The notes under the pieces were generated by a model. That model ran no database searches, was not told the DNA's origin, and saw nothing but the letters and a program-made list of their open reading frames with translations. The position numbers were made by a program, and so were the translations under genes. A stretch of 64,000 nt of DNA from positions 27,428 to 91,427 of the forward strand of contig CAZNUU010000002.1 of NCBI GenBank assembly GCA_964576615.1. Reading direction: 5' to 3'. Each line of letters begins with the position of its first letter. Position 1 is the first letter of the stretch. Below, in pieces: positions 1-64,000 of the stretch. This DNA is from an uncultured Candidatus Saccharibacteria bacterium. Its GTDB lineage: Bacteria; Patescibacteriota; Minisyncoccia; Phycocordibacterales; DATDWN01.

Positions 1-8036: not shown

Positions 8037-8078
8037 AACCCCGTGCCGTGAAGCACGAGGCTCCACCTTACACGGGGT
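8037..8078 (-). terminator. Rho-independent terminator after the membrane-protein gene (accccgtg...cacggggt + T-run)
   Basis: GC stem with following T-run on the minus strand. Near-identical in architecture to the terminator at 10963-10991. Confidence 0.6.
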
Positions 8079-8458
8079 CAGAATTTCTTCACTGCGTTTG
8101 ATGCCTCGACGCTGTAGCCGCAGAGGAAGGCCAGGCCCAGAGCACGATCGCGGGCTTGATGCCAGCGGTGGATCTCTTTTTGGAGATCTTCCCAAGATTC
8201 GCTCCATCCAAGCATCTCCGTCATCCTGTCGCCAGGAAGATTGCCTTTCCGGTAGTTGTCGAAGTGGTTGTATGCCTGCCGGACTTTGTACTGCAGATCC
8301 TCCAGAACATCCGTGACCACAAGGTGAGGGAGATCCGGACCGTAAATCTTGCAGAACTCGATCGCGCAACGCTTTTCGAACGTTTTGCTATCGCGTTTCA
8401 AATACAGCGTGACAACAACCCCAAACACGAACCAGGCGGCAGCGATCAAATAGATCAT
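8078..8458 (-). CDS. Hypothetical small membrane protein (N-terminal TM, ~100 aa cytoplasmic domain), GC-rich cassette 1
   Basis: 126 aa, MIYLIAAAWFVFGVVVTLYL TM segment. Preceded by the conserved leader repeat C that ends in SD GATGAGGT. Confidence 0.5.
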   Translation of the reverse strand: MIYLIAAAWFVFGVVVTLYLKRDSKTFEKRCAIEFCKIYGPDLPHLVVTDVLEDLQYKVRQAYNHFDNYRKGNLPGDRMTEMLGWSESWEDLQKEIHRWHQARDRALGLAFLCGYSVEASNAVKKF

Positions 8459-8462
8459 ACGT

Positions 8463-8530
8463 TACCTCATCCAGGGTTCCAGCCCTGGCAACTCGCTGGG
8501 TCCTTCCCAACGATCTATCGGGACAATACC
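8463..8530 (-). promoter_or_regulatory. Conserved 5'-leader repeat family C, copy 1 (hairpin CAGGGCTGGAACCCTG overlapping SD)
   Basis: cctcatccagggttccagccctggcaactcgctgggtccttcccaacgatct. About 85% identical copy at 11373-11440, in the same position upstream of another small TM-protein gene. Confidence 0.6.
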
Positions 8531-8683
8531 ACTTTATGTATTATCAGTCAATATATTAGTTCAGAGGATTTTTGGTCGAGTTCAAGGCGCGAGTGAGCAA
8601 TGCGACCAAGCTGTATAGAAATACTGCGCGTGGAGCATGCGGAGCGAGCAACGCAGAAATCGGGCAAAAAGACCTGAACTAAT

Positions 8684-10933
8684 TTATTTTGCTACAGCGA
8701 TTGCTTCATCAAAAGCAACGCTAAGTAATTTCGATCCACCCTGTGAGCCCATAGTCACCCCATACAAAACTCCAGCTCGAGACATTGTTTCGCGGTTGTG
8801 GGTTATGACAATTAGTTGTGACTTGTTTGCTAAATTTTCCACCATATCTCCGTATTTTTTTGAGTTGGCCTCATCGAGCGCTGCGTCTGTTTCGTCGAGA
8901 ATAATAAAAGGCGGTGGATTCACCTGAGAAATTGCAAAAAGAAGCGCAATGGATGTAAGCGCCCTCTCCCCGCCAGAGAGCATCATTAGGCCTTTTACTT
9001 TTTTCTTGGGTAGGCTGACGTCAATATCTATGCCCTCTTCTGATTCCTCAACTTCCTCTAATTCTTCTTGTCCATCCTCCAGAAGTTCATCGACTTCTTT
9101 TTTTCTACGCTTCACCGGCTGACTTACCGAGAGTCTCGCCTCCCCGCCACCAAACATAAGTTTGAAATATTCATTAAACTGATCATTTATTTTCTCTATG
9201 CCAGACTTAAATTCGGTAGACAATTTGTCCTCAAGATCTTTTATAAGCAAAGTGAGAGAGCCCGCGGACTTCGCCAAATCTCCCAGTTCTCTCTCCAAAA
9301 ATGTGTCTCTCTCATTTGCTTCCGTAAACTCCTTCATAACGTCCGCTTCCCCAATCCCACCCGCATCTTCCAGACGAATTTTTATTTTCTCTATCCTCTT
9401 GCGCCTCTCCTCTTGCTTCGACCTATCTTCATCCAAATCAGTTATTTCCAATTTCTTGTAACTTAAAGCAACAGTGCCGAGTAAAATACCAAGCTCTTGC
9501 AGCTCTCTTTTAAAATCTTCCTGCACAAGCCGCAAATTCTCCTCCTCAGCTGCAAGAACTTGAAGTTTGCTTCTCACTTCCCCTGACTGCGCCATAACCC
9601 GAAACACTGCTTTCTCCGCATCGCGATTCTTATCTTTTTCTTTTTCGATTGTTTCCTTGAGTCTCTGATACTGCCCGGAAAGCTCCGTTTCTTTCTTTTT
9701 TATTTCCTCGAGGGATTTCTCTATTTTTCTTTTGGCATCCCGCAAATTCTCAATCTCCTTTTTACTGTCATCTAACAAAGTCATGTCTACATTTTCTTTG
9801 TTCTGATGAATGAACTCAGAGAGCAGCGCGGCCACTTGGTCCAAGGCTCGTGTTAAGCTTTCGATGTCTTTACTTTCTCTCACACTTTTTATCTTAGCTT
9901 CAATCTGCCCCGACAAACTCTCCACAGAAACCAAGGTTACCGTTTTGTGCTCGTAGGATTTTGCCACATCCTCTTGCTTTTTAACCATTTTAGCAAGTGA
10001 GCTGAGCTCGCCATCTATCCGACCGAAATCCCGAAATAAATTATCTTTGTCATCTCGAACTTTATGTAAATTATTTTCTAAAGCAATTAGCTCTTCTGAC
10101 TTTTCATCCTTACCTTTGGCCTTTTCCAAATGCGTCTTAGCCTCATCCAGTTCTTTATCGAGCTTTTTCTCCTCCTGCGCCAATGGATCTTTTTCTTCTT
10201 GGATTTTTTTTGTTGTCTTATTTATGTACTCCTCCTCGCGCTTCAAATACTCCAGAGCTTCCTTTTCCAAATCTCCCTTCATTTCTATAGTTTTTTGAAC
10301 CTTCTCAACTTGCTTTTTTAGAAATTTTAAATGCGGCGCGATTTCTTTGCGCAGAGACGCCACTTGGTCTATATTTTCTCGAGTTTTCTCTAACTTTCTT
10401 TCACTTTCATTCTTTTTATATTGAAAAAGCTTGAGCCCGAGCGCATCCTCGATCATCGTTTTCCTCTCTTTTATAGATGCGTTTAAAATTCTATCTGCCT
10501 CACCCTGCGAAATAATATGATGCCCGGAGGAACCGATGTGCGCGCTAGCGAGAAGCTCGACAATATCTTTGAGCCTCACTTGAGAACCATTTATAAGGTA
10601 CTCATTTACCGAGTCCCTGTGCACCACTCGCTCGAGAGTAACCGATTCATAATCAATCGGCAGAAATTTAGACGTATTATCAAATATAACCTTAACCGCG
10701 GCTCGATTTGCTTTGGGCAAATCCCCTGCGCCATTAAAAATGAGATCCTCTCCTTTTTTACCGCGCAGAGATTTGATTGATTGTTCACCTAAGACAAACC
10801 TAAATGCTTCCGCCACATTGGATTTACCCGAGCCATTCGGCCCAACTATAGCTGTAACCTTGGAGGTGAAATTGAGTTCTGCTTTTTTAGCAAAAGATTT
10901 AAAACCGGAAAGTTCGATGCTCTTCAAGTACAT
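8684..10933 (-). CDS. smc: Chromosome segregation protein SMC, unusually short (749 aa)
   Basis: N-terminal Walker A GPNGSGKSN, long coiled coils, C-terminal LSGGERALTSIALLFAI...FIILDETDAALD. Confidence 0.85.
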   Translation of the reverse strand: MYLKSIELSGFKSFAKKAELNFTSKVTAIVGPNGSGKSNVAEAFRFVLGEQSIKSLRGKKGEDLIFNGAGDLPKANRAAVKVIFDNTSKFLPIDYESVTLERVVHRDSVNEYLINGSQVRLKDIVELLASAHIGSSGHHIISQGEADRILNASIKERKTMIEDALGLKLFQYKKNESERKLEKTRENIDQVASLRKEIAPHLKFLKKQVEKVQKTIEMKGDLEKEALEYLKREEEYINKTTKKIQEEKDPLAQEEKKLDKELDEAKTHLEKAKGKDEKSEELIALENNLHKVRDDKDNLFRDFGRIDGELSSLAKMVKKQEDVAKSYEHKTVTLVSVESLSGQIEAKIKSVRESKDIESLTRALDQVAALLSEFIHQNKENVDMTLLDDSKKEIENLRDAKRKIEKSLEEIKKKETELSGQYQRLKETIEKEKDKNRDAEKAVFRVMAQSGEVRSKLQVLAAEEENLRLVQEDFKRELQELGILLGTVALSYKKLEITDLDEDRSKQEERRKRIEKIKIRLEDAGGIGEADVMKEFTEANERDTFLERELGDLAKSAGSLTLLIKDLEDKLSTEFKSGIEKINDQFNEYFKLMFGGGEARLSVSQPVKRRKKEVDELLEDGQEELEEVEESEEGIDIDVSLPKKKVKGLMMLSGGERALTSIALLFAISQVNPPPFIILDETDAALDEANSKKYGDMVENLANKSQLIVITHNRETMSRAGVLYGVTMGSQGGSKLLSVAFDEAIAVAK

Positions 10934-10962
10934 GGAATTTTATTTATTATAGCAAAAAGGAA

Positions 10963-10991
10963 AACCTCGTGCCCGGCAGAAACACGAGGTT
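10963..10991 (-). terminator. Rho-independent terminator (aacctcgtg...cacgaggtt + T-run on minus strand)
   Basis: Stem similar to the 8037-8078 terminator. A second cacgaggtt follows at 11001-11009. Confidence 0.55.
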
Positions 10992-11007
10992 CCCGCCAAA
11001 CACGAGG

Positions 11008-11367
11008 TTATTGAACGAATCTTGCCACCGTTTTGCCATAGCCATTGATCATGCCTATACCAATGGCTCGGTCAAGTCGGCGCTGGGCCTTCCTCACCCT
11101 TCTCTCGGCGTCCTTGAAGTTTGCCTCACATTTCGACTCGTAGACTTTATTGGCACTTGATTTCGCCTGGGCTAGAAAGGCCCGGCAGGTGTTCATCCAT
11201 TCACGCTCGTTATTGAGATCAGCAGTGATTCGGACGAGCCTCAGATCGATCTCGTAATCACCGAAGGACCCGAAGGCAGGGAGGAGAGACCAAAATCGGA
11301 GCGGGGGGATGTACGGCCAGAAAACAAATGCGAAGAATACGATCGGAAACACAATGCTCATACTCAT
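11008..11367 (-). CDS. Hypothetical small membrane protein, GC-rich cassette 2 (possible paralog of 8078-8458)
   Basis: Start set at MSMSIVFPIVFF (SD GAGGTG inside repeat C) by analogy with cassette 1. The track ORF extends through the leader only because no stop intervenes. Confidence 0.45.
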   Translation of the reverse strand: MSMSIVFPIVFFAFVFWPYIPPLRFWSLLPAFGSFGDYEIDLRLVRITADLNNEREWMNTCRAFLAQAKSSANKVYESKCEANFKDAERRVRKAQRRLDRAIGIGMINGYGKTVARFVQ

Positions 11368-11372
11368 ACAAC

Positions 11373-11440
11373 ACCTCATCCAGGGTTTCAGCCCCGGCAA
11401 CTCGCGGGGTTCTTCCTCGCGATCTGCAATAAACAATACT
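11373..11440 (-). promoter_or_regulatory. Leader repeat family C, copy 2
   Basis: cctcatccagggtttcagccccggcaactcgcggggttcttcctcgcgatct. Confidence 0.6.
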
Positions 11441-11461
11441 ACTTTTAACAAATACTGTCAA

Positions 11462-12151
11462 CTACTCCCAGCCTCGAGATTTTAGGGCCTTCTGTGCTGC
11501 CTCCTGTTCAGCCTCTTGTTTAGAATCGCCTTCGCCTGTCGCAATTAGATCTTTGCCTACGTAAACACCAACTGTAAATTTCTTTTTGTGATCTAAACCA
11601 GATTCCTTAACTGTTTTATAAACTGGAGTAATACCATCAAATTCTTGGGCTTTCTCTTGAAAAAGAGATTTGGCATCAATAAATTTTTTGCCAGAAATAA
11701 TATTATCTATGAGCGGAGTAAAATGCTTATGTATAAAATCTGTCGCAGTTTTTAAACCTTGATCAATATAAATTGCACCAATTAATGCCTCGAGAGCGTT
11801 TGCCAAAATATACTGCCTCGCCCGGCCAGTGTCTTTTGATTCGCCTTTTGATAATAAAAGATAATCTGACATTCCCAATTCCTTGGCAATTTCTGCACAG
11901 GTGTCTGCATTGACTAGAGCCGAACGATAAGCAGTTAAATCGCCTTCTGGTTTTGTTGGAAATTTTTTGTAGAGAAAATCTGTGGTCACAAGCTCCAAGA
12001 CAGCGTCGCCCAAAAATTCGAGGCGCTCATTATGCGAGAGTCCAGAATTTCTATTTTCGTTTATAAATGAACGATGAACAAAGGCTTGTTTTAAAACATC
12101 TTTATCTTTGAAATTTATACCTATTTTTTTTTCGAATTTTGAGTAATCCAT
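11462..12151 (-). CDS. rnc: Ribonuclease III
   Basis: ERLEFLGDAVLELV RNase III signature, C-terminal dsRBD. Confidence 0.9.
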   Translation of the reverse strand: MDYSKFEKKIGINFKDKDVLKQAFVHRSFINENRNSGLSHNERLEFLGDAVLELVTTDFLYKKFPTKPEGDLTAYRSALVNADTCAEIAKELGMSDYLLLSKGESKDTGRARQYILANALEALIGAIYIDQGLKTATDFIHKHFTPLIDNIISGKKFIDAKSLFQEKAQEFDGITPVYKTVKESGLDHKKKFTVGVYVGKDLIATGEGDSKQEAEQEAAQKALKSRGWE

Positions 12152-12310
12152 CTTTTAATAATACCGCTAGATACGGCTAAGTCACTGTAAAACTTTCAGA
12201 TTTGGATGTAATTCGAGGCGAAATGTAAAAAAGAATTCGAGCCTTACAAACTCGTAAGGTGAGGATTATTTTTGACATTTCAACGAAGAAGTACGCCAAA
12301 TGTGGAAGTT

Positions 12311-13213
12311 TTACTTTTTAAGCAGAACATTTATCGCCTTGGTGACTAGAGGTAGAATATCATTATAGAAGTTAAGGTCAAGGATATCTGCAAGCTTAAA
12401 CCATTTTGCGTCGTCTAAGCCGCCTTTGACCTCCGGATGCAGATCCTGAAACTTGGCCTCCGCAATAAAATAAGTAACATGCTTTTTTACCTTGCCCTTT
12501 TCTGGGTGATAGGATATATATTCATTTTCACCCAGCTTTTCTTTTATTTTTATATCAATACCTAACTCTTCTTTTATTTCTCTTATCGTCCCCTCTTCCA
12601 CGGTCTCTTCTTTTGTCTCGGGACTATCACCTATTTTGCCTTTAGACAGTGTCCAGCGACCAAAAACATCGTGAACCAAGGCTAAATAAATTTCGTCACC
12701 CTCTTTGGCATAAACAACTGCTCCTCCCAAATACTCATTGGTCACATGCCCGTTTTTGTGTTTGCGATCTTTAGAGCTTTGGTCCTTGCCTGGTTCACCC
12801 AGTTCTTTGTAAACAGCGCCTAGAACACCATTTACGAATTTACTAGATGTATCGGAGCCAAATGTTTTGGATAGTTCAATTGCCTCGTTTATTGCTACCT
12901 TGGGAGGTACTTCGTTTCTATTGGCAAACAAAAGTTCCCACAGCCCAATTCTCAAGATATTTCTATCGACAATACTTATTTTACTTATCGGCCAATCCGG
13001 TGCAGCTTTTTCGATAATTAAATCTATATCTCTTTTTTTATCCAGTACACCGTTAAGGAGATTCTCCATAAAGGAGAGGTCTGCATGACCAGGCGCAAAT
13101 TCATCTACATTTCTTTTGAAAATTTCTTTTACCTCTTTTGAGCTCTTGGAACCGAAATCCCATTCAAAAAGAGTTTGAAGAACTATGGATCTGGAAAGAT
13201 GCCGATTTGCCAT
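12311..13213 (-). CDS. nusB: NusB antitermination factor fused to a C-terminal Nudix hydrolase domain
   Basis: 300 aa. N-terminus SIVLQTLFEWDF...NRNILRIGLWELLF is NusB-like. C-terminus carries Nudix box GTIREIKEELGI. Confidence 0.7.
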   Translation of the reverse strand: MANRHLSRSIVLQTLFEWDFGSKSSKEVKEIFKRNVDEFAPGHADLSFMENLLNGVLDKKRDIDLIIEKAAPDWPISKISIVDRNILRIGLWELLFANRNEVPPKVAINEAIELSKTFGSDTSSKFVNGVLGAVYKELGEPGKDQSSKDRKHKNGHVTNEYLGGAVVYAKEGDEIYLALVHDVFGRWTLSKGKIGDSPETKEETVEEGTIREIKEELGIDIKIKEKLGENEYISYHPEKGKVKKHVTYFIAEAKFQDLHPEVKGGLDDAKWFKLADILDLNFYNDILPLVTKAINVLLKK

Positions 13214-13254
13214 ACTTAAGCTTTTAACAGAATAGCAAATTGTTGAAATTTTGC

Positions 13255-13473
13255 CTAGTTCCTGTTTGCTTTTTCCTTCTTTGCTTTCTTGGCAAGTTTT
13301 GCCTGCATATCAACGACTACTCTGCCTTTATATTGGCCAGTAACTAATGAAGCTCGGTGGCGGAGGTGGGGTACGTTTGTATTTTTATCCAAAGTTGTGG
13401 CAGGAGAAGAAAGAGCGAAGTGAGATCGCCTGTTGTTTCGGTGGCTTTTTGTAGAACGCATTCGTACAACCAT
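13255..13473 (-). CDS. rpmF: 50S ribosomal protein L32
   Basis: MVVRMRSTKSHRNNRRSH...HLRHR matches L32. Confidence 0.8.
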   Translation of the reverse strand: MVVRMRSTKSHRNNRRSHFALSSPATTLDKNTNVPHLRHRASLVTGQYKGRVVVDMQAKLAKKAKKEKANRN

Positions 13474-13568
13474 GATTGGCTACTTTACATTATTAGTTAT
13501 AAAAAATCAAATCCTCCTTTACGAAAAACCACCGGCCGAAACCGGGGTCTGCCTCGTGAAATATCGCT

Positions 13569-14009
13569 TTATTTCACGAGGCCAAAATACTTGAGTGTCT
13601 CCAGAAGGCCGGGTTGGTGAGACCGGCACACCGAAACCTGAGCCCTGGTTCGACTCACCCATTCCGGCGGCAGGATGATTTCCGTACCATCTCGAATGGG
13701 TTTGTCTCGAAGCTGACCTTCGAAATCGGAATCCTGGAAAACGAAAAAGGTTTTCGGCTGACCACGATCGACCACGCTGAGTTCCGTAAGTGGTACAGCT
13801 TTTTCCTTGAGCCGGCGGCCAGTTTCGTCTCTGGTCTCTCGAGCTGCTGTTCCCCTCTTGGTTTGATCCTTCTTACTCCTCATTCCCCCCGGAAAGCCCA
13901 CTTTCTCAGGGAAACGAGGGTTATCCGGTATACTCTTCTGAACGAGGAGTTCGAGGGATTGATCTCGCCCCCTTACAGTCACAATCCCAGCCCACCACTT
14001 CTTTCGCAT
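13569..14009 (-). CDS. Nudix hydrolase (GC-rich, foreign-looking codon usage)
   Basis: 146 aa, Nudix box AARETRDETGR, SD AGGAGAG, own GC-stem terminator at 13545-13590. Confidence 0.6.
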   Translation of the reverse strand: MRKKWWAGIVTVRGRDQSLELLVQKSIPDNPRFPEKVGFPGGMRSKKDQTKRGTAARETRDETGRRLKEKAVPLTELSVVDRGQPKTFFVFQDSDFEGQLRDKPIRDGTEIILPPEWVSRTRAQVSVCRSHQPGLLETLKYFGLVK

Positions 14010-14063
14010 GACGCTCTCCTGTATTTACAGTACCACACCACCTTGAATTAGTAAATAGACAGT

Positions 14064-14657
14064 TTATTGGGCCATATTAAAGCTTTTTCTGTGAATTTCT
14101 GATAAGCCGTGTTTTCTGATAAGAGACTTGTGTTTTTTTGTTCCGTATCCCTTGTGAAGTTCAAACTTATATAATGGATATTTCTGTGCTTCTTTTTTCA
14201 TGAGTTCATCCCGAGAGACTTTTGCCAAAATAGAAGCCCAGGAAATTATTTTTTCTTTCTCATCACCCTTAATAATTGTTTTTTGATTATTAAACCTGAG
14301 TGGGGCTTTTAGAGAACCGTCAAGCAAAATTTTACTTGCCGAATTGATTTTTAAATTCTCAATTGAATTTTCAATCCCCTTCTTTATTGCAAACGAAAGC
14401 CCCCTCTTGTCTATTATTTTGTTTGAGATATGTGATATTGAATAATTAATTTTTCCCTCTTTTTTTAATTTATTTAAAATCGCTGCAAACTTTTCTCTCT
14501 CTGGACTTTTGAGTTTTTTGCTATCTATTCCTCTTGCTGGAAGATTTTTTGATTTTTTTAATTTTGTATAGGTACTCTGTAAGCACGCAAGTGCACAGAC
14601 TGTAACAGGACCCGCCAGAGGGCCTCGACCAACTTCATCGACACCAACTATGATCAT
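14064..14657 (-). CDS. rnhB: Ribonuclease HII
   Basis: MIIVGVDEVGRGPLAGPV catalytic N-terminus. Confidence 0.9.
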   Translation of the reverse strand: MIIVGVDEVGRGPLAGPVTVCALACLQSTYTKLKKSKNLPARGIDSKKLKSPEREKFAAILNKLKKEGKINYSISHISNKIIDKRGLSFAIKKGIENSIENLKINSASKILLDGSLKAPLRFNNQKTIIKGDEKEKIISWASILAKVSRDELMKKEAQKYPLYKFELHKGYGTKKHKSLIRKHGLSEIHRKSFNMAQ

Positions 14658-14713
14658 AATTAGATTTTAAAACACGAAGGCCGCCGACGCTAGAAGCGTG
14701 GCGGCCAAAGAAG

Positions 14714-15280
14714 CTAGAGACCAGAGTCCCGAAACGACTGCCCGAAACCGTCTACCCCAAGAGCCTTTCGCGCAAGTGGCAGAAACGGGTCCGGGTGTAA
14801 TTCAGCCTGAGCACTTGGAGTTTCGAGTGGGGGTGTGGGCTCGAATACAACCCGAGCGGTTTCCCCCAGCGTCTCGCGCACGATCCGGTTTGGATTGAGC
14901 TCGGCCTCAGTCATTTCTCGAGGTGGATCGATCTTCACCACAACCGCACGGGCCGCCTCCGTCACGTCATGGACGAACTTCGGATCCCAGTTGTTGTTGT
15001 AGGTATCGAGCATCACACCGTCCTTCTGGGCACGGCAACGGTTCACGACCTCGACCAGCCGGACAAGTTCCGCGATCGGTAGAACAGAGACCATCCTCTC
15101 GACCAGCAAGAGCTCGTCGAGAATATCACTGAGCTTGGCATGAACATCGCCGGTTCGGTTGAGGTCTTTTTTCCCTTCCGGAGTGGCGATCACACCTTCG
15201 TTCAGGCTCTCGGCGAGCCCTTCGACCAGTACCCGCAGGTTGCGAGTACCGGTTTGCAGATTGTTGCACAGCCAATTCAT
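14714..15280 (-). CDS. Hypothetical protein, GC-rich cassette
   Basis: 188 aa, SD GGGAGGT 5 nt before ATG, GC3-rich, no recognisable motif. Confidence 0.4.
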   Translation of the reverse strand: MNWLCNNLQTGTRNLRVLVEGLAESLNEGVIATPEGKKDLNRTGDVHAKLSDILDELLLVERMVSVLPIAELVRLVEVVNRCRAQKDGVMLDTYNNNWDPKFVHDVTEAARAVVVKIDPPREMTEAELNPNRIVRETLGETARVVFEPTPPLETPSAQAELHPDPFLPLARKALGVDGFGQSFRDSGL

Positions 15281-15524
15281 TTGAACCTCCCGACCCTGAA
15301 CAGGTCAACGGCTTTTCTTACGATCTCGGACTGAGACACGGTATCCAGAAGATGCGTGATGTAATGAACACCAGGCACCCCAGCCACATACCATGCCATT
15401 GCACTTAGAATGTGTCGCACATCGCCTCCATAGTTAACTTGTTTTCCGTTTTCATTATGGTGAATATAGCTATGCTTGTCAAAGTCAGATTCCAAAAATT
15501 GCGTGATATAATTCAAAAAATTCT

Positions 15525-18500
15525 ATGTCGAAATTTACTCACCTCCACACTCATTCCCACTATTCTCTTTTGAATGCTCTGCCTAAAATTCCTGATCTTG
15601 TCTCTGAGGCAAAAAAGAGCGGAATGACTTCACTTGCCTTAACTGACAATTGCAATCTGTATGGAGCAATTGAATTTTTTAAAGAGTGTAAAAAAAAGGA
15701 AATAAAACCAATAATTGGTATTGATGCATATGTGGCATATCGCTCAAGACAAGACAAACAAGCTGGAATTGATAAAGAAAGGTATCGTCTAATACTTCTT
15801 GCAAAAAATGACACTGGTTACAAAAATTTAATAAAATTAGTCACCCTCGCCCATCTCGAAGGTTTTTACTACAAACCTCGCGTAGACAAAGAACTTCTAG
15901 AAAAATATTCCGAAGGACTAATTGCTATTTCCCCTTCCTTTTCTGGGGATATTGTTCAATCACTCAAATTGGCAAACGAAAACCAAGCTTTGGAGAGATT
16001 GGATTGGTATAGAAAGACATTTAAAGATGGTAGTGATGGCCCAAATTTTTATTTAGAAATTACTCATCACCCCGAAATGAAGGGTCATGAGGAGACGATA
16101 AAAAAAATCGTTGCATTCGCCCGAAAAACGAAGACTCCCCTGGTTGCCGCTCACGATGTTTATTATTTAAATCCCGAAGATAAAATTGCCAGACAGACCC
16201 TAATTGCAATTCAGTCTCAAAACGATGAAAAAATCGAAATAACAGAGGAAGATTTTTCTTTTATCTCCCCGAAACAAGCGGAAAAATTATTTAAAAACGA
16301 GCCAGATGCCATTGAGAACATAGAAAAAATTGTTGAGCGTTGCAATTTAGAAATTTCCATCGGGAAATGGTTTCTTCCTCCTTTCGAAATCAAAGGCCAA
16401 AGCCACGATGAGGCATTTAGAAAAATGGTTTTAGAGGGTCTCAAGAAGAGAAATTTAAAAAACACCAAAGAGATAGAAGATAGAATTGAATACGAGTTAA
16501 AAATTATTACGGACAAGGGCTACTCACCTTATTTTTTAGTCGTGGCGGATCTTCTTAACTTTGCTCATACCAACGGAATCCTCACCACAACCAGAGGCTC
16601 AGCGGCAGGCTCTCTTGCCAGTTATCTTTCTGGAATTACTAATGTAAACCCAATTTTTTATAATTTGCCGTTTGAAAGATTTCTAAACCCTGAGAGACCC
16701 AGCGCACCAGATATTGACATGGATTTTGCAGATACTAGACGAGGCGAAATAATCGAGTATGCCAAAAGAAAATATGGAGAAAATCGGGTAGCTCAAATTG
16801 GAACATTTGGTACTATGGCCGCACGCGGTTCAGTACGTGATGTAACTCGTGCCTTGGGTTTTCCTTACACCCTGGGAGATCAGATTGCTAAGTTAATTCC
16901 AATGGGTGCTCAAGGTTTCCCAATGACAATCGAAAGAGCCATGAAAGAAGAGCCTGACCTTAAAACACTGTATCAAAGCAACTCAGATGTAAAAAATATT
17001 ATTGATATGGCAAAAAAGATCGAGGGTTGTGCAAGACACATTTCGGTTCATGCTGCGGGCATGGTTATTGCACCAACCGAATTAACTGATTTTGTAGCTC
17101 TGCAATACGATACCAAGGGCGATAACAATATCATCACTCAATACGACATGCATTCAATCGGTGAAGACGGAGCAGGACTTTTAAAATTTGACATTCTGGG
17201 TATACGTAACCTCTCTATCTTGGCGGATGCGGTCAAGCGGGTGAAAAAAATTGAAGGTCTAGATATTGATGTGGAAAATGTGCCAATTGATGATAAAAAG
17301 ACTTTCGAAATGCTGGCTCGCGGCGAAACTGAAGGGTTATTTCAATTAAACGGCGATGGTATGACCAGGTCTCTCATGGAACTTAAGCCGACAGTTATTT
17401 TCGACATTAACCTTATGGTGGCACTTTATCGACCTGGACCAATGGAAAATATCCAGGAGTATATTAAAAGAAAGCATGGTCAAAAACCTGTAACTTACAT
17501 TCATCCAAAAATGAAAAGCTTTTTGGATAAAACTTATGGAGTATTGGTTTACCAAGATGATCTTATTTTAACTGCAATTGAAGTGGCAGGTTACAGTTGG
17601 GGCGAGGCAGATAAATTTAGAAAGGCTGTTGGTAAAAAAATCCCAGAAGAAATGGCCAAGCAACACGTTAAGTTCGTGGAAGGTTGTGTTAAAAACGGCG
17701 GCATGACTGAAAAAGCCGCGGAGGATTTATGGAAACTCTTTGAACCTTTCCAGGGTTACGGCTTTAACAAAGCGCACGCTGCAAGTTACGGTAAAGTCGC
17801 TTACCAAACTGCCTACATGAAAGCACACTTCCCCGCTATTTACATGTCCGCTGTGCTCACCGCAGAATCTGGGGATGTTGAGACTGTAGCAATCATGATA
17901 AATGAATGTAAGAGACTGGGCATTCCAGTTCTACCACCCGACATAAATTATTCCTTTGAAGGTTTTGGGGTAAATAAGGCTCAAAAAAGTGGGGCTAAAC
18001 CGAGCGATAACTCGGTCGCCCGATCCAGTGAAGCTGGATTTAGGGAGAAAGATACAATCAGATTTGGATTAACCACAATAAAAAACTTTGGGGAGGGAGT
18101 GGGAACATCGATTGTAGAAGAGAGAAAGAAAAATGGGCCATTCAAATCTCTATCTGATTTTTTGACTCGCATAAAAGACAAAAACTTAAACAAGAAATCA
18201 CTCGAATCACTGATAAAATCTGGGGCTATGGACTCGTTTGGGGATAGAAATCTGCTCCTCCATAACTTAGATCGTCTGCTTCAATTCAACAAGGAACAGC
18301 GTGGGAAGGAGTCTGAGCAAGATTCTTTATTCGGAAATTTGGGCGAGAGTGTCAAAGCTGCTGACATTCACCTTGAGAGAGCTGAAAACACAACTTTAGG
18401 TAACAAACTGATGTGGGAAAAAGAACTCCTAGGGTTATACATTTCTGGACATCCACTGGAGAGTTTTAAAAGTAAACTTGAAGCAAAAACTAGTATCAAA

Positions 18501-18773
18501 AACATAAAAGAGAAAACAAAAGAACGAGATCCTGTGGTGGTAGGTGGAATCATAGAAGAAATGAAAAGTACTTTGACCAAAAGTGGGGATAAAATGGTTT
18601 TTCTTAAAATCGCTGACCTGTCGGACTCAATCGAAGCGGTTGCCTTTCCAAAAATATTCGAAGAATTTAAGGACATTTTAATCGCCGAGAATTGTGTGGT
18701 TATAAAAGGTACACTTTCAACTAGAAATGGGGGTAAATCAATTCTGGTGGATAAAGTAAAAATGATGGAGTAA
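15525..18773 (+). CDS. dnaE: DNA polymerase III alpha subunit, with in-frame mini-element insertion
   Basis: 1082 aa, PHP domain HLHTHSHYSLL. Insert peptide AKPSDNSVARSSEAGFREKD is encoded by the element at 17983-18035. Confidence 0.95.
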   Translation: MSKFTHLHTHSHYSLLNALPKIPDLVSEAKKSGMTSLALTDNCNLYGAIEFFKECKKKEIKPIIGIDAYVAYRSRQDKQAGIDKERYRLILLAKNDTGYKNLIKLVTLAHLEGFYYKPRVDKELLEKYSEGLIAISPSFSGDIVQSLKLANENQALERLDWYRKTFKDGSDGPNFYLEITHHPEMKGHEETIKKIVAFARKTKTPLVAAHDVYYLNPEDKIARQTLIAIQSQNDEKIEITEEDFSFISPKQAEKLFKNEPDAIENIEKIVERCNLEISIGKWFLPPFEIKGQSHDEAFRKMVLEGLKKRNLKNTKEIEDRIEYELKIITDKGYSPYFLVVADLLNFAHTNGILTTTRGSAAGSLASYLSGITNVNPIFYNLPFERFLNPERPSAPDIDMDFADTRRGEIIEYAKRKYGENRVAQIGTFGTMAARGSVRDVTRALGFPYTLGDQIAKLIPMGAQGFPMTIERAMKEEPDLKTLYQSNSDVKNIIDMAKKIEGCARHISVHAAGMVIAPTELTDFVALQYDTKGDNNIITQYDMHSIGEDGAGLLKFDILGIRNLSILADAVKRVKKIEGLDIDVENVPIDDKKTFEMLARGETEGLFQLNGDGMTRSLMELKPTVIFDINLMVALYRPGPMENIQEYIKRKHGQKPVTYIHPKMKSFLDKTYGVLVYQDDLILTAIEVAGYSWGEADKFRKAVGKKIPEEMAKQHVKFVEGCVKNGGMTEKAAEDLWKLFEPFQGYGFNKAHAASYGKVAYQTAYMKAHFPAIYMSAVLTAESGDVETVAIMINECKRLGIPVLPPDINYSFEGFGVNKAQKSGAKPSDNSVARSSEAGFREKDTIRFGLTTIKNFGEGVGTSIVEERKKNGPFKSLSDFLTRIKDKNLNKKSLESLIKSGAMDSFGDRNLLLHNLDRLLQFNKEQRGKESEQDSLFGNLGESVKAADIHLERAENTTLGNKLMWEKELLGLYISGHPLESFKSKLEAKTSIKNIKEKTKERDPVVVGGIIEEMKSTLTKSGDKMVFLKIADLSDSIEAVAFPKIFEEFKDILIAENCVVIKGTLSTRNGGKSILVDKVKMME
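17983..18035. repeat. Mini-element family I, copy 3 (reverse orientation), in-frame in dnaE
   Basis: ggctaaaccgagcgataactcggtcgcccgatccagtgaagctggatttaggg is the reverse complement of copy 1 over ~30 nt. Encodes the same ARSSEAGFREK peptide as the helicase copy. Confidence 0.75.
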
Positions 18774-18784
18774 ACGTTTCATAG

Positions 18785-18923
18785 GTAATCTCCGAAAAAA
18801 CACTCGGCTTCTCCAGCGGAAGCCTCGTTCGGTACTCGACGCCTCGTTGTCAAGAGCCTCTCGCTTGCTCGAGGTCATTGACAACGCCATGCTCGGCGTC
18901 TGCGTATGTTTTTCGGAGATTAC
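18785..18923. repeat. Large nested palindrome immediately downstream of dnaE
   Basis: Perfect 15-bp terminal inverted repeat gtaatctccgaaaaa / tttttcggagattac. Inner palindromes gacgcc..ttgtcaa / ttgacaa..ggcgtc and ggcttc/gaagcc. Confidence 0.7.
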
Positions 18924-19041
18924 TTCTTACACTTGTGGTTAGGGAAGCATGTGCTATGTTTTAAAATAATGAATTTGGTTAAAAGTTGTAATAAGAAAAG
19001 ATCTCGCACTGACACGATACGAGATCTTGTCTTGTGCGAGA

Positions 19042-19287
19042 TCAACAGTTGAGGAGAAGGAACGGGACCGTATTTTCTCCCTCCGGGACATCGCCAATGA
19101 GGTCACGAGTAAAGTACGGAAATGTCCCCTTACCACCCGCAGGAGGTTTTTGTTCGCCATTACGGGTCAAACGATACCGACCACGTGCGAGGATACTTCC
19201 GTCGCCCAGATCGATTTCGTCACCTGTCGCGAGATCGCGATCGACTTCTACGAGCAACCAGAGCCCAGGTCCGATAATTGCTTGCAT
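19042..19287 (-). CDS. Hypothetical protein, GC-rich cassette 3
   Basis: 81 aa. SD AAAGGA. Hairpin terminator at 18996-19031. Overlapping ORFs in all frames (GC-rich), so the call is weak. Confidence 0.3.
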   Translation of the reverse strand: MQAIIGPGLWLLVEVDRDLATGDEIDLGDGSILARGRYRLTRNGEQKPPAGGKGTFPYFTRDLIGDVPEGENTVPFLLLNC

Positions 19288-19380
19288 GAGTGTTGTCCTT
19301 TCTAGGGCATAGATTACTAGAAACTAAACGAGTGTCAAATGAAAATGCGCCGGGGATTCCGGCGCATTGGGTACGAGCGA

Positions 19381-19623
19381 TTACGATTGACTTCGCTCGT
19401 GTTCAAGCATTTTCCGAGTTTGTCGAAACCTCGAATTCAAGACTCGGTCGCTGGACTTCCTCACATAGACCATGGAAGAAGCAGCAAGAACACAGACGGT
19501 TGCAGGGATGAAGTAGTAAACATTGCGGGAAAACCACCCTGTCGCAAAAAAGATTGCGCACAGAACCCAGGTCAGGCTCTCGGTGTTTTGCCACCATCGG
19601 CTCGACCAAATCGTTTTGTTCAT
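19381..19623 (-). CDS. Hypothetical 2-TM membrane protein, GC-rich cassette 3
   Basis: Perfect SD AAAGGAGG 4 nt before ATG. Terminator aatgcgccgg..ccggcgcatt at 19345-19372. Confidence 0.5.
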   Translation of the reverse strand: MNKTIWSSRWWQNTESLTWVLCAIFFATGWFSRNVYYFIPATVCVLAASSMVYVRKSSDRVLNSRFRQTRKMLEHERSQS

Positions 19624-19673
19624 TTCGCCTCCTTTACAAATAAATCAAAATTATTTTTCGATGTCAATACAAT

Positions 19674-19701
19674 GTTGACAAAATCAATAGAAAAATTAAT
19701 A
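19674..19701 (+). promoter_or_regulatory. Sigma70-like promoter (TTGACA-16/17-TAATAT) for the thrS leader
   Basis: ttgacaaaatcaatagaaaaattaatat. The -10 ends ~7 nt before the leader-peptide ATG. Confidence 0.55.
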
Positions 19702-19707
19702 TAAAAT

Positions 19708-19752
19708 TATGAAATCCATAAGAACAACAACCACAACTAGACTGACCCTTTA
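19708..19752 (+). CDS. Thr-codon-rich leader peptide (MKSIRTTTTTRLTL) upstream of thrS
   Basis: ATG AAA TCC ATA AGA ACA ACA ACC ACA ACT AGA CTG ACC CTT TAG. Five consecutive Thr codons, stop overlaps the antiterminator segment. Confidence 0.55.
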
Positions 19753-19779
19753 GTTCGAAGGTTGTTTTTCCTCAAACAA

Positions 19780-19813
19780 ATTAACGGCCCTCGAACAGAG
19801 GGTCGTTAATTTT
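19780..19813 (+). terminator. Attenuator terminator in the thrS leader (12-bp stem + TTTTT)
   Basis: ttaacggccctc-gaaca-gagggtcgttaa-ttttt. Upstream segment agttcgaagg (19751-19760) can pair with ccctcgaac as an antiterminator. Confidence 0.6.
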
Positions 19814-19853
19814 TGGCTAGATTATTAAACTAAAACAAGATAACATTAAATAT

Positions 19854-21113
19854 ATGTCGGAACATAAAACAAGAGAAAATAACGGCGAGATGGACGAGAA
19901 TGACCATCGAGTGCTAGGTAAGGAACTGGATCTATTCACTTTCTCAGATACAGTTGGCAAAGGCCTACCCCTTTATACCGAAAAGGGCGCGGCTATTCGT
20001 CGTGAGCTAGAAAGATTTATCATCGATGAAGAAATAAGACGCGGCTACAAACACGTTTCGACTCCGGATATAGCAAAACTAGATCTGTACGAGAAATCTG
20101 GTCACTATCCCTATTACAAGGATTCAATGTATGCGCCAATTGAAATTGATGAGGAGAAATTCATGCTGCGGCCAATGACTTGCCCCCATCATTTTGAACT
20201 TTATCTATCAAGACCAAGAAGCTATCGTGAATTACCAATGCGCATCGCCGAAGTAGCCAAACTTTATCGCTACGAAAATTCTGGCAATCTTGCGGGATTG
20301 GTACGGGTCAGATCTTTCTGTCTCGCCGATGGTCACATTATTTGTGCCGACAAAGATCAAGCTAGAGAAGAAGTAAAAGCCGCGCTTAGACTTATTGAAG
20401 ATGTTGTAGGAGTTTTTGGTTTGAAGAAAAATGAGGATTTTTGGTACAGACTTTCTTTGGGCGACCGCAAAGATGATAACAAATACTACAAAGATGACGC
20501 GGCTTGGGATGAGGCAGAGGGAGTCTTGCGAGAAGTTTTACAGAATCAGGATGTAAGATTTGAAGAGGCTGAAAACGAGGCTGCCTTTTACGGACCGAAG
20601 ATAGACATCCAGATGAAAGACGCTCGCGGCCAGGAAAATACTGCCTTTACTGTGCAATACGATTTCGTTATGCCAAAAAGATTCCACTTGGTTTACGTCG
20701 ACAAAGATGGCAAAGAGAAACTAGCGATAGTAATTCACCGTTCTTCCATTGGCGCAACCGAAAGAATAATGGCTTTCCTCATTGAAAAATACCGAGGTAA
20801 CTTTCCTCTCTGGCTGTCCCCTGTTCAAGTTAAAGTTATTCCGGTTCGAGAAAATCATAACGCTAAAGCTCGAGAAATTTTTGAAATGCTCCGCGATGCT
20901 GGAATTCGTGTTGAAATAGATGAAGCGGATGAAAATCTCGGCTCCAAAGTTCGTGATGCCAAAGTAAATAAAATTCCTTACTGGGTTGTTATTGGCGACA
21001 AAGAAGTTGAGTCTGGCAAACTTGCTTTGGAATCTCGCGATGGTAAAAAATCTGAACTTGATTCAGAAGAGCTTCTCGCCAAACTCCAAAAAGAAATTAA
21101 AGAAAAGAAATAA
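19854..21113 (+). CDS. thrS: Threonyl-tRNA synthetase, short form (catalytic core + anticodon-binding domain only)
   Basis: 419 aa. DHRVLGKELDLF and class II motifs. Lacks the TGS/editing N-terminal ~240 aa. Confidence 0.85.
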   Translation: MSEHKTRENNGEMDENDHRVLGKELDLFTFSDTVGKGLPLYTEKGAAIRRELERFIIDEEIRRGYKHVSTPDIAKLDLYEKSGHYPYYKDSMYAPIEIDEEKFMLRPMTCPHHFELYLSRPRSYRELPMRIAEVAKLYRYENSGNLAGLVRVRSFCLADGHIICADKDQAREEVKAALRLIEDVVGVFGLKKNEDFWYRLSLGDRKDDNKYYKDDAAWDEAEGVLREVLQNQDVRFEEAENEAAFYGPKIDIQMKDARGQENTAFTVQYDFVMPKRFHLVYVDKDGKEKLAIVIHRSSIGATERIMAFLIEKYRGNFPLWLSPVQVKVIPVRENHNAKAREIFEMLRDAGIRVEIDEADENLGSKVRDAKVNKIPYWVVIGDKEVESGKLALESRDGKKSELDSEELLAKLQKEIKEKK

Positions 21114-21119
21114 GCGAAG

Positions 21120-21150
21120 AGCCCGCCAGAGGTTGCTGACGGGCTCATGA
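21120..21150. terminator. Bidirectional terminator between convergent thrS and the zinc-finger gene
   Basis: gagcccgccagaggttgctgacgggctc hairpin. Confidence 0.55.
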
Positions 21151-21158
21151 ATGTACTC

Positions 21159-21650
21159 TTAGGAGTGGAAACGGTCAGTAGGCGGAAGAAGACGGCTGAG
21201 CTGCTCCCGACGTTGCCTGAGTTCGTCGATCTCGCGTTCCGCAGCCTTTCCTCGCTGGACAGTCTCATCCTTGTCGGAAATGAGTTGATCAGTCCGTAGC
21301 AGTTCGTGCCGCCGCGCCTGGACCAGACCAAGTTTCAGGACATGGTCCAGGGCTTCAATGACACGGTAGATCGAGACTCTCCCCCCATCTGTAGGCAGAC
21401 TGCTCTGGACGGCCCCTAGTACGGAACCTGCGCTTACAGATTGCCATCTGGTGATGAGCTCGAGATCATCTGCCCGAACCCTGACGACACTGTCCAGACC
21501 CATCTCGAATGTGAGTTCAGTCGTGAGAAGGATGTCCTTGCAGACTTCCACACACTCATCGCAGATGTAAACCACCGGGCCAGAGATGAGCTTCTTCACA
21601 TCACACTGTGCCTTGTTGCAGAACGAACAACGAAGAATCTCTTTTGTCAT
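21159..21650 (-). CDS. Stand-alone ClpX-type zinc-binding domain protein with unknown GC-rich C-terminal domain
   Basis: [34 protein letters not shown] matches zf-C4_ClpX. No AAA+ domain. Start set to M7 (SD GAGAGGTG) because -10 TATAGT / -35 TTGACA on the minus strand place the TSS downstream of M1. Confidence 0.55.
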
Positions 21651-21701
21651 GCACACCTCTCTGTGCATGACTATACAAAAATATTTATAACTGTCAATAA
21701 A

Positions 21702-23825
21702 CTAGATATCTAAAGTGGCCTTAGTGGCATTTGATTGAATGAATGACTTTCTCGAAGGCACATCCGTACCCATAAGCACATCAAATATTTTGTCTGCAGA
21801 AACTGCATTTTCTATTGTCACTTGTTTGAGAACACGAGCCTTTGGATCCATAGTTGTCTCCCAAAGTTCTTCTGAGTTCATCTCTCCCAAACCTTTGTAG
21901 CGCTGGATTGAAATTTTTGGTGTCTTCGTTTTTGAAGCTTTTGCCTCAGCTTCTTCAACCTCTTCGGCTTCTTCGGATTCACTTGTTTCAGGGATAATCT
22001 CTGCTTCAGCTTTTATACTGTGTTTTTTCTTAAACGACTCCATTTCGTTCTCGGTGTAAACATAATGGATTTCCTTGCCCATTTTTATTTTGTAAAGCGG
22101 TGGTTGAGCAATGTAGATATAGCCGCCATCGAGAAGTGGTCTGAAGAATCTGTAGAACAATGTGAGGAGTAGCGTTCTTATGTGTGCGCCGTCCACATCC
22201 GCATCCGTTGCAATAATTATTTTATGATAGCGAAGTTTTGAAATATCAAATGTATCCCCTATTGCGGTACCCAAAGCGATAACTAGATTTTTTATTTGTT
22301 CGGATTCCAACATTCGATCTAGTCTTGCTCTTTCAATATTTAAAATCTTTCCACGCAGTGGCAATATGGCTTGAGTTTTTCTGTCTCTACCTGTTTTTGC
22401 AGTGCCTCCCGCAGAATCTCCCTCCACGATAAAGAGCTCCGACTCCTCAGCGGACTTAGACTGACAATCTGCAAGTTTACCCGGGAGAGTCATACCCTCC
22501 AATGCTCCTTTTCGTAAAACTGAATCCTTTGCTGCCTTTGCTGCCTTTCTAGCCTTAAGAGCAAGGATAACTTTGTTTATAATGGCCCTAGCGTCATCTG
22601 GATTTTCCTCAAGGAAATAAGTAAATGCCTCACCAAAAACCGTGGCTACAGCTGCTTGTGCTTCCACCGAACCAAGTTTACCCTTTGTCTGGCCCTCAAA
22701 TTGAATCTCTCGAAGTTTAACGGAGATAACCGCAGTTAGGCCCTCTAAAACATCTTCTCCTGTGAAGTTATCCTCACTCTCTTTTATAAGATTGTTTTTT
22801 CGGCCGTATGTGTTTAGTGTTCTGGTTAGTGCTGTTTTAAAACCAGTGACGTGAGTTCCTCCTTCAGGATTGTAAATATTGTTTGCAAAAGCTAGGAGCC
22901 TCGAAGAGACTTCGTCTACGTACTGAAGCGAAATCTCAACTGATTCGTATTCATTCGTTTTTTTCTCGACATAGAAAATATTCTTATGCAGTGGTTTAAG
23001 TGTCGCATTATAGAACTTAACGAGAGATAACAATCCACCCTCAAAGTAGAAAGACACAGATGGGATATCGAGTCCTAACTCTGAAATCTTAAACACATCC
23101 TCATCTTTTATCTTGCCAGTGTACTCACGCGCATCATTTACGGTAATTCGCATCCCTTTAACCAAATAAGCCTGTTGACGCATGTGATCCACAATCTTAT
23201 TAAAATCAAATTTAATATCAGGGAAAATAGCCTTGTCTGGTTCAAATGTCACAATCGTACCGGAAAGTTTGGTTGAACCAATCTTTTTAACAGCTGCTTT
23301 CCTTTTACCTTGCGCGTATTCTTGAAAATAAATTCCGCCATCTTTGTAAACCACTACTTTACAATAAATAGAAAGCGCGTTAACCACTGATGCACCTACT
23401 CCGTGAAGACCACCGGAAACTTTATAACCTCCACCTTCCCCGCCAAATTTTCCTCCCGCATGGAGCGTGGTCATGATTGTCTCCAAAGCGGAAACTTTGG
23501 TTTGTTTGTGAATATCAACTGGAATACCACGGCCGTTGTCAGTGACCCTCACCCGATTACCAGGAAGTAAAGTAACCTCAATATCGTTCGCAAAACCACC
23601 CATCGCTTCATCCCGAGCGTTATCAAATATTTCCGTAATCAAATGATGTAAACCATCAGGACCAGTTGTCCCAATGTACATTCCCGGACGCTTTCTAACG
23701 GGTTCTAGACCTTCTAGAACCTGGATGCTTTCAGCACTGTAGGAGTGGCCTCCACCGCTTGATTTTGAGCTAGATTTTTCGGCTTTTTCTTCCGTCTTTT
23801 TCGACTGATTTTTGGTTTTCGGCAT
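21702..23825 (-). CDS. gyrB: DNA gyrase subunit B (type IIA topoisomerase ATPase subunit)
   Basis: 707 aa. GLHHLITEIFDNARDE, Toprim EGDSAGG..., C-terminal tail. Confidence 0.85.
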   Translation of the reverse strand: MPKTKNQSKKTEEKAEKSSSKSSGGGHSYSAESIQVLEGLEPVRKRPGMYIGTTGPDGLHHLITEIFDNARDEAMGGFANDIEVTLLPGNRVRVTDNGRGIPVDIHKQTKVSALETIMTTLHAGGKFGGEGGGYKVSGGLHGVGASVVNALSIYCKVVVYKDGGIYFQEYAQGKRKAAVKKIGSTKLSGTIVTFEPDKAIFPDIKFDFNKIVDHMRQQAYLVKGMRITVNDAREYTGKIKDEDVFKISELGLDIPSVSFYFEGGLLSLVKFYNATLKPLHKNIFYVEKKTNEYESVEISLQYVDEVSSRLLAFANNIYNPEGGTHVTGFKTALTRTLNTYGRKNNLIKESEDNFTGEDVLEGLTAVISVKLREIQFEGQTKGKLGSVEAQAAVATVFGEAFTYFLEENPDDARAIINKVILALKARKAAKAAKDSVLRKGALEGMTLPGKLADCQSKSAEESELFIVEGDSAGGTAKTGRDRKTQAILPLRGKILNIERARLDRMLESEQIKNLVIALGTAIGDTFDISKLRYHKIIIATDADVDGAHIRTLLLTLFYRFFRPLLDGGYIYIAQPPLYKIKMGKEIHYVYTENEMESFKKKHSIKAEAEIIPETSESEEAEEVEEAEAKASKTKTPKISIQRYKGLGEMNSEELWETTMDPKARVLKQVTIENAVSADKIFDVLMGTDVPSRKSFIQSNATKATLDI

Positions 23826-23917
23826 AATGCTTATTATAGCAAATTGAGGACCCCTTGGCTAGTCATTTTTAGGCTCAAAACTTGAGTTTTTTAACGATTT
23901 TGGATAGACTAAGTTCT

Positions 23918-25069
23918 ATGTCAAACAAGACAATAAGAGGTCACAAAGTCTACTCCGTTTCACTTGATGAGCAGAACAAAATACTCTCTGAGCTAGAGAA
24001 GCGAGAAGATATAGAAGCTAGGCGAATGAAGCGCTATTTATCTATGCCTGACCTCTCTAGAACGGAAGGTAGCCCAATTAAAGAAGTGGTGGACAGAACC
24101 TTGGCAGTCAGAAGTTTAGAAGGATTGGACATTATAGAAGTTCCGGAAATAATTTCAGTTGATATTCTATTCGACCTTTTCAATATGCCGGAGGGTCACC
24201 CTGCAAGATCTAAGTCAGATACTTATTATGTAGATGACACGCATGTTCTGCGTACCCATGACACTGTTTTTTGGTATTACTATTTAAATTTGCCGGAAAT
24301 AAAAGAAAAAATTGCTCGCAAGGAACCGATCGGGGCAATCTGTTTCGGCAAAGTTTATAGAAAGGACGAAATTGATTCGAGACACATGAACGTTTTCCAC
24401 CAAATCGGCGGACTTTACCTTGCTCCCGATGAAAAGCAAACTGTCACAGCAGAGGATCTAAAAAATGTCCTCTCTGACGTAGCTAAAAATGTTTTCAATG
24501 TGAACTTCAGATTTTACGAGCACAATTTTCCTTATACAGACCCTAGTTTTGAGATGGAAGCAGAAATAAGAGGACAATGGGTAGAGATGCTTGGCTCAGG
24601 ACTGCCTCGAAAATCAGTCCTCAAGAACTTTGGCCTTACCGGATATAACGGTTGGGCTTTCGGCTTTGGGATGGAACGCCTTGCAATTGCCTCAATGGAG
24701 CTGCCAGACATTAGGTTACTTTGGTCAGAAGACCCTCGCGTGACCAAGCAGCTCAAGCTTGGACAAAAGTTCGTTGAAGTATCAAAGTACCCACCTATTA
24801 CTCGCGACATCTCCTTCATCGTAAACACAGGGTTCGTACCTAATAATTACTTTGACCTCATCAGAGATGTGGGCGGAGATTTAGTTGAGCAAGTAGAACT
24901 TCTGGATAAATATGAAAATGAAGAGAAATTCGGTAAGGATATGGTTAGCTACGCGTATAGAGTAGTGTACAGAAGCCACGAGAAGACTTTGACTTCAGCT
25001 GAGGTAGATGATATTCATAAGAAGTTAGAAGAAGAGACAAAAAAGACTTTTGGTGCAACAATTAGATAA
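23918..25069 (+). CDS. pheS: Phenylalanyl-tRNA synthetase alpha subunit
   Basis: FRFYEHNFPYTDPSFEMEAE...GWAFGFGMERLAI class II motifs. Start moved to ATG MSNKTIRG (track ORF begins at a TTG). Confidence 0.9.
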   Translation: MSNKTIRGHKVYSVSLDEQNKILSELEKREDIEARRMKRYLSMPDLSRTEGSPIKEVVDRTLAVRSLEGLDIIEVPEIISVDILFDLFNMPEGHPARSKSDTYYVDDTHVLRTHDTVFWYYYLNLPEIKEKIARKEPIGAICFGKVYRKDEIDSRHMNVFHQIGGLYLAPDEKQTVTAEDLKNVLSDVAKNVFNVNFRFYEHNFPYTDPSFEMEAEIRGQWVEMLGSGLPRKSVLKNFGLTGYNGWAFGFGMERLAIASMELPDIRLLWSEDPRVTKQLKLGQKFVEVSKYPPITRDISFIVNTGFVPNNYFDLIRDVGGDLVEQVELLDKYENEEKFGKDMVSYAYRVVYRSHEKTLTSAEVDDIHKKLEEETKKTFGATIR

Positions 25070-25071
25070 TT

Positions 25072-26322
25072 ATGCCTAGTTTTGGGGATACAATCACATA
25101 CTTTTTACTTTTTATTTCACTAAATTTCGAAGTCTTTATGCTCATAAAGTACTTCGAGAGGAAGGACGATATAAAGAAAGAAGAGGAATTTATAAGAGCG
25201 GGAGTAAAAAAATATCCTACTGTTTCTATTATTGTGCCTTGTTGGAACGAAGAAAACACAGTCTCAAAAACTATCTACTCTTTGCTTAATTTAGATTACC
25301 CCAAAGACAAGCTCAAGATTCTAATTGTGGATGATGGATCGAAAGACAGAACCTGGGAGGTAATTCAAAAATTCAAAAACAATCCTCAGGTCGAACTCCA
25401 CTCTAAAGAGAACGGCGGCAAATACACGGCACTTAATTATGGCTTAAGCAAAGTTAATTCTGACCTGGTAGGCTGCTTAGACGCTGACTCATATGTAGAC
25501 AAAGATGCCCTAAAAACTATTGTCACTTATTTCCAAGACAAAGAAACTATGGCAGTTACACCTTCAGTAAAACTCTGGAATCCAAAAACCCCTTTGGAAC
25601 TACTGCAAAAAGTCGAATACGGTTTTGGTATTTTTACCAGGAAAATTTTTCACTTTATGCAATCTGTCTATATTACTCCGGGACCATTTTCAATATTTAG
25701 ACGGGAGGTCTTCCACAAACTTGGCAATTATAAGCACGCCCACAATACTGAAGATATTGAGATTGCTTTAAGGATGCAGAAAAATGGCTTTAAAATTGCC
25801 CATGCCCATAGTGCCATTGTGCATACCGTTCCCCCAAAAACAATAAGAAAATTGATGAAACAGAGGGTCCGTTGGTCATATGGTTTTATAAAAAATGCAG
25901 TGGACTATCGAGATATGTTTTTCAACAGAAAATATGGCAATCTCGGAGTTTTTGTCTTGCCTATGGCCGGGATTTCTCTTTTCTCAATAATTTCAGTCGC
26001 CTTTGTTTCTCTTTTTCATTTCGTAAACCAAGCAATAAACCAATACGTAAAGATTCAAACTGTCGGACTTAACCTCAACTTTTCAAAATTATTTAGTTTT
26101 GACTGGTTTTATATAAATACTCAGATAATATCCTTGATCACCCTGGCTACTTTTATTGGAACACTAACTATGATTCTGGCTTCCAGAAAAATGTCAGAGG
26201 GTAAAACCAAAATAAATATGGATTTGGTTTATTACTTTACCCTATACACTCTTCTCGCCCCAATTTGGATGGCAAAGGCCGCATTTAACGCTATATTTTC
26301 AATAAAAACTACCTGGCGATAA
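25072..26322 (+). CDS. Processive family-2 glycosyltransferase (PgaC/NodC/cellulose-synthase-like), membrane-embedded
   Basis: VSIIVPCWNEE, DDGSKD, DADSY (DxD), QRVRWSYG (QxxRW), C-terminal TM bundle. Confidence 0.8.
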   Translation: MPSFGDTITYFLLFISLNFEVFMLIKYFERKDDIKKEEEFIRAGVKKYPTVSIIVPCWNEENTVSKTIYSLLNLDYPKDKLKILIVDDGSKDRTWEVIQKFKNNPQVELHSKENGGKYTALNYGLSKVNSDLVGCLDADSYVDKDALKTIVTYFQDKETMAVTPSVKLWNPKTPLELLQKVEYGFGIFTRKIFHFMQSVYITPGPFSIFRREVFHKLGNYKHAHNTEDIEIALRMQKNGFKIAHAHSAIVHTVPPKTIRKLMKQRVRWSYGFIKNAVDYRDMFFNRKYGNLGVFVLPMAGISLFSIISVAFVSLFHFVNQAINQYVKIQTVGLNLNFSKLFSFDWFYINTQIISLITLATFIGTLTMILASRKMSEGKTKINMDLVYYFTLYTLLAPIWMAKAAFNAIFSIKTTWR

Positions 26323-26324
26323 AC

Positions 26325-27011
26325 ATGCAAAACACGGAGTGGAAAAAATATTTGTTTTCTTTTGCTATAACTCTAGTTATTTTTGTTACTGCAATTCTTT
26401 TAAGTAATTACTTTAGTAACAAAAAACTCACAGAACTAAGAAACATCCAAGATAAGATCTCAATTGATATTTTATCCTCCGAAACCCAATTTTCACTTCT
26501 GGAAGAATCAGCTTGTAGTGATCTCGGATCCGGCTCGCTTTCGACCGAACTAGGCACACTCGAGGATAAGCTTGCCTATACCGAGGATCAAAGAGGTGCA
26601 AACGACCCTGAAGTAAGAACGCTTAAGCAGTACTACTCACTTCTTGAGATTAAAGATTACCTCCTAATGAACAAGATAAGTGAAAAGTGTAAAAAAACTC
26701 CTATCTCTGTGATTTATTTCTATGCTGACGACAATACCTGTAGTGACTGCCAGAGGGAGGGTTATGTTCTAACCCACTTACGAGAGACTTACCCCGACTT
26801 ACGTGTATATTCTTTTGACTACAACATTGGTGTCTCAGCAGTAGATACACTTATTAAAACAAACAAAATCAAAGATGAATTACCTGCGGTCATAGTCAAA
26901 GGTAATACCCATTATGGATTTCAAAGCGTTGAGGACCTAGAGAAACTTATGCCCGAGTTAGCAAAGATGAAAGCAGCTACAAGCACAACGGCAACGAGCA
27001 CAAAAATATAA
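26325..27011 (+). CDS. Hypothetical membrane-anchored protein with CxxC (CSDC) thioredoxin-like C-terminal region
   Basis: 228 aa, N-terminal TM, starts 3 nt after the GT2 stop (likely co-transcribed). Confidence 0.5.
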   Translation: MQNTEWKKYLFSFAITLVIFVTAILLSNYFSNKKLTELRNIQDKISIDILSSETQFSLLEESACSDLGSGSLSTELGTLEDKLAYTEDQRGANDPEVRTLKQYYSLLEIKDYLLMNKISEKCKKTPISVIYFYADDNTCSDCQREGYVLTHLRETYPDLRVYSFDYNIGVSAVDTLIKTNKIKDELPAVIVKGNTHYGFQSVEDLEKLMPELAKMKAATSTTATSTKI

Positions 27012-27176
27012 CTATTCGCCAAATTTAAATCCAAGATAGATACCTAAAATTCCGCCGAGACCACTAAATATAATGCCACTCATTGAAAGTAGCCCTGCTC
27101 CCCAGATTTCAGGTATAAAACCACCAATAGTTGAACCAACAAAGAGTCCAGCCCAAACAAGTTTTGAACGATCCAT
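27012..27176 (-). CDS. Small Gly-zipper membrane protein (54 aa), not in ORF track (<60 aa)
   Basis: Own translation: MDRSKLVWAGLFVGSTIGGFIPEIWGAGLLSMSGIIFSGLGGILGIYLGFKFGE. Convergent and abutting the previous gene, so uncertain. Confidence 0.35.
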   Translation of the reverse strand: MDRSKLVWAGLFVGSTIGGFIPEIWGAGLLSMSGIIFSGLGGILGIYLGFKFGE

Positions 27177-27213
27177 GGGAGTATTGTAGCACTATAACGA
27201 CAAACCCACAGTG

Positions 27214-27286
27214 AGCCACCTGTCAGGCTTGAACTGACGACCTGCCGTTTACAAAACGGCTGCTCTACCAACTGAGCTAAGGTGGC
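27214..27286 (-). tRNA. tRNA-Thr (anticodon UGU)
   Basis: GCCACCT/AGGTGGC acceptor, D-arm GCTC-AGTTGGTA-GAGC, anticodon loop TTTGTAA, T-arm GTCAG-TTCAAGC-CTGAC. No encoded CCA. Confidence 0.85.
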
Positions 27287-27322
27287 AACGCAAATTAATC
27301 TAACACATTTGATGTAAAATTT

Positions 27323-27703
27323 CTAGAATTCGCCTGTGTTTGCTTCCGCCTTTTCTTCAGCTAGTCTCTCTAGAAAAAATGAAACTGAACCACTGCTTCG
27401 AAGCATTCTCTTGCCGCGAAATTCGTTACCAGCGTTATAGTATTTCTTGGAAATATAATCTTTACTTTTGTGTGATAACTCGTACAAATATGACGGCAAA
27501 AATTCGGTCAAAAATATTCTAAGGACCTTTTCTACGTGCTTGTACTGACCCACACAGACATCCATGAAAGCGTGCATCTTTAAATCTGCCTGATTAAATA
27601 AATCAGCCACAAAGCGGATCTTTCTTACCTTGATCTCAAATGCCTTATAGGAAAGAAGGGTAAATAAACCAAACATAGAAGCAAAAAACAATACAGTAGT
27701 CAT
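27323..27703 (-). CDS. Hypothetical membrane protein downstream of tsf
   Basis: Start set to MTTVLFFASMF, 5 nt after the tsf stop. The upstream part of the track ORF overlaps tsf. Confidence 0.4.
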   Translation of the reverse strand: MTTVLFFASMFGLFTLLSYKAFEIKVRKIRFVADLFNQADLKMHAFMDVCVGQYKHVEKVLRIFLTEFLPSYLYELSHKSKDYISKKYYNAGNEFRGKRMLRSSGSVSFFLERLAEEKAEANTGEF

Positions 27704-27707
27704 AAGA

Positions 27708-28193
27708 TTAAATTGCGAAGCGAACGAAACGAGAAACCTCCATTTTCTCACCAAACTTCTGAACTGCTTCGTCTATGAGGTTAGTTATCGTTAGCTCTGG
27801 ATTTTTTATAAATGGTTGTGTTAGTAATACCGATTCCGACTCCCCGGCGGGTGCGTCTTCGGCTTTAATGTATTTTGGATCTGTAGCCGCGACTTGCATT
27901 GCAATGTCCCTGGCTAGTTTAACGAACTCTTCGTTTTTAGCGACAAAGTCCGTCTCACACATTAATTCTACCATACTTCCAACACCTCCCGCACCATGAA
28001 TATAGCTAGCGATGGTACCTGAACCCAAGGTTCTACCCCCTTTTTTTGAAGCAAATTCGGCACTTTTTGACTTTAGGATAGCCTTTGCCTTCTCGATATC
28101 CCCACCTGCCTCCTCTAGTGCCTTTCTGCACTGCATTACTGAGATACCGGTTTCCTCACGCAATTTTTTAACGAGCTCTGCGGAAATTTCCAT
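27708..28193 (-). CDS. tsf: Elongation factor Ts (short form)
   Basis: N-terminal UBA-like LVKKLREETGISVMQCRKALEEAGGD. Confidence 0.85.
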   Translation of the reverse strand: MEISAELVKKLREETGISVMQCRKALEEAGGDIEKAKAILKSKSAEFASKKGGRTLGSGTIASYIHGAGGVGSMVELMCETDFVAKNEEFVKLARDIAMQVAATDPKYIKAEDAPAGESESVLLTQPFIKNPELTITNLIDEAVQKFGEKMEVSRFVRFAI

Positions 28194-28203
28194 TTTTTTA
28201 AAT

Positions 28204-28920
28204 TTATGCCTCTTTTGGTCTCTTTAGTTGACCTGCCTTATAACTTTCTGCCACTTTTTTTAAAATAAACTCAATCGAGGTTCGAGAAGCGTCATTGCCT
28301 GGGATTGGAAACTCAACTTCGTTTAAATTATTGTCTGTGCCACAAAGCGCAATTGTTGGTATATTCATTTTTTTTGCTTCGGTAACTGCAATTGACTCTT
28401 TTTTACTATCTACTACAAAAACCGCTTCAGGTAATGACCTCATTGGGGTAAGACCTGAGAAAAATTCTTTCAATTTTTCTATTTCTCGGTCGATGAGAAG
28501 TCTTTCCTTTTTAGTATATTTGGATAACTCACCTTTTTCTCTTTGTGAAACAAGAGATTCTAATTTCTCAACTCTTTTTCTAATTTGAGGAAAGTTAGTT
28601 AAAGTCCCTCCAATAAATCTACCGGCAACGTAAGGTTGGCTAATAGATTCAGCAGTTGTAGATATTGCTGCTTTGGCTTCACTTTTGCCACTGATAAACA
28701 AGATAGTTGCGTTTCTTGAACCGAGACTTTCTATAAATTCTAAAGCCTTGCTTAAGGCATCCTTAGTCTTTTCAAGATCAAATATTTCGATTTTATTTTT
28801 TATACCGTAAAGAAATGGTTTTGCACTTGGGTGTCTCCTGGATTTAACAAAACCAAAGTGTGAGCCAGCCGAAAAAAGGCCGTCGACCAGTGTATTCCCG
28901 TTGTTATTTGATTTTTCCAT
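28204..28920 (-). CDS. rpsB: 30S ribosomal protein S2
   Basis: LFSAGSHFGFVKSRRHPSAKPF S2 N-terminus. Confidence 0.9.
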   Translation of the reverse strand: MEKSNNNGNTLVDGLFSAGSHFGFVKSRRHPSAKPFLYGIKNKIEIFDLEKTKDALSKALEFIESLGSRNATILFISGKSEAKAAISTTAESISQPYVAGRFIGGTLTNFPQIRKRVEKLESLVSQREKGELSKYTKKERLLIDREIEKLKEFFSGLTPMRSLPEAVFVVDSKKESIAVTEAKKMNIPTIALCGTDNNLNEVEFPIPGNDASRTSIEFILKKVAESYKAGQLKRPKEA

Positions 28921-29005
28921 GCAGGGATGAGTCTAACAAAAATATAAGAGAGGCGCAACCTAAAATTGAAGTGCCTCGGGGGTAAGCCGAGGCACTCGAG
29001 ATACG

Positions 29006-29377
29006 TCAAGGGTTCGCAGCTGGATACGTGCGCACAGAACTCAAGGGATCGTAGCAGCCATATACCCGGAGCTCGTCACCACTTTGATCGTTGAACCAAA
29101 CTCTTCCATAGCATTCCTTGTAGCTGGCCTTCTCGTAGAGCACGACATCTGCCCCCGACTGCGACAGGTTTCTGACTTCCAGAATCCTGAAGACCTCGGT
29201 CTTACTCCACGGTGGCCGCGTCGGGATAGATTTCTCGGCCCGAGCTTTCCACTTGTTGAAGTTACTAGCCACCTTCTCCTGCTCGGCAAGAGCCTGAGAA
29301 TCAGCCCGCTTCAGCCCCGAGAGGTATCCTCCTCCAAACAGCATGACGATAGCAAGAACAACCCAAAACCTCCGCAT
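29006..29377 (-). CDS. Hypothetical membrane-anchored protein, GC-rich cassette 4
   Basis: Start set to ATG MRRFWVVLAIVML with SD AGGAGGTG at ideal spacing (track start is GTG 6 nt upstream). GC-stem terminator at 28962-28992. Confidence 0.5.
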   Translation of the reverse strand: MRRFWVVLAIVMLFGGGYLSGLKRADSQALAEQEKVASNFNKWKARAEKSIPTRPPWSKTEVFRILEVRNLSQSGADVVLYEKASYKECYGRVWFNDQSGDELRVYGCYDPLSSVRTYPAANP

Positions 29378-29419
29378 ATCCACCTCCTGTTAAAGAGAAT
29401 ACGTGTTAAAAATTCCCTG

Positions 29420-30361
29420 TCAAGAATTGCTCATCGCCTCAATAATCGGCTCTATTCTGCCATCTAGTACACCTTCGATATTGTGCCAAGATTGTTTTAT
29501 TCTGTGGTCGGTAACCCTATCCTGTAAAACGTTATACGTCCGTATCTTCTCGGATCTGTCTGCCGTGCCTATCTGGCTTTTCCTATCTGCAGAATACTTA
29601 GCAGATTCCTCTTCGTCTTTCATCATTTGAAGCTTCGCCAGAAGAATCGACATTGCCTTCTCACGATTTTTGAGCTGACTCCTTTCCGCAGTTGAGCGAA
29701 CATCAATTCCAGTTGGCTTGTGAATAATTCTTACGGCTGTCTCTACTTTGTTTACGTTCTGTCCCCCCGCCCCGCCAGAGCGCGATGTCTCAATCTCCAA
29801 GTCAGACGGTGAGACAACAATATTTGTTTTTTTTCTAATAGGTAAAATAGCAACTGTAGCAGTTGAGGTATGAACTCTTCCGATTTTTTCTGTCACTGGC
29901 ACCCTCTGAACCCGGTGAACTCCTGTCTCAAAGCGCAAACTTTTGTAAACATCCTTCCCTCTTATTTCAAATGAAGCTTCTTTATATCCCCCTGTGGAAC
30001 TAAGGGACTCGTTTATAAGATTTACTGTCCAGCCTTTGCCTTCGGCATAACGTCGATACATATGAGCTAATTCCCCTGCAAAAAGCGAGGCTTCTTCTCC
30101 CCCCGCGCCGGCTCTAACTTCTAAAACTATCTCATTTGGAAATTCTTCTTCCTTTTCGTCTTCTTTAACAATATCCTGCATCTGGTTTAAAATAGCTTCT
30201 TTTTGTAAAGCCAAATCCGCAAGCTCTGTCTGTGCAAGCTCCATTAAACTCGAGTCTCCATCGAGCATTTTTTTGGTCTCACCTTCCTTTTTCTCGAGCT
30301 CTTTATAACTTTGAGCTAGGTAGGAGGTTTTTGGATTTTGTAAGTATTTTTCCAGGTCCAT
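29420..30361 (-). CDS. prfA: Peptide chain release factor 1
   Basis: GGQ motif [11 protein letters not shown] and PVT (PxT) tripeptide [17 protein letters not shown]. Confidence 0.85.
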
Positions 30362-30408
30362 TGCTTTAATTCTATCAAAATAACGAAGTCTTGAATCCAG
30401 TGTTTTAT

Positions 30409-30483
30409 GGACCTTGCGAGCTCGACGTAGCGAGCACGAGGAATTTTTCAGCAGAAAAATATCCGTGTCCAGAAAACTCTGGG
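30409..30483. repeat. Repeat family B, copy 2, embedded in a longer hairpin (flanking inverted repeat taacgaagtc / gacttcgtta)
   Basis: Reverse complement matches 3284-3356 core cacggatatttttctgctgaaaaattcctcgtgctc exactly. Confidence 0.85.
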
Positions 30484-30496
30484 TGATAAGACTTCG

Positions 30497-30769
30497 TTAT
30501 TTTTTACCCTTCTTCGAACTAGCAGCTTTTGCAACCCTAGCCTTAAACTTCTCAGCTCTTCCAGCTGTATCTAGATTCTTCTCTTGACCAGTGTAAAAGG
30601 GATGTGAGGCACTTGAGATTTCAAGTCTATATAGAGGGTACTTCTTGCCATCTTTTGCTTTACCCTCCTCCTTTGTCTCTACTACAGAGGAAATAATAAA
30701 TTCAGCCCCATTGGAGTTATCCAGGAAGAGGACTGGTCTGTAGTTTTTAGGATGTATATCTTTTTTCAT
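30497..30769 (-). CDS. rpmE: 50S ribosomal protein L31 (type B)
   Basis: MKKDIHPKNYRPVLF. Confidence 0.85.
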   Translation of the reverse strand: MKKDIHPKNYRPVLFLDNSNGAEFIISSVVETKEEGKAKDGKKYPLYRLEISSASHPFYTGQEKNLDTAGRAEKFKARVAKAASSKKGKK

Positions 30770-30839
30770 TGCCCAAATACAGTAACAAAATAGGCCTACT
30801 TTGGCAAGAAATCGCCGGCCCTTAAAGCCGGCGAAATTC

Positions 30840-31670
30840 TTACTTAAACAACCGAGAGAACTTCTTGTGTTCGAGGTGATAGTTAAACCCCTCCCTCATT
30901 TCCTGGAGGCGCCCATATTTTTCTTTATTGTACTTGGGCGTCTTTGGGAAATGAATAAAGGCAACTGCAGAGTAGCGACCACTTTTGGCTGTTTTATCGT
31001 TTGCAACTACCCGATGCCATAGTGCTCTGAGACGGCCCACGGATCGCAATTGCATCTGCATGTCAGGAATCACGACTGTTTCGGTCTTTGAAACAGGCAT
31101 GGGCACCCACTCACCACTGAAGTTTAAACATTCCAGTCCTGGTGCGCTTTCAAACAGATGGAACGTAACTCCGCCTTGATCCACATGAGGTTGGGCTACG
31201 GATTCTCCTTTACGTTTTTGCCCTGGATAGTGGATAAATCTTACGAAGACTAGGCCACTTTCCTCTGAGACCTCTCGCGAGAAACCTGGAAGCTCAAACT
31301 CCTTTTCAATCAGTCTTGAGAAATTGGCAACCAGTGGCCTCAGAAATTTCGCAACTTCCAGTGCATGATCGACGAAGTTTCTAACCACCAGATTGTAATC
31401 CGTCCGAGTTTGCATCCTGGCTTCAAGGGAGACCTCTGCTTCTTCTGTGATATCGAAGTTTTCCTTGATATCCCCCTTTGGACCCTCGCCTACTTTCTTT
31501 TCATAACCAAATCCGGCTGAGTTGTTGCTGTAGCCTAAAGCTAGCTTGATTTCATCTGGTAAAGCACAGAATGCTTGCCAGGACTTCTCTGCTCTCCTTA
31601 CCGCAACCTGAAGCTTTTTCGGAAAAGGTACGTCGACAAAACCCTCGGTCTCAAAATTTCTAATCTGCAT
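30840..31670 (-). CDS. 2-oxoglutarate/Fe(II)-dependent oxygenase superfamily protein
   Basis: HxD (PHVDQGG), distal His (LWHRV) and RxS (RYSAVAF) motifs. Start set to MQIRNFETEGFVDVPFP with SD AGGAG. Terminator tcgccggc..gccggcga at 30806-30834. Confidence 0.6.
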   Translation of the reverse strand: MQIRNFETEGFVDVPFPKKLQVAVRRAEKSWQAFCALPDEIKLALGYSNNSAGFGYEKKVGEGPKGDIKENFDITEEAEVSLEARMQTRTDYNLVVRNFVDHALEVAKFLRPLVANFSRLIEKEFELPGFSREVSEESGLVFVRFIHYPGQKRKGESVAQPHVDQGGVTFHLFESAPGLECLNFSGEWVPMPVSKTETVVIPDMQMQLRSVGRLRALWHRVVANDKTAKSGRYSAVAFIHFPKTPKYNKEKYGRLQEMREGFNYHLEHKKFSRLFK

Positions 31671-31780
31671 GTTTTTTCTCCTAGTTGATAAAAAAGAACC
31701 ACTAGGAAAAGTATGATTTTTAATCAAAACTAAAAAAGCGAGGGCTTCCTCACTTGAAACTAGCTTGAAATATTGGGCAT

Positions 31781-32491
31781 TTAATTGTCGCTTTGGATAT
31801 TTTCCTCAAAGAAAAACGGTAGGGATTTAATTTTATTATTTTTTACAGCTTTTAGAACTTTTACAATAGTTTTAAGGGAGTCATAATCTACTGACTCATT
31901 CTTGATGGCCTCATTTATAGGCAACCACATATTGTGACCAAACTTAGTATCAGCTAGTAACTCCCCGTTTACTACACTTGTGTATGTGATTGGAAACATT
32001 ACATCCGAGAAGATCTCATTGTTTTTATACATTACCCTCCTCTCGTAACCAACCAATTTCAACTTTGCAATAAGACCAGTTTCTTGATTTAACTTTCTGG
32101 CCGCTGCTTCTTCGATAAGTTCACCTTTAAGCACTACCCCACCCATGACACCGATTTTTCCATAGGACGGATTCGACTTTCTCAGCTGGCTTAAAATTTC
32201 GATTTTCCCCTTGTTAACCCTGGAAACTATTGTTATTACATTCATTTTAAAAAGACTTGTGATTGCATCGTTCGATGGATACGGATCTGCGACATGTTTA
32301 ATGCCATTTCCAGATAACCCGTAACCATTTCTATCTTTATTTATCAGGCCTTTTTTGACTAAAAATTGCAGATGATAGTTGAAAAGATCATTTGGCACTT
32401 TACCAAATTTGAGCTCACTATATCTTAGAGTTTTGGCGTCTTTTAGCTTCGAAAGAATGCGATTCTGAATCGAAGAGAAATTCTGTAACAT
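31781..32491 (-). CDS. Winged-HTH domain fused to C-terminal Nudix-like domain (putative Nudix-related regulator)
   Basis: N-terminus LRYSELKF...FNYHLQFLVKKGLI is wHTH-like. C-terminus has degenerate Nudix box GELIEEAAARKLNQETGL. Confidence 0.5.
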   Translation of the reverse strand: MLQNFSSIQNRILSKLKDAKTLRYSELKFGKVPNDLFNYHLQFLVKKGLINKDRNGYGLSGNGIKHVADPYPSNDAITSLFKMNVITIVSRVNKGKIEILSQLRKSNPSYGKIGVMGGVVLKGELIEEAAARKLNQETGLIAKLKLVGYERRVMYKNNEIFSDVMFPITYTSVVNGELLADTKFGHNMWLPINEAIKNESVDYDSLKTIVKVLKAVKNNKIKSLPFFFEENIQSDN

Positions 32492-32503
32492 TCCGCAGTT
32501 ATA

Positions 32504-33910
32504 CTACAAATTCTGTAGTGGATCAATCATAGTTGTCTGAATATTTTGGGCAATTTGCATGACTGAATTTCCGTAACTTAGGTTCGGTGGTCTGCGCGTG
32601 GAAGAGCAATTTGAACCGGAATAATACTTGCAAGCAGCATTTCTCTCTGCTGTGTAGGAACTTGGGTCTGCGCCGAGCTCTTGCATATAAATTGCCGTGG
32701 CCATAAAAGAGTGCTCGGGGTTCCAGGGATCAGCTATGTCAGCAGAAATTCCTAGCATATTTCCAACTTTATCTTTAAATAATTCCCAAGTCGAAGGAAT
32801 AAACTGAGATGGCCCCATCCCTCCCCCATAACCCCTACTTGAGGTATATGTTTGTCCCAACGGACACGAAACCGGCGTGTTACTCCAAGCTCTACCAAGC
32901 CTACTCGTAATATCTTGAAACGGAACTGTATCTCGTGGAGCCTTCATAACTCTTTCAAAAACACTTCCGCTATTTTTCCCTACACCATCTCCAGTATCAA
33001 GATTTGAGATGTAACATGACCCTTGGTTTTGCCCTAAATTACTTTCTTGAGTAATGATCGCAAGTAGAAATGCCGGCCTGACTCCAGTTTTAGTGCTAGC
33101 TTCCTGGGCAAATTTCAAGGCATCGCCGAACGGAATAGCAACTGCATCTCGAAGTGAGAACAACGCAGCCCTGATTTGCGCTGCTTTTTTCTGTCTCTCT
33201 GCCAAGACTTGAGAATACGTTTTTTCTTGAGTTTTACTTACCGAAATAAGATACTCTTTCTCTTTTTCATTAACTTCCACTTGTTTTTTCTGTACTTCTG
33301 CAGCCTGGCGAGTATCTGTCTCTTTATCTTTTTGTTTGCCCAGGGCCGCTTTCTCTTTTTCGGTTAAATCTTTAGTAACCTTAATTTCACCGAGTTTCTC
33401 TTTCAGAGATGTACCAACAGATTGAAAAGTATCAACATCACTAAAAAAATCAGAAATATCCTTGTTGCCAAGCATGACTTCTGGCAAACTAAACTGGTCA
33501 ATCTCGTTTGTCTTTCTTATGAGCTGCCCCAAGGATTCATGACCTTTGTCTATCTGTTCCTGAAGAGATTCAATATGCGCATTCTTTGCCGCAATATCCT
33601 TATCCAGCTGAGCAATTTGAACATTCTTCTGCTTAATAAAAGCTTTGGCTTGTTGAATTTTGGCATTTAAAACGGCAGCTTCTTGTTGAAGTGATTTAGT
33701 ATTGGCCTTGGTACTATCCAGGATTGCCTGCCACTTAGTAATATCCGCCTCCGTATCTGCTAACTCTTGGCGCCACTCGGCTTCTTGTTCAGCCTGGGTC
33801 AACGCCAAAGTAACCCTAACTGGCGCTAGAATGGCTAAAAATATGGCTACCCCTGCTGAAATTTTTACTAAGTCAGAATTTCGGAAAAAGAAAAACAACC
33901 TATTCAACAT
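32504..33910 (-). CDS. Membrane-anchored coiled-coil protein with C-terminal lytic transglycosylase (SLT) domain
   Basis: AIITQESNLGQ catalytic Glu region and GMGPSQFIPSTW. ~250 aa of N-terminal coiled coil. Confidence 0.7.
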   Translation of the reverse strand: MLNRLFFFFRNSDLVKISAGVAIFLAILAPVRVTLALTQAEQEAEWRQELADTEADITKWQAILDSTKANTKSLQQEAAVLNAKIQQAKAFIKQKNVQIAQLDKDIAAKNAHIESLQEQIDKGHESLGQLIRKTNEIDQFSLPEVMLGNKDISDFFSDVDTFQSVGTSLKEKLGEIKVTKDLTEKEKAALGKQKDKETDTRQAAEVQKKQVEVNEKEKEYLISVSKTQEKTYSQVLAERQKKAAQIRAALFSLRDAVAIPFGDALKFAQEASTKTGVRPAFLLAIITQESNLGQNQGSCYISNLDTGDGVGKNSGSVFERVMKAPRDTVPFQDITSRLGRAWSNTPVSCPLGQTYTSSRGYGGGMGPSQFIPSTWELFKDKVGNMLGISADIADPWNPEHSFMATAIYMQELGADPSSYTAERNAACKYYSGSNCSSTRRPPNLSYGNSVMQIAQNIQTTMIDPLQNL

Positions 33911-34015
33911 ATATTTAAATTATACACCAAATATAGACGTTCCGTCTGGCAAATTAATACAAAAATTTGTTGTCTAAAGATTTTTCATTATAATGTTTCT
34001 TAGAGGAGGAGGCTA

Positions 34016-34756
34016 ATGCGACATACGCAACGCGGCCTCTTCCACGGAAGAGGCAAAAGAAACTTCAACGGCTGGCTGCCTGGGATGGACACCAAGATCA
34101 AAGACGGAGGGCGGTTTGGGGAAGGCTTGATCCAACATCTTTTGGGAGGAAGGCAGAGTGAGTCAGCTAGCTCGGGAGAGGCAGACATCTGGCGAGAGGA
34201 CCTTGATCTCGGTATCGAGGTTAAGACTCACTCAAACACAGATCCTCTGCGGATCCCGGAGAGTCAACTCGACTCACATCTGGATATCTGTCAGTGCGGC
34301 TTCCCGTATTCCTATTGCTGGTATGCCATCGTCAAATACAGAAACATTAGACGAGGAGATGGATACCTCTTTCAAGCCAGTTCTGGATCACAAGAGAAAA
34401 CAGAACTGTTCTTGAAAGAAAACACGACAGCGGTTTATGTTCTCGACATCTCTGTCGTCGACGCAATCAGGAAATTTCGGGGAAACTGTATCCGAATGTG
34501 GCGAAGCCACGAGCATCAAGCCGCCGTTCGGATCAGGTGGAGCTACTTGCGAGAATTCGAAGTCTCACCCAAAGAAGCCTTGGCGCTCCTAAACCTAGAC
34601 CCTCGAAACTATCGAGCGGAGGCAAGGAGTGTACAGGTTTCTTTAGGCGGCACCTTCATGCAGTTCCCCTTCGTTCTCTGCGTTCATCGGAAATCGCTGG
34701 GAAGAGCTCACAGAAAAAAACAGCTCAACCTCTTTCCGATAGAGGAGAAAAGCTAA
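34016..34756 (+). CDS. Hypothetical protein, GC-rich single-gene cassette 5 (possible PD-(D/E)xK-type nuclease motif D..EVK)
   Basis: SD GAGGAGGAGG, GC3 ~60% against ~35% for neighbours, EDLDLGIEVKT motif. Followed by a strong terminator. Confidence 0.4.
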   Translation: MRHTQRGLFHGRGKRNFNGWLPGMDTKIKDGGRFGEGLIQHLLGGRQSESASSGEADIWREDLDLGIEVKTHSNTDPLRIPESQLDSHLDICQCGFPYSYCWYAIVKYRNIRRGDGYLFQASSGSQEKTELFLKENTTAVYVLDISVVDAIRKFRGNCIRMWRSHEHQAAVRIRWSYLREFEVSPKEALALLNLDPRNYRAEARSVQVSLGGTFMQFPFVLCVHRKSLGRAHRKKQLNLFPIEEKS

Positions 34757-34761
34757 ACACC

Positions 34762-34800
34762 TCACTTGCTTGCGTAAGTGAGGTGTTCGATTTTTTCTTA
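34762..34800. terminator. Rho-independent terminator (aacacctcactt-gcttgcgt-aagtgaggtgtt + T-run), bidirectional
   Basis: 12-bp stem, TTTTTT downstream. Lies between convergent genes. Confidence 0.7.
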
Positions 34801-34806
34801 TTTAGA

Positions 34807-35478
34807 TTATTTCTTTGCTTCCTTAACTGGTGCGGGTGCTGGAGCTTCAGCTTCACCCTCCTCTTCTTTCTTGCCTTTCTTCTCGACTTCAATTGTTGAT
34901 AGATCAACTGGTGCTTCTTCCTCGATTTTTTCTTCACGTGGTGGTGTAGCTGCAGCAACAACCTGTGTTGGCATCTCCTTTAACTCAACTCCTGTTGGCA
35001 ACTTTACATCACCAGCTAAAATTTGACTGTTAAAATCAACCAAACTAGAGATATCAACTTCAATTTGGTGTGGGATATGCATCGGATCAGCTGAAATTTT
35101 TAGTTCATGCAGAGACTTAACGAATGAACCCCCCAAGTCCTTAACCGCAGGTGAAACGCCGACGAATTCAAGTGGCACAGAAACATCAACTTTCTTACCT
35201 TTTTCAAAGACATAAAAATCAGCATGTCGTGGCACATCTGTGACCGGATCTAGGTCAACCTCGTGAATCAGTGTATCAAATGAACCCTTTGGACTCTTAA
35301 GTGTTACAACTGTAGATTCCCCTGCCACATGCCAAGCGTGTATAAATTCCTTTTTGGAAATAGAAATTGGAGTAGATTCTGTTTTTTTGCCATACAAAAC
35401 AGCCGGCATTTTGCCTTCCTCTCTAAGATTTTCTAGATTTTGCGATTTATCTCGCAGTTCAATATCCAAAGTTAACAT
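34807..35478 (-). CDS. rplY: 50S ribosomal protein L25 / general stress protein Ctc form, with Glu/Lys/Ala-rich tail
   Basis: MLTLDIELRD...PAVLYGKK...VDLDPV L25 motifs. Confidence 0.85.
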   Translation of the reverse strand: MLTLDIELRDKSQNLENLREEGKMPAVLYGKKTESTPISISKKEFIHAWHVAGESTVVTLKSPKGSFDTLIHEVDLDPVTDVPRHADFYVFEKGKKVDVSVPLEFVGVSPAVKDLGGSFVKSLHELKISADPMHIPHQIEVDISSLVDFNSQILAGDVKLPTGVELKEMPTQVVAAATPPREEKIEEEAPVDLSTIEVEKKGKKEEEGEAEAPAPAPVKEAKK

Positions 35479-35545
35479 TGCGCTAGTATATAGAAAAGAG
35501 TTTAAAAAATCAACTTATTAGGATTCCGTTGAGCCGTATCTTGAA

Positions 35546-35620
35546 AAAAGCCTTTCGCAGGTGAGAAGCGAAGGCGACGAGAAGTTCGCTGGGCGAGCCC
35601 GCCCAGATAGATTGCTTTTT
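35546..35620. repeat. Repeat family A, copy 3 (with 5-nt internal insertion)
   Basis: aagcctttcgcaggtgagaagcgaaggcgacgagaagttcgctgggcgagcccgcccagatagattgctttt. Confidence 0.85.
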
Positions 35621-35644
35621 GAAAGATATGGCGAGTAAGGAATC

Positions 35645-36511
35645 CTACAAATTATTAAAGAATCTAAGTTTCTTCTCAACCACATCCTGCACTGCCTTAA
35701 CTGCTGGTTTTAAAAACTTGTATGGTGCAACTTCGTCTGGATTCTCTAGGAGACCTTTTTGTAACCCTTGTTTGTAAGCTAGCCTTATTTCAGTGTTTAT
35801 GTGAACAATTGAGATGCCGTTTGCAATACTGCCTTTAAAATCTTCCTCCGAATTACCTGAACCGCCATGAAGTACAAGTGGAATACCAACTGCCCCTTTA
35901 ATTTGTTTAACTCTTTCGACGTTTAATTTTGGATCTACTCCCGAGCGAAGCATGCCGTGAAAATTTCCCACCGCCGGTGCTAGCATATCTACCCCAGTTT
36001 CAGTTACAAACTCTCTGGCTTTTTCGGGATTTGTTAAAGACTCTTCATCTAGTTTGACTCCCTCCGGAATTGCATCTAGAACTTTGGAAGATGTGCCGAT
36101 GTAACCGAGCTCCCCCTCTACGATTACTTCTGGATTAGTTTTACGTGCGTATTCCACACACATCTTGGTAACTTTGACATTTTCTTCAAAGGAGAGTTTG
36201 GATCCATCATAAATAACTGAATCTACTCCCGCATTTATGGCTTCTACGACTCGTTCAAAAGAATAAGTGTGATCCGCATTTATATAAATCGGATATTGAA
36301 ATTCTTCGCGCACACTTTTGACCAACGCCACAGCTTGATTCAGGCCGATAAAATCTCTCTCTCCCTCTGAAACACCTATGATCACGGGAACATTTAAACC
36401 TTGAGCCGCCTTAAATACTCCCCATAAACCTTCGACATTAGAAATATTGAAATGGCCTACTGCAACTTTATTTCTCTCTGCTTCTTTAACACATTCCCGA
36501 AGAGTTTTCAT
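35645..36511 (-). CDS. fba: Class II fructose-bisphosphate aldolase
   Basis: VGHFNISN...HGGSG...class II FBA/tagatose-bisphosphate aldolase motifs. Confidence 0.9.
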   Translation of the reverse strand: MKTLRECVKEAERNKVAVGHFNISNVEGLWGVFKAAQGLNVPVIIGVSEGERDFIGLNQAVALVKSVREEFQYPIYINADHTYSFERVVEAINAGVDSVIYDGSKLSFEENVKVTKMCVEYARKTNPEVIVEGELGYIGTSSKVLDAIPEGVKLDEESLTNPEKAREFVTETGVDMLAPAVGNFHGMLRSGVDPKLNVERVKQIKGAVGIPLVLHGGSGNSEEDFKGSIANGISIVHINTEIRLAYKQGLQKGLLENPDEVAPYKFLKPAVKAVQDVVEKKLRFFNNL

Positions 36512-36559
36512 TTAAAATAATTGTAGCATATCTCTGAGTTCGCGTGCTATAATTTTTAC

Positions 36560-37549
36560 ATGAAAAATATTGACATTCTGGCTATCGGCGATGTGGTGAT
36601 TGATGCTTTTATTAAACTCCAAGATGCGAAGTTAAATGAAGACAAAACCGAATTATGTATCCGTTACGGCGATAAAGTTCCTTATGAGTCAGTTGAAGTC
36701 TGTTATGCGGTCGGAAATAGTGCAAATGCCGCTGTTTCTAGCTCGAGGCTAGGCCTAAATTCTGCGCTTTATGCCTATGTTGGTGGGGATCACAATGGCG
36801 AAGAATGTATAAATTCACTAAAAAAAGACGGAGTGGAGACAAAATATGTTCATGTAGATAATGAAAACAAGACAAACTACCACTATGTCCTTTGGTACGA
36901 TGTGGATAGGACTATTCTAGTTAAGCACGAGCATTTTAAATATGACTTCCAAATTGAGGACACTCCAAAATGGATTTATTTGAGCTCTCTTGGTGACAAT
37001 ACATTTGATTTTCAAATGCAGATAATGGATTACCTCGAAAGCCATCCGGAAGTAAAGCTGGCTTTCCAACCTGGCACATTTCAAATAAAAATGGGCGCAA
37101 AAGAGCTAGAGAGAATTTATAAAAGATCAGATATTTTCTTCTGTAATGTAGAAGAAGCTCAGCATATTTTAGGAGAAAGTTCGCGTGACTTAAAAACACT
37201 TCTTTCGGGAGTAAACAAACTGGGACCAAAAATGGTTGTCATTACGGATGGGTTTGATGGCGCTTATGTGTTCGACCCACCTGCGCAGGCAGGGAATGGC
37301 AAATATGTTTTTATGCCTGTTTATCCGCATACTCCTTTTGAGAGAACAGGGGCGGGAGATGCTTTTGCATCCACATTTGTGGCTTGTATAGCAATGGGTA
37401 AATCACTAGATGACGCCATAAGATGGGCACCTATAAACGGCATGTCCGTAACTCAACAAGTCGGCGCTCAAAAAGGATTACTCACGCCTGAAAAAATTGA
37501 GGAATTTCTTGCAAAAGCTCCGGCAGAATATCAATTGAAAGAAATATAA
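36560..37549 (+). CDS. PfkB-family sugar kinase (possible phosphofructokinase/ribokinase-like)
   Basis: TGAGDAF motif and N-terminal GDVVID. TATAAT -10 ends 9 nt before ATG. Confidence 0.8.
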   Translation: MKNIDILAIGDVVIDAFIKLQDAKLNEDKTELCIRYGDKVPYESVEVCYAVGNSANAAVSSSRLGLNSALYAYVGGDHNGEECINSLKKDGVETKYVHVDNENKTNYHYVLWYDVDRTILVKHEHFKYDFQIEDTPKWIYLSSLGDNTFDFQMQIMDYLESHPEVKLAFQPGTFQIKMGAKELERIYKRSDIFFCNVEEAQHILGESSRDLKTLLSGVNKLGPKMVVITDGFDGAYVFDPPAQAGNGKYVFMPVYPHTPFERTGAGDAFASTFVACIAMGKSLDDAIRWAPINGMSVTQQVGAQKGLLTPEKIEEFLAKAPAEYQLKEI

Positions 37550-37555
37550 AAGCGA

Positions 37556-37588
37556 ACGCCCGTGCAGTGTTAGTGCACGGGCGTAGAA
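37556..37588. terminator. Bidirectional terminator cgcccgtgcagtgttagtgcacgggcg
   Basis: Perfect 10-bp GC stem between convergent genes. Confidence 0.65.
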
Positions 37589-37591
37589 GAA

Positions 37592-38110
37592 CTAGGCCGA
37601 CTTTTTTCCTCTGGGTAAATAGGCGCGATAGTCCCCATCCTTTACCTGAACGAGCCTTGGGAAGGTTGAAGCTAGATTTTTGAAATTGAGGAAACTACGG
37701 TATGCAGTGGCCTCCTCATCAACCAACTGGGCCTTCACCCTATCAAAATCGTCCTTAGTCCTGCCTAAAGCAGCAAGTCCTCCTTGTCTGAAACGCTCGA
37801 GGGTGTCGACGGCATCTTGATAACTTTGGGCCTTTAGACCCAACTGTTGATCAACCTCTTCTTGAAGAACCTCCTGCCTCGAGAAACAGTTGTAAAAAAC
37901 CTCCATCTCCCGCCAGTTTCCATACGCGCGGTCGAGCTCACTTCTCTTTCTCAGGATGTAGAGAGAAAGGGAAGCTAGGGCGCCGCCGAGAAAAGCAACG
38001 AACGCGAGCAAGATGTACGGGTGAACCAAGTTCCTCTCCGGTCCGGCAAGCCGAACCATGAGCATGGATGAGACGAGCGCGCTGAGCACGAATAAGCCAG
38101 TGTAGGCCAT
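37592..38110 (-). CDS. Hypothetical 2-TM membrane protein with ~110 aa soluble domain, GC-rich cassette 6
   Basis: 172 aa, GC3-rich. Possible distant similarity to 8078-8458 and 11008-11367 (TM + W/E/Y..A..F..R motifs) is weak. Confidence 0.45.
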   Translation of the reverse strand: MAYTGLFVLSALVSSMLMVRLAGPERNLVHPYILLAFVAFLGGALASLSLYILRKRSELDRAYGNWREMEVFYNCFSRQEVLQEEVDQQLGLKAQSYQDAVDTLERFRQGGLAALGRTKDDFDRVKAQLVDEEATAYRSFLNFKNLASTFPRLVQVKDGDYRAYLPRGKKSA

Positions 38111-38263
38111 AACTCACCTATCTTCCCCACAACTCGGGTAATCCAAGTTGGTAGGACATCGTCCATGGGGAGTTTTCTCCCTTAATTAAAATCTTTTAAA
38201 GACAAAAGTCAATTGCTATCCGTTATATAAAACTTCAGCGCGGATTTCTCCGCGCCGAAAAGT

Positions 38264-38614
38264 CTAGTACATCTCTTCCCTGATTCTAGAGAGCTCGAGG
38301 ATCACGGAAGGATCCGTGATTTTCTGGAATCGTGGAATAGTTTGTCCGTCCTTCTCCACTTCCCCCATCCACATCTCGAGTGGTCTGCCGTCGAAACAAG
38401 GCACGCCAAGCTCTTTTGAGGCCTTGTAGACCGACGACTCATAAAGTGGGATGTAACTCACGAAGTGCTCTTCCCCAGGGCGTGGATGATCTTCTGTGTG
38501 AAATATTACGCCAATAACCTCGTAGGCGTAGTTGTTCACGGGACCTGCGGGGTCATGCTTGTAGTGATAGTAGAACCCTACTTCTGGAACTTGCTTGGGC
38601 ATTGGTAGCGCCAT
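38264..38614 (-). CDS. Hypothetical protein, GC-rich cassette 6
   Basis: Start set to MALPMPKQVPEVGFYYHYKHD with SD GAGAGGAGAG. The upstream part of the track ORF overlaps tkt. Terminator gcgcgga-tttc-tccgcgc at 38232-38255. Confidence 0.4.
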   Translation of the reverse strand: MALPMPKQVPEVGFYYHYKHDPAGPVNNYAYEVIGVIFHTEDHPRPGEEHFVSYIPLYESSVYKASKELGVPCFDGRPLEMWMGEVEKDGQTIPRFQKITDPSVILELSRIREEMY

Positions 38615-38663
38615 AACTCTCCTCTCTAAAATTAATCTAGCTAATTTAGTAATTAAAAACAAG

Positions 38664-39659
38664 TCAAACTTTTCTTGACATAACTTTCTTTGCCGCAGAG
38701 AGAATGTGCGACTCACCCATGCCGTAATGCTCCAAAAGTTCCTCTTGCTTACCGGACTGTCCAAACTTGTCTTGCACCCCGATAAATTCGATCGGCACTG
38801 GGAAATTTGCTGACAGAACTTCTGAAACTGCACTCCCGAGCCCGCCCGCGACTTGATGCTCCTCAACTGTTACTACGGCCCTGCAAGATTTGGCTAAATC
38901 AAGTAAAGATTTTGAATCAATTGGTTTTATCGTGGAGATATTTAAAACCTTGGCATGTATACCTTCTTTTTTTAATTGCTCTGCAACTTTTAATGCCTTA
39001 TAAACGAGAGCACCAGTTGCTACAATTCCCACATCAGCTTTTTCGTCTTTGTCCCCATAATAAATTTGTGCCTTGCCAAAATCGAACGGTGATTCTTCTG
39101 TTGTAATAACTGGAGTTTTTTCACGAGCAAGACGAATATAAACAGGTTTATTTAGTGTAGCTGCAACAATTGTTGCTTTCTTTGCTTCAATAGAATCACA
39201 CGGCGAGATGACGATCATGTTTGGCATAACTCGGGTAATAGCAATGTCCTCAATAGCTTGGTGAGTTCCACCATCGGCACCAACGGAGACCCCCGCGTGA
39301 GAACCCGCAATTATCACTGGCCTATCGTTATACGCAATCGTCGTTCTTATCTGTTCCCAATTTCTACCAGGTGAAAACATGGCGTAACTTGAGATGTAAG
39401 GAATCTTGCCCATTGCCGCCATACCACTTGCAACTGCAGCTAAGTTTTGTTCTGCGACACCAATTTGAATAAAACGCTCCGGGAATTTGTCTGCAAATAA
39501 ATTCATTTTGGTCGATTCGGTTAAATCTGCGCAAAGTCCTACAACATTTTTATTTTGTTCACCCACTTCCAAAAGTCCTTGGCCAAATCCAGCCCTAATG
39601 GGCACTTGCTCTACGCCATCAAACAATTTCGGATTTAATTTTTGATTTGTGTTTAGCAT
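38664..39659 (-). CDS. Transketolase, C-terminal subunit (split transketolase)
   Basis: 331 aa pyrimidine-binding/C-terminal domains. Confidence 0.9.
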   Translation of the reverse strand: MLNTNQKLNPKLFDGVEQVPIRAGFGQGLLEVGEQNKNVVGLCADLTESTKMNLFADKFPERFIQIGVAEQNLAAVASGMAAMGKIPYISSYAMFSPGRNWEQIRTTIAYNDRPVIIAGSHAGVSVGADGGTHQAIEDIAITRVMPNMIVISPCDSIEAKKATIVAATLNKPVYIRLAREKTPVITTEESPFDFGKAQIYYGDKDEKADVGIVATGALVYKALKVAEQLKKEGIHAKVLNISTIKPIDSKSLLDLAKSCRAVVTVEEHQVAGGLGSAVSEVLSANFPVPIEFIGVQDKFGQSGKQEELLEHYGMGESHILSAAKKVMSRKV

Positions 39660-39677
39660 AATTTTTTAACAAACATT

Positions 39678-40577
39678 TTACTCATGTTCGCTTGTTATTT
39701 GCCCACCAAGTGTCCTTAACTCTCGCAAAGCAATTTTGGCTTGCTCGTCCTTTGGTGGCTCGCCTTTCATTTCTGTCCCCGGTGGTGAGCCATGCCACTT
39801 ATAATCCCTTTCCATAAAATCAACTCCCTTCCCAGGAATAGTCCTCGCAATAATTATAGACGGCCCATCAAAAACCGCCTGAGCACGTGCAACCGCGGAG
39901 ACAATTTCTTGGTAATCATGGCCGTTTATTTCTTGCACATGCCAATTAAAAGCCTCTAATTTATGATTTATGGGATCAAGCGGCATGACATCTTCTGTAT
40001 TGCCCTCGATCTGAATATTATTTCGATCCATTATGACAATGAGATTGCCGAGTTTGTGTTTTGCCGCAAGCATAGCTGCTTCCCAACTATTGCCCTCTTG
40101 CCATTCCGCATCAGAAGTAAGGCAATAAAAAAATCTATCCGATGTTTTGCCTCTATCCATCCTATCGGCTAGCGCCATTCCCACTGCTTGAGAAAGCCCG
40201 CAACCCAGCGGCCCGGAACTAGTCTCCAGCATCGGCAAATACTCTCTGTGCGGATGGCCTTGTAGGCGCGAACCAAATTTCCGAAGAGTCAAAAGTTCGG
40301 AAACAGGAAAGTACCCACTATGAGCCATGGTGGAATACAAAACAGGGTTAATATGGCCATTAGATAAAACTAACCTGTCGCGCTCCGGCCAAGAAGGATT
40401 TTTGGGATCATGGCGTAAAATAAAAAAATAAAGCGTTGCAAAAATATCCGCCATGCCTAGTGGACCGGCAGAGTGCCCCGATCCAGCAGCTACAAGCATT
40501 TCAATAATAGAGATACGGATTTGCTTAGCTTTTTCCGTAAGAAACTTTAAATTTTCATCTGTTAAGTTACTTGTCAT
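39678..40577 (-). CDS. Transketolase, N-terminal (TPP-binding) subunit
   Basis: 299 aa, TPP-binding GDG-type motif region. Confidence 0.9.
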   Translation of the reverse strand: MTSNLTDENLKFLTEKAKQIRISIIEMLVAAGSGHSAGPLGMADIFATLYFFILRHDPKNPSWPERDRLVLSNGHINPVLYSTMAHSGYFPVSELLTLRKFGSRLQGHPHREYLPMLETSSGPLGCGLSQAVGMALADRMDRGKTSDRFFYCLTSDAEWQEGNSWEAAMLAAKHKLGNLIVIMDRNNIQIEGNTEDVMPLDPINHKLEAFNWHVQEINGHDYQEIVSAVARAQAVFDGPSIIIARTIPGKGVDFMERDYKWHGSPPGTEMKGEPPKDEQAKIALRELRTLGGQITSEHE

Positions 40578-41247
40578 TGAAATGTTCTAGGCGATAAAAT
40601 TCCTCCTCCGGATTTGCCGCATTTAAAATAGCTCCACCGGAGACCAACTTATCTGCCCCGGCAGATACCAAGAGATCTTCAGTCTCTTCAATTACTCCAA
40701 TATCAATACTAATTATACGTTCGGGATAGAGAGCCTGCAACGATTTGATTTTCTCGACAGCTTTAGGGTCCAAATGAACCCCGTGCCTCCCCAACGAGTC
40801 AGACCCCATGACTTGGATAAAATCTACCCGAGTCACGAGTGGTTTTATCTTTTCGATATCAGTTGAGGGCTTGATAGCAACACCAACCGATACATCATTT
40901 TCACGACAAAGATCAATTACTTTTTGAAAATTTTCTGTCGCTTCAATATGAGCCACAATACTGGATACTCCTGTACGAACCCAATTAGAAATAATATTCT
41001 CGGGAGATTTGACCATGAGATGTAGCTCAATATCGACCTCCTGCCAGCGAGGCCAACCGATATTTTCTTTTTTTAGGTCTTCGAAATAATCCTCGTCCTC
41101 CCCGTTATATGGCCAAGTCTTGATCGGTGTAAAAATCCCATCCGAAATATCTACCTGAACCAGGTTCGCGAAAGCAGCAACCTTATTTATTTCTTCTTCG
41201 AGCTGTTCCTTATTTTCGGGAATTATTGCTGGTACAACTTTAATCAT
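40567..41247 (-). CDS. rpe: Ribulose-phosphate 3-epimerase
   Basis: Rpe family with ~25 aa insertion. Overlaps the tkt start by 11 nt. Confidence 0.8.
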   Translation of the reverse strand: MIKVVPAIIPENKEQLEEEINKVAAFANLVQVDISDGIFTPIKTWPYNGEDEDYFEDLKKENIGWPRWQEVDIELHLMVKSPENIISNWVRTGVSSIVAHIEATENFQKVIDLCRENDVSVGVAIKPSTDIEKIKPLVTRVDFIQVMGSDSLGRHGVHLDPKAVEKIKSLQALYPERIISIDIGVIEETEDLLVSAGADKLVSGGAILNAANPEEEFYRLEHFNDK

Positions 41248-41260
41248 ATTTTACTGCTGA

Positions 41261-41423
41261 AATTTTTCTAATTTTATTATTTTTAGAACATCCGCAGGCC
41301 GCAAGCATGGTTCTGTCAACGTCCGAGCTTGCTTGGCTCATTGACAGATTGCGGCCGAGGACCGAATGAACCTTTTCGCTGGAAAAGATTCATGTTTCTA
41401 AAAATAATAAAATTAGAAAAATT
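41261..41423. repeat. 165-bp long hairpin/MITE-like palindrome between rpiB and rpe
   Basis: ~31-bp AT-rich terminal inverted repeat aatttttctaattttattatttttagaacat / atgtttctaaaaataataaaattagaaaaatt, enclosing GC-rich inner palindromes ggccgcaa/ttgcggcc and ctgtcaac/ttgacag. Confidence 0.75.
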
Positions 41424-41868
41424 AATCATACTTTTCAATCTTTTTAATTCTCCTCACGTGTCGCTCGTCCTCTGTAAATTGTGTCTTAAGCCACAATAGA
41501 ACTGCTTCTTTTGCTTCAGTTGTTGTAACGAAGTTAGCTCCGATTGCTAAAATATTCGCATCATTGTGCTCACGGGAAAGAGTAATTGTGTGTTTTGTTC
41601 CACCATAAAAAACTGCACAGCGCACATTTGGAAAACGATTGGCAACCATTGCCTCCCCCTGACCGGAGTAGCCCGCGACAATACCTTTTATTTTAGGATC
41701 TCTAGAGACGGCCTCGGCTACACGAGAAATATAGTCTGGGTAATCATCATCATGCTGATATTTTTCTGGACCACGATCGTAAACCTCGTAATTATTCTGT
41801 AAAAGAAAAGTTGTTAAATCTTGTTTTAACTGAAACCCGGCATGATCTGACGCGATATAAATCTTCAT
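41422..41868 (-). CDS. rpiB: Ribose-5-phosphate isomerase B
   Basis: MKIYIASDHAGFQLKQ. Confidence 0.9.
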   Translation of the reverse strand: MKIYIASDHAGFQLKQDLTTFLLQNNYEVYDRGPEKYQHDDDYPDYISRVAEAVSRDPKIKGIVAGYSGQGEAMVANRFPNVRCAVFYGGTKHTITLSREHNDANILAIGANFVTTTEAKEAVLLWLKTQFTEDERHVRRIKKIEKYD

Positions 41869-41872
41869 TCAT

Positions 41873-42892
41873 TTACAAATAACTTGCTGCCCTTAGAACA
41901 TGGTCTACCAAGGAGTTGGTATACCCGAATTCGTTATCGTACCAGGAATAAACTGCGCACAGATCCCCATCCGTCACATGAGTCAGAGCCAAATCAGCTA
42001 TGGCTGCGTGTGACTCCCCCATAATATCTGTGGAAACTAGCTGATCTCTGGTCGTCTTGAAAACTCCTTTCCACCTATCTTCTTTTGCTGCGGATTCTAA
42101 AATATTATTTATTTCTTCGACAGTAGTTTGTCTATTTGCCAAAAAGACGATCGCAGAGATTGAACCTGTTATAACTGGCACACGGAAAGCCACACCATCA
42201 AATTTGCCTAGTAAATCGTGCACGGCTCTTGTAACTGCCGTTGCCGCACCTGTGGTAGAAGGGGCAATGTTAACTGCTGCAGCTCTACCACGCCTAAAAT
42301 CGCTTCCTTTAGTTGGACTATCAGTTAAAGACTGCGTTGCTGTATAAGCATGCACAGTATTTAGAAAAGCTTTTTTGATTCCAAGTTTTTCTTCTAGGAT
42401 TTCCATGACCGGAGAAGCAGAGTTAGTGGTGCAAGAACCGTTTGAAGAAACCGAGCATGTTTTTAAATCATCTTCGTTTATCCCCATAAGTACAGTTTTG
42501 CAATCTCCAGAATCTTCATCCTTTGCTGGAGCGGTCAAAACTACCCTTTTTGCTCCAGCTTGTTTGTGAACCGATGCCTTCTCAAAACTTTCAAAGACTC
42601 CACTAGATTCCACTACAATATCTACCCCCAGACTCCCCCACGGAAGTTTGAGCGGATCTTTTTCCTGAAGAAAAGTCACCTCTCTACCATCCACAACTAA
42701 CTTGCCCTCTTTTACTTCAACTGATTTATTGAAACGACCATAAGCTGAATCGTATTTCAAAAGATAGGCCAGGTTATCTAAATTTCCTAGATCATTTATT
42801 GCTACGATCTCAAGCTCTGGCCTGGTTACGGCTAGTTTATAAAATGCCCTGCCAATCCTACCGAAACCATTAATCGCAATTTTTGCACTCAT
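41873..42892 (-). CDS. gap: Glyceraldehyde-3-phosphate dehydrogenase
   Basis: INGFGRIGR NAD-binding motif, SCTTN catalytic Cys. Confidence 0.9.
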   Translation of the reverse strand: MSAKIAINGFGRIGRAFYKLAVTRPELEIVAINDLGNLDNLAYLLKYDSAYGRFNKSVEVKEGKLVVDGREVTFLQEKDPLKLPWGSLGVDIVVESSGVFESFEKASVHKQAGAKRVVLTAPAKDEDSGDCKTVLMGINEDDLKTCSVSSNGSCTTNSASPVMEILEEKLGIKKAFLNTVHAYTATQSLTDSPTKGSDFRRGRAAAVNIAPSTTGAATAVTRAVHDLLGKFDGVAFRVPVITGSISAIVFLANRQTTVEEINNILESAAKEDRWKGVFKTTRDQLVSTDIMGESHAAIADLALTHVTDGDLCAVYSWYDNEFGYTNSLVDHVLRAASYL

Positions 42893-42943
42893 TTGTTTTG
42901 GATTATTTGTATATAAAAATTATATCAGATTTATTAAATTGTA

Positions 42944-53063: not shown

Positions 53064-53375
53064 TTACCATGTTCGGCCACCTCGATCTCCACCAAAACCT
53101 CCTCGATCACCTCTTGGAGCTCTTGGTTCCATTGGACGAGCTTCATTTACTGTAAGCTTGCGTCCTTCGAAATCTTGACCGTTCCACTTTGCAATTGCTT
53201 TTTCAGCATCTGCATCGTTAGTCATCTCGACGAAACCGAATCCTTTGGATCGGCCTGTCATTCTGTCCATGATAATTGTAGCTGAAGTAACCTCACCAAC
53301 TTGTGAGAAAGCATCTCGAAGAGCTGACTCATTTGTTGAGTAAGGAAGACCACCTACATATAACTTCTTTGCCAT
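53064..53375 (-). CDS. Glycine-rich RNA-binding protein (single RRM)
   Basis: RNP-1 KGFGFVEM and RNP-2 LYVGGL, Gly/Arg-rich tail. ~135-nt 5'-UTR region precedes it. Confidence 0.85.
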   Translation of the reverse strand: MAKKLYVGGLPYSTNESALRDAFSQVGEVTSATIIMDRMTGRSKGFGFVEMTNDADAEKAIAKWNGQDFEGRKLTVNEARPMEPRAPRGDRGGFGGDRGGRTW

Positions 53376-53510
53376 TAACTTTTTTCCTAGTCTCTATTTT
53401 TAAAACTGTAAGGCGACTAGCTGTCCCCTATTTCCTGCTTTCGCCAAAACCAGGGAGAAACTTACATTGAGACTAATACTACTTTAATCTTATAAATTGT
53501 CAATAGCTGG

Positions 53511-54191
53511 TTATTTCACTGTCACTGTTTTCATTATGACTAGCGAGACTGGTTTATCATTTGCGCCAGTTGGAAGATTTGCGATTTTATCTACGACATC
53601 CTGACCTGAAACAACTTTTCCGAAAATGGTGTAGCTATGAGGTAGTGGATAATCCGCTGTCATTATGAAAAATTGGCTGCCATTTGTATTTGGTCCTGCA
53701 TTTGCCATTGCCACAACTCCTTTTTTATACCCAGCTTGATATGAAGCTGTGCTAGGGTTTAGTTCATCCGGAAACTGATAGCCTGGACCACCCGTGCCAT
53801 TGCCGTTTGGGTCTCCACCCTGGATCATGAAGCCGTTTATTACCCTATGAAATGTTAGACCGTTATAAAAACCCTTATTTGCTAGGGTCACGAAGTTAAG
53901 GGCTGTATTTGGAGCATCACTATTATATGTTTCAAAGACAATTTTCCCGTAATTTGTTTCAATTGTGATCATATTTTTTATTTTATCTAATTTTACTTCG
54001 GTCGTACTCGCTTGAGCAGGAGTGGTGGTAGCGGTTGTACCCAAATTATCCTCAATTGTAGTTGTAGCATAAGAGTTACTACCATTAAGGATTTCATTTA
54101 TATTATTTGAGGAATTTTTATCACGAAATATATAATAACCGCCTGCAATCAGAATTATTATCACTACCAAACTAAGAATTATATTTTTCAT
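53511..54191 (-). CDS. Cyclophilin-type peptidyl-prolyl cis-trans isomerase, membrane-anchored
   Basis: FHRVINGFMIQGGDP. Start moved to ATG MKNIILSL (track start is TTG). Confidence 0.85.
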   Translation of the reverse strand: MKNIILSLVVIIILIAGGYYIFRDKNSSNNINEILNGSNSYATTTIEDNLGTTATTTPAQASTTEVKLDKIKNMITIETNYGKIVFETYNSDAPNTALNFVTLANKGFYNGLTFHRVINGFMIQGGDPNGNGTGGPGYQFPDELNPSTASYQAGYKKGVVAMANAGPNTNGSQFFIMTADYPLPHSYTIFGKVVSGQDVVDKIANLPTGANDKPVSLVIMKTVTVK

Positions 54192-54237
54192 AACTTTACT
54201 ATTATCTACCAATTCTATTTTCTGTCAAAATTCTGTG

Positions 54238-54324
54238 CGGAAAGGGCGAGATTCGAACTCGCGATACCAGTTACGGTACGCCGGTTTTCGAAACCGGTGC
54301 TTTAAACCACTCAGCCACCTTTCC
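54238..54324 (-). tRNA. tRNA-Ser (anticodon CGA), type II long variable arm
   Basis: GGAAAGG/CCTTTCC acceptor, anticodon loop TTCGAAA, variable arm CGTACCGTAACTGGTAT, T-arm GCGAG-TTCGAAT-CTCGC. Confidence 0.8.
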
Positions 54325-54504
54325 AGGATTTTAATATAACACAATATGATATATTAGATTTCATTGCGGAATTGGTTTAGTGGCAGAATGCAGCCTTCCT
54401 GAGGTTTTGGTTAGATGGGTATCTAACCAAAAAAGCTTTTGAGATAAAATTGAGTTTAGCGAAAGTTTTATCCAAAAGGTATACTGCTCCTGTAAGGAGG
54501 AGAC

Positions 54505-54575
54505 GCGAGTGTGGTTTAGTGGTAGAACTTGTGCTTCCCAAGCACAGGGCGCGGGTTCGATTCCCGCCACTCGCA
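54505..54575 (+). tRNA. tRNA-Gly (anticodon CCC)
   Basis: GCGAGTG/CACTCGC acceptor, anticodon stem-loop TGTGC-TTCCCAA-GCACA, T-arm GCGGG-TTCGATT-CCCGC. Confidence 0.8.
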
Positions 54576-54627
54576 CAAGGGATTCGATTCTCGCATTCCG
54601 CACAAGAAATCTTGTTATAATTAAAAA

Positions 54628-55047
54628 ATGGATGGAAATTTAGATAATAAACCCCAAGGAGCCGAAACAAGCCCAAGGCCAAAAGCAGAGCGATTAAAAG
54701 ATATTTTTTCATTGATCCAATCTGCCCCACCTGCAAGTACTGCCGAGGAAGCCTTTACTATTGTAAAGAAATCATTTGATGAAGTAGAAGAAAAAGAAGA
54801 AGGACCCAGGATGAGAACGGGCAGATTTGAGAGCATGATACCTTTTTCATTAGATACTGGTAAAGATATTCTCTACATTTGGTATATCGGCCACGTCTTA
54901 CTAATTGGGCATAATGGATCTATTGAGCTAAGAGAAAAAAGTGGAGGATTCGAAGGAGCTCACTCATTAGAGATGCCCAGATATGCTCGTAGACTTAAAA
55001 TAATAATTGACAAGCCTGGATCTGATAACAAAGGAGTGTGGGATTGA
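54628..55047 (+). CDS. Hypothetical protein
   Basis: 139 aa ORF starting right after the tRNA cluster. No recognisable motif. Confidence 0.35.
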   Translation: MDGNLDNKPQGAETSPRPKAERLKDIFSLIQSAPPASTAEEAFTIVKKSFDEVEEKEEGPRMRTGRFESMIPFSLDTGKDILYIWYIGHVLLIGHNGSIELREKSGGFEGAHSLEMPRYARRLKIIIDKPGSDNKGVWD

Positions 55048-55539
55048 CTAAACAATATCAACAACTACCGGCTTAACCACCTTCAAATAATCCTCCGACT
55101 TCATGCCTATCGAATATCTCCTATCTCCTGCATTAAAGATAATTCGCTCATTCGAGAGTACTGATTTATCACAGAAAACATCGAGTCCAAATAAATTTCC
55201 AAACGGCGGAACGCCCCCTGGCAAAACTCCACCTGTAATTTCTGAAACTTCTGGTTCAGTAGCAAAACGCAAATCACTCAATCCCAAATTATTTTTTATC
55301 TTGCTCACATCAAATCTTTTACCGCCTGACACAACAAACATGACAAACCTCTTGCCCTTGCCTGCTTCTTTAACCTTTACCACCAAAGCTTTCGCTCCCT
55401 GATCAATCGTATAGCCTGAGCGAACCTTGGATGCCTCCTCGCTGGTCCGCACTGGTTCATGCTCAAAGGTCTCAAATTGAATTTGATTTTCTGTGAGTAG
55501 TGATTTTATTTTCTCGACGACAGGATGATAATAATTCAT
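55048..55539 (-). CDS. ybaK: YbaK/ProX-type aminoacyl-tRNA deacylase
   Basis: 163 aa with the YbaK/ProX-fold motif ITGGVLPGGVPPFG. Terminator aaatggtggc..gccaccattt at 55566-55590. Confidence 0.65.
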   Translation of the reverse strand: MNYYHPVVEKIKSLLTENQIQFETFEHEPVRTSEEASKVRSGYTIDQGAKALVVKVKEAGKGKRFVMFVVSGGKRFDVSKIKNNLGLSDLRFATEPEVSEITGGVLPGGVPPFGNLFGLDVFCDKSVLSNERIIFNAGDRRYSIGMKSEDYLKVVKPVVVDIV

Positions 55540-55606
55540 TTCTTATTTATACAAGAAATGGTGGCTTGTGGCCACCATTTCTGATTAAACTTTTTTGACT
55601 ACAAAG

Positions 55607-56659
55607 TTATGGTGTGCCAATAACAGAAGCAACGTTATCGAATTCATTTGTTTCTACAATTTTGTTATCTGGATCAGTTGTAACCTTGGCTACAAATGAC
55701 ATCCCTGGCATATAAGTTATGCCCCAGTTGTCCCAAGTAAATGTCTTTGGTACACACTTACTTGTTGCATACGCTTCAGGAACGTCGAAGTCCTTTGAAG
55801 TACCGTTAACTACGATTCTAACTGGAAAACTAGTTAAGACAGTACTACCGAGATTACAAAATGTTGCTTGAACACCAGTAGATTTAAGCAGGACACTTCT
55901 TACTGACAAGTGGGCACCCGGCAAAACCGGCACGGATAGTGTCGAAGAAGCGTTCAGCGGGAATTGAGTCACATTTGTCTTGTAAACTCCGTTTGGATCG
56001 ATAAGAGCAATCGCGGTGAATGTTGAACCTGGGTCATAGTACAGTCCCCAAGTATCGTATTTCCAAGTGTCCGATGTACATGCTCCCGCTTTTTGGGCCC
56101 CGATTGCTTCAAAATCCCTGTTGATGCCGTTTAGTCTAATTCTGAATGGAGCTGTCGTTAGATCGGATGTACCCTGGTTACAGAAAGTTGCACTTACTCC
56201 ATTTGAATCCAGCACTAGATTGGTTACTGCAAGTTTTACACCCCCTGCTGGAACAGGAACTGAAGCTTGAGACTCCACTCTACAGCCATAAAGAGCCTGA
56301 AGTTTCATCCTTGTTATTGCTCCCGGAATGCCTGTCCCCTTGGAAAGACCGAATGGTGCGAGAACATCGTCCATATACTTCTCCTGGAAAGCTTTTACTG
56401 CAGCTCTGGTAGTCTTACCAAACTTACCAAACTCCGATGTATCAACACTGAATCCTTCCTTTGTCAGAGCAGCCTGAAGACTTAGTAGTTGTAATTGGTT
56501 TTGGGCATCATTTGCACTAGCCGCATCAATTTTTATTTTTATTTTAAAGTCCATGCATGACCCGCCTCCAGTGCTAACCCCCAAAGGTGCAGTTTGGGCA
56601 AAAGAAAAAGCCGGTACGGCCACAAGAAGCGACAAGCCTATTAATAACTTTTTAATCAT
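55607..56659 (-). CDS. Secreted protein: N-terminal peptidoglycan-binding domain + two tandem CARDB-like beta-sandwich repeats
   Basis: Signal peptide. PG_binding_1-like LQAALTKEGFSVDTSEFGKFGKTTRAAVKAFQ. Two ~105-aa internal repeats (…ATFCNQGTSDLT… and …ATFCNLGSTVLT…). Confidence 0.55.
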   Translation of the reverse strand: MIKKLLIGLSLLVAVPAFSFAQTAPLGVSTGGGSCMDFKIKIKIDAASANDAQNQLQLLSLQAALTKEGFSVDTSEFGKFGKTTRAAVKAFQEKYMDDVLAPFGLSKGTGIPGAITRMKLQALYGCRVESQASVPVPAGGVKLAVTNLVLDSNGVSATFCNQGTSDLTTAPFRIRLNGINRDFEAIGAQKAGACTSDTWKYDTWGLYYDPGSTFTAIALIDPNGVYKTNVTQFPLNASSTLSVPVLPGAHLSVRSVLLKSTGVQATFCNLGSTVLTSFPVRIVVNGTSKDFDVPEAYATSKCVPKTFTWDNWGITYMPGMSFVAKVTTDPDNKIVETNEFDNVASVIGTP

Positions 56660-56748
56660 AAATAAATCTCTTAATTAACTATTAAATAACCTTCATTTAA
56701 TTATAAAACAAATTTTGGGCTGTGGTAACACCGTTGTGGATAGCAAAT

Positions 56749-57681
56749 TTACTTAATTCTACAGAGGTTTTTTAACTCCAAAATATCTGTAGCAGTCGGT
56801 CTTTCGTTAATACCATTGTTCAATTCATACATAATAGCCTTGGGATCTTGGTTATGGTCGAGCCCCAAAGCATGTCCCAGCTCGTGAGCTAAGACTCTCA
56901 CCAGTTTTGTCCTTGATTCAAACTGAAAAATATCAATTTCTTGTCCTGACGAGTCACTTTTGTATAACCCCTCCTCAAACTCACCGCCAAGGGAAGACCC
57001 GACTGTGTTGTATTGCTTAACATCAATATTGAGTGTCGTAGCAAGTTGATTTAATGTAACTGCCAATGCATTAATATTATCTACTTCCTGATTAAGCTGC
57101 GTCTGAATTTGGTTCAATTGGTTAGCCTCTTGGTTTATTGCATCTCTTTCCGCGCTTAGTTTGGCATACTCGTCTTTAGTTGCACCGCCCCGCCTGTTTA
57201 TTTGAGTGACTTCTTGTTCATAAGCTTGTTTCCTTTGGTTAAAATCTGCAACCTTTTGTTCAAAAAGGTTTTTGGCTGAATTATAGTTAGACATTTCGCT
57301 GTCATATTTTGCTTTTAGCTCATCGTACGAGCTCCTAGTATTTTTAACCACAATTCCCATTTGACCTAAAGTAACTGTAGCCTGCTGGCGATTGTCGTAA
57401 ATTAGATTTACCTTAAGTGAGCCATTCGGATTGTACTCAAAAAGATTTTTGTTAACGGGGGTTTCCCAGATTTTCTCCGCATCAGCTAGGGCCGAAAGGA
57501 AATCAGTCTTGGAAATTCCAAATCTAGTATCAAACGTACCCAAACTATACTCAATCGGACTTGTACATGGAAAAAATTTTGATTTCAAAATAACATAAGC
57601 ATTTTCAAGCTGTGGTTTAAAAATAACAACCACAACCAAGAGCACAGTTATAGCAAAAATATTTTTTGCAAAGTTAGACAT
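56749..57681 (-). CDS. Membrane-anchored metzincin zinc metalloprotease (matrixin-like) with coiled-coil stalk
   Basis: HELGHALGLDHNQDPKAIMY, i.e. HExxHxxGxxH plus Met-turn. N-terminal TM. Confidence 0.7.
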   Translation of the reverse strand: MSNFAKNIFAITVLLVVVVIFKPQLENAYVILKSKFFPCTSPIEYSLGTFDTRFGISKTDFLSALADAEKIWETPVNKNLFEYNPNGSLKVNLIYDNRQQATVTLGQMGIVVKNTRSSYDELKAKYDSEMSNYNSAKNLFEQKVADFNQRKQAYEQEVTQINRRGGATKDEYAKLSAERDAINQEANQLNQIQTQLNQEVDNINALAVTLNQLATTLNIDVKQYNTVGSSLGGEFEEGLYKSDSSGQEIDIFQFESRTKLVRVLAHELGHALGLDHNQDPKAIMYELNNGINERPTATDILELKNLCRIK

Positions 57682-57738
57682 GAATATAATTATACCAAAA
57701 CCAAGATATCGTTCTTTGCAAAAATGTCGTCAAAACTT

Positions 57739-58569
57739 TTATTTATTCCTCAAATTTTTATCTAGTGTATTACCTTTTTCATCTTTCCAAGCAGTCCAGC
57801 CGTTTATTGGACTCCCAGTAATTGTTGCAGCAGCTGCAGAAGGGCTCTTAAAAATTATATTCCTTAAAAATAAATACGAACTACCGTCATTGTTATCAAT
57901 CATTGTTCCATCTTCAAGATAACTCGCTCTCGCAGCCTTTGCCCATCCTGCAAAAGCAACTGTTTCTCTTTTTCTTGCCAATGAATGCTTCAATACATTT
58001 ATACTACCATCGTTTAATAACTGTGCTTTAGCATCAATACCTTCCCCTTTTAAGTAGTAGAATTTTTCGTCTGATATTGAGTCTTCGATACTATCAAAAA
58101 TATGATACCCGAAAGTTGAAAAGATTTTCTTTACACCATCAAGATATCTTTCGTTTTTTATGCGATCGAATTCGTTCTTAGCCTCTTCTCTTGGTTGTGT
58201 CGCATTTTTTACCACATATCTTTTAGCCTTTCTAGATAACTTCGCAGATATTGATTCAAGATAGTTTCTATCAGGAGGATTCAAAAAAATGAATGCCTGA
58301 TTCCAATAATCTTTTTCTGCATCATGAGACTCGAGTCGATTCGCACAATCACTAGATTCTCCGATATACACTAGCTGATTGCCTGTCTGTTTATCCTCAC
58401 CGAACAAGAAGTACAACCCTGAGGCTTGTATCTCCGGCCTCTCCTTCAGAGAGCCTATCTCAGTCCTTGGAACAATAATCGCTCTGCCGTCCCATCCAGT
58501 TAACTCAATAACTTTTATCCCATTAGGATCCCCTTTTGGAAAGATGAGCTGCATTACAAAAGACTCCAT
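57739..58569 (-). CDS. GIY-YIG nuclease domain protein with C-terminal DUF4357-like domain
   Basis: GLYFLFGE...VYIGES..R..H GIY-YIG motifs. C-terminal tail ...GSPINGWTAWKDEKGNTLD. Confidence 0.55.
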   Translation of the reverse strand: MESFVMQLIFPKGDPNGIKVIELTGWDGRAIIVPRTEIGSLKERPEIQASGLYFLFGEDKQTGNQLVYIGESSDCANRLESHDAEKDYWNQAFIFLNPPDRNYLESISAKLSRKAKRYVVKNATQPREEAKNEFDRIKNERYLDGVKKIFSTFGYHIFDSIEDSISDEKFYYLKGEGIDAKAQLLNDGSINVLKHSLARKRETVAFAGWAKAARASYLEDGTMIDNNDGSSYLFLRNIIFKSPSAAAATITGSPINGWTAWKDEKGNTLDKNLRNK

Positions 58570-58785
58570 CTCGCTATTAGATCACAGAATTAACCTCGCT
58601 GCAAAATATCTGACACATAATTTTTGGTTGCGGAAACGAAGGGATTCGAAACTTACAGTTTCAGTACCCCAATTGGATATAATATTTCGCTTTGCTTATA
58701 TTATATCTCAATCGGGCTTCGAATCCCCACAGAAGCTACGCCCATAGCTTCCTCCTAAAATTTAACTTCGTTAAATTTTTTCCTG

Positions 58786-58872
58786 CGGAAACGAAGGGAT
58801 TCGAACCCTTGAAGGAGTTGCCCCCTTACCCGCTTTCCAAGCGAGCGCACTAGACCTCTATGCGACGTTTCC
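58786..58872 (-). tRNA. tRNA-Ser (anticodon GGA), type II
   Basis: GGAAACG/CGTTTCC acceptor, anticodon loop TTGGAAA, long variable arm, T-arm AAGGG-TTCGAAT-CCCTT. Confidence 0.8.
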
Positions 58873-59559
58873 TTATTTCGTCTTATATCCTAACGCATAT
58901 TCATAAAGGACTGACCACAGCATACCCAAGCAGAAAGAAAAAACAAATTCCTCTATTGGTAAACCAAAGTATAAGTGTGGCCAAAAGTTCTTTAAGTTAT
59001 AGAAAGTAATTATATATTTTGGGAAGGCAAATAGAAATACCTGGAAAAGTAGAACGTAAACAAGCATGAACAAAAAGCCTCCAAGAAACATTTGTTTGAT
59101 GAGGTCCTTTCTGCAATAAGCCATAATTCCACAAATAAACATTATTACAGCTATGACCCCAAGTATTGGTTTTATCGGATAGACAAAAGCTGTACCGGCG
59201 TATATCAACATGCCACCCAAAAATGCGAAAAAGTGATGTTTTTTATCTCTCTTTATCTTAATCTCTTTTTTATTCTCTACGAATTCAAAAAGAACCGCCG
59301 CAATTCCACCTCCAAAAAACCAGACAATAAAATCATCCAGAGAAAACCCGACCTTATGAACTAAATCGAAAAGAAAAGGTGGATTCCAATAATATGGCAC
59401 CCAAACAAATTCAGAAGTCGCAGCAAGCACTGCGGCAATAACCCCACCAAACAACATTTCCTTTCGTAAATCCTTTCTGATAAGAAATATTGGAAACCAA
59501 ACGATAAAAAAGATTGGTGCACCAAAAACATAAGCATAACTAAACAAAATATCGTACAT
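58873..59559 (-). CDS. Polytopic membrane protein, possibly lycopene-cyclase-domain family
   Basis: 228 aa, ~7 TM. Two internal repeats with acidic motifs (SEFVWVPYYW, PIEEFVFSF). Tentative. Confidence 0.35.
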   Translation of the reverse strand: MYDILFSYAYVFGAPIFFIVWFPIFLIRKDLRKEMLFGGVIAAVLAATSEFVWVPYYWNPPFLFDLVHKVGFSLDDFIVWFFGGGIAAVLFEFVENKKEIKIKRDKKHHFFAFLGGMLIYAGTAFVYPIKPILGVIAVIMFICGIMAYCRKDLIKQMFLGGFLFMLVYVLLFQVFLFAFPKYIITFYNLKNFWPHLYFGLPIEEFVFSFCLGMLWSVLYEYALGYKTK

Positions 59560-59560
59560 A

Positions 59561-60046
59561 CTAGTGATTTCTAGATTTCAAAATTTTATCAATTTGCTCC
59601 AATTCCCACAAAAGCCCTCCTATCAAATCATATTTTTTAGCTTCTTCAAAACTTACCCAGGCAAAATCAGTCGCATCGTTATCGACAACAACTTCTCCAG
59701 ATAGATGTTTTGCAAAGTAGGTGAAACCTAGAACGGGAATACCATCTGGAGTAACGAAGGTGAAATCTTGTGAAAATTCTGGTTTATCGATCTCCAAATT
59801 TGTTTCCTCCTTTATCTCTCGTCTTAAAGATTTTTCAAGTGCCCCATACCATTGCTTACCATCAGTTGAGTAAGGACCATGAATATAATCATCCGCAGAA
59901 AGTCCGCCACCAGGGAAACACCATTTACCTGGCTGAACTTTTTTCTCGAGGGATCTTTTTACAATTAAATAAATTGGCCCAGGTTTGTAAACCACCGTGG
60001 TAGTCACTACCCGATGTAATTCCTTGTTCTTTATTTTGGGAACCAT
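59561..60046 (-). CDS. Nudix hydrolase
   Basis: Nudix box GGGLSADDY...REIKEETNLEI. Confidence 0.7.
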   Translation of the reverse strand: MVPKIKNKELHRVVTTTVVYKPGPIYLIVKRSLEKKVQPGKWCFPGGGLSADDYIHGPYSTDGKQWYGALEKSLRREIKEETNLEIDKPEFSQDFTFVTPDGIPVLGFTYFAKHLSGEVVVDNDATDFAWVSFEEAKKYDLIGGLLWELEQIDKILKSRNH

Positions 60047-60528
60047 TATTTTTTCCTAGATTTTATGATTTCGCTTACATCTCTCAGTTCATCCCAAATA
60101 CCATCAATTAGATCATACTTTTTGGCTTCCTCTAGAGTAACCCATTTAGCATCAGTTAAATCCTTGCCTAGTTTAGCTTCACCAGATTTGTAATGTGCCC
60201 AATAAGACAGCGTAACCACTGGAAAACCGTCCGGGCGAACGAAGATGAGGTCGCAAAGGTATTCTGGTTTTTCTATCTCCAAATTCGCTTCTTCTTTTAT
60301 TTCTTTTTTCAAAACCCACTCGATCACGTTATACCATTGAGGTGCTTTCTCAGAAGTGCGCGGAAGCTTAGAGTATTCTTTATAAACTACTTTTCCCCCA
60401 GGCACAGTCCACATATTAGGAAAAGCTATTTCGTGTGCTGCACGCTTCATGATAAGAAATTTATCCCCCTTCACTACTATTCCAGTGACTACCACAAAGT
60501 GCACACGAGGATCAGCTGGTTCAATCAT
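60046..60528 (-). CDS. Nudix hydrolase (tandem paralog; stop overlaps next start, TAATG)
   Basis: Nudix box PGGKVVYKEY...KKEIKEEANLEI. ~40% identical to its neighbour, with the same C-terminal KKYDLI(D/G)G..EL motif. Confidence 0.7.
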   Translation of the reverse strand: MIEPADPRVHFVVVTGIVVKGDKFLIMKRAAHEIAFPNMWTVPGGKVVYKEYSKLPRTSEKAPQWYNVIEWVLKKEIKEEANLEIEKPEYLCDLIFVRPDGFPVVTLSYWAHYKSGEAKLGKDLTDAKWVTLEEAKKYDLIDGIWDELRDVSEIIKSRKK

Positions 60529-60537
60529 GGAAATATT

Positions 60538-61134
60538 TTACTCCCCTAACTGCGAATATGCTACTACTCTATTGCGACCCGAATTTTTAGCCTTATAAAG
60601 TGCCTGATCTGCCCTCTCCAGTATTGCTTTTTGATCTAGACCTTCGTCGAAACTAGAAATTCCCGCACTGACTGTTACAGAAATATTTTCTTTGCCCTCA
60701 AATTTGAAATCCTCAACCGCCACTCTTATCTCATCTGCCTTTATCTTGGCATGCTCCTCGTTTGCACCTAAAAGCAGGACTGCGATCTCTTCGCCACCCC
60801 AACGTGCCACAATATCCTTAGCTCGAACATGACTTTCAATAATCTTTGCAACACCTTTCAAAACTTCATCACCGACGAGATGTCCGTATGTGTCGTTTAT
60901 TTTTTTAAAATGATCAATGTCAAAGAAAATCAAACTAAAATCAGATGATGTTAGCAGTTCCTTTCTTTTTTCGTCTTTATTTTTAGAAGAATCTAAATAC
61001 TCCTGTGATTTTTCCTCAAAAAAAGCCTTCGTTTTGAGAGAAGTAAGTTTGTCGTGAATCAACTCTTTTTCCAAAGAAGAAATTTTTTCCTCTAATTCTT
61101 TTATCCTACTTAGTAATTCAGCAGTGCTGCCCAT
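60538..61134 (-). CDS. GGDEF diguanylate cyclase with N-terminal coiled coil (GGEEI active-site variant)
   Basis: FFDIDHFKKINDTYGHLVGDEVL and RWGGEEIAVLL. Confidence 0.8.
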   Translation of the reverse strand: MGSTAELLSRIKELEEKISSLEKELIHDKLTSLKTKAFFEEKSQEYLDSSKNKDEKRKELLTSSDFSLIFFDIDHFKKINDTYGHLVGDEVLKGVAKIIESHVRAKDIVARWGGEEIAVLLLGANEEHAKIKADEIRVAVEDFKFEGKENISVTVSAGISSFDEGLDQKAILERADQALYKAKNSGRNRVVAYSQLGE

Positions 61135-61143
61135 GTGATTATT

Positions 61144-62007
61144 CTACCACCCACCAGAAGATCCCCCACCCCCAGATCCGCCGCCCCCAAAGCCACCAAA
61201 CCCCCCGCCGCCGGATCCAAAACCTCCACCGCCTCCAGTAAAGAACCACCACCCTCGACTTCCTGACTTTTTATACCTTTCATACGATCTAGATACGAGG
61301 AAATCTAGTAGCAGGCCGAGAAGAACAAAAAAAATAAGCAAAATTCCACCAAAGAATAGTGCTAGACCTAAAGCCCATGCGACCACAAACCCGACCACAC
61401 CTCCAACGATTCCACCTCCCCACCAAGATTTTGACCTAGCCAGGATCGATGTGATTATTTGAAAAGCAAAAATTGAAAAGAAAATAATAAACTGCAAAAC
61501 CCCAGAATTTGATTTGGAATAATTCTCTGGCACAATCTCCGTGCCACCCAAAGCGGAAATCATTTTATCCACCGCGCCATTTATTCCTCCATAGTAGTCC
61601 CCTTGTCGAAAGGCTGGAGCAATAATGTCACTTTGAATATACGATGTGCCGATGTCTGTTAGATCTCCTTCTACGCCATAGCCAGTATGGATCCTAGTTT
61701 TTCTATCAGAGAGAGAAATGAGAAGCAGTACTCCATTATTTTTGTCTTTTTTTCCTATACCCCATTTTGTAAAGATATTTTGAGCAACGTTTTCTATTGT
61801 GTCACCGTCGAGCGATGGAATTGTTACAACTGCTATTTCGTTTGTACTTTGTCTTTCATAGTTTTCTAGTTTTGCCTCGAGCGTAGAAACTTGCTCAGAA
61901 GTCAGCATCTTCGCGTAATCCTGAACAAATCCAGTTGGACGAGTCGGCACAGTAAAAGCCATTGCTACCGTAGGCAGAAGTAGAAGTGGAATTAGGAGTT
62001 TTTTCAT
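61144..62007 (-). CDS. TPM-domain (YgcG-like) protein with Gly-rich C-terminal tail
   Basis: Signal peptide, TPM/DUF477 core, TM, tail GGGGGFGSGGGGFGGFGGGGSGGGGSSGGW. Confidence 0.75.
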   Translation of the reverse strand: MKKLLIPLLLLPTVAMAFTVPTRPTGFVQDYAKMLTSEQVSTLEAKLENYERQSTNEIAVVTIPSLDGDTIENVAQNIFTKWGIGKKDKNNGVLLLISLSDRKTRIHTGYGVEGDLTDIGTSYIQSDIIAPAFRQGDYYGGINGAVDKMISALGGTEIVPENYSKSNSGVLQFIIFFSIFAFQIITSILARSKSWWGGGIVGGVVGFVVAWALGLALFFGGILLIFFVLLGLLLDFLVSRSYERYKKSGSRGWWFFTGGGGGFGSGGGGFGGFGGGGSGGGGSSGGW

Positions 62008-62027
62008 AATTTATTCTCGAGCCATGT

Positions 62028-62108
62028 CTTGAAGAGAGACTTGCGAGCGCGACTGGCGCGAGCACGAGGAAAATTTTAGCAAAAATTTATCCGTGCTCTC
62101 TGAGAGAT
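62028..62108. repeat. Repeat family B, copy 3, flanked by 10-bp inverted repeat attctcgagc / gctcgagaat
   Basis: Reverse complement aligns to 3284-3356 (gagcacggata..tttttgct.aaaattttcctcgtgctcgcgccagtcgcgctc). Confidence 0.85.
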
Positions 62109-62119
62109 ATGCTCGAGAA

Positions 62120-62704
62120 TTAAAAATTAACTTTTGGAGCTTGCTGATTTTCTGTCGGCACATTGAAATACTCATGAGCAGTAAAACCATACCAACCCGC
62201 GAGAATTGATGTTGGGAATGTCTTTACTTTTGTGTCGTAAACTCGGACCAGGTCGTTGTACTTCATTCTTTCAACTGAGATTCTATTCTCTGTACCTTCG
62301 AGAGATACCATAAGATCCCGGAAAGCCTGGCTAGACTGAAGTGTTGGATAGTTCTCTGCGATGACTAAAAGTCTCCCCAATGCTGACTCAACTTGGGTTG
62401 CTGCTGCCGCCTTCTGATCTGTTGTTTGCGCACCAGAGTACCTTGTCCTAGCTTCAGCAATTTGGCCAAATAAAGTTTGTTCCTGTTTTGCTACACCTTT
62501 CACAGTAGCTTCTAGATTTGGGATCAAATCAAAGCGCCTTTGATACTGGTTTTCCACCTGCGCCCACTGTGCTGTGATTTGCTCACCAGCACGGACAAAA
62601 TAGTTGTATGTTGATACTGCCCAACCGACAATAAGTAAAACGACAACCAAAACTATTATCCAAACCCTGTTTCTTTGCCAAAAATTTGTTGCTTGTGGTT
62701 CCAT
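62120..62704 (-). CDS. lemA: LemA family protein
   Basis: N-terminal TM and LemA core NYFVRAGEQI...RRFDLIPNL. Confidence 0.8.
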   Translation of the reverse strand: MEPQATNFWQRNRVWIIVLVVVLLIVGWAVSTYNYFVRAGEQITAQWAQVENQYQRRFDLIPNLEATVKGVAKQEQTLFGQIAEARTRYSGAQTTDQKAAAATQVESALGRLLVIAENYPTLQSSQAFRDLMVSLEGTENRISVERMKYNDLVRVYDTKVKTFPTSILAGWYGFTAHEYFNVPTENQQAPKVNF

Positions 62705-62750
62705 TTATTATTGAGTTAATTAATAACGTCCGAATTATACTACTTTTTTT

Positions 62751-64000
62751 CTAGTAATCCATGCCTCCCATACCTTGAGGCACTGACTTCTCCTCTTTTG
62801 GCTCTTCCGTAACCGCTACTTCAGTCGTAAGTAGTATCGCGGATGCACTAGAAGCATTCTGAAGGCCAGTGCGAGTTACTTTAACCGGATCAATTATGCC
62901 GGATACAAACATGTCAGGAACCATTTCATCTTTTAGAGCATCATAACCAGAGTTGCCTTTGGATTTTTTCACTTTTTCTACCACGGCTGCCCCATTTCCC
63001 TTGCCAGCATTTATTGCAATCTGTTTAAGAGGCACCTCGCATGCATTTAGGATAATTTCGTAACCAGTTTTAAATTCAGGAGTCTGGTTATTTATTTTTA
63101 TTAAATTGCCGCGAGCTTTTTGGGATGCCCTAACCAAGGCAACCCCACCACCGAGGACTATGCCTTCATCAATCGCCGCCTTTGTTGCATTCACGGCATC
63201 CTCAATTTTCAATTTCAAATACTTCATTTCTGTTTCTGTCGCTGCACCAACCTTAATCACAGCCACACCGCCAGTTAACTTTGCGATCCTCTCGTCTATT
63301 TTCTCCACATCGTATTTGGCTTTGGTGTGTTCTTTTTGCTTCTTTAATTCTCTTACCCTAGAACTAATCGCCTCTTTCTTGCCTTTGCCGCCTATCACAA
63401 TAGTGCTGTCTTTCTTAGAGACGACCTTGGCAGCTTTTCCGAGAGCCGAAACTTCAGTTGTCTCCAGCTTTAGTCCCTTCTCATCGGAAATAACCTGGGC
63501 GCCCAAGACCGTTGCGATATCCTGGAGTTCTTCTTTTTTTCTATCACCGTATCCTGGAGCCTTAATCGCAAGAACATTGAAGCCCCCTTTCAATTTATTA
63601 ATCACAAAAGTAGTCAGCGCCTCCCCATCCACATCATCTGCAATAATAACCAAATCTCTTTTACCAGATTCTGCAACTTTTTCTAAAAGCGGAAGAATAT
63701 CTTTTACAGTCGAAATTTTTTTATCGGTAACTAAAACAGAAACATCTTTGTACTCTGCCTCCATTCTCTCTGCATTTGTAATCATATAGGCAGAGACATA
63801 GCCCCGATCAAACTGAAGTCCCTCTACTACCTCGCTCTCTACCCCAAGTGTCGGGGCTTCTTCCACAGTTACTACTCCATCTTTACCAACTTTATTTATG
63901 GTGTCAGCAATAATCTTACCTATTTCCTCTGACTCAGCAGAAACTGTTGCCACCTGACGAATTTCATCTTTGCCTTTTATTTCTTTAGAGAGTGATTTGA
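62751..64000 (-). CDS. groL: Chaperonin GroEL, partial (5' end beyond window)
   Basis: C-terminus PKEEKSVPQGMGGMDY. The ORF continues in-frame to the window edge. M at 63953 is an internal Met. Confidence 0.9.
   Translation of the reverse strand, partial: KSLSKEIKGKDEIRQVATVSAESEEIGKIIADTINKVGKDGVVTVEEAPTLGVESEVVEGLQFDRGYVSAYMITNAERMEAEYKDVSVLVTDKKISTVKDILPLLEKVAESGKRDLVIIADDVDGEALTTFVINKLKGGFNVLAIKAPGYGDRKKEELQDIATVLGAQVISDEKGLKLETTEVSALGKAAKVVSKKDSTIVIGGKGKKEAISSRVRELKKQKEHTKAKYDVEKIDERIAKLTGGVAVIKVGAATETEMKYLKLKIEDAVNATKAAIDEGIVLGGGVALVRASQKARGNLIKINNQTPEFKTGYEIILNACEVPLKQIAINAGKGNGAAVVEKVKKSKGNSGYDALKDEMVPDMFVSGIIDPVKVTRTGLQNASSASAILLTTEVAVTEEPKEEKSVPQGMGGMDY

Follow-up and report, generated by a model that had tools for sequence, protein, structure and literature searches.

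Architecture of the nested tRNA locus

An intact tRNA-Gly(CCC) gene (54505-54576, plus strand), detected by ARAGORN and by the Rfam tRNA model (71.7 bits), is located between two pieces of another tRNA gene in the window, i.e., the whole 64,000-nt stretch of DNA that was analyzed. The interrupted gene is referred to as outer gene A and the enclosed one as inner tRNA B. The 5' part of gene A (54366-54404, plus strand) is a clean tRNA 5' part covering positions 1-40, which reads GCGGAAT TG GTTT AGTGGCA GAAT G CAGCC TTCCTGA GG and includes the acceptor 5' strand, the D arm, the anticodon stem 5' strand, the loop TTCCTGA, and G39 and G40. The 3' part (54580-54602, plus strand) begins with GGA (~positions 51-53) and continues at 54583-54602 as TTCGATT CTCGC ATTCCGC A, corresponding to the T-loop, the T-stem 3' strand, the acceptor 3' strand, and the discriminator A. 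Its acceptor strand ATTCCGC is complementary to GCGGAAT (54366-54372) at 7/7 positions. A preliminary description of this DNA had reported a tRNA-Gly(CCC) nested between two tRNA halves with complementary ends, which is confirmed by this pairing and by both tRNA searches. That description let the upstream half stop after the anticodon loop, and this boundary has to be moved to position 40; its downstream fragment of T-loop plus acceptor strand does carry ATTCCGC and is already in register from the GGA at 54580. Gene A has its acceptor stem (7/7) and D arm and does not form a complete cloverleaf. Little is left of the T-stem 5' strand, and neither the anticodon-stem 3' strand nor the variable loop is present; ~10 nt (positions 41-50) are gone.

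The segment inserted between the two pieces is 175 nt long (54405-54579). It starts with hairpin 1 (54405-54432, plus strand), a perfect 12-bp palindrome TTTTGGTTAGAT-GGGT-ATCTAACCAAAA with a 100% complementary inverted repeat, which is followed by the core of a structured element named E1 (54433-54504, plus strand). The E1 core consists of a long hairpin (54436-54479), the linker GTATACTG, a short hairpin CTCC-TGTAA-GGAG (54487-54499), and the tail GAGAC. Then comes inner tRNA B with the acceptor stem GCGAGTG/CACTCGC, and the segment ends with its trailer CAAG (54576-54579, plus strand). The intervening DNA had been described as tRNA-Gly with two small hairpins; the tRNA stands, and the number of hairpins is corrected to three (54405-54432, 54436-54479, and 54487-54499), with 54433-54504 being the conserved element E1.

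The trailer CAAG follows both the inner and the outer tRNA 3' ends, and the outer 3' fragment is in register with the inner tRNA 3' end from GGA to this trailer. The two different tRNA 3' ends form a head-to-tail repeat of 27 nt with 78% identity (54553-54579 and 54580-54606). A 16-nt D-arm repeat is also common to the inner tRNA and the outer copy. The inner and outer acceptor stems differ at 4/7 pairs, indicating that the inner tRNA came as a whole unit and is not a hybrid of the outer gene. The inner tRNA is presumably the functional gene.

A promoter-like extended -10 box, TGATATATT (54347-54355, plus strand), with a predicted promoter function, is located ~10 nt 5' of the outer 5' part. 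A sigma-70 promoter scan listed the PPIase promoter only; the box was left unlisted by this generic scan because it has no -35 hexamer. Two minus-strand ORFs (54361-54603 and 54377-54736) overlap the tRNA and the conserved element, and we infer that both are spurious. The sequence is identical in two independent Logan assemblies (L001 and L002), which rules out an assembly artefact.

Identity of the outer gene

The loop TTCCTGA contains the anticodon CCT, and the upstream half had accordingly been read as consistent with CCT/Arg. This reading is not upheld. The outer 5' part is identical to intact tRNA-Gly(CCC) genes at 33-34/39 nucleotides and the 3' part at 18-19/20, whereas the best of 47 tRNA-Arg(CCT) genes reaches only 17/39 in the 5' part. 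The acceptor stem GCGGAAT/ATTCCGC is shared with intact tRNA-Gly(CCC) genes in L035 and L076. The orthologous half in the related contig L003 has the anticodon loop TTCCCAA, i.e., CCC, so the anticodon is not conserved between the orthologs. According to the similarity over both pieces and the orthologous position, the outer pieces derive from a tRNA-Gly(CCC) gene and not from an Arg gene, and the CCT is drift within a dead anticodon loop. Given these identities, and since a motif scan of 284 tRNAs (~0.9 Mb) found outer halves around only seven of them, the arrangement is not due to chance.

When ARAGORN was run at lowered thresholds and allowed introns of 400 or 3000 nt at most, a check of the kind proposed in the preliminary description, no outer tRNA was called and the only calls were spurious ones of low score. 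ARAGORN found no tRNA in the joined halves of the window, and the Rfam tRNA model gave no match to the outer pieces at E <= 10. Because positions 41-50 are missing, no tRNA can be rebuilt from the outer pieces.

These results bear on the idea that a working tRNA (Arg-CCU or Gly-CCC) is encoded here in split or intron-containing form, its halves being joined or assembled once the inner tRNA has been excised. The 7/7 pairing of the acceptor strands agrees with it, as does the predicted fold of 54366-54602, which is closed by the acceptor-strand stem (z = -4.3); so do two related loci, L073 and L097, in which nothing is missing from the outer tRNA and a 9-bp helix is formed by the ends of the insert. 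However, the T-stem cannot form without positions 41-50, L003 has no 3' piece, and the anticodon differs between the window and L003. The host is also bacterial, as indicated by GroEL, RNase III, GGDEF, and class I RNR genes in the window and by a bacterial RNase P RNA in L004, and no tRNA-splicing endonuclease is known in bacteria. We consider this explanation extremely improbable, and the split, permuted, or long-intron tRNA listed in the preliminary description finds no support either, given the ~10 missing nt, the negative ARAGORN results, and the absence of a 3' fragment from L003. Split, multi-intron, and permuted tRNA genes occur in Nanoarchaeum, Thermoproteales, and Cyanidioschyzon (in part PMC4090602). 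They resemble the present loci in that the genes are fragmented and flanked by complementary sequences, that insertion occurs at 37/38 as well as at non-canonical D-loop and T-loop sites, and that a helix is built from the insert ends (L073 and L097). In contrast, the hosts here are bacteria, the window has only an incomplete outer gene, and the tRNA concerned is in every case also present as an intact copy.

Comparison with relatives

At the same position, L135 carries an intact tRNA-Gly(CCC), which is divergent from tRNA-Ser(CGA) and adjoins the PPIase gene; an intact tRNA-Gly(CCC) also adjoins tRNA-Ser(CGA) and the PPIase gene in L130. The box TGATATAAT is located 9 nt 5' of the orthologous half in L003 and 9 nt 5' of the intact tRNA-Gly(CCC) in L135. 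The outer 3' fragment is absent from L003. Between the window and L003, identity is 83% in the 5' half, 91% in the leader, and 100% (72/72) in the inner tRNA, compared with 61% in the adjacent spacer and 42% at PPIase 4-fold sites. The 139 nt 5' of the inner tRNA are ~89% identical, with leader substitutions mostly in loops, and hairpin 1 is kept in L003 with one stem mismatch. Nucleotides 2-24 of the outer 5' half are identical at 23/23 positions, and its anticodon stem-loop shows five changes in 15 nt. Mere debris would be expected to have decayed; the 23/23 identity points to constraint, gene conversion, or recent exchange, and is left unexplained by an insertion as such. An inversion separates the window from L003, with its breakpoints at tRNA 3' ends.

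One alternative holds that the outer 5' half and E1 are not debris but were exapted as a selected leader, for instance one that serves the processing, stability, or regulation of the inner tRNA, or act as an independent sRNA, such as a tRNA-linked one set free by RNase P/Z. The high identity of the 139-nt block at a distance where neutral sites are saturated is consistent with this, as are the predominance of loop substitutions, the covariation of the E1 stems described below, and the conserved promoter-like box directly 5' of the half. However, E1 is also found 3' of intact tRNAs (at 58.6 kb in the window, and in L104 and L108) and is thus no dedicated 5' leader, changes have accumulated in the anticodon stem-loop of the half, and the conservation of the block could reflect recent homologous exchange. 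An exapted leader or sRNA is therefore possible, if doubtful. It is compatible with an origin by insertion, to which it adds a present function of the pieces.

The exact D-arm plus anticodon-arm pattern of the outer half was not matched in a contig pattern search, and viral-contig scans for the leader and for the outer half were also negative. Synteny followed through a YbaK-like gene showed that the neighbourhood is not conserved, with the P0025 contigs presenting a different context. No empty/occupied pair of the same site was found among close relatives.

The structured element E1 and its second copy in the window

A covariance model of E1 (R1) scores 99.7 bits at 54433-54504, and R1 copies were also detected in L003, L078 (two copies), L004, L024, and L108, together with a second copy in the window. 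E1 is thus present in two copies within 64 kb and in at least six other contig lineages, at Gly, Ser, Lys, and Arg tRNA genes. Such multiple copies at different sites are a property of MITE-like elements. Among eight distinct copies, 90.9% of the cells are paired compared with 70.4% after shuffling, 16/23 pairs are changed on both sides, and 0/500 shuffles reach the observed level. No Rfam family matched E1 at E <= 10. At the gathering threshold as well, the Rfam searches returned tRNAs and noise only.

In several lineages, E1 lies beside truncated and intact tRNA copies. Inverted copies of the target T-arm flank its core and match each target in turn, rather than a fixed element end. We had considered the segment next to E1 as a copy of the tRNA 5' acceptor and T-stem strands; this was rejected, since the segment carries the T-loop complement AATCGAA and is thus an inverted copy of the tRNA 3' part. 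Hammerhead (type II), group I, group II domain V, and HDV-like cores did not fit E1 or E2 (see below) when compared by eye. A primer-binding site of the retroviral type was likewise considered, but the sequence has no complement of CCA. No integrase, transposase, reverse transcriptase, or TnpB gene was seen beside E1, and no such domain was identified by Pfam among the 35 larger ORFs of the window. Mobility of E1 is thus suggested by its distribution. Most likely, E1 represents the conserved part of a small element, non-autonomous and either mobile or intron-like, that targets tRNA genes.

The second copy is found at ~58.6 kb on the minus strand (R1 match at 58639-58719; 34.1 bits; E = 5e-4 over 0.7 Mb and 8e-5 over 0.1 Mb). 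Its target is an intact tRNA-Ser(GGA) (58785-58872, minus strand; ARAGORN and Rfam). A second small insertion (58651-58784, minus strand) contains, in this order, a hairpin resembling a terminator, the tRNA-Ser T-arm in inverted copy (58715-58727), and the E1 core (about 58651-58719). It is followed by a 32-nt direct repeat of the tRNA-Ser(GGA) 3' end (58619-58650, minus strand), which extends from the T-loop to the 3' end plus 11 nt of trailer. The repeat is 91% identical, and an exact 20-mer occurs twice (0.01 expected by chance). E1 here is thus enclosed by one intact tRNA and a direct repeat of the same tRNA's 3' end, as in integrase-type elements, whereas the locus at 54.4 kb shows just the 27-nt, 78% repeat. 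A GIY-YIG/DUF4357 gene lies after the tRNA-Ser(GGA) repeat and is absent from the syntenic L130.

Recurrence at other tRNA genes in Patescibacteria

After collapsing duplicate contigs, 29 of the 284 tRNAs were found to have their own 3' end repeated directly and/or copied in inverted orientation. Small structured insertions adjoining such a 3'-end repeat are carried by ~10% of the tRNA genes. A direct repeat is present in 21/29, located 94-322 nt downstream, and in 20 of these 21 it starts 94-186 nt downstream. Besides E1, the cores E2 and E3 were recognized; both are unrelated to E1, and E3 is flanked by TA on both sides.

The repeats raise the question of whether the tRNA-Gly gene once received a large island or prophage of which, after nearly complete deletion, att-site fragments are left. 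The clean 32-nt repeat at tRNA-Ser(GGA), the GIY-YIG/DUF4357 gene missing from L130, and the fact that tRNA genes are classic integration sites speak for such a history. Crossovers of this kind are known to take place in the tRNA anticodon loop or T-loop, with the tRNA being restored. However, a single crossover would yield a full tRNA and one fragment, and would not leave a full foreign tRNA flanked by both a 5' and a 3' fragment. The insert sizes are narrow, as the repeat starts show, and the inserts share structured cores with compensatory changes, which are not expected of random deletion remnants. In addition, the inserts are non-coding, and no recombinase or transposase was matched by Pfam in the 35 window ORFs. 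We therefore regard an integrase remnant as quite unlikely. The att-site remnants suggested in the preliminary description hold only loosely, namely for the att-like duplication at ~58.6 kb, but the nested layout cannot result from a single integrase crossover.

Integrative elements that target tRNA genes (prophages, genomic islands, and IMEs/CIMEs) likewise enter a tRNA gene at the anticodon arm or T-loop, bring a copy of the displaced tRNA segment, keep an intact gene, and leave a tRNA-end repeat, as seen here at tRNA-Ser(GGA). In contrast to these kilobase-sized elements, the inserts described here are 100-200 nt long, have no integrase gene that we found, and contain a covarying structured core with an inverted copy of the target T-arm. 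The cargo at 54.4 kb is an entire foreign tRNA with an end of the old gene on either side, an arrangement that a single site-specific crossover cannot generate.

Where readable, the outer copies of the seven nested cases are of the same tRNA kind as the inner ones. A tRNA-Gly(CCC) is located inside a tRNA-Gly(CCC) in L073, L097, and L109, and the nested layout arose independently also for tRNA-Pro (L073), tRNA-Phe (L044), tRNA-Lys (L078), and tRNA-Arg(CCT) (L024). Removal of the insert from L073 and L097, where it sits in the anticodon loop at 37/38 and 35/36, respectively, gives a complete outer gene called tRNA-Gly(CCC) by ARAGORN. Most outer copies are damaged, either by T-loop substitutions (A58T in L073, C56T in L097) or by truncation or missing segments (the window, L003, L044, L073-Pro, L078, and L024). 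The nested cases of L073, L097, L109, and L044 are without E1; inverted repeats of 9-21 bp flank the inner tRNA instead, suggesting that more than one process may operate. We found no description of a nested or replaced tRNA layout in the literature on nested, split, or interrupted tRNA genes, tRNA fragments, introns, and small integrative elements.

According to a previous study, group I introns are frequent in tRNA genes of Patescibacteria, and some are too divergent for Rfam RF00028 (PMC13011429); the nested layout is not described there. This background and the anticodon-loop inserts of L073 and L097 would agree with a group I intron that was located in the anticodon arm, became degenerate or strongly divergent, and acquired a tRNA. 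However, there was no RF00028 match at E <= 10 in the window regions or at E <= 1 in L078, L024, and L004, and the non-tRNA part is only ~100 nt long. The insertion at 40/41 was accompanied by a loss of exon nucleotides, so splicing could not restore the tRNA; removal of the insert fails to do so in the window and succeeds only for the E1-less inserts of L073 and L097. E1 also occurs at T-loops and 3' of intact tRNAs. A group I origin thus appears very improbable. The two situations share the phylum, an interruption often placed at the anticodon loop, and the hiding of genes from tRNA finders. They differ in that the present inserts do not match the group I model, are too short, and have cost exon nucleotides, and function is rescued by a second tRNA copy instead of splicing.

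Another possibility is that no dedicated element was involved and that foreign DNA, after uptake by the cells, entered the genome by homology-facilitated illegitimate recombination, with the highly conserved tRNA sequence serving as the anchor and with partial duplications and a foreign tRNA copy left behind. Although foreign to the outer gene, the inner tRNA has the trailer CAAG and the 16-nt D-arm repeat in common with it. L024 contains a ~100-nt tandem duplication of the leader and tRNA positions 1-40, and an interrupted second copy of tRNA-Phe immediately after an intact one, which is the layout expected from a single crossover. The tRNA 3' ends at the breakpoints of the inversion between the window and L003 are in line with such recombination. 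Neither the recurrence of E1, E2, and E3 at different tRNAs and in different lineages with covariation, nor the inverted target T-arm copy beside the core, is explained in this way, and recombination without an element is unlikely.

A proposed origin of the locus

We consider it probable that the locus arose by a disrupt-and-replace insertion of a small tRNA-associated element into the resident tRNA-Gly(CCC) gene of this Paceibacteria-type (Patescibacteria) genome, and disruption by an insertion that brought tRNA-Gly is the option of the preliminary description that fits the evidence. The 175-nt segment would have been inserted after position 40, with removal of the ~10 nt between positions 41 and 50, and would have consisted of the palindromic hairpin, E1, and a foreign tRNA-Gly(CCC), complete and including the trailer CAAG. 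Function would now be supplied by this inner tRNA, which may be transcribed from the promoter of the old gene through the dead 5' half and the E1 leader, and be released by RNase P and 3' processing. The inverted T-arm copy beside E1 may serve as a guide or pairing partner. The locus would be one case of a disrupt-and-replace pattern that recurs in Patescibacteria, in which E1, E2, or E3 is placed inside a tRNA gene beside a duplicated part or whole copy of the same tRNA, so that one intact copy always survives.

Tentatively, E1, E2, and E3 might make up a new class of elements in Patescibacteria, small, RNA-structured, and either mobile or intron-like. They would recognize tRNA genes by base-pairing through the inverted copy of the target T-arm and acceptor strand beside the core, insert into the gene, and persist through coupled tRNA duplication or import. 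MITEs, IS200/IS605-derived PATEs, the TnpB omega RNA, and the IS110 bridge RNA appear analogous in their small size, several copies, compensatory hairpins, and target-complementary segment. Unlike them, the present elements have no Rfam match and no partner protein seen here, and long target duplications (20-100 nt, as here) are not typical of the MITE, PATE, TnpB, and IS110 families.

The locus explains orphan tRNA halves in Patescibacteria. Such halves are a trap for annotation, where they may be misread as extra isoacceptors, as with the false Arg-CCU here. In genomes with single-copy tRNAs, disruption of a tRNA gene appears to be repeatedly tolerated as long as the incoming DNA supplies the same tRNA. 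The number of conserved structured elements that are tied to tRNA genes and absent from Rfam is at least one and probably three (E1, E2, and E3). They are candidates for a new kind of mobile element or intron, or for a new tRNA-linked small RNA, in a phylum already noted for its unusual introns. These elements make tRNA genes hot spots of rearrangement, as illustrated by the inversion breakpoints between the window and L003. If they do form a new class, the disrupted essential gene would always be replaced, and the element would be hard to lose.

Organization of the nested tRNA locus

An intact tRNA-Gly(CCC) gene (54505-54576; ARAGORN; Rfam tRNA, 71.7 bits) lies between two mutually complementary fragments of another tRNA gene at 54366-54602, and this observation of the preliminary description was confirmed by the sequence, ARAGORN, Rfam, and two assemblies. 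The acceptor strands of the outer 5' part (54366-54404, GCGGAAT TG GTTT AGTGGCA GAAT G CAGCC TTCCTGA GG) and the outer 3' part (54580-54602, GGA TTCGATT CTCGC ATTCCGC A) are paired at all seven positions (GCGGAAT/ATTCCGC). The leader, between the outer 5' part and the inner tRNA, comprises a perfect 12-bp palindromic hairpin (54405-54432), a long hairpin (54436-54479), a linker (GTATACTG), and a short hairpin (CTCC-TGTAA-GGAG, 54487-54499); directly 3' of the inner tRNA, a CAAG trailer ends at 54579. Because the locus sequence is identical in two independent assemblies from other runs, an assembly artefact is excluded.

The 3' end of the inner tRNA together with CAAG (54553-54579) and the outer 3' end with CAAG (54580-54606) form a head-to-tail repeat with 78% identity. 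Judged by this repeat, the insert's right edge falls at 54579 and the outer gene resumes at about position 51, so the inserted segment is 54405-54579 and the old gene has lost about 10 nt. Moreover, the inner tRNA (acceptor stem GCGAGTG/CACTCGC, anticodon stem TGTGC) is unlike the outer gene throughout, and is therefore not a hybrid made by crossover.

Identity and position of the outer gene

The outer halves had been read as a tRNA-Arg(CCU), an identity that is rejected here. When metagenomes were scanned with the D-arm/anticodon-arm pattern of the 5' half, 120 loci were recovered, and almost all of these are intact CPR tRNA-Gly(CCC) genes; some of them (L035 and L076) share the exact GCGGAAT/ATTCCGC acceptor stem. 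The 5' half agrees with the best intact tRNA-Gly(CCC) genes at 33-34 of 39 positions, compared with 17 of 39 for the best of 47 tRNA-Arg(CCT) genes, while the 3' piece agrees at 18-19 of 20 positions versus at most 15 of 20. The same inner tRNA occurs in only one species-representative genome (contig L003), where the orthologous 5' half carries the loop TTCCCAA, reading CCC, indicating that the "Arg(CCU)" anticodon reflects two substitutions in a now defunct anticodon loop. The halves derive from a disrupted tRNA-Gly(CCC) gene, and the insert carried in an intact tRNA-Gly(CCC) with a conserved structured element. The interpretation in the preliminary description is partly supported, in that its insertion option is correct.

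The split-tRNA and intron options do not apply, since the outer gene is incomplete, no outer tRNA was detected by ARAGORN in intron or relaxed modes, and the joined outer halves were not recognised as a tRNA. Group I introns are known in Patescibacteria tRNA genes (PMC13011429). For this locus a group I intron was rejected, as there was no model match and this tRNA cannot be restored. The layout resembles that of archaeal split and multi-intron tRNAs; however, these hosts are bacteria, and part of the outer gene is missing.

Relatives were located via the cyclophilin (PPIase) gene. In contig L135, exactly where the window has the 5' half, there is an intact tRNA-Gly(CCC) gene that adjoins PPIase and is oriented divergently to tRNA-Ser(CGA), whereas in contig L130 the tRNA-Gly(CCC) and tRNA-Ser(CGA) genes, both intact, stand in tandem at this position. 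An extended -10-like box (TGATATAAT) is located 9-10 nt 5' of both the intact L135 gene and the L003 half, and the corresponding box 5' of the window's half is TGATATATT. Judging from gene order, the halves probably represent the old resident gene. In L003, the segment spanning tRNA-Ser(CGA) through the inner tRNA-Gly has the opposite orientation relative to PPIase (window 54237-54602 versus L003 220-562), with breakpoints exactly at the two tRNA 3' ends; the PPIase upstream region (promoter TTGACA-16-GATAAT) is kept on the other side of the inversion, and the outer 3' piece is absent from L003.

Between the window and L003, identity is 78% for the PPIase protein, 42% at its 4-fold sites (saturated), 61% for the spacer from tRNA-Ser to the half, 87% for tRNA-Ser(CGA), 83% for the 5' half (nt 2-24 identical, five changes in the anticodon stem-loop), 91% for the leader, and 100% for the inner tRNA. 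Compared with the 4-fold sites and the spacer, the identity of the leader suggests that it is constrained or was recently exchanged. The dead 5' half is also strongly conserved, which the insertion model leaves unexplained.

A 139-aa ORF without a Pfam match (54628-55047, plus strand) lies between the outer 3' fragment and a YbaK-like gene; it is absent from L003, and a 140-aa ORF is located 5' of the YbaK homologs in L137-L146. Two minus-strand ORFs (54361-54603 and 54377-54736) overlapping the tRNA locus and its structured element, one of which also overlaps the opposite-strand 139-aa ORF, are most likely spurious.

Structured element E1

The two small hairpins of the preliminary description belong to a conserved element, E1, supported by a covariance model (R1) and compensatory changes. 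The window leader aligns, with compensatory changes, to the sequence 5' of a nested tRNA-Lys in L078. Copies found by R1 are located in the window (54431-54509, 99.7 bits; second copy at 58639-58719, minus strand, 34.1 bits), L003 (419-495, 96.3 bits), L078 (1885-1973, 81 bits; 1186-1252, 44.8 bits), L004 (11415-11481, 44.8 bits), L024 (3025-3133, 38.2 bits), L108 (2534-2611, 23.4 bits), and, more weakly, L104 (1114-1198, 19.8 bits). Among eight distinct copies (L104 excluded), 90.9% of cells are paired versus 70.4% when shuffled, and 16 of 23 pairs are changed on both sides, a level reached by 0 of 500 shuffles, although the alignment leans toward structure because it is model-fitted. Slid controls drop to 40-65% paired. 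No Rfam family matched E1 at permissive thresholds. The E1-bearing contig L004 is bacterial, since it carries a class A RNase P RNA (2940-3354, 118 bits), which has large insertions relative to the model.

Within the short E1 hairpin (54487-54504), a perfect Shine-Dalgarno-like AAGGAGG is paired with CUCCU, 8 nt 5' of a GTG within the tRNA; this is probably a coincidence, because no plausible ORF follows it.

The second window copy belongs to a minus-strand unit (58619-58872), in which an intact tRNA-Ser(GGA) (58872-58785) is followed by a terminator-like hairpin, an inverted copy of its T-arm, the E1 core, and a direct repeat of its 3' end that begins at the T-loop and includes 11 nt of trailer. 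This repeat spans 32 nt at 91% identity, and an exact 20-mer occurs twice versus 0.01 expected. The next gene (57739-58569, minus strand, 276 aa; DUF4357/RAMA with a weak GIY-YIG match) is absent from the syntenic L130 region, so it might represent a small island, or else a nuclease connected with the tRNA-associated element.

Recurrence of nested tRNAs and related elements

Each annotated tRNA was cut out in silico and the sequence rescanned, together with a motif scan, revealing further truncated or interrupted outer tRNAs that enclose an intact inner tRNA of the same isoacceptor. They include Gly(CCC) in L073 (insert at 37/38) and L097 (insert at 35/36), both with a complete outer gene, Gly(CCC) in L109, Pro(TGG) in L073, Phe(GAA) in L044, Lys(TTT) in L078, and Arg(CCT) in L024, where a tandem duplication of ~100 nt (leader plus positions 1-40) surrounds E1. 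The nested layout thus recurs across several tRNAs and lineages, and one intact tRNA copy is always kept. Inverted repeats of 9-21 bp that lengthen the acceptor stem flank several inner tRNAs, including those of the E1-free Gly, Pro, and Phe loci (L073 3302-3482 and 5497-5720; L044 about 190-550; L097 4100-4386; L109 104-299); such stalks are no general feature of tRNAs in these contigs. In L097, the inner tRNA 3' end is duplicated within the insert.

In a separate scan of 284 tRNAs, 29 (duplicate contigs collapsed) had a direct repeat and/or an inverted copy of their own 3' end 94-322 nt downstream, and the direct repeat was present in 21 of the 29. The cores between repeats belong to E1 and to a second, commoner family, E2 (..AAUCGAAAGRCGGAGC-hairpin-GCGAGYCGGGGUCG-hairpin-YGUGAC, then C56..), which occupies T-loop position 55/56 in tRNA genes for Gly, Val, Leu, Arg, Phe, and Ser; beyond E2 lies a direct repeat of the tRNA's 3' end. 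E2 copies occur in L009, L024 (990-1170), L052, L070, L111, L118, L122, L135 (2323-2460), and others, and E2 had no match in Rfam. In L104 and L108, the inverted copy matches the T-stem and acceptor of the particular tRNA that it accompanies. Additional copies of tRNA-Lys (L078, contig start to about 1990, minus strand) and tRNA-Phe (L024, 3698-3870) carry in their D-loop a third element, E3 (about 113 nt), which lies between GGTA and TAGAGC and is bordered by TA at each end. Its two copies are 83% alike with compensatory stem changes, and E3 and E1 are both present in the outer tRNA-Lys copy of L078.

Proposed model and host context

The behaviour of the window locus is closest to that of integrative elements that restore their tRNA target; however, it differs from them in size, in its structured core and inverted target copy, in its whole-tRNA cargo nested in the old gene, and in lacking a recombinase, none being found among 35 larger ORFs of the window. 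Our search of the literature on nested, split, or interrupted tRNA genes, tRNA fragments, tRNA introns, and small integrative elements turned up no account of tRNA genes nested within a gene for the same isoacceptor, and none of these elements. The locus is a new form of tRNA-gene-targeting insertion, to which recombination of foreign DNA anchored by homology, and remnants left by the deletion of larger islands, may have contributed. There is a real, though less than even, chance that the associated elements form a new class of RNA-structured mobile elements. The model leaves unexplained the insertion chemistry and the relation between E1-containing and E1-free cases.

According to the proposed model, the inverted T-arm copy may be the pairing partner for the target, and transcription of the inner tRNA would start at the old promoter and run through the half and E1, with RNase P and 3' processing then freeing the tRNA. 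The E elements may be mobile or intron-like, and would persist because insertion is coupled to replacement of an essential tRNA. Among the products encoded in the window are GroEL, class I ribonucleotide reductase, a GGDEF protein, RNase III, RNase R, and TrmD, and the YbaK-like and cyclophilin genes have their best named homologs in Parcubacteria/Paceibacteria MAGs; the host belongs to the Patescibacteria (CPR). The RNase III (11462-12151, minus strand) would matter should the long helices that flank nested tRNAs or E elements serve as processing stalks.

Follow-up and report, generated by a model that had tools for sequence, protein, structure and literature searches.

A direct repeat of the tRNA-Ser(GGA) 3' end beside a PDC-S14 candidate nuclease gene in a Patescibacteria genome, most likely an ordinary genomic scar

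In a Patescibacteria genome the 3' end of a tRNA-Ser(GGA) gene is repeated exactly, and in the same orientation, a short distance downstream of the gene. The two copies have defined boundaries and enclose no gene and no integrase, the downstream fragment and the nuclease gene beyond it are specific to this lineage, and the tRNA gene was ancestrally adjacent to a metzincin gene. The feature is most likely an ordinary genomic scar, a new example of a tRNA att scar beside a candidate defence gene. We favour, at about an even chance, a reading in which the two copies are the decayed attL and attR sites of an element now reduced to 133 bp; the nuclease gene, a match to the PADLOC candidate family PDC-S14, would have reached this hotspot separately, probably earlier and possibly by tandem accretion. 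Positions refer to the window, the whole stretch of 64,000 nucleotides that was analysed. The features at the locus are the following.

58873-59559, minus strand: membrane-protein gene with a lycopene-cyclase domain, 0-1 nt gaps to NUDIX and tRNA
58786-58872, minus strand: tRNA-Ser(GGA), complete, CCA-less (ARAGORN; Rfam RF00005 tRNA, 53.5 bits)
58784-58805, minus strand: copy a, comprising T-loop, 3' strand of the T-stem, 3' strand of the acceptor stem, discriminator and 2 nt (CA)
58651-58783, minus strand: spacer, no gene
58629-58650, minus strand: copy b, orphan 3' fragment of tRNA-Ser(GGA), attR-like, displaced
58570-58628, minus strand: leader of the nuclease gene, 59 nt
57739-58569, minus strand: GIY-YIG nuclease gene with C-terminal DUF4357/RAMA, PDC-S14 candidate (Pfam, PADLOC)
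56749-57681, minus strand: metzincin (M10) gene, at the far edge of the lineage-specific insertion
54238-54324: tRNA-Ser(CGA) (ARAGORN, Rfam)

Read in the direction of the tRNA, the order is membrane-protein gene, tRNA-Ser(GGA) with copy a, 133-bp spacer, copy b, 59 nt, GIY-YIG/DUF4357 gene, 57 nt and metzincin gene. The stop codon of the membrane-protein gene abuts the 5' end of the tRNA. Since the minus strand encodes the nuclease, copy b lies between the tRNA and the gene start, 59 nt upstream of the start codon; an earlier placement of this copy immediately after the gene holds in plus-strand coordinates only. In the tRNA direction the repeat reads TTCGAATCCCTTCGTTTCCGCA, which corresponds to the last 20 nt of tRNA-Ser(GGA) plus the next 2 nt; the discriminator within it is G, followed by CA. 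The sequence-only reading had called a 22-nt direct repeat, and this was confirmed. All 22 nt are identical, the plus-strand 22-mer TGCGGAAACGAAGGGATTCGAA occurs exactly twice in the window (58629-58650 and 58784-58805), no further copy with up to 3 mismatches was found in the window, and 100 dinucleotide-preserving shuffles contained none. When the flanks are included, 32 nt align at 91% identity. The copies are 155 bp apart start-to-start and enclose 133 bp (58651-58783). The Logan assembly of SRR12313479 (L001) agrees at every base of the tRNA, spacer, fragment and gene start, and thereby speaks against an assembler artefact; the same reads may underlie the NCBI assembly.

The left boundary of the repeat is sharp. 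It falls where the T-loop begins (tRNA position 53/54), and at the other side identity ends just beyond the 3' end. No similarity to the tRNA body was found in the 65 nt upstream of copy b (23% identity in register, alignment score at random level). The sharp boundary of copy b argues against a decayed whole-gene duplicate, and a decayed full tandem duplicate of the tRNA was ruled out because the region upstream of copy b is unlike the tRNA body. Downstream of copies a and b the flanks are weakly similar (p about 0.005-0.03).

The spacer contains no gene and carries several small structural features.

58758-58778, in the spacer: AT hairpin
58732-58751, in the spacer: 7-bp GC hairpin
58718-58727, in the spacer: inverted 10-nt copy of the T-loop/T-stem
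58701-58756, in the spacer: good Shine-Dalgarno sequence and a 14-codon mini-ORF
58667-58716, in the spacer: 50-nt imperfect palindrome with perfect 10-bp arms

The T-arm-like fragment gggcttcgaatcccc that had been noticed between the copies does exist, at 58714-58728 rather than at 58697-58711. In its core (58718-58727), the 10 nt that open the repeat recur in inverted orientation without a mismatch (GGGATTCGAA and TTCGAATCCC). The arms of the palindrome are AT-only (GATATAATAT and ATATTATATC), each contains a TATAAT box, and the palindrome has no second instance in the window, which rules out a MITE family. The spacer as a whole is strongly structured (fold z-scores of -4.7 and -5.7 against shuffles) and its sequence is unique within the window. 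It matched no Rfam family, no phage record (blastn of 58570-58790) and nothing in IMG/VR (exact 31-nt piece), and no viral contig held an exact match to the 22-mer. The spacer, the flank of copy b and the region upstream of the metzincin gene had no significant homology to the intergenic DNA of L149, the closest relative. The 133-bp spacer is likely a remnant of integrated DNA.

We compared the locus with that of related contigs, in which the gene orders are as follows.

L133 (GCA_003173855.1): GroES-GroEL-LemA-TPM-GGDEF-NUDIX-NUDIX-tRNA-Ser(GGA)-29 nt-metzincin
L149 (GCA_964594005.1): TPM-GIY-YIG (88 aa)-GGDEF-NUDIX-NUDIX-tRNA-Ser(GGA)-94 nt-unrelated 193-aa ORF-126 nt-metzincin
L150-L155 (JGI and Logan): LemA-TPM-GGDEF-102 aa-tRNA-Ser(GGA)-NUDIX-metzincin-...-cyclophilin-RRM-DUF192-RNR
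P0138 contig (partly L132; ENA): NUDIX-metzincin-...-cyclophilin-...-RRM-DUF192-RNR, without the tRNA

L149 is closest, with NUDIX proteins 78-84% identical and the same tRNA acceptor stem as in the window. The backbone LemA-TPM-GGDEF-NUDIX-tRNA-Ser(GGA)-metzincin is kept in three Paceibacteria contigs (L133, L149 and L150), one of which (L150) also has cyclophilin-RRM-DUF192-RNR downstream of the metzincin gene. This shared backbone argues that the metzincin gene is an ancestral neighbour and not cargo; judged by gene order, tRNA-Ser(GGA), the metzincin gene and the cyclophilin-to-RNR block form an ancestral, syntenic set. The fragment, the spacer and the PDC-S14 gene are missing at the syntenic site of all three contigs, and no second copy of their own tRNA-Ser 3' end was found in the relatives, even with 5 mismatches allowed in 20. 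On this comparison the lineage-specific DNA amounts to about 1.05 kb, made up of the spacer, copy b and PDC-S14 and lying between the tRNA and the promoter region of the metzincin gene. The membrane-protein gene is also missing at this place in L149, L133 and L150, which makes it another gene specific to this lineage beside the tRNA. In this Paceibacteria lineage the tRNA-Ser(GGA)/metzincin junction is a small variable hotspot, for which at least three states are seen.

The two tRNA-Ser genes had been proposed to bound a decayed island at 54.3-58.8 kb, with the nuclease and metzincin genes among its cargo. Synteny with the relatives overturns this 4.5-kb island as regards its backbone. The metzincin gene stands with NUDIX and tRNA-Ser in the relatives, and the 3' ends of tRNA-Ser(GGA) and tRNA-Ser(CGA) are only 66% alike. 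The repeats do not bound the nuclease gene either; they enclose 133 bp, and the gene lies outside the pair. What survives of the expected presence/absence pattern is that the fragment and the nuclease gene are lacking in the relatives, whereas the metzincin gene and the backbone are present there.

Several further observations were made in this region. tRNA-Ser(GGA) begins 0-1 nt past the upstream stop codon in the window (58872/58873), in L149 (2657/2658) and in L133 (7884-7886), which suggests co-transcription with the upstream gene followed by RNase P processing. Given this spacing in the window and in the relatives, the exact fit of the extra membrane-protein gene is notable. At its tRNA-Ser/metzincin junction L149 encodes a 193-aa protein (2840-3421) with hydrophobic N- and C-terminal segments, for which there was no significant Pfam or PADLOC match (sub-threshold DUF2975, E=0.0096). 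Small stand-alone GIY-YIG genes (76-88 aa) occur at varied places in the syntenic LemA...RNR region (L149 820-1086, L132 336-566 and two copies in the P0138 contig), and look like an independently mobile gene. The metzincin has 1866 homologues in Paceibacteria/Parcubacteria, the best at 62% identity. A metagenome scan with the metzincin alignment was swamped by the generic VLAHELGH motif and yielded distant loci only (at most 49% identity), without tRNA-Ser. The ribonucleotide reductase of the window (49536-52271, minus strand) has a long low-complexity C-terminal extension rich in Pro, Val and Glu, followed by a terminal CxxC-like motif (…VCISCQ).

No integrase was found. Between the copies there is no ORF of at least 50 aa on the tRNA strand (two overlapping plus-strand ORFs, 58379-58747 and 58692-58853, were set aside). 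A motif scan detected no tyrosine- or serine-recombinase motif in any ORF of at least 80 aa of the 64-kb window. Pfam searches identified no integrase in eight ORFs around the locus or in ten ORFs of 288-419 aa elsewhere in the window, the latter ten being housekeeping genes. The segment from 54.6 to 58.6 kb is densely coded (a 139-aa ORF, YbaK-like, CARDB/PG-binding, metzincin and PDC-S14), and the search for integrase pseudogenes that an island might have left there returned neither an integrase nor a remnant. No third att-like copy was present near the PDC-S14 stop codon or the metzincin gene, where alignments were at random level. Composition gave no sign of an island; PDC-S14 and its neighbours lie inside the spread of the window. 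The GC of PDC-S14 is 0.377, its GC3 0.318 and its codon distance 0.199, unremarkable against a background of 0.406 (sd 0.031), 0.364 (sd 0.058) and 0.187 (sd 0.050), respectively.

The nuclease gene encodes a protein of 276 aa. Pfam assigns it DUF4357 (E=5.5e-17) with an overlapping RAMA-like match, and its GIY-YIG match is sub-threshold (18.4 bits against the Pfam cut-off of 22.6). The PADLOC model PDLC04925 (PDC-S14) matches over the full length (residues 5-271, E=8e-74), and the GIY-YIG catalytic positions Y53, Y68, G70, R78, E105 and N122 are invariant in an alignment of 24 homologues. The PADLOC match supports the nuclease as a candidate defence gene. The protein resembles PDC-S14 in its full-length match, its catalytic residues and its C-terminal DUF4357; it differs in that its host belongs to the Patescibacteria (CPR) and its closest homologue is 69% identical, and the family is itself a candidate. 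Fusions of DUF4357 to type IV restriction modules, GmrSD among them, also occur (PMC4619093). We infer that the PDC-S14 gene is a single-gene, restriction-like defence candidate. A literature search on the family returned only genome-survey mentions and no experimental report of defence, and no solved structure of a sequence relative was found in the PDB. Searches of Rfam, NCBIfam and PDB sequences with the nuclease or the spacer gave no match. In exact look-ups the 276-aa nuclease and the membrane protein had no entry, and a 271-aa form of the nuclease was found.

In the leader of the nuclease gene a weak sigma-70-like promoter may be read by eye (TTGCAG, 17 nt, TG-n-TCTAAT; 58576-58604), which a consensus scan did not call. 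A TGATCTAAT box is common to the leader and to a 68%-identical homologue in another contig (L127). This homologue adjoins tRNA-Glu(CTC), and a tRNA-Glu fragment was looked for in L127 and not found. The closest homologue (69%) lies between two GTPase genes of another CPR genome with no tRNA near. Remoter PDC-S14 members (about 28-33% identity) were present in 51 plasmid records and 3 phage records, and none was found in viral contigs. Among PDC-S14 loci similarity does not reach past the stop codon, and ahead of the start it is lost after about 20 nt, where the TGATCTAAT box lies; shared cassette borders are ruled out by this ending of similarity at the gene edges. The family is mobile, its homologues occurring in unrelated contexts and on plasmids and phages.

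Under the favoured reading, an element with a copy of the tRNA-Ser(GGA) 3' end would have integrated by site-specific recombination, probably of the tyrosine-integrase type, with crossover in the T-loop. The element's own 3'-end copy would now complete tRNA-Ser(GGA) as copy a, and the resident 3' end would have been pushed downstream to become copy b. Nearly the whole element, including any integrase, would later have been deleted, so that the structured 133-bp remnant stayed. PDC-S14 would not have been cargo of that integration, because the gene lies beyond copy b; it would have entered this tRNA-Ser(GGA)/metzincin junction on another occasion, probably before the integration. CIMEs are stretches of att-flanked DNA without recombination genes of their own that arise by decay of an integrated element; the known ones are kilobases long and have two functional att sites. 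At ICE and IME att sites, tandem accretion can leave older cargo distal to a newer scar. The locus resembles a CIME in being att-flanked and lacking recombination genes, and accretion would place older cargo beyond the newer scar; its remnant, however, is 133 bp and not kilobases.

Islander identifies tRNA-targeted integration by a 3' end fragment downstream of the tRNA gene in the same orientation, requires an integrase in an interval of 2-200 kb (shorter ones are rejected) and describes tandem arrays at tRNA genes (PMC4383910). The fragment has this configuration and begins in the T-loop, a recognised crossover subsite, and we therefore read the repeat as a decayed attL/attR pair. Like Islander islands, the locus has an intact tRNA and a cognate end fragment on the same replicon, in the right configuration and orientation, and the fragment is absent in relatives. 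Unlike them, it spans 133 bp (155 bp start-to-start), holds only the 14-codon mini-ORF and no integrase, and has its adjacent foreign gene outside the repeats. The repeat had been called a hallmark of attL/attR; the 3' fragment, its downstream position, its orientation and its start at the T-loop uphold this, whereas the mere 133 bp enclosed, with no integrase and no cargo, do not. Integrating elements commonly leave fragments of tRNA genes behind (van der Gulik et al. 2023, PMC9897764). Like those fragments, copy b is a partial, non-canonical tRNA copy beside a complete gene; the published ones flank elements of 9-23 kb, while this one flanks a 133-bp remnant.

Several points count against the scar reading. 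There is no integrase gene or pseudogene between the copies or in the 64-kb window, the spacer has no match in the phage or IMG/VR collections, and the 155-bp interval is far below any known integrative element (the Islander minimum is 2 kb; PMC4383910). The weak similarity of the flanks downstream of copies a and b is not predicted by the classical model, which also has no explanation for the exact fit of the membrane-protein gene between NUDIX and the tRNA. Because PDC-S14 lies beyond the repeat pair and a third att copy is lacking, only position connects the gene to the scar. A last point comes from a second tRNA locus of the window, where replacement of a whole gene leaves a like fragment running from the T-loop to the 3' end.

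54366-54606, plus strand: split resident tRNA-Gly(CCC) locus
54366-54399, plus strand: fragment A, 5' part of the old tRNA-Gly, with the break in or just after the anticodon loop
54505-54575, plus strand: complete tRNA-Gly(CCC) with a different acceptor stem
54580-54602, plus strand: fragment E, T-loop-to-3' end of the old tRNA-Gly

In the orthologous tRNA-Gly(CCC) of L133 (10033-10106), fragment A corresponds to positions 1 to about 35 and fragment E to the stretch from the T-loop to the 3' end. The acceptor strands of the two fragments are complementary at 7 of 7 positions (GCGGAAT/ATTCCGC), and between the fragments lie 105 nt and the complete tRNA-Gly(CCC). CAAG follows both tRNA-Gly 3' ends. 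At this locus a foreign isoacceptor copy seems to have replaced the resident gene in situ. A search with the 3' 22-mer of the new tRNA-Gly matched phage tRNA-Leu genes only, which are irrelevant.

Short-range copies of tRNA-Ser 3' ends also occur in other bacteria. A scan of genome contigs with the 20-mer TTCGAATCCCTTCGTTTCCG matched proteobacterial tRNA-Ser genes, and no relatives were among the matches listed. Among these matches were several unrelated bacteria in which the tRNA-Ser(GGA) 3' end recurs 50-200 nt beyond the gene; such copies are therefore not rare, and not all are due to intact islands. Two contigs (L050 924-995 and L060 218-290) have a CCA-less tRNA-Ser(GGA) with the acceptor stem of the window's gene and AATCCCTTCGTTTCCGCA 48 nt downstream, preceded by the complement GAAACGGAGG; paired, the two sequences make an acceptor/T-stem minihelix hairpin. 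In three alphaproteobacterial MAGs (L092 3141-3541, L074 3125-3400 and L114 1495-1791) a conserved unit of 160-200 nt stands behind tRNA-Ser(GGA); it contains a terminator hairpin and a GGTTCGAC box and ends in the last 19-20 nt of the tRNA including CCA. In L092 this unit is in tandem repeat. No Rfam family was found for these short-range 3'-end copies.

The main rival, which we hold to be possible although on balance doubtful, is replacement of part of the resident tRNA. A block imported from a related genome (membrane-protein gene, complete tRNA-Ser(GGA) and about 133 nt of downstream flank) would have replaced positions 1-53 of the resident gene. Copy b would be the resident T-loop-to-3' end, still joined to its old downstream DNA (59 nt, PDC-S14 and metzincin), and the 22-nt identity would reflect conservation between donor and recipient tRNA rather than an att core. 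The clear precedent is tRNA-Gly(CCC) in the same window (54366-54606), where the old 3' fragment also starts at the T-loop; at the Ser locus, however, the old 5' part has left no visible remnant. A single replacement would cover the lineage-specific features on both sides of the tRNA, including the membrane-protein gene with its 0-1 nt gaps, although it leaves the arrival of PDC-S14 unexplained and no donor-like block (membrane-protein gene beside tRNA-Ser) was found; the closest homologues of the membrane protein (40-50% identity) are in other contexts. The weak similarity of the two flanks is what orthologous intergenic DNA would give, but it is marginal. The proposal moreover specifies no mechanism, and an illegitimate junction formed at random would seldom coincide with the T-loop boundary. 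A wider version is that Paceibacteria have a recurrent process, directed to the T-loop, by which complete tRNA genes from outside take the place of resident ones and bring their neighbours with them; this would be in-situ xenologous replacement and not classical island integration, and the Ser scar and the membrane-protein gene would stem from the process that visibly replaced tRNA-Gly(CCC). We consider this unlikely; it is suggested by the fact that tRNA-Ser(GGA) and tRNA-Gly(CCC), within 4.5 kb of each other, each carry an old fragment starting at the T-loop.

Two other explanations bear on the arrangement next to the tRNA. Tandem accretion is a sub-case of the decayed attL/attR reading and, in its specific form, improbable. 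PDC-S14 would be the last cargo of an older tRNA-Ser(GGA) island that was shoved outward when a second element entered the regenerated tRNA; the then-functional 3' end would have become copy b, both elements would have decayed, and the oldest, distal att copy by the metzincin gene would have been lost. The order tRNA, remnant, fragment, PDC-S14 and ancestral neighbour has the look of a tandem array (Islander, PMC4383910), the relatives lack both PDC-S14 and the fragment, and another PDC-S14 homologue (L127) is also beside a tRNA. Yet that homologue has no tRNA-Glu fragment, PDC-S14 loci share no island borders, no third att copy lies between the PDC-S14 stop codon and the metzincin gene, and there is no integrase. 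It is very unlikely that the fragment and the structured spacer are instead a functional element acting in cis, whether as a tRNA-like or minihelix processing signal, as a terminator or insulator between tRNA and nuclease, or as a palindromic operator of PDC-S14. Spacer and fragment do fold far better than shuffles (z -4.7 and -5.7), and the inverted 10-nt copy is able to pair with the fragment, but the local minihelix fold is not above shuffles (z -1.3) and no Rfam family covers it. The recurrence of short-range tRNA-Ser(GGA) 3'-end copies in unrelated bacteria, with the clean minihelix of L050 and L060 and the unit kept in three alphaproteobacterial MAGs, speaks for a function. Against it, no relative of the lineage has the element, which leaves no conservation or covariation in its support, and PDC-S14 homologues lack such an upstream element and seem to have their own promoter box.

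To our knowledge, few integrative elements are known in the reduced genomes of Patescibacteria. The locus is a modest case of tRNA flanks serving as small integration and variable-gene hotspots in these genomes, and one such tRNA hotspot houses the single-gene, restriction-like defence candidate PDC-S14. For annotation, its lesson is that a direct repeat of a tRNA end alone does not delimit an island. The apparent replacement of tRNA-Gly(CCC) is more noteworthy than the Ser scar and, if such events are recurrent, would bear on the turnover of tRNA gene sets in streamlined genomes.
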